Shown: positions 1 through 30,189 of the stretch, piece by piece
Layout: each line of letters starts with the position of its first letter
How positions within the stretch are numbered: position 1 is the first letter of the stretch
Assembly (NCBI GenBank): GCA_002269645.1
Contig: NIVC01004955.1
Span: forward strand, 1 to 30,189
Length of the DNA stretch: 30,189 nt
Reading direction: 5' to 3'
From: Macrostomum lignano
Lineage: Eukaryota
Program-made: the position numbers and the translations under genes
Notes under the pieces: model-generated
Seen by the model: only the letters and a program-made list of their open reading frames with translations
Database searches by the model: none
Told to the model about the DNA's origin: nothing

Positions 1-254
1 GTTGCTAGGGGTAGTTCTGGTTCTAGAGTATGTTCTGAGTTGCTATGGGTGTTCTGGAATTCTAAAGGAATTCTGGGTTGTCATGGGAAGTTCTGGGTTG
101 CTAAGGGATTGTTTCCAGGAGAACTTATGGATTGCTACGGTGGATGGTTCTTGGTTGCTAGAGTTCTGGGTTGTTAGGCCAGCTCTGATGATGAGACTCT
201 GGCCTGAGAATTTCTACGGTGCTTTATGAAATTTCGGAATACTTCCAAGTTGTT

Positions 255-342
255 TCGGGGATTAGAGGGATATGTGGGGATTTGAGGGATACTGTGGGGA
301 TTTGAGGGATGCTGTGGGGATTTGAGGAAAGCTGTGGGGATT
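255..342. repeat. Degenerate ~20-bp tandem repeat (GGGATTTGAGGGATGCTGTG-like) in the BTAF1 intron
   Basis: About 4 copies of gggatttgag(g)ga..ctgtg are visible upstream of the splice acceptor; 1-250 is also degenerate ttctggg/gttgcta repeat. Confidence 0.6.
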
Positions 343-418
343 TCTTCGGTGCTTGAGAATCCAGCACCCCAGCCCGAGGATTCCCAGTGCCAGCAGCACT
401 GCCACCCGCCCCCTGCAG

Positions 419-737
419 GTACCAGAAGTTCAAGACGGCAGTGGCCAACTCGGTGGTGAATGCAGACAACGCCAGCGTGGAGTCGCTCGGCACCGAGCAG
501 CTGCTGGACCTGTTCGAGTTCTCCTCCGGCTCAGCAGCTTCAGGCAAGTCGGCGGCAGACAGCAGGGACTCGGCCTCCAGGCAGAGAGCCAAGCAGGCGA
601 TGTCCAAGACGCTGGGCTCGGTGCTCAGCTCGATGTCGGCAGCTTCAGCTTCGGGCGCGTCAGCTGCGGAGGCTGAGCTGACTGTGGACTACGAGGAGGA
701 GTTCGACATGAGCCAGTTCGTGCAGCTGCTGTCCTGA
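419..737 (+). CDS. BTAF1: Terminal exon of a TBP-associated Snf2 ATPase BTAF1/Mot1
   Basis: Acceptor ccccctgcag|G at 418/419. Translation YQKFKTAVANSVVNADNASVESLGTEQLLDLF...DYEEEFDMSQFVQLLS* matches the remembered BTAF1 C-terminus (LQKFKMNIANTVISQENSSLQSMGTDQLLDLF...YDSEYSLENFMHSL). TGA at 735-737. Confidence 0.85.
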
Positions 738-769
738 TGCTCCACGGCTTTGAGCTCTTCAGCTGCCAG

Positions 770-1135
770 ACTCCTGCATCTGTCAGACTCCTTCATCTCC
801 AGACTCCTGCATCTCCAGACTCCTGCATCTCCAGACTCCTGCATCTCCAGACTCCTGCATCTCCAGACTCCTGCATCTCCAGACTCCTGCATGTCCAGAC
901 TCCTGCATCTCCAGACTCCTTGAACATATCCAGACTCCTTGAACATCCCCAGACTCCTCATCTTTATACCTCTCATCTCCAAACTCCTTTCTGTCCAGAC
1001 TCTAGGCTCCTAGAGCTCTCTAGGCTCCTTCATCTCCAGACTCCTCATCACAAGATTCCTTCATCTCAATCATCTCTAGACTCCATTATCTTAAAAAACT
1101 TCTTTCTTTGACTCCGTCCTCAGTCTCCAGACTCC
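770..1135. repeat. 16-bp minisatellite (CTCCAGACTCCTGCAT)n, degenerating downstream
   Basis: Near-perfect copies at 800-915, degenerate copies to ~1135. It begins ~30 bp after the BTAF1 stop and explains the ORFs at 689-982 and 737-1111. Confidence 0.9.
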
Positions 1136-1729
1136 ATATTCAGTCTCTTTCATTTGCAGCGAATTCATTTTCGAATTCCTTCATTCCAGAATCCCTCATC
1201 CACAGACTCCCTCGTCTCTGCCTCCTTCTCCCCAGACTGTCTCGGTGCATTCAACAGTGTCGTATCCAATGTGAACAGTCCTGCTGCTAGGGTTCATTGA
1301 AGATGCCGCATGTTGTTACGGTCTGTGCTGAACTTCGCTGTAAAAATGTTGATTCAAGCTCAACTTCCCTCATACTAATTAAGAAGTGCTCATCTGCCAT
1401 GTACTTTACAATGCGTGCATGCGGCTGAGCAGCCAGTAGTGACATTGTGCCACGCTGTGCCAGCCGCATTCATACTGTTTAGCCATTGTCCTGCTGCTAA
1501 GGTAAAAAATACAATTTATCAATAATATTTTCAAGCAGTTTAAGCTGATCACAGCAACCAATCTAGCTGCTATTTTTGTTTGCCTGAATAAAAATGATGG
1601 AGCGGTGCATTTCTGATCTTTGATCAGTTTCTGATCGATGGAATTTGCTGCTCACAAATATTTGCATACTAATATATTGAGGTGGCTGAATTTTGGAGTG
1701 AGAAATGCATGAGTAGGTGACTCTCTAAC

Positions 1730-1931
1730 CTGTGACAGTGGAGCCCAACACGCAAGATGAGTAGCTGTGTGACTGACAGGCTCATTGCATGTACACCCTG
1801 TGAGAGCGCCTGTGTGCTCAGGGGGTCACAAGAGCTGGCATGACTGCTGGCTGCCGGCTGACTGTCGCCTGACATTGCGGCAGCGGCCAAAGAATCCCTT
1901 AAGCGAATTTCAGTGACTGACTCGGATGTTA
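1730..1931 (-). CDS. Candidate internal exon, possibly an alternative C-terminal extension of the 2820-4697 gene
   Basis: Acceptor ccag|TA at 1932/1931, donor CAG|gttag at 1730/1729, open frame VTSESVTEIRLRDSLAAAAMSGDSQ... Its phase fits a donor GCCG|gtgaaa at 2858/2857. No homology recognised. Confidence 0.25.
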
Positions 1932-2819
1932 CTGGCTAGATGGTGTCTGTCAGTAGTATGTGTAGTATATTTGAAGTAATCAGAATTTATAAACAGAATT
2001 TCTAACTACTGACACCAACATGGCTATAGGCACATACAGCAGGTCATGCTCAAATATAGATCAGTTTTGAATTAGGCAAGGATAGTTCAGAAATATTGGT
2101 AACTTTTCGTCACATAGATATTGTTTCAAACAGCAAACTCTAACCAATTACCGTATTGCTAACAGCCAGAAAAAAATAAAAAAACACTTTGAGAGTCTGC
2201 AGTGTAAAACATATGATAGTTTGTGCACAAGGACCACTAGCAGTATATCAGGGCGCTACACTCAAAGATCGTGAAGGGCGATTTCCTTAAGAAAATACAC
2301 TGCGGAGATAATTGGAAATAATCTTTTTTCATCACAACATCAATGATTGCATTTGATTTGATCTGGTTAGTGAAGATTAATTATATTAATTTCGTATGCA
2401 CAAAATGTTACTCTGCTGTATTTTATGATGTTGTGCAGTGGAATTTTCGTTTTTCATATTGTTTTTTATATTTTAAGCCAAAGTTGTAAATACTCACAAG
2501 TGGCATTTGCTAAATTGACTGTTTTGTTCCTTCTTGATTGATTTTGTGATAAAAATGATTTTTCCTACCTCCATTCTCGTAGTGTCCTGAAATACTGCTA
2601 ATGATCCTTGGTCGTGGCAATGTCAAACGGACAGATTACATTTACATGAATGTAAGACACATCCGGAGCTGACACATTTTTCACATTGAACTAAATTTTA
2701 CAGTTTATGGTTTCTCGATATAAATTTTAGGTTAGCGAGAGAAAGTGAAAATACCTAAAGTCAATATGGCTACTGCATGCAATCAGTAAATCAAATTGAA
2801 TATCATTCGAAAGTTAAAT

Positions 2820-4697
2820 TCAATTCTCGCGCCAAGTGTAAAAGGCGGGACTTTCACCGGCTCTCCTGATGGCCTCGCGAAAGTCTGCTCTCTCATCGGG
2901 TCGAGTCTCCCAGAGCGCCAAGACGACTCGAAACCAGCACTCCGCAGCGACCATGTGCCGTTCCCAATTAGTTTGCTGCCATGCCTGAGCCCTGGGACTC
3001 AGAACCAGAGCCTCAGCTCTGCCGCGAACAATGGCAGCGGCCAGCCACAGCAGCAGCGAGTGGTCTGCGACACTGCAACGACTTTGTAAAATTTCTGTGG
3101 CTAGAGCCTGCAAAATGTTTTTGTATTCGCTATCGGATGCGCCACCTCTGCAGATTTTATTCAGCGCAGCTTTTCTTACTTCATCGGCGTTCCAGTCCAA
3201 GAGCTTTCTAACAGCTTCGTCCTGATAGCGGTGATACTGTTTGCTCAGCCTCTTCAAAACGATTCGTCTTCCACAGAGGCTCTCATGTTGATGCCGGGTC
3301 TGCCTCAGCTTCAGATAGGTCAACCCGCTCTTTGCTTCTGGCTCAATATCATCACGTGTCTCCATTGGAGGGTCTTCGCCCCAGATGTCGTGCGTTCTTT
3401 GCGGATCATCGTCCTCACTGTAGATTCTGCCATGTCTGTGTAACTTAGGAACAAGAAATCTTAAATTATTTGTGCTCGTACTACCTGCAATTTTGTGCAA
3501 CCGGTGAGTGACTTCAGTGACTACTGGTTCGATTGAGAGCCTGGTTTGAAGCCGTGATTGTTTAATTTCAACTGTAAATACAGAGAATGTCTGCAGCGGT
3601 ACCTCAAAGTGAGATATTGTATAAGTTTTCGGCCAAGACGTCTCTCCTGGTGGTGCGAAGTGAAGCAGCGCTTCAAATTGAAAGTCTCTCAGATCGAACG
3701 TTTTCAAAAACTTTGATCCTTTGGTCATTTCCACAACTACTGCAGCCACAAAAATCCTTAGACTTTCATTTTTCTTACATTTAAACTGCTCCTTCCAAGG
3801 GCCCAGTTCGTGACAGTTTCCTCGCAAGTCAAAGCTGTCAACGTTTTTTATTTCGCATTTGAAGTGCAACTCACAATGAGCGATTCTAAACACTTGGGGT
3901 TCAGCTTGACGGTCCAGCTTTATCAAGTACGTTTGCGTTGGGTTGACTCCGCCATCAACAGACAGATTGATGTCGTATGAGCCTGAGAAAGCTTCCGCAT
4001 CCTCTTTCATAACTTTAACACTCAGTGGCTCTCCAGTAGGCAGTCTCATGAAGCCATTATAATTGACCATTTGCAACTTTTCAATAGTCAGTGTCCAGAC
4101 CTGAGTGTCTCCGTGATCTTGCTTAGCATTTTCGCATGCCTTGCAATCTGTACAGAGCAGACGAGACTTTTTGAATGTCCTGCTTTCTAAAGAACTGCTG
4201 CCATTCAGTTCGGAATAATTAGCTTCGATATAAAACTTGCTGGATACCGACTTTGGAGTTTGAATTTCAAATATAAGGCAGAGTGGTATCATTGGTATGA
4301 CTCGGAAGTCATTCTTTGAAATATCTGAGAAAATGACAAACTCCGCCTTCTTATCTGCAACAAAATGAGGCACAAAGCGGAGCTCTTCGTTGAACTGTAC
4401 TGGATAGTCTGAGCTCTCTTCGATGGTTTTCCTCAGACTCATTGTCAGTATGTCCTCTGTGTCTGCTTTTTTCAGCTCGCCATTGTCCGTCACTGCAAGG
4501 TTTTTGAAGTTTTCATCGGTGTCAGCATCAACTCGGAGGTACCATACTTGCTCAGCTGGTCTGCTTCCGCGCAGCTCTTTCTTCATCAGTTCGCACTGCT
4601 TGGTCTCTCCGTCAGGCCCCCATTTGTAGCAAAAAATTATTTGATTAAAGTCTTCGCTGTGCTTTGTACGGATGACGATGTGCAACACTGTGTTCAT
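2820..4697 (-). CDS. 625-aa protein with a predicted beta-rich N-terminal/central region (one CBM20-like motif) and a C-terminal helical death-domain-like module
   Basis: Uninterrupted 1.9-kb ORF with ordinary protein composition. The ATG is preceded by an in-frame TAA and by cag| at 4706/4705. The C-terminus aligns by eye to the neighbouring ORF. Confidence 0.85.
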   Translation of the reverse strand: MNTVLHIVIRTKHSEDFNQIIFCYKWGPDGETKQCELMKKELRGSRPAEQVWYLRVDADTDENFKNLAVTDNGELKKADTEDILTMSLRKTIEESSDYPVQFNEELRFVPHFVADKKAEFVIFSDISKNDFRVIPMIPLCLIFEIQTPKSVSSKFYIEANYSELNGSSSLESRTFKKSRLLCTDCKACENAKQDHGDTQVWTLTIEKLQMVNYNGFMRLPTGEPLSVKVMKEDAEAFSGSYDINLSVDGGVNPTQTYLIKLDRQAEPQVFRIAHCELHFKCEIKNVDSFDLRGNCHELGPWKEQFKCKKNESLRIFVAAVVVEMTKGSKFLKTFDLRDFQFEALLHFAPPGETSWPKTYTISHFEVPLQTFSVFTVEIKQSRLQTRLSIEPVVTEVTHRLHKIAGSTSTNNLRFLVPKLHRHGRIYSEDDDPQRTHDIWGEDPPMETRDDIEPEAKSGLTYLKLRQTRHQHESLCGRRIVLKRLSKQYHRYQDEAVRKLLDWNADEVRKAALNKICRGGASDSEYKNILQALATEILQSRCSVADHSLLLWLAAAIVRGRAEALVLSPRAQAWQQTNWERHMVAAECWFRVVLALWETRPDERADFREAIRRAGESPAFYTWREN

Positions 4698-5782
4698 TTA
4701 AACACCTGTCTGGTTGCTGAGCCGGTTCAGAAATTTTATGAGTAGAAAAACCATGCAGATTATGTTAAAGTCTGTAATTAATAAGATAAACAGCCTTTCT
4801 ATTGCCATTCTTCCAGATAACGCTTCTTACTATATAAGAAAAAATTGCCTTTCTAATAGGATACGATACGCATGCTATCAAAGTTCACCAATTACATTTA
4901 GGTCTGTTAATAATGAAGGTAACCAGCCCTTGTTATAGCCATTATTCTAGACCATGCTCGTTACTACTGGTTCTATAAGATAAGATTGCTCGCCTAATAG
5001 AATATGACTTGGGTATGCTATCAATTAAAAGTTTACGAATTTCTTTTAAGCTCCCTACATTTTGTTTGCACCTTGAACTCTCTTGAGTCAAATCTATCCT
5101 ACTCAGCCTCAACAAGTATAGGGAAATAAGCAGCAATTTAAGGAATGACGATTTCAACGGACGCGTTATAAATTCCGATTAAAAGCGTGGAATTACTTTA
5201 GAAGTACATGTATCTACAAGAAAACCGATTGTAGATGATATACGGATATGGATATCCGACTTAGATTCAAAAATCAAAGGCAAAAAACGCTTGTACGATC
5301 ACGTATGTTTACATATAAAATCCCCCATTCTTAGTGGCGCATTCAGAAATTTGTTGAGGGTGGTGTGTATTCTGGAGGGTAAGGACCCAAAGAGAGGGAT
5401 TGGTTCTGTATTTTAGCGAGGATGCGCTTGGTGCCCTCTCATTTTTTCATGTCTCGACTCTCCGCCCAAAGGCCGCCCTCGCCATCATCCCCCTGGGTGG
5501 TGTAGCATGCGCATGCAGTGAGGAAGTTCGGAGCACATACCCATGCGCACACAATAAACGGGAAGTCTGTTCTGTCAGGCAATAAATACACAGGCACAAG
5601 CATAGCCACCTTCTACTAAGGCACTACGAGCGTAAGGCACTAACACTATCTCGTAGCCAGAGTTTCTCACTACAGGTGGGTTAATTTACAAGCATTAATG
5701 TACAAAAATTCAATCAATGATGAACAATGATGATATGCAACACTTTATCGTTAACTTAAAGGTTGAGAGCAAACCAGAAGGC

Positions 5783-6746
5783 CTAACTGTCTGTCTGGCT
5801 AACGCAGGCCCCGAACTTCTCAGCCTCGTCCTCGGGCTCAGTCCCGACAGCCCTGAGGCGGCTCCAGACGGCCACCATGAAGCAGAACCAGGCCTCCGCA
5901 ACCGGGCAGTGGTCTCGAGGTTGATCTCCGTTCTCTTGCAGGTCTCGCAGGCAACCCTGAACAATTTCTGCGGAACTTCTGTTCAGACTTCTTAGAGTCT
6001 CTTCAGCCAGCATCCACTCGCCGTCGGCAATGCTGATTGCCAATTCCATCAGCTCTTCACAATATTCGTCCTCAGAGAGATCTTCCTGAAGCTTCTGGAC
6101 ATTTTTCATCGCTTCAGGTCGTTGATAGTCATCTGTACTAAAGATTACATTGTTCGTAAGAGTTTGGAGCACAGATTTTCCCTCACTTTTCCAATTACTG
6201 GCCCCTGGTGCAGCCTCTGGCAGCAAATATGGAGCAAAGATGCGCCTGACGCTTTCGTGACTGGTCAGTTTAGCTGGCAGGTTGCGGATGCTGCAGAGTG
6301 AGTACTTAAAGTCTGTGAGCACTGTTTCTGTGTTGAACAATGGGTTGAATCGATTTTTGGCTGTCGTAGCCGACTGGAGTGATTCATCTGGTTCTTGATC
6401 GGATGTTCCTTGTTGATCGGATGTTGCTTGTTGATCGGTTGTTGCTTGTTGATCGGTTGTTGCTTGTCGATCGGTTGTTGCTTGTTGATCGGTTGTTGCT
6501 TGTTGATCGGTTGTTGCTTGTTGATCCGTTGTTGATTGTTGATCGGTTGTTGCTTCTTGATAGAAAGAAGTAGAAATGTACTTGTTATACCTGGATCGAT
6601 GAATTTTCGGTCTTGGTCTTGGTCTTGGTCTTGGCACTCTCTCTTCAACCAAATCTAATGATTGCTCTGAAGAAATTTTAGGCTGACTTGATGAAAACGA
6701 TTGTCGTTTACGTCGGAGTTTAGAGTTGCCTGAGTTACCCATTGAC
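5783..6746 (-). CDS. Main exon of a ~320-370 aa protein with a low-complexity N-terminus (RP and TTDQQA repeats) and a C-terminal death-domain-like module
   Basis: 319-aa ORF from ATG 6742. Strong acceptor cttttttaaatgcag|GTCA-ATG at 6747/6746. C-terminal LMELAISIADGEWMLAEETL...AEAWFCFMVAVW. Confidence 0.8.
6405..6550 (-). repeat. Coding 18-bp tandem repeat encoding (TTDQQA)n, about 8-9 copies
   Basis: ttgatcggttgttgcttg units on the + strand, in frame within the 5783-6742 ORF. Confidence 0.9.
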
Positions 6747-7233
6747 CTGCATTTAAAAAAGCAGTTGGCAATTATAGTTAGGCCTTATTTTTTCCTTTAC
6801 CGATTCATCTTTTCAGAAATTTATCCTATGAGTTAAGTATTTGCTTTGAGCTTGAGGAGTCAAATTGACTCGTAAACTTTTTTTTCATTATTAATGTGCT
6901 CACTAGTGAAGGCTCATTAATTTTCTAACACATAAAAAACTAGCAAAATGGAACTCTGATGCAAAAAATCGTAAGATTTAGCGGATGTCATTCTGAAACT
7001 ACGTAAAGTTTTATAAATACGAGCGTACATGACTTCATTCTTTCAAAAACTTATATTCGAACTTTATCATCTTGTTTAACTATTGTATACCAGTAGTGCA
7101 GTCCCGCTTCAGTTTTGAGACAATGAAATCAATTAGTAAATAAATATCAATAAATAAGAAGCAAAATTGCCTTTTAGAAAAAGAATAAGCGGCATGAGAG
7201 ATGAGATGAACGACAAAAACTTCATAGCTATAC

Positions 7234-7388
7234 CTGGAGTACCCAGAACTTGGTTTTGGCTTTCTCTTTTCCGCCGGATCAGGCCGGCTTGATGAAGACC
7301 GGTATGTAGAAGCTTGACGGTGTTCGTTCGATTGGACGCCAAGCTCGTATTTGAGCTCCTTAATGTGACGAGTTTCAGTAGCAATAGA
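7234..7388 (-). CDS. Probable upstream exon of the 5783-6746 gene (SIATETRHIKELKYELGVQSNEHRQAST...PSSGYSR)
   Basis: Acceptor atttttcctgtgcaag| and donor CCAG|gtatag. The 155-nt exon is open and ends in phase 2, so AG+G-TCA-ATG joins in frame to the downstream exon. Confidence 0.45.
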
Positions 7389-8349
7389 CTTGCACAGGAA
7401 AAATGTGTTGGCAGTTATAATTTACGCTCGTAGATAGGCTCAAAGACGCATCTATAATGTATTTTCGCGGGGCACAATAAAAATAAATTGTTTAATTTGT
7501 TTAAAATTTGTTTAACATGTGAAACCACAACACAAAATCATTGTAGCTCGTACACCAAAAATTTTTGGTATGATCTGAAGGGGGCAGACTGCGCTATAGA
7601 ACTAAGACGTCCCGTTTTTTGCCTACTTCTTTGGCAATTATACATATAGAACTAATACACTCGTATCCAACAGTCTCAGGAAACAATGCGGAAATCATTT
7701 GTTAAGGCCTCCAGCGGAGTTGAAAATTTGCGGCCTGGGATGCGCGTTCGTGTTCGAAAAATGTAACGCGATGACAGAGAAACTGCGGCCAACATGGAGC
7801 GTGAGGAGCTGCCGGATCGCTAAATCCCTTGGCTTGAACATTTGTAAACTAGTGGGACCTGAAGCTCTGCATTAAGGGAAAAAACCTGCATTGAATTGGT
7901 CGCATTGGTGGTCAGCTCTATTCTGATTCAGTAAAGCTGTGATGACACGGGCTATCGTCACAGAGTGGCATGGTAACCCGACAAGGTGAAGGTGTTAGCT
8001 GGAATGCCAACCTGGAAGCGGCACCACGACGCACTACCACCACAAAAAATTTCTTCTCTTTTCTCTATTTTGCGTTTCTGTTCTACACAAGGATTTTTAA
8101 GAATCTATTTTCTTCTAGTAACTAATTAGCGTTTTAAAAGTGCGTAAGATAGTGCTTAGATTTGTGTTTAATTATGAAAAAAGCAGTGTTAGGAACGTTC
8201 CCCAGCCCTGTGAGGCTAAGCCCCACCCCAGCCCCAGAAGTGCCGCATGTACTCCTCCAGTTCTCTGGAGGATTCAGATTATATTCTGTCGCTGTCGAGT
8301 GGACAGACACAATCTGCTCGCAGCCTCATCATCCATGCATCAGGCTTAA

Positions 8350-8474
8350 CAGTTACGCTCCCGGCCCATCCAATTCTGCCTGTGTAACGTCTCGGGGATC
8401 GCCGCTCACCCTCCTATCCCTCTCGACAAGCTCAGGGAAGTCTAGTACCCGAACCCCGATCACCCCCGTCTGCG
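8350..8474. mobile_element. Dispersed ~125-bp repeat, copy 1 (SINE-like, family unknown)
   Basis: Starts with CAGTTACGCTCCCGGCC, identical to 9993-10009, and shares the blocks CTCGGGGATC, CTCCTAT, CTCGACAAGCT and CCGTCTGCG with copy 2. Confidence 0.75.
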
Positions 8475-9260
8475 GTTTTAAAGTTTGATTTGTAAATATC
8501 ATGTGGAGCTTAGATAGTCTGAGAAATGATGACTTGTAACAATAAACACACTGAATGTCTTACCGTGTGTTGATAGACACAATAATCGACTGGTGAATTG
8601 TTGCTTTTTAAAGTGGATAAAAATTTTTTAAAGCTGATAATATTATGAGACAATAGCAGCTCAATTTGTCTCCAAATTAGGACTGGTTTTATTTAGGTTT
8701 TTAATGCTAGTGTGCGACAAGCATGCTCTAACGCACAGCAAGCTCTGTGCTAGCAAGCTCCTTATTGGGCAGTTTTGGCAAACTGCATCTGTGCACAGAT
8801 CAACTGTGCATCACCAGTCGATTATTTGCCAAAAAAGAACAGTTGTTCACACAACAACTGAAAAATGATAGACACATTTTTGAGCTCGCAGAGCTCGCAG
8901 CTCGCAAGCTCAAAGCCGCAACTTAGTTGTTCATAGTTGTGTACGAATCTTACTCTGCATCAGACAATCTGCATCACTGCTACAATAAGGCGGCGAGGCC
9001 GTGAGGCGGTAAGGCGGCGAGTGGAGCGAGGCGCTTGAGAGGCGAAGGCCGCCTGGCGAAGAAAATTAATACGAGGTTGTCCGGTGAAAAGTAGGACAGG
9101 TGCCATAACAATAGTATGCGCGGCGCATGCAGCCCGAGGAGCATCGGGCACACCTGAATCTGACGGCCAAGCCCGATGAGCAAGCCCGAGATGAGATTTT
9201 GACTGCTCATTTTTTATAAAAACATAACTTCACCTTTCCTCGGAAATAAATTTATTTTTC

Positions 9261-9300
9261 GGACCCTGACGAAGGCCACGACTTGGCCGAAAATTTGGTC
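9261..9300 (+). ncRNA. Minimal type I hammerhead ribozyme motif (Penelope-like element type)
   Basis: GGACC-CTGACGA-A-GGCCA-cgact-TGGCC-GAA-AATT-T-GGTC. Core CUGANGA and GAAA are present, stem II is 5 bp, stem I is GACC/GGTC, stem III is the palindrome AATT, and the predicted cleavage is after 9296. Confidence 0.75.
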
Positions 9301-9356
9301 AAATCAACATTTATACGAGTACTTTCTCTCACTGTGTGTGGTTTTAATTAATTTCG

Positions 9357-9874
<518 letters not shown>

Positions 9875-9992
9875 GTGAAAAGTAGGTGAAACTTTACATT
9901 AAGGGAAACTATATATATATATAGAAAATATATAGAAAATATATAGATGTATAAAACCTATCTATCTATCTAACTATAGTCGATCTGTCGAT

Positions 9993-10114
9993 CAGTTACG
10001 CTCCCGGCCTATCCCGTTCTGCGTGTACGGCTCGGGGATCAGCCGCTTAGCCTCCTATTCCACTCGACAAGCTGGATAGTCCAATAACCGAACTCCGACT
10101 ACGCGCCGTCTGCG
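9993..10114. mobile_element. Dispersed ~125-bp repeat, copy 2
   Basis: Aligns to 8350-8474 in the same orientation. Confidence 0.75.
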
Positions 10115-10123
10115 ATTCGAAAA

Positions 10124-10381
10124 CCTCTCTATTCGGCCCTCGGGTCCTTTGAAACTTCACAATAGCAATCCGGCCCGCTTAAGGTTTGTGTATCTTCTCA
10201 GTTCTCTTCTCTCTCCTCTCTTCGCTTCTCTCATCTCGCCTCCCTTCTGTTATCTCTTAGCTCCTCTTTCTTCTTTTCTCTCCTTCATTTCCTCTCCTTG
10301 CCACTCTCATCTTGCTCGAAGCAATGAGCTAGATTCTTTACCTGGCCTTTGAGGTAAAAATTTTATCGACCCCCCCCCCTG
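10124..10381 (+). mobile_element. 5'-truncated relative of the hAT/Charlie-like MITE at 24647-25545
   Basis: Shares GGGTCCTTTGAA.CTTCACAATAGCAATCCGGCC with 24712-24745, has a CT-rich interior, and its right end CTGGCCTTTGAGGTAAAAA...GACCCCC..CTG resembles 25512-25545. Confidence 0.7.
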
Positions 10382-10668
10382 CTGTACTCCCCCGTGCTGT
10401 GTTGTGCTCAAGTTCTTATTTTTCTCTTTGCAAAACGCGCAGTTCTGCGAATGATACCACACTCTATACTTTCTACTTATCAGTAAGCAAACTTCGACAC
10501 AAATCATCCATAGAGTCGATCTGCATCTACAAATATGTTTACATGAGGAATAGATAGTCCATTGCTTCATCATATTGAGAACTTGCATCTTTCCCCCATT
10601 TATAGTGGCACTGGGTGCTCTGCCTCACTCTACAAAAGTTTCTTTCAGTGCATGAATAGTAATATGTA

Positions 10669-11477
10669 TTACTAGCAATCCAGCCCGTTCGGGGAGTGCA
10701 AAAAGGAAAATGAAAATATTGCTAATATATTAAAGAATAGACCCATGCGATGCTTCCAGTAAGCCTTGGCATCTCAGCGATTTCACCAGCGGTAAGCCTT
10801 GACAATAACATCTTAGCAATGCTCCCAGTAAGCCTTGACATCTCAACAATCCCACAAGCCTTGACATCTTAGAAATTCCCCATAAGCCTTGACATCCCAG
10901 CAATTCCCTATAAGCCTTGACATCTTGGCAATTCCCCCAGCTGTAAGCCTTGACATCCCAGCAATTCCCCTAGCTATAAGCCTTGACATCTTAGCAATTC
11001 CCCATTAAGCCTTGACATCTCAGCAATTCCCTCTTAAACCTAGCACAATGTCGTTGAGGCATTTCTGTTCAAGTGATTATGCACTTTAGTAACACCCGAC
11101 TTTAGTTCAAACAATCAGTTCCGGATTCAAACAATTCAAGTTGAAGACAAAGATATTCATAAATTTTACAATTTAATAAGCTAGTATAGCTATTTATAAC
11201 TCATAGCATCAGCTCAAGAATTGAAGTTTAGTCTATGGCCATAGACGTATTGAGCTCTCACTGCAAGAAAAATACACTAATTAGATAGGGAGAATACCGT
11301 TTTTCGAATATTTAATCCCTTTAGCATTGAGCAATTTCTTAGCCACGACCCATGTACCGTCATGGAAAATTTTCTGATCGAATGGTGCAAGTTTGGTGGA
11401 AATCGGTTGAGCCGTTTTTTCTATTATCTATCGCACAGACAGACAGACAGAAAGACAGAGAAAGCTTAGATTTAGAT
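10669..11477. mobile_element. Helitron/Helentron-associated non-autonomous element (DINE-1/HINE-like) with an internal tandem array
   Basis: Left end TACTAGC..CCCGTTCGGG (short hairpin). Right end AAGTTTGGTGGAAATCGGTTGAGCCGT...(ACAG)n...TTAGAT. This architecture is typical of such elements, recalled from memory. Confidence 0.55.
10760..11035. repeat. Degenerate ~30-bp tandem repeat (AAGCCTTGACATCTTAGCAATTCCC...)
   Basis: About 9 copies of aagccttgaca(t) at ~27-33 bp spacing. Confidence 0.85.
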
Positions 11478-11669
11478 GGCTTTTTAGCAGTTTAGCGCTT
11501 GTCTTTTCTTTTCTCAATTAGCAAATAGTGCTTATCCTTTCAAGCATAAACTCTTAGTGCGTATTGTCATTGGCCTAGTTATATTCTGGTCTGCAGGAGC
11601 TCAATATGCCAATCCCTGACGGCCTTAGACCCCTCTTTATTAGAATCAAACCTTTAATAAATACTCATA

Positions 11670-13095
11670 CAGCCAGCATCCCCCAGACAGCAAGCATCCC
11701 CCAGACAGCAAGCAATCCCCCAGACAGCAAGCATCCTCCAGACAGCAAGCATCCCCTAGACAGCAAGCGATCCCCCAGACAGCAAGCAATCCCCCAGACA
11801 GCAAGCATCCCCCAGACAGCAAGCAATCCCCCAGACAGCAAGCATCCTCCAGACAGCAAGCATCCCCTAGACAGCAAGCGATCCCCCAGACAGCAAGCAT
11901 CCCCCAGAAAGCATCAACCCATAGATATCAAGCAATCCCCCAGATCTAGACAGCAAGCAATCCCCCTGATCTAGACAGCAAGCAATCCCCCAGATCTAGA
12001 CAGCAAGCAATCCCCCTGATCTAGACAGCAAGCAATCCCCCAGATCTAGACAGCAAGCAATCCCCCTGATCTAGACAGCAAGCAATCCCCCAGATCTAGA
12101 CAGCAAGCAATCCCCCTGATCTAGACAGCAAGCAATCCCCAAGACAGCAAGCAATCCCCCAGACAGCAAGCAATGCCCTAGACAGCAAGCAATCCCCAAG
12201 ACAGCAAGCAATCCCCCAGATCTAGACAGCAAGCAATCCCCAGATCTAGACAGCAAGCAATCCCCAGATCTAGACAGCAAGCAATCCCAAGACAGCAAGC
12301 AATCCCCCAGATCTAGACAGCAAGCATTCCCCAGACAGTAAGCATCCCCCAGACAGCAAGCATCCTCCAGACAGCAAGCATCCCCCAGACAGCAAGCATT
12401 CCTCAGACAGCAAGCATCCTCCAGACAGCAAGCATCCCCCAGACAGCAAGCATTCCCCAGATAGCAAGCATCCCCCAGACAGCAAGCATCCCCCAGACAG
12501 CAAGCATCCTCCAGACAGCAAGCATCCCCCAGACAGCAAGCATTCCTCAGACAGCAAGCATCCTCCAGACAGCAAGCATCCCCCAGACAGCAAGCATTCC
12601 CCAGATAGCAAGCATCCCCCAGACAGCAAGCATCCCCCAGACAGCAAGCATTCCCCAGACAGCAAGCATCCCCAGACAGCAAGCATTCCTCAGACAGCAA
12701 GCATCCCCCAGACAGCAAGCATTCCCCAGACAGCAAGCATCCCCCAGACAGCAAGCATTCCCCAAACAGCAAGCATCCCCCAGACAGCAAGCATTCCTCA
12801 GACAGCAAGCATCCCCCAGACAGCAAGCATCCCCCAGACAGCAAGCATTCCCCAGATAGCAAGCATCCCCCAGACAGCAAGCATCCCCCAGACAGCAAGC
12901 ATTCCCAGACAGCAAGCATCCCCCAGACAGCAAGCATTCCTCAGACAGCAAGCATCCCCCAGACAGCAAGCATTCCCCAGACAGCAAGCATCCCCCAGAC
13001 AGCAAGCATTCCCCAGACAGCAAGCATCCCCCAGACAGCAAGCATTCCCCAAACAGCAAGCATCCCCCAGACAGCAAGCATCCTTCAGCAGGCAT
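11670..13095. repeat. 18/19-bp minisatellite (CAGACAGCAAGCATCCCC)n with a 24/25-bp AGATCT-containing sub-block
   Basis: Directly visible. The AGATCTAGACAGCAAGCAATCCCCC variant zone spans ~11937-12320. Confidence 0.97.
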
Positions 13096-13368
13096 CCCTA
13101 AAACAATCTAAAATCATCCCTCCATTTAATCCCGCAAAACAGACTGCAGTCATCTCTTGGCAGTCTGCATTTATCCACTTTGGAGTCTACAACTTTCGTT
13201 AACATTAAGAATTTATACCCTCAGCGGCCTAGAATTGTCCCTTCAGCAATCAAATAATTCACTTAGCAGTCCGCAATAATTCCCGCAACTACTTGCACTT
13301 AACTTGCACTTGCACTTCTCTTTAAAAGTAGTCTTTCGTTAACAATACTATGGTTCACCACCACTTCA

Positions 13369-13870
13369 GAAATTTGTTCACCAGCAGTTTAGCAATTTGT
13401 TCACCAGCAGTTTAGCAATTTGTTCACCAGCAGTTTAGCAATGCTTCACCAGCAGTTTAGCAATGCTTCACCAGCAGTTTAGCAATGCTTCACCAGCAGT
13501 TTAGCAATGCTTCACCAGCAGTTTAGCAATGCTTCACCAGCAGTTTAGCAATGCTTCACCAGCAGTTTAGCAATGCTTCACCAGCAGTTTAGCAATGCTT
13601 CACCAGCAGTTTAGCAATGCTTCACCAGCAGTTTAGCAATGCTTCACCAGCAGTTTAGCAATGCTTCACCAGCAGTTTAGCAATGCTTCACCAGCAGTTT
13701 AGCAATGCTTCACCAGCAGTTTAGCAATGCTTCACCAGCAGTTTAGCAATGCTTCACCAGCAGTTTAGCAAGGCTTCACCAGCAGTTTAGCAATGCTTCA
13801 CCAGCAGTTTAGCAATGCTTCACCAGCAGTTTAGCAATGCTTCACCAGCAGTTTAGCAATGCTTCACCAG
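13369..13870. repeat. 22-bp minisatellite (CACCAGCAGTTTAGCAATGCTT)n, ~22 copies
   Basis: Period 22 (13447, 13469, 13491...). The first copies are 23-bp variants. Confidence 0.97.
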
Positions 13871-13984
13871 TACTGTTTCGCTCAATGAGTGTGCAGATGG
13901 CTCAATAATCGAACTCATTTTTTGCAACCCGCAATTTGCTATTTGCTTTGCAAATCCTCTGACCATTTTTTCTTTGGTATATAA

Positions 13985-14175
13985 GAAAGTATACAGTTTT
14001 TCGAATATTTAAAACCGTTATCATTGAAGCAGATACAAGAAATTTTAACTGTCTTCTTTCCAGATAACTACAAATCTTTTAAGGAAAACGCGATCAAAAT
14101 TGGTCAAGAATTGCAGCCTGTAGAGCGTTACATCTGGTCAGACAGACAGACAAATCTTAGACAATTAGTATAGTT
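13985..14175. mobile_element. End of a second DINE-1/HINE-like element
   Basis: TTTTTCGAATATTTAA is shared with ~11300. It ends in AAAATTGGTCAAG...(CAGA)n...TTAGTATAG. Confidence 0.4.
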
Positions 14176-14489
14176 GGATGGATGACCTCAAAACTCAATC
14201 ACAGCCTGGGTGAAATGCATAGCGTCTGCTATATCTTCGGTATTTCGTACATCTGCGTGCACATATTTTACATCTTGAAGCTCTTCACCATTTACGTATA
14301 TACCTGTAAGGTGCAGTATATTAAAACTGCTATGGTGAGCCGAGGTGATGATGGACAGGCGACGGAGCTTTTTCACGATTTAGGTAGTTCAGCACTGAGA
14401 GTTGCACTGCTCAATGCATCATTAATGCATGGGGTGATTTTTTGTCTTTTGTCGCTCAGACATCCTCAAAAATCTTAATAAAAGCAATA

Positions 14490-14773
14490 GCTGATTACAC
14501 CTGCTCCAATTGGGCCAGATGTGCAACCGACAGCTCAGCCGCAGCTATTGCGCGGCGCATCTGAAGGCTGCGTACGGCTGTTCAGTCCAAGGACTGGGGG
14601 GTCGCCCCACACCCTCAGTTACCCCAGCTAAAGCTGGCACGGCCATTTTACAGCTGGGTGAACTGAAGCAATGCAGAGTAAGTGTCTTGCTCAAGGACAC
14701 AAATTGTTCCTAGTTGGTCGAGAATCGAACCCCCGACCACGTGAGTCGTGAGTCCGACGCTCTAACTAAACTA
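14490..14773 (-). mobile_element. tRNA-derived SINE with a CORE (MIR-like) domain
   Basis: On the minus strand: A-box-like TAGTTAGAGCG, B-box GGTTCGATTC, then TGTGTCCTTGAGCAAGACACTTACTCTGCATTGCTTCAGTTCACCCAGCTGTAAAATGG, closely resembling the remembered CORE consensus TGTGACCTTGGGCAAGTCACTTAACC...CTCAGTTTCCTCATCTGTAAAATGG. Confidence 0.75.
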
Positions 14774-15590
14774 TATTATTAAGAATGCTTTAATAGGAGC
14801 ATCAAAGTCCGGAGGATCCTGGGATCCAGGGCTGAATCCCAAGATTGGGTTAACAAATGAAAAACGCGAAAAGACGACTTTTAAATATTTGTGGCCTTTA
14901 CTTCGCTGTCTTTCAATTTAGTTCGGGGCACGAACATGACCATGAGTTGTTGTGTTGAGGGCCAACCTTGAAGGGCTCATTATTTTGTTATAATTTGTAA
15001 TATGAATGCAATTAGCTGCATTTACAAATTTAAGAACCTATTTGTATGGCGTTTTTGTTTTGGCAGGTTTCGGTAAATTGCAGATCAGCAATTGTAAAGT
15101 TTAGCAAAGTCAGTACAAAATATTGGTTGATGCTAAGAGCGAGGATAATTGTTTATACACAAGGAATGTTCTTTTCTAAGGGCTCTAATCCCTGACAATA
15201 GAATTACAGTAATGTCTGGCGCGTTGCGTATGACTACTCCTTCAGTGGGTCCTTCAGCTGAGCTATGGTAATGTATCAATTATATTAAATCTACGCTACT
15301 CTACTTCTGACTCATGATCAACTCAATCAGTTATTATAGTTGGCATTTAATTAAGCATGCTGTATTCTTTTACAATCAGAAGTTTAGATATCTAGCAAGC
15401 CATTGCTACTGTGTATAGCATTACACAGATGTAACTCCTTATTGGGTTTCATTGCCGCTTTGGACCAAATCGATGCTTGCTGGATTCGTCGTTGGATGCG
15501 TCGTCCAGTACCGAAGTTCTACCAGAGCTAACAAGCGATGGTCTGCTAATGCTGGTCCGGATTGAGAATGAATGTGTGCCGTAATCCACC

Positions 15591-15806
15591 GAGACTCAAC
15601 GAAAACTTCACGTGGCAAGGTTCCGCCAGTTCCTCAATGAGAAGGGGCTCTGCCATGAGTTTGAGAACTATTATCAGAGGCTTTTCTACTCGTCTCTTCG
15701 AAAGCAGGATGGAACATACTACGCGCCGAAGTCTCTTGTCTGTTTTCGCGCGGCCATTCAACGGCACCTGGAATCCCCGTCCGTCAATCGCCAGGTGAAC
15801 AAGTAA
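15591..15806 (+). pseudogene. Fragment of a Crypton-type tyrosine recombinase / DUF3504-associated region
   Basis: ETQRKLHVARFRQFLNEKG...LFYSSLRKQDGTYYAPKSLVCFRAAIQRHL resembles the FY..(L/V)RK.DG..Y.P.SL...AA(I/L).RHL motif of Crypton/ZMYM/QRICH1-family proteins. It is truncated, with no catalytic C-terminus. Confidence 0.6.
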
Positions 15807-16554
15807 AACAAGACTGCTTATAGTCATTCGCTTTGTCCTTACGAACTTACATGAATTTCCGACAGTGGAACAAAATTAGTGTGTATGTAAAACAAAGCTA
15901 TTAAAATGTATTTTGATCAAAATGGCGAGGCGATATTCCTGCAAAAAAGGTCATTAATATACAGAAATTACATCTATGATAAATTTTCGAACGAGTGCAC
16001 TGGCTCCGACTCAGAGAGACTTGTACCTTGTTGTCACTCAAGTTGAATAGACGAGCGGCTAGATAAGAAATGAGCTATAAAAGAAGCGCAAAAGAAGCCA
16101 TTTCAGCTTGAGTACAGTGTATAAAGAAATTTGAGTACAAATTTCGAATTGGAGCCATGACACTGTACGTCTCTCATTCTCAGTTTGTGTACTATATTCA
16201 AAATAAAGTTTGTAGCTGCAAGCCGTAAATTTCGTAATTTCTATCTTCGAATTTACTAACAAAAATAGCATAAGCAAACAAATTCTTGTGAGTCATTGCC
16301 TTAAATATTCTCAAAACGATAAAAACTGCCTAGCTCTTATAGCTATCCGCGCATCTGGACTGAGAGCAGAATTTATTCAGCCTCTTCTTCTGCGGTAGAA
16401 GTTTGTTTTAACAAGCACAGCGGATCCTTGATGGTAAGAATAATGCATTATGTCGCGATTAAAGACAGATTTACGATTTATAGATTTCACAACGTTTTCC
16501 AGGCTGACAATTCTTTTTTAAAAGGAATCAATTAATGGAATTTTGTCTCAAATT

Positions 16555-18080
16555 TCCGTAGTCCACGGTTCATAGACTGTATTATCCGTAGTCTACGGTT
16601 CATAGACTGTATTATCCGTAGTCTACGGTTCATAGACTATAGTATCAGTAGTCTACGGCTCATAGACTATAGTATCCGTACTCTATGGTTCATAGACTAT
16701 AGTATCCGTAGTCTACGGTTCATAGACTGTATTATCCGTAGTCTACGGTTCATAGACTATAGTATCCGTAGTCTACGGTTCATAGACTATAGTATCAGTA
16801 GTCTACGGCTCATAGACTATAGTATCCGTAGTCTATGGTTCATAGACTATTGCATCCGTAGTCTACGGTTCATAGACTGTATTATCCGTAGTCTACGGTT
16901 CATAGACTATAGTATCCGTAGTCTACGGTTCATAGACTATAGTATCAGTAGTCTACGGCTCATAGACTATAGTATCCGTAGTCTATGGTTCATAGACTAT
17001 TGCATCCGTAGTCTACGGTTCATAGACTGTATTATCCGTAGTCTACGGTTCATAGACTATAGTATCCGTAGTCTACGGCTCATAGACTATAGTATCCGTA
17101 GTCTACGGTTCATAGACTATAGTATCAGTAGTCTACGGCTCATAGACTATAGTATCCGTAGTCTATGGTTCATAGACTATTGCATCCGTAGTCTACGGTT
17201 CATAGACTGTATTATCCGTAGTCTACGGTTCATAGACTATAGTATCCGTAGTCTACGGTTCATAGACTATAGTATCAGTAGTCTACGGCTCATAGACTAT
17301 AGTATCCGTAGTCTATGGTTCATATACTATTGCATCCGTAGTCTACGGTTCATAGACTGTATTATCCGTAGTCTACGGTTCATAGACTATAGTATCCGTA
17401 GTCTACGGCTCATAGACTATAGTATCCGTAGTCTACGGTTCATAGACTATAGTATCAGTAGTCTACGGCTCATAGACTATAGTATCCGTAGTCTACGGTT
17501 CATAGACTATAGTATTCGTAGTCTACGGCTCATAGACTATAGTATCCGTAGTCTATGGTTCATAGACTATAGTATCCGTAGTCTACGGTTCATAGTCTGT
17601 ATTATCCGTACTCTACGGTTCATAGACTATAGTATCCGTAGTCTACGGTTCATAGACTATAGTATCCGTAGTCTACGGTTCATAGACTATAGTATCCGTA
17701 GTCTACGGTTCATAGACTGTATTATCCGTAGTCTATGGTTCATAGACTATAGGATCCGTAGTCTATGGTTCATAGACTATAGTATCCGTAGTCTATGGTT
17801 CATAGACTATAGTATCCGTAGTCTATGGTTCATAGACTATAGTATCCGTAGTCTATGGTTCATAGACTATAGTATCCGTAGTCTATGGTTCATAGACTAT
17901 AGTATCCGTAGTCTATGGTTCATAGACTATAGTATCCGTAGTCTATGGTTCATAGACTATAGTATCCGTAGTCTATGGTTCATAGACTATAGTATCCGTA
18001 GTCTATGGTTCATAGACTATTGCATCCGTAGTCTACGGTTCATAGACTATTGCATCCGCAGTCTATGGTTGATAGATTAT
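16555..18080. repeat. 30-bp satellite (TCCGTAGTCTACGGTTCATAGACTATAGTA)n, ~51 units with higher-order repeats
   Basis: Exactly two units per 60-nt line; variant units recur in a regular order. Confidence 0.98.
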
Positions 18081-18695
18081 AGGCAACTAAACATAAATCA
18101 GTGCTAATTCAGTTCGACATATACACTCATATAGTACTACATTATTTGATTCTTACAGCTGAATTGAATTCAGTCCAAATCAATTTTCATTGACTAAAGC
18201 ATTTAGTAAAAAGATTTTTTTCTAATTTTTCACTAAATTGTGAATTTGAGTAGGTGTTTTCATAGAATTGGAAACTTGACTGGCCATTCAAAGCTACCAA
18301 GTTGCTATACGTATTTGATCTATGACGCTTAATTTTCCTGTGAACTGCCCATTGGGCCAGCATGTACGAGCGTACAAGTAGCAGCAGCTATTCATGTCCC
18401 TGCATCCCCCCGTGAGAAATTCATTTGGCTATACGCCCCTATTGGTTCTCATGCAGTTGCAGAAGAGGTGAAAAATATTCGGTTCTTGATTGTTAGAAAT
18501 GATTTGTACCGAACCGTGGTTTGGCAGAAGGCTTATATAATATTAGTATCCTTGCACGCCCTCAAATTTCGACATTGACTAGCTGCTGCAAAGTTCTGTA
18601 ACAATGTTACATTAAAACTTTTCTTTGTGAATAATCAACAGTTTTAAATTCAACAGACTTATGCTATAACAATATATGGCCTTCAATTTTTTTAG

Positions 18696-18850
18696 ATGGC
18701 TTTTAGCTTGCCGTTAAGGACAACGGCTATTATAATCGGATTTGCATGCTCTGCGGCCCAGTTTAACGAAATTAAAAACGACAAAGTACTGAGCAGGGAA
18801 CTTACTGGCGGCGCTTCAATTGGTATTGATTTTGGCGCCTCGCATATCAG
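18696..18850 (+). CDS. Exon 1 of a divergent BiP/GRP78-derived Hsp70 (signal peptide and phosphate-1 motif)
   Basis: MAFSLPLRTTAIIIGFACSAAQF...IGIDFGASHI (cf. IGIDLGTTYS). Donor CAG|gtaatg, phase 2. Confidence 0.8.
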
Positions 18851-19060
18851 GTAATGAGGTTTAATTGGTACGCGTATTCATAAGATCATTTGGGACACAT
18901 TTGACGAACAATTACAAATTGTAAATAATCAGGCCGCGGAAGCAAATGCCAAATCTCGATGATGCAATCCCCAGCGTAGCAAAAGACGATGTCGTTTAGT
19001 CGGATCGCTCAGTCAAAGTTATCCATGATTTTACATTGAATTACAGTCCAATAGTGGTGA

Positions 19061-20631
19061 TGTGGCCGCAGCCTTCTGCTGCAAGCATAGGGCCGCAGTC
19101 ACATCTTAGGCGCTGCTGTCCGCTGCTAGTATCTGGAATAGGAATTTTTCTGCTGCCTCCAAGCACTCTAAGCAGCCTTCCTTGGCGCTCAGAAGTTGCA
19201 CAATATGGCGCAATCTTTTGACATAGGAAATTAGGAAGTTTTGCCTAGCCTAGGGTTAGTTAGTGGAAGCCGCCAAATTTGGCGCTTGCCTGTACTGTTG
19301 TTGCCTGGCCTGCCGCGTACAATCGCTCAGTGTACGCAAGTCTAGTTAGCCGCACTCCTCCCCGTGCGCTCTCTGGACCCTTCCCCTTCTGCTCTCTCGT
19401 TCCTCCTGCGTCCGAGCCTCTCCCCATGCGTCATTCTATTTTTAGACTGAGGGTTTCGCGGACCCCGTGTCCCGAGCTGAACCCTCCCTCACGTGCAGCC
19501 TTGTGCGCACAAGCCCAAATTTGGCATGCTATTGTCACTGGTGGCTTGAGGCGACTGTCGGCGCTTCGTACAAGCTACTTTCTCCCCCCATGTTTAATCA
19601 ATATCTGTTGTGCATCATTATCCGCACTTTTCGGGCTGCAGTTCCATGGTCAAGCCACGGAATGCCCAAACGCTCCACCCTCCGCGTTCTATATTAACGA
19701 ATGCAGGCCCGCTTGTCTGAATTTTTCCTCAGAACCGTTTTGACCGCTGGTCAGACTTGTCGAGAGCCTTCTCCAAGTCAAGCGCTCTAGCGCCGGTTAA
19801 CAGCGAAGCAAAGCTCCTGAGCAGGTCTTGGTAGAGCTTTAAGCATCGCTAAGCAGCTGCAAGCTCCTGAGCAGGTCTTGGTAGAGCATTGCAGCGCTCA
19901 AGCAGAAAGCACGCTCCTGAGCAGGTCTTGGTAGAGCATTGCTAGTGCTATAGCTCTGGTTTTCCAGCCTACCCTATTGGCAGGAAATCAGTTAGCTGAA
20001 GCCATTCTGCTAGTGTCTATTCGCGACACAGGCGCGAATAAGAGTGAGAGTGAGTGTGCAGACGCAGCACTCGTGCGCGATCCTAAGACTAGCTGTTAGT
20101 TTATAGGCCTAGAGTCTATTGCTGCTTCAGGCGCATAGACCTATTCCTCGCCGCCCATCTGCGCGAGACGTAGCTATTAGGTTAGTAGGAGTTAGGGGTC
20201 CTCTGAGAGCTAAACTCAGACACGCTCAAGCGCGGACATTGTCAGTGCCAGGACTGCGCCGCTCAGGCCATTTGCTACCATTGAGTCCTGTCACTTGGAC
20301 ATTGAAATATCTGAGACTAGTTGTTCTAGCGTTATTTATTTGCGTGGAGCCCAAACAGACCCCTTCATTGCGGATCCTACGGTTCCCACGCTGGTGGCAG
20401 CACTACCCTTAATTTTAGATTTCCCCAGTCTCAACCCCCACAAGCGTGCTTGCTAAGGTTGCCTCGGCCAATAGCAGTCCGCCTCACCCTAGCAGCCAGA
20501 TACCGAGACACAACACTGGTGGCAGCGGTGGGATACCAAGATTTACAGACCCGAGCCAAGGCAATCAGAAGCAAGGGCACTTTAGTGGGATGAGACAGAG
20601 AAATTGCTTCCGTTTTAAGCTAAATGGCACA
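19061..20631. mobile_element. GC-richer intronic insertion, possibly LTR-derived; contains three 50-bp-spaced repeats at 19811-19941
   Basis: TGTGGC...GGCACA near-inverted ends and GCTCCTGAGCAGGTCTTGGTAGAGC x3. No target-site duplication found, so the boundaries are uncertain. Confidence 0.3.
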
Positions 20632-20970
20632 TAAATGTTGTCTAAAAAAGTCATGTAGACTTACATGTCACATAATTTAACTCCTACGAGTATTTCCCTT
20701 ATTTGTTGTCCACTGGACTGAGACGCAGACAGATTGGATTTCCAATGACGATCGATGTCCATTTTTGACATTCGCTTTTGTTCATCGTGAAAGCTTTTTA
20801 TCACATCAACGTGACGTCTGTGTGATAGTGATAGTACACAGTGTACAACCATCCCGATCTCTATGCATGCAATCGCCATTCCAATTTGAATCTCCCGACG
20901 TTGTTTCTTACTTCAGCATCGATTGAATTTGCGTTTGTTAAATTAACTCAAACTCACTGCATGATTTCAG

Positions 20971-22435
20971 AGTTGCCGTATTCCGAAACGGCAGAGCTTC
21001 GGTCCTTAAGAACGAGCAGGGTAGCGAAATCACACCCGCCTATGTGGCATTCACACGGGATGGAAAACGGCTCATTGGAGACGAGGCGAAGAGTCAGCTC
21101 ACCTCGAATCCGGAGAACACGGTGTTCTCTTTATTCCCAATTCTTGGCGGCCAAAGCTTTGATGAGGAAGAGGTCCAGAATCACACGGAGGCCGTGCCTT
21201 ACAAAATATTTAGTAGCAACAAGAAAGCCAAAATCGACGTGAAAGTTGGCGACCGCACTGAGTCATTTTCTACGGAAGAAATTGTTGCCGTGCTGCTCAG
21301 CAAGATGAAGGAAATTGCTGAAAAATACCTGAACGAGCCGGTCACCAGAGCGGTGATCAGTTTGGCCAGCTGCGCCACCTATTCCCAGCGGAGGGCGATC
21401 AAAGATTCTGGTAAAATCTCCGGCTTCCAAGAGGTTCACGTAGTCAATTCCCACATGACCACTGCCCTGGCTTACCTGCTGCTAGTCGAAGTCTTCAGTC
21501 CGAGGCGCGTGCTGGTCATTGACGTCGGCGCCAGGTCGCTCAGCGTCGCAGTTTTATCAGTTGGCAACGGAGCAATCCGAACCCTCGCTCAGGATTGCTC
21601 AACTAAAATTGGTGGCGAAATATTCCAGCAGCGAGTCATTCACTACATGGAGATGCTCTACGAGAAAAAGAAGGGCAGAGGCTTGGCGGAGCGGCTCCGT
21701 AAGAGTGCCAACGCCCAGCAGAAGCTTCGTAGAGAAGTTGAAAAAGCAATTCGAACTTTGTCTTTTAGTGAGCTGGCGGATGTTCAGACTGAGTCACTTC
21801 TGGGCGAGGACTTCTCTGAGGTTTTGATGCAGTCCAGGTTTGAACAGCTGAATATGGATCTGTTCCAAAGCGTGGCAGATCTTGCTGAGACCGTGCTCAA
21901 CCGAGCAGGCTCGCGAGCCTCAAAACTCGATGACGTGTTGCTAATCGGCGGCTCCAGTAAAATTCCAATGTTGCGTCAATTCGTGGCAAACGCCATCCTA
22001 GCAGTTGGCCAGCCCAGCGACATGATGGATCCGGACACTTCGTCAGTTGTTGGCGCGGCAATCTGGGCCGGGAGCCTCGCCAACAGAGCATTCGACGACG
22101 GGACTATTGGAGCCTTCAAGCCCGGCCTGCTTGCATCAGGAAATTTCGCCCTTGTCGACAGCACGTCACACTGCCTGGGCTACTTATCCAAGGGATATTA
22201 TTTTAGTACCGTTATTCCTCGAAATGAGCCGCTGCCAGCCAAGGGGGAAGTGAAGGTATCGTTGCCGAATATCTACGACGAGGAAGTCAGTAAGGCAACT
22301 ATACTGGTGTTCGAAGGCGAGCAGCGCGTGGCTGAAATGAAGAACTTCGTTGATTCGGTTCAGTTGTACTTTAAGAAGACTTTCTATCCGGCACTTTGGA
22401 GTAACTTTACTGTCAATCACGAGCACACGATAACG
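20971..22435 (+). CDS. Exon 2 of the divergent BiP-derived Hsp70 (nucleotide-binding domain and SBD-beta)
   Basis: Acceptor gatttcag|A restores the exon-1 phase. Recognisable motifs: TPAYVAFTRDGKRLIGDEAKSQLTSNPENTVF, RFEQLNMDLF, LIGGSSKIP, VIPRN, VFEGE. Donor ACG|gttggt, phase 0. Confidence 0.9.
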
Positions 22436-23240
22436 GTTGGTAACCATCATTGATTATATATTGAGACGATTTTTAGCGTTTGATAGAAATTCTGGCTCTT
22501 CATTGCTTCAAATACTCAAGATATTACATCAAAACGTCTCAGTTGGGTCGTGCTGGAATCCCAAAATCTGCGCCCATTGATTCCAAAAACGGCGGTAGCT
22601 GACCCTCCCTCTCCCTCAAACAGGGAGGCCTTTTACCACGGCCCATTTTGACATCTCAAAATGGCTTTCCTGGACATCCAAAACCTATAGTGAATGTTGG
22701 CCACCCTGGAATCCTCAAAGCTGACGTCTCTCAGCCCCTGAGGAAATTATAACCTTATTTGACATCTTCTGCATGTAAAATACGACAACCCCTTGACACC
22801 CAGTTGTGGCGCCCTTGAACTGCTGAAAGTCTGTCATAGACGTCGCTGTAATATAAGTATTTTTTACGTTACGACCGATGATAACAACGTTACATACGTC
22901 GGCCGAACGTCGGTTTAATGTAAAAGTAAACATCTATCAGCGACGTCGATAGACGTCAGGAACGTCGACGGCGGACGTCGTCGACGTCGGATTGCCGTAC
23001 AGGTGCATGTACATGTACATCATATATGCTGCAGTGCCCCCAATTGCAAAACAGTGGCGCGGACCTTGAGACTCAAAGGTGCAGTGCTCTTTGACTCGAA
23101 AGTACAGGGCGCCATCTATTTTATAAATGCCACAGATCGAAGCTCATTTTTACAGAAGTTCTGTAAACACTCTGCAGTGTATAATAGAGCTCAACGAAAT
23201 CGCGTTCATTTCATACCGTATTACGTTACACCATCTGCAG

Positions 23241-23620
23241 GTCTCTCTACGCGAAATGAAGTCAAACACGATCAACACGGACATTTTTGACCAGCGAATT
23301 GACCAGCAGGAAATAAAACGAATGGCCAACCGGCTGCAGACCTTCGCCGATCGGGATCGATGGAGGCCAAACGGATTGAAGCGCGCGACGATTTGGAATC
23401 GCTGGCCTATCGAATGAGGCGGCAAGTTCGGGCAGGGAAGCAGCTGTGGACTGAGGAATCCAGCGGTGGACGAAGCAGCGTTGAAGACTGGACCATGGCT
23501 GAGCGGACCGCGCAGCGAGTGATCGACTGGCTTGAGGAACATGGAGCTCAAGCTGACGCTGGAGAGTTTGTACTGAAGAGGCGAGAGCTTGCTCTAGCGG
23601 GCGTTAAGGCTGAACTTTAG
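23241..23620 (+). CDS. Exon 3 of the BiP-derived Hsp70 (SBD-alpha lid, C-terminal KAEL), with a 1-nt frameshift at ~23358-23360
   Basis: Acceptor catctgcag|GTC. VSLREMKSNT...RIDQQEIKRMANRLQTFADRD is followed, in the other frame, by MEAKRIEARDDLESLAY...IDWLEEH...KAEL*, colinear with the BiP lid. Confidence 0.85.
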
Positions 23621-23962
23621 AAGCTTAAATGGACCTTCATGAGAGCATAATTCATAGTAGTGTGGTGATTTAAAATTGTACATTACATATCTAGATGTCT
23701 CTTTGTCGACTTAGTATTCCAGAATTCTATTGTTAAAAAGAACCAAATATATACACTTAAAGTGTATTCTCACACTTGCGACCTTTTTTCAAACTGATAT
23801 TTTCTGCTTTCAGAACCTGAATCGTGGTTAGTTTATTTTGTTGAGTAACGACTCGTTTGAAAAAGCATAACGAAGTTACAAAATTTAAAATAGCAATTTT
23901 CGACACGAAAATGAATTATCTAGATTCAAGTTGCATGACGAAATGTTGCACTTGCACTCGCA

Positions 23963-24187
23963 TGAAGATTTGAGTTCGGTTTGAGTTATGATAATCGATT
24001 AGTGTCTGGGTGAAGTCCTGCATGTCAATTTTCAGCGATAGAGATCGAGCAAGCAGAAGTACTCGAAATCGAATATTAATCTAATATACTGTGGAGATAG
24101 GAACATTAGTTTTTCTTGAATAGTTCTCGAGCATGAAGCTTTGAGTTCAGTTTGAGTTATGATAATCGATTAGTGTTTGAGTGAAGT
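23963..24187. repeat. 171-bp-period tandem duplication, interrupted by a hAT insertion and resuming at 25774-25870
   Basis: GTGAAGTC occurs at 24010 and 24181; TTTGAGTTATGATAATCGATTAGTGT occurs twice; 25775-25860 repeats 24010-24095. Confidence 0.85.
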
Positions 24188-24646
24188 CAGCGCTGTCGGA
24201 ACATATTTCAAAGTGGGGGGGGGGGCTTTTGGTGGGAGGGCACATTGCACATGATTTTTTTAATCTAAGGGCACCCTAACTCCTGCTATTGTGTCAGTTT
24301 GCGAAATTAATTGTGACAACCAGGCCAATATTCAATTCTGTGTTGGAAGTGGCCAAAAGTCTAAAAAAATATGAACTCGAATTTTCAACAAATTCTAACA
24401 CTGCGCAACTGAACTGCACTTTCAATTTAGTAAATATCTCAAATGAATGAAATTTGCCAGGGCAAGACCAGTAATTTTATGGATCTTTTGGCTGCCTCCT
24501 TCAGTTCCTCTTGGCGCTGACTCTTTATTCTTGGCGCTGGCATTTTGGTGCTTTTAGTTGCAGCGCCAGAAGCGGTTTAAGTCTTGGGATTGCGGTGCCC
24601 TCGGAATTTCGATCAGAGATGCAAGTAAAAGGGCTAAATAATAAAA

Positions 24647-25545
24647 CAGGGGTTGGCAAACTCCGGAATGAGGGCCAAATGTGGCCCGCAAAGCATCTCC
24701 ATCCAGCCCTTGGGTCCTTTGAATCTTCACAATAGCAATCCGGCCTCTCATAGTCTCCTCTAATCTCCTCTCCTCTCATCTCCTCACCTATCTCCTCTCC
24801 TCTCCTCTCTCCTTTCCTCTCCTCTCCTCACCTCTCTCCTCTCCTTTCTTATCCTCTCCTCTCATCTCCTCACCTCTCTCCTCTCCTTTCTTATCCTCTC
24901 CTCTCATCTCCTCAACTATCTCCTCTCCTCTCCTCTCCTCTCCTCTCTCCTCTCCTCTCCTCTCCTCTCTCCTCTCATCTCATCTCCTCACCTCTCCTCA
25001 CCTCTCTCCTCTCCTCTCATCTCCTCTCCTTTCCTATCCTATCCGCTCATCTCCTCACCTCTCTCCTCTCCTCTCATCTCACCTCTCTCCTCTCCTCTCC
25101 TCTCCTCTCCTCTCTCCTTTCCTCTCATCTCCTCACCTATCTCCTCAATTCTCTCTTCTTCTCTCATCTCCTCACCTCTCTCCTCTCCTCTCATCTCCCG
25201 TTTCCTCTTCATTCTCTTCTCCCTTCCCTCCTCTCTCCTCTACTTATCTCCTCTCTCATTCATTTCAACTCTCCTCTCCTCATTCATCTCCCCCTCTCCT
25301 CTCTCTTCTCCTAGTTTATCTCTCTTCTCATCTACTCTCTTCTCCTTTATTCCTTCGCCTTTCCATTCTCCTGCTCTCGTACATTTCTGTTCTCTATTCC
25401 CCATCCTCTCTCCCTATAGCCCGCAGTCATCAGGGACTCCTGGACGCGCATTTTGCTTAGGGGGCTCAGCGAAGCGGACCCATGCAGAAGGGCAGTCGCG
25501 CTGTTCTCAATCTGGCCCTTGGAGTAAAAAGCTTGCTGACCCCTG
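24647..25545. mobile_element. hAT/Charlie-like MITE nested in the previous element
   Basis: TIRs CAGGGGTTGGCAAACT / AGCTTGCTGACCCCTG. Flanks TAATAAAA / CACTAAAA match at 6 of 8 positions, with a central TA. Confidence 0.75.
24746..25410. repeat. Polypyrimidine (CTCCT/CT)n low-complexity tract
   Basis: Directly visible inside the MITE. Confidence 0.95.
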
Positions 25546-26099
25546 CACTAAAAGCACTAGGCTTAGGCACATTAGATAGTGGATTGGGATTGAGAACAAC
25601 ATGAACTATTACATCAGCTGTTACCCTTAGCTTCCATGAGACTCAGAAAAGCCAAAGCCGAAAACCGGCCGACACTTGCTTGAAATTCAAAAAGGGCACT
25701 TGCAGGATCATGCTAAAAAGTGTGGGGGGGACTCCAGCCCTCCCCGTGCCCCCATCCCGCTCCGAAACCCCTGAGTGAAGTCCTGCATGTCAATTTTCAG
25801 CGACAGAGAGCAAGCAGAAGTACTCGAAATCGAATATTAATCTAATATTACTGTGGAGATCGAGATAGGGAAGCACCAGTTTTTTGCAAATTGTAAAAAA
25901 TCCTTTCAATCTATAGATAGCCGTAATTTTTTTCAAGTCAGTTAATTTAGGGTTATGATTAAGGTTAGGGTTAGGGTTAAAAGTTTGACAGGAGATTTTA
26001 AGATTTCAAGACTTACATGTAGCTTATTAAAAAATGTGCATTGCATTTCTTTGGCTCTCCAATGGGGGCGTAGATTTGGGTCAACTGGCATTTCGTCAA

Positions 26100-26860
26100 A
26101 TGGTTGACGAAGTGACTATTTGGCAGGGGTAGCGGTATTTGCTATTGACGAAGTGACCAAAGTCTATAGTGGTCTTCTTACTGATTGGTCAGTTGACGAA
26201 GAGACCGAGATCAATGCCCCCCCCCCCACCCCAGTTGATCGACGAAACGAAACAAACTTTGAATACGTTGACTCGATGGAAGTGACTATTCTTTTTTCTT
26301 TTCTCTTTTTCTTCGTACGAAGTGCATGTCAAATGCGTTACTCGACGATGTCAAATGCGTATAAATCATTAAGCATTAGTCAGAAGTCGTTGATTGTAGT
26401 TTTTATGGTTAATTTTGATAATTTTTTATCTGTTTATCTTTTTTAATCATTCATTTTTGAAATAGCTTTTCCTTTGTTGTAATTCAATGTTTTAATATTA
26501 CAAAATTCAAATGTATGTATGTAATTAGAAATGTCAAATTGTTGTTGTGCAGTGGTGCGATTCAAAATTAAAATTAATTAACATGCTTAACCCGATTCAT
26601 TCAATTCATGTGAGAGTTTAACAGAACAATTCTTGGCACAAATGCAGCCAGGAAAATATACTGAATTGCATAATACGAGTATGTACGTAATGCACAGTGG
26701 ACGAAGTGACCATCATTTTAAAGTGTCGCAAATTTTGACAATTGACGAAGTCACCGGTCGAAGTGACCACTTTTAGAGGTCTACTGATTGGCCAGTTGAC
26801 GAAGTGACCTTAGGGTAATAGCTCCCCAGTTGATAAAACGCCAGTTGACGATTTGACTAG
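26100..26860. repeat. Two clusters of the TTGACGAAGTGACC motif (probable transposon subterminal repeats)
   Basis: Full or variant copies at 26104, 26145, 26193, 26699, 26742, 26757 and 26796; shared block CTACTGATTGG.CAGTTGACGAAG.GACC. Confidence 0.65.
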
Positions 26861-28396
26861 GCCTAGGATCTGTAGATTGCTAGTCCTATATACTAAATCT
26901 CTATCTCCAATTATATTTACCATAGTTTGGATAATGCAGTCTTGGTATGTTATGTATTGTAGGTCCTAGAAAAATGCCTTTTTCCAAAAGTATGCTGTTT
27001 TTATATACAAAAATTATCAATATGACAACAATAAAGCCAAAGGACCTTTTTTGCTATTGCAACACTATATAAAGGATCTCTTTTATAGTTGGTAATTTCT
27101 TCAAGAGAAAAATATGATCCAAGAAACTTGTTTCGAATTTTCTAAAGAAACAATTTTTAACTAATTTTTTATAATGTTTTTAATTTTATCAAAAAAAGTA
27201 TTTCTCATACATTTTTCTTTTTAAAACTTTTTACGTTTATATTTCTAATATAACAGTAGGCCCCTACTGTTTGTCTTGTTAATAAAAATGGACTTGTTTA
27301 AAACCCATAGTCAGGATGATGTACATTATGCCTGAAATTTCCAGCGTACAATTGAAAATTTTACTTTTTTTTGGCATACAATTGGCATAAAAAATGAGGC
27401 AAAATATATTTGGCATAGGCCCTACCTTTTGGCGTGACGCCGTGGCGTAAATACGCCAAGCAGCGTATGCCAACTCCAACCTTCACGCCAAAGTTAATAT
27501 TAACAATTGTTGGAATAATGCCGTAACCTCAGAATCTTATTATAAAATCATAAAAACCATAAAACTCGTAAGATGAAAGTTTATAACTATTTGTGATTTA
27601 TAAAAATTTAAAATTCCATGCAAACTAATTGCATTAATTTTCTAAAAAAACTTAAACCAAAAATTGATTTTTGTTGGCATTATCTGTAAGCCAATTCACT
27701 TTAAATGAAAACCACACATTTGTGAAATTTTTATTAGTAAAAAAATGTGTAACACGCAAAAAAAGTCATTTATTTTTATTGTTGCAAAGCCTAGAAAACC
27801 TGGCATAAGTTCCTAGGACCTTGGCATACGTTTCAGTATGAAGTGGCATTGATTTTTTAGGGGGACTTTTTATTCCGGCATATACCATGACATGATCCTG
27901 ACTATGGTTTAAAACTTTTAAAAATGAATATATTCTTGCAATGTAATTTGTTATTTATTAAAGTTTTGAAAAGTTGGTCTATATTAATTAGTATGCCAAA
28001 AGTTTACTCAAGCTCAAAATGGTATATATACCAATGTGTAGTGGTATACCAAAACAGCTAAACTATCCACTGGTATGCTAAAAATTTCTAGCCTACATGT
28101 AAATCAGATATACCTTTATTTTGTTAGCACTTTGTCTTAGGGTTGTGTTGGAACAATACTGTTTTGTCAACTATCAAAATGTTAAAAAAACTTTATATAG
28201 CACCATCTTATTAAAAAGATTAAAATTGTTATATTATTGTTTATTTGTTAAAATGAATTATAATAATATTTTACTTTTAGCTAAATTATATGCATTAGTG
28301 TTAATGACTCTCATTTATGCTTAGGCCTAGTATTTTTCAATTTAAAATAAGCAAAAAATGACCTTTTAGACTGTTTACAAATTTGATAATAGGTTT

Positions 28397-28560
28397 ATCT
28401 ATACCTATAAAAATCTCTTAATACTAAAAGTGGTGCGTTGTTTGTGTGTATGTATGTTGTAAGTGAACTCCTACAATACTGCCAAGTCAGCGTCGAAACT
28501 TATATGGGAAAACTGCAAATTTTCCGGAGCAGGCTTTAGGCTATTTTAATTTTTAATTTT
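28397..28560. mobile_element. DINE-1/HINE-like element end, opposite orientation to 10669-11477
   Basis: ATCTATACCTATAAAA...TGTTTGTGTGTATGTATGTT...AACTCC...GTCGAAACTT. Confidence 0.4.
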
Positions 28561-29409
28561 CACATTTTAACATCCCTAAAAAAGCAGAAAACTGCTTTTT
28601 TAACCCCCAATAACCTTCTTTGGCCACTCTGACTGGGGCTGCAGCCAGTTTGTAAAAATAGCCACCCCAACCTCCGCCCGCGAGCCGCTGTGTATTGAGG
28701 GGTGGTGGGTGCGCGTGTTCTGGGTTCAATGCAAATAAAACCCCCGCGTGTTGGGGGGCTGAGTTAAATTTAATGCTTAACCAGAACGGGGGTTGGGCTT
28801 GGGCTGAGTGTACATAGCAGTTGTACAGTGTGAATAGATAGACTGTGTCGAGATTCATTTGGTTTTATTATTGGCGCCTTTTTTCCATAGGCAGCCCTGT
28901 GTATTAGTTTGGCAGTGAAATTCAATGAATAAACTTGCGAGCTTCTCTAGCAACTTAGCAAGCAGTCGGGAAATTGGTAAATTTCAAACGCTAACTGTTC
29001 CTCGAGTTTTAAACTTTGAGAGGAGAAACTTATATTGCTGGAAAGATCTTGCAACGCTGAGTTCGGGGATATAAGTTGTTTGCTTTGAATATGAAAAGAA
29101 AAAGCACAGCATTTAAAAAACTATTTCCATACTTTTAACTTTCTGCAAAAATTGTACTCAGTTTTGCGAGACGTAATAGATAAAGTTGGGCGTATTGGAA
29201 GGGGGTCTGCCGCTGCGTATTGGAGGGTTGATTTAGATTGCGCAACCGTTTATTTAACTTTAAATAAGACTGATACTGTCTGACTGAGAAATGGTTTGCG
29301 CAATTAATTGATTCAATTAATTCAACACGCAGCTCTGTGCAGCTCAAACCCTAACCATAACCAATGAATTCTGAGAGTTAAGTTCTTTTTGACAGAGAAA
29401 ATTTCGATT

Positions 29410-29705
29410 GAGTCCAGTTTCACGGAGTATTCTGATGGTTTTCGGTTTCACGGAGAGGATTTCTTTTTCATGGAGAGAATCTAGATGTATTTCTGTTTTA
29501 CGGAGACGATTTTGATGGATGTCAGTTTCACTCAGAGGATTTCCATGGAGCCCAGTTTCACGGAGAGGATTTCTGTTTGGCGGATTGGATTTCGAAAGGA
29601 GTCCAGTTTCACGGAGAGGGTTTCTGTTTCGCGGAGAGGATTTCTGTTTCGCGAGAGGATTTCTGTTTCGCGGAGAGGATTTCTGTTTCATGGAGGGATT
29701 TTGAT
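29410..29705. repeat. Degenerate ~19-21-bp tandem repeat (TTTCACGGAGAGGATTTCTG)
   Basis: Repeated tttc(a/g)cggagagga units. Confidence 0.85.
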
Positions 29706-29727
29706 GGATTTGGTATCTTCAGTCAGT

Positions 29728-30189
29728 CAGTAAAGAGAGTAAAGAGAAGAGTGAAAAGAGAAGAGAGAAGAGTGAAAAGAGAAGAGAGAAGAGTGAAAAG
29801 AGAAGAGAGAAGAGATTATAGAAAAGAGAGTAGAGATGAGAGAGGACTTAGACATGACAGATGGGAGAGAAGAGGGGAGTAAGGCGGGAACGAAGATGGA
29901 GAGAGAAGAAAAGAGGAGAGAGGAGATGAGAGGGAAGATATGAGATAGCAGAGGGAGACAGGAGAGAGGAGAGGAGAGAGAAGAGAGGAGCTGAGAGTAG
30001 AGGAGAAAGAAATAGTGAGATGAGGCATGAGGGATGAGAGATGAGAGAGGAGAGAAGAGAGGAGAGAGGAAAAAACAGGGGATAAAGGAGACAGGAGAGA
30101 AAGACGAAAGACGAGGGAGAAGAGATAAATAAGGTGGTAGAGATGAGAGACGTGAGAGGAGAGAAAAGAGAAGAGAGGAGACAGAAGAA
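29728..30189. repeat. Polypurine GA-rich tract, starting with 21-bp units (AAAAGAGAAGAGAGAAGAGTG)
   Basis: Directly visible; runs to the window edge. Confidence 0.95.

Follow-up and report, generated by a model that had tools for sequence, protein, structure and literature searches.

Two neighboring genes on a Macrostomum lignano contig, analyzed here over its whole 30,189-nucleotide stretch (the window), raise the question of whether two proteins that differ in their N-terminal parts share a C-terminal module by descent, and what such a module might mean for the pair. The initial annotation, drawn up by eye, had described a tandem pair of genes with a common death-domain-like C-terminus and had read them as a sensor and an adaptor. 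The features from which we answer the question are collected in Table 1.

Table 1. Features of the gene pair, in coordinates of the window
Feature	Position	Strand	Details
Gene A	2820..4697	-	Single-exon CDS, 625 aa, stop 2820-2822; ORF and called gene P0001
A C-terminal domain	2823..3572	-	aa 376-625; local HMM covers A 376-625
A core common to B	2898..3149	-	aa 517-600; hhalign alignment
HDIWG motif of A	3378..3392	-	aa 436-440; alignments
Spacer, B stop to A ATG	4698..5782	-	1,085 bp
Gene B	5783..6742	-	319-aa ORF; single-exon gene in public annotation
B core common to A	5852..6088	-	aa 219-297; hhalign
B first-segment counterpart	6218..6331	-	aa 138-175 TETVLTDFKYSLCSIRNLPAKLTSHESVRRIFAPYLLP
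18-bp tandem repeat	6395..6561	-	9.3 copies, encodes (QQATTD)n

Layout of the gene pair and its copies

Both ORFs lie on the minus strand as adjacent genes, with B upstream of A, and the tandem arrangement described in the initial annotation is therefore borne out. Gene A corresponds exactly to the called gene P0001 and has paralogous copies in P0002 (89% identical) and P0003 (59%), both hypothetical proteins of M. lignano. Its product consists of an N-terminal body of ~375 aa followed by the C-terminal helical domain, and that of B of a variable N-terminus, the (QQATTD)n tract and a conserved core of ~187 aa; the two N-termini proved to be unrelated, as had been proposed. The copy number of (QQATTD)n differs among loci, being greatest in locus L002, and the tract is absent from L003. 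Another protein, P0005, was rejected as a relative of B, its match running only through the QQATTD low-complexity repeat.

Every peptide match quoted in the initial annotation was found where it had been placed. Residues 521-536 of A (SDSEYKNILQALATEI) align with residues 223-238 of B (SEDEYCEELMELAISI), AAIVRG (A 554-559) with AEIVQG (B 258-263), and AECWFRVVLALW (A 585-596) with AEAWFCFMVAVW (B 283-294), while the distance from the last tryptophan to the stop, put by eye at ~25-30 aa, is 29 aa in A and 25 aa in B.

The order B-then-A is present in the window and at L001, L002, L003 and L009 (five contigs representing four distinct loci), so that the pairing is kept at every copy of the locus. 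The spacer between the genes measures 558 bp at L001, 1,105 bp at L002 and 839 bp at L003, and ~200 bp 5' of the A ATG are conserved between the window and L001. All of the B-then-A loci are copies of one ancestral locus, and the M. lignano genome is neopolyploid (PMC10733133); retention of the adjacency is for these reasons weak evidence of functional coupling.

A shared domain and its family in Macrostomum

Direct comparison of A with B by BLASTP is marginal (27/96 identities, E 0.013, 22% gaps) and would by itself be consistent with a chance likeness of two amphipathic helical tails that have no common ancestry. Profile scores, however, lie far beyond every null that we applied: hhalign alignment of the four A copies with the four B copies gave E 2.7e-5, a probability of 74% and a score of 37.1. 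Column shuffling (300 replicates) gave 13.0 +/- 2.4 and at most 22.4, block shuffling (300 replicates) at most 22.0, and reversing the alignment 16.2. The domain family was enlarged by five further M. lignano proteins that carry the A-type C-terminal domain, and its match to the B family then reached a probability of 96.9% (E 1.4e-10). With a fifth B-type sequence added to the B family, the domain profile matched at 97.3%, E 1.9e-11 and a score of 80.5, against a shuffle null of 13.6 +/- 2.4 (maximum 23.0).

These third-party proteins connect A and B. Compared with the non-A family members alone, B gave E values of 6.3e-10 and 9.9e-11 in two comparisons (2.1e-6 with A only in the second), and a HMMER model built without B recovered all four B ORFs (4/4) at E about 1e-8 from the six-frame ORFs of nine loci. 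A second, separate part of B, aa 138-175, is the counterpart of the domain's first segment, RDSVL..F...L...LPDLP....VRD..AK.LVP; taken alone against P0006, P0007, P0008 and P0010 in hhalign it matched with 82.5% probability and E 9.8e-6 (score 31.6, shuffle maximum 17.6), and it is collinear with the domain both in the long hhalign alignment and in MAFFT. Furthermore, AF2 models made independently for A and B place their helices in matching register under the alignment (predicted at 522-537, 543-565 and 568-598 in the core of A, and at 224-239, 247-270 and 280-298 in that of B). Taken together, the nulls, the third-party members and the second collinear segment refute a chance resemblance of the two tails, which we regard as barely credible. 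The proposal of a common C-terminal module has thus held up in profile alignment (E 2.7e-5, and 1.9e-11 with the enlarged family), the homology having become firm once intermediate family members were found; the modules of A and B are truly homologous and belong to an ancient helical domain.

Beyond A, the A-type domain was detected in P0006-P0010 by a HMMER search of representative proteins (E 2.3e-20 to 1.6e-13), and hhalign of A against P0006 and against P0007 gave 99% probability in each case. Wherever the gene model is intact, the domain forms the C-terminus and follows a variable body; A shows this arrangement, as do at least four more M. lignano proteins (529-1,525 aa). Its motifs occur in the order LVP, HDIWG, LTY, RL..YH, EY..L..LA, SAAIVRGR.EA, W..H...A..WF....A.W.R, F..AIR and P.FY.W. 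Gene A carries every collinear motif of this HDIWG/AAIVRGR family and B only a part: EY..L..LA, SAEIV(R/Q)G and H...AEAWF....VW are retained, and LTY, YH, the P.FY.W tail and HDIWG, which is invariant in 8/8 of the full-length members aligned, are absent. B keeps the domain's first segment and its last three helices and is without the central HDIWG...YH segment, and its whole conserved core is a shortened copy of a domain of roughly 250-300 aa.

At the level of HMMER detection the family was found only in Macrostomum. With the alignment of 12 domain sequences as query, a word-indexed protein search that scored the 8,000 most-word-sharing candidates and missed known family members returned only P0004 and a new B-type protein, P0012, a diverged and intact B-type ORF on a short contig of 956 bp. 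Pfam queries with full-length A and B, their modules, the A body and the 12 domain sequences yielded nothing but background matches to the C-terminal domain, among them Actin, SDH5_plant, RelA_AH_RIS and Imm30, every one scoring far under its cut-off. Full-length A, its C-terminal domain, P0007 and the alignment of 12 domain sequences, used as queries in sequence and profile searches of the PDB, found either nothing or, at E > 0.02, HA2 and designed coiled coils. A literature search found no papers naming these genes by their Mlig locus tags or describing CBM20 in M. lignano. The domain thus appears, from these searches, to define an unnamed flatworm-only (Macrostomum) family that has no Pfam entry.

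The sole functional hint in the family comes from the bodies of two paralogues, P0007 and P0006, which exceed the 23.3-bit cut-off of Pfam CBM_20 (PF00686) with 37.8 and 24.0 bits, respectively, and so probably possess starch- or glycogen-binding CBM20 domains. These CBM_20 matches are N-terminal, and in this the two proteins resemble the animal CBM20 proteins laforin, STBD1/genethonin-1 and GPCPD1. Laforin and GPCPD1 combine a carbohydrate-binding domain with a different C-terminal domain, and P0007 and P0006 likewise would join carbohydrate-binding beta-sandwiches to a different C-terminal domain; unlike in laforin and GPCPD1, that domain has no match in any known family and is not a phosphatase or GDPD domain. 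In A there is no CBM_20 match in Pfam even at E 10. Comparison of A 268-326 with the CBM20-like units of the paralogues by hhalign gave E 0.009-0.16, and A 274-325 scored 7.7-8.8 bits against a local HMM of these units (shuffle maximum 2.8), with no score for the L002 and L003 copies of A. A CBM20 domain in A itself, for which RGNCHELGPW (aa 292-301) had been considered, was rejected as a resemblance that is not significant, as was a Calx-beta assignment for A 55-127 with an hhalign probability of just 7.5%.

The death-fold question

In the initial annotation the shared module had been identified as death-domain-like. A divergent death domain, CARD or PYD, through which A and B would assemble homotypically as sensor and adaptor in an innate-immune or cell-death pathway, is in keeping with a helical, C-terminal module of ~80-100 aa encoded in two linked genes with unrelated N-termini. 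Such anatomy is typical of death-fold adaptors; as in the pairs built on DD, DED, CARD and PYD, an all-helical C-terminal module is common to linked, otherwise unrelated proteins, and by analogy homotypic pairing of the A and B modules would be plausible.

Neither sequence nor structure comparison bears out this identity. An hmmscan of full-length A and B, both modules and 12 family members against Pfam-A, in which the filters of HMMER may hide very weak matches, gave no match to Death (PF00531), DED (PF01335), CARD (PF00619) or PYRIN (PF02758) at E up to 10, the result being the same in 12/12 members, and no death-fold chain appeared in the profile searches of the PDB. Death folds consist of six antiparallel helices in a Greek-key bundle of about 80-100 residues, whereas the 77 columns shared by A and B are predicted by AF2 to form three long helices (16, 23-24 and 19-31 residues) in both models, with one or two short C-terminal helices added beyond the shared core. 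The models, of which that of A spans aa 440-625 and leaves out aa 376-439 including most of HDIWG, are of low confidence (pLDDT 61.5 for A and 53.5 for B, from input alignments of 2-3 sequences), a circumstance that leaves a small probability for a very divergent death fold and makes the helix count indicative only, with the fold not positively established.

Foldseek searches of both models against the PDB likewise returned nothing at E <= 0.001 (best E 0.39 for A and 0.11 for B), and among the best 50 matches for each model there was no DD, DED, CARD or PYD. These matches were generic helical bundles such as the McpS ligand-binding domain, prenyl synthases, ferritin/Dps and designed bundles, so that the predicted-fold check, for all the low confidence of its models, found no death fold. 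In addition, the module makes up the final third of a ~300-aa domain and is not an autonomous unit, and unlike death-fold systems the Macrostomum family is without signalling domains, its partner domains being carbohydrate-binding (CBM20) and not NACHT, TIR, kinase or caspase. Since we found no indication of a death domain or of immune signalling, this reading is not supported, and we consider it very improbable.

Origin and possible role of the pair

With a probability of roughly 0.7, we favor the reading that A and B are adjacent, same-strand, single-exon genes of one lineage-restricted domain family, with B as its domain-only relative. The pair would have arisen by a tandem duplication, and its old age would follow from the equal distance of B to A and to other family members. 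B consists of a fast-evolving low-complexity N-terminus followed by the shortened domain, from which the P.FY.W tail and the central stretch from HDIWG to YH have been lost, and its three retained helices might pack against the corresponding face of A or of another member of the family. A homotypic interaction between A and B would be a reasonable conjecture.

By analogy, and with low confidence, B can be suggested to serve as a domain-only partner of A or to compete with it. CARD-only and PYD-only proteins and plant microProteins modulate their multi-domain relatives, and anatomy of this kind, with part of a domain kept, is a known source of partners that titrate a larger protein or act as dominant negatives. 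Like COPs, POPs, Id-type HLH proteins and plant microProteins, the short B has kept only a portion of a domain known from a larger multi-domain relative, in this case the product of the adjacent gene, the conserved part of B being the shortened domain only. Unlike in those systems, the domain of B is unrelated to CARD, PYD, HLH and the homeodomain-leucine-zipper, and B, with its 319 aa and its long low-complexity N-terminal part, is larger than typical microProteins.

Close to an even chance, if somewhat short of it, is the alternative that A and B are independent paralogues, neighbors since an old tandem duplication and functionally uncoupled, with B having a separate role or heading for loss. 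B stands equally far from A (E 2.1e-6) and from the non-A members (E 9.9e-11), which is consistent with this alternative, as are the descent of every paired locus from one locus, the unstable N-terminus and repeat number of B, and the fact that other members stand without a B-type neighbor (none within 10 kb of P0006, P0007, P0008 or P0010). Moreover, the 3' half of A has been homogenized between loci and B has not, and A and B are therefore not evolving in step. The resulting mosaic of A has its breakpoint near aa 400-425 and could stem from interlocus gene conversion, from recombination of haplotypes or from redundancy in the assembly. On the other side, the adjacency and orientation of the genes survive dS of about 0.8-0.9 at every copy, and dN/dS between locus copies is 0.28-0.41 for B (at dS 0.77-0.97), pointing to purifying selection on its core, neither of which is proof of coupling. 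The body of A gave dN/dS values of 0.25-0.54 (about 0.4 at dS about 0.8), and by these values both genes are under purifying selection. For the C-terminal domain of A the ratio is 0.7-0.86 among copies, a figure with few substitutions behind it, and strong recent constraint is not apparent there.

A further alternative is that B and A form a two-gene operon, resolved by SL trans-splicing, that would deliver the two related proteins in fixed proportion. About 15% of M. lignano genes are assigned to operons, mostly of two genes, the criteria being the same strand, a repeat-adjusted spacer below the threshold of 1 kb and SL trans-splicing of the downstream gene (PMC8629364). The pair agrees in strand, and its spacers measure 558-1,105 bp, unadjusted for repeats; the typical operon spacer, however, is about 100 bp (PMC8629364), and inspection by eye of the sequence just 5' of the A ATG revealed no obvious [T/C]TNCAG acceptor motif. 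We consider this arrangement unlikely.

Less likely again is a more specific version of the domain-family reading, in which the HDIWG/AAIVRGR domain would be a new, Macrostomum-specific functional module tethered to glycogen or another glycan by CBM20-like bodies, and B a linked, domain-only subunit, catalytically or functionally "dead", that uses the three helices common to both proteins to form a heterodimer with A and so tunes its activity. The H, D, W, R and E residues that are invariant in the domain would suggest that it is possibly an enzyme or a ligand-binding unit.

Since the death-domain part of the original claim fails, the locus tells nothing new about how flatworms signal through death folds or in innate immunity. 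Flatworm genomes commonly contain orphan domain families confined to one lineage, as well as partial paralogues in tandem, and the wider significance of the pair would for this reason be modest unless a function emerges. The comparison does illustrate that a match made by eye, and marginal in BLASTP at E 0.013, can become firm homology when intermediate members of the family come to light. If our reading is correct, M. lignano, a model flatworm for regeneration and stem cells, would possess a previously unannotated protein domain family, carried by at least six protein clusters of which none has a Pfam match for the domain, and the natural pair of a full-length and a truncated gene would provide a handle on the role of that domain.

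Similarity between the C-termini of A and B

Genes A and B, which lie on the minus strand of the window with B upstream of A, are each represented in the public annotation by a single-exon gene of exactly the ORF length, and their sole close relatives among the 5.8 billion proteins searched were hypothetical proteins from Macrostomum lignano, a free-living flatworm. The initial annotation had noticed a common C-terminal module in the two products; every A/B peptide pair it quoted was found in the two ORFs, and both proteins end 25-29 residues past the last shared tryptophan. Pairwise BLASTP was marginal (27/96 identities, 21 gaps, E 0.013), and further copies of the locus were therefore collected. 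Profile-profile alignment (hhalign) of the A profile, built from four copies, against the corresponding four-copy B profile was significant (102 columns, 74% probability, E 2.7e-5). When only the C-terminal parts were compared the score was 37.1, as against 13.0 +/- 2.4 (maximum 22.4) for 300 column shuffles, a maximum of 22.0 for 300 shuffles in 8-column blocks, and 16.2 for the reversed alignment. The similarity is therefore real, though modest at a depth of four plus four sequences.

Features of the window (the entire contig NIVC01004955.1, 30,189 bp, assembly GCA_002269645.1) and of locus L005, which carries the P0007 gene
Feature	Position	Strand	Description
Contig end	1-963 (ORF 387-737)	plus	3' end of convergent gene
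ORF A	2820-4697	minus	625 aa
Homogenised tract of A	2820-3430 plus ~100 nt 3' flank		near aa 400-425 to just past stop; equivalents at L001-L003
CBM20-like unit of A	3723-3878		aa 274-325; not significant
Calx-beta-like stretch of A	4317-4535		aa 55-127; not significant
ORF B	5783-6742	minus	319 aa
Acceptor-like sequence at B ATG	6740-6760		ttttttaaatgcag/gtcaATG
(TCTA)n array	9357-9874		~130 copies
18-bp array	11669-13083		74 copies
22-bp array	13377-13870		22 copies, 98% matches
30-bp array	16555-18082		51 copies
Hsp70-family ORF	21044-22453	plus	469 aa
CT-rich array	24754-25312
L005 fragment copy	L005 12105-12302	plus	66-aa ORF

Elsewhere on the contig, satellite-like DNA makes up about one sixth of the sequence, with a strong GC skew at 9-14 kb. 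The Hsp70-family ORF (Pfam HSP70, 255 bits) spans positions 38-447 of the 599 in that profile and represents either a truncated copy or a single exon from some larger gene.

A domain family and its shortened copy in B

An exhaustive HMMER search of 1.84 billion representative proteins with the A profile recovered five more proteins (E 2.3e-20 to 1.6e-13), namely P0006 (1,525 aa), P0007 (649 aa), P0008 (1,348 aa), P0009 (4,007 aa) and P0010 (529 aa). P0009, unnamed in UniParc, has a matched region much like that of P0006, and to judge by its own sequence it is likely a merged gene model; the other four are M. lignano proteins. All matches were confined to the final ~215 positions of the A profile, and in each of the four intact models (P0006, P0007, P0008 and P0010) the match formed the extreme C-terminus. 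Alignment of the family defines a domain of ~250-300 aa with its motifs in collinear order (LVP, HDIWG, LTY, RL..YH, EY..L..LA, SAAIVRGR.EA, W..H...A..WF....A.W.R, F..xI and P.FY.W), preceded by N-terminal bodies of varied length and sequence. A CBM20 starch-binding domain scored above the Pfam cut-off of 23.3 bits in P0007 (37.8) and P0006 (24.0), and several repeated 'GNCxELGN' units are visible in all four intact models. At L005, the P0007 gene is followed after ~150 bp by a small ORF that is an additional fragment copy of the domain's last ~55 residues (E 1.6e-21), probably the remnant of a partial duplication.

With A and P0006-P0010 combined in one profile, the four-sequence B profile was matched at 96.9% probability (E 1.4e-10); four non-A members alone gave 96.6% (E 6.3e-10), and addition to B of P0012, a diverged B-type protein, gave 97.3% (E 1.9e-11; score 80.5, shuffle null 13.6 +/- 2.4, maximum 23.0). 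When six-frame ORFs from nine loci were scanned with a HMMER model built without B, all four B ORFs were recovered (E ~1e-8). These intermediate relatives, on sequence comparison, make the A-B homology firm. They bear out the common module seen initially and enlarge on it.

The domain's opening segment (RDSVL..F...L...LPDLP....VRD..AK.LVP) has B residues 138-175 (TETVLTDFKYSLCSIRNLPAKLTSHESVRRIFAPYLLP) opposite it in MAFFT and more permissive hhalign alignments, and these residues alone matched the non-A members with 82.5% probability (E 9.8e-6; score 31.6, shuffle maximum 17.6). The conserved ~165 residues of B are therefore collinear with the domain, except that the central HDIWG-LTY-YH segment (~70 residues) and the terminal P.FY.W motif are missing, which marks B, as judged by alignment, as a shortened copy of the entire domain. 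P0012 (226 aa) comes from a public read-set assembly; its ORF, which lacks a QQATTD tract, lies on the 956-bp Logan contig SRR28338165_1566941 and probably derives from another Macrostomum species or strain. This ORF shows that B-type proteins occur as small stand-alone proteins.

Predicted fold and the body of A

The death-domain and immune-signalling interpretation proposed for the A-B module, that of a linked sensor and adaptor, is not supported. No Pfam match to Death, DED, CARD or PYRIN was found at E up to 10 in A, B, both modules or 12 family members, and profile searches of PDB sequences returned noise only. Independent AlphaFold2 runs on A 440-625 and B 125-319 gave low-confidence, all-helical models (mean pLDDT 61.5 and 53.5, respectively), whose helices (A 522-537, 543-565 and 568-598; B 224-239, 247-270 and 280-298) are in equal register under the sequence alignment. 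Their positions suggest that the 77-column common core would consist of three long helices, as against the six short helices of the death fold. Foldseek comparison of both models with the PDB gave nothing at E <= 0.001, and the 50 best matches, none of them a death-fold entry, were generic helical bundles. With low pLDDT, inputs of 2-3 sequences and an A fragment lacking the domain's first ~65 residues (aa 376-439), the predicted fold is therefore tentative.

The body of A matched nothing in Pfam or PDB sequence searches. It carries one GNCxELG-type motif (RGNCHELGPW, aa 292-301), and there are two weak beta-sandwich leads. The CBM20-like unit, which resembles the units of the paralogues, scored 7.7-8.8 bits (shuffle maximum 2.8), a signal that the L002 and L003 copies do not show; the Calx-beta-like stretch gave a summed HMMER E of 1.5e-9 with a brittle-star Calx-beta protein and an hhalign probability of just 7.5%.

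Locus copies and the relation of B to A

By tblastn and ORF extraction, a B-type ORF immediately precedes an A-type ORF in the same orientation at L001, L002 and L003, three more M. lignano loci, and on the identical duplicate contig L009, with spacers of 558-1,105 bp; the other copies of the locus keep the pairing. Downstream, a convergent BTAF1/Mot1-like SNF2 helicase gene has its 3' end in each of the window, L002, L003 and L009, which identifies the loci as copies of a single ancestral segment. The contig end of the window is 96% identical to L002 sequence adjoining the annotated 3' end of this gene (SNF2/Helicase_C/DUF3535/HEAT); on the duplicate contig NIVC01002373.1 this gene likewise comes after A. 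The M. lignano genome is neopolyploid (PMC10733133).

Between locus subgroups (window and L001 vs L002 and L003), the B core showed dS 0.77-0.97 with dN/dS 0.28-0.41 and the A body dS ~0.8 with dN/dS ~0.4, values that mark the two as coding sequences under constraint and of similar age. The first ~400 codons of A differ by 20-45% of nucleotides between subgroups (dS ~0.8), as against dS 0.10-0.16 in the last ~200 codons for all pairs, within and between subgroups. Copies of this 3' tract are 86-97% identical, with a reticulate best partner that switches along the tract, and dN/dS is 0.7-0.86, from few substitutions. Gene A is a mosaic, and the pattern suggests that interlocus gene conversion or recombination has been restricted to its domain-coding 3' half.

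B shows no conservation of its N-terminus across loci, and the (QQATTD)n tract ranges from zero to dozens of copies depending on the locus. The window copy begins (aa 1-14) with MGNSGNSKLRRKRQ, in which an N-myristoylation pattern of the PROSITE type precedes a basic cluster; the L001, L002 and L003 copies, whose gene models or ORFs begin differently, lack this N-terminus. Sequence upstream of the ATG resembles a 3' splice acceptor.

Beyond the established domain homology and collinearity, the parts lost from B, the constraint on both genes and their conserved arrangement, we infer that the B-A pair was born of an old tandem duplication. B is about as distant from A as from other family members. 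No B-type gene was found within 10 kb of P0006, P0007, P0008 or P0010 (0/4), and the pairing is peculiar to the A lineage. B might act as a domain-only partner (a probability of roughly one in four), its three retained helices pairing with the corresponding surface on A or on other members, as in the analogous CARD-only and PYD-only proteins and microProteins. Retention of the B-then-A order across copies is consistent with functional linkage and is not independent proof of it; that A and B are functionally independent neighbours, the main rival to a domain-only partner, has a chance a little short of even. A two-gene SL-resolved operon is possible, the strand and spacing of B and A being compatible with one (PMC8629364). 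The find is an orphan domain family restricted to one lineage and accompanied by a truncated tandem paralogue, real and ordinary in kind, and its relevance is moderate, chiefly for flatworm genomics.
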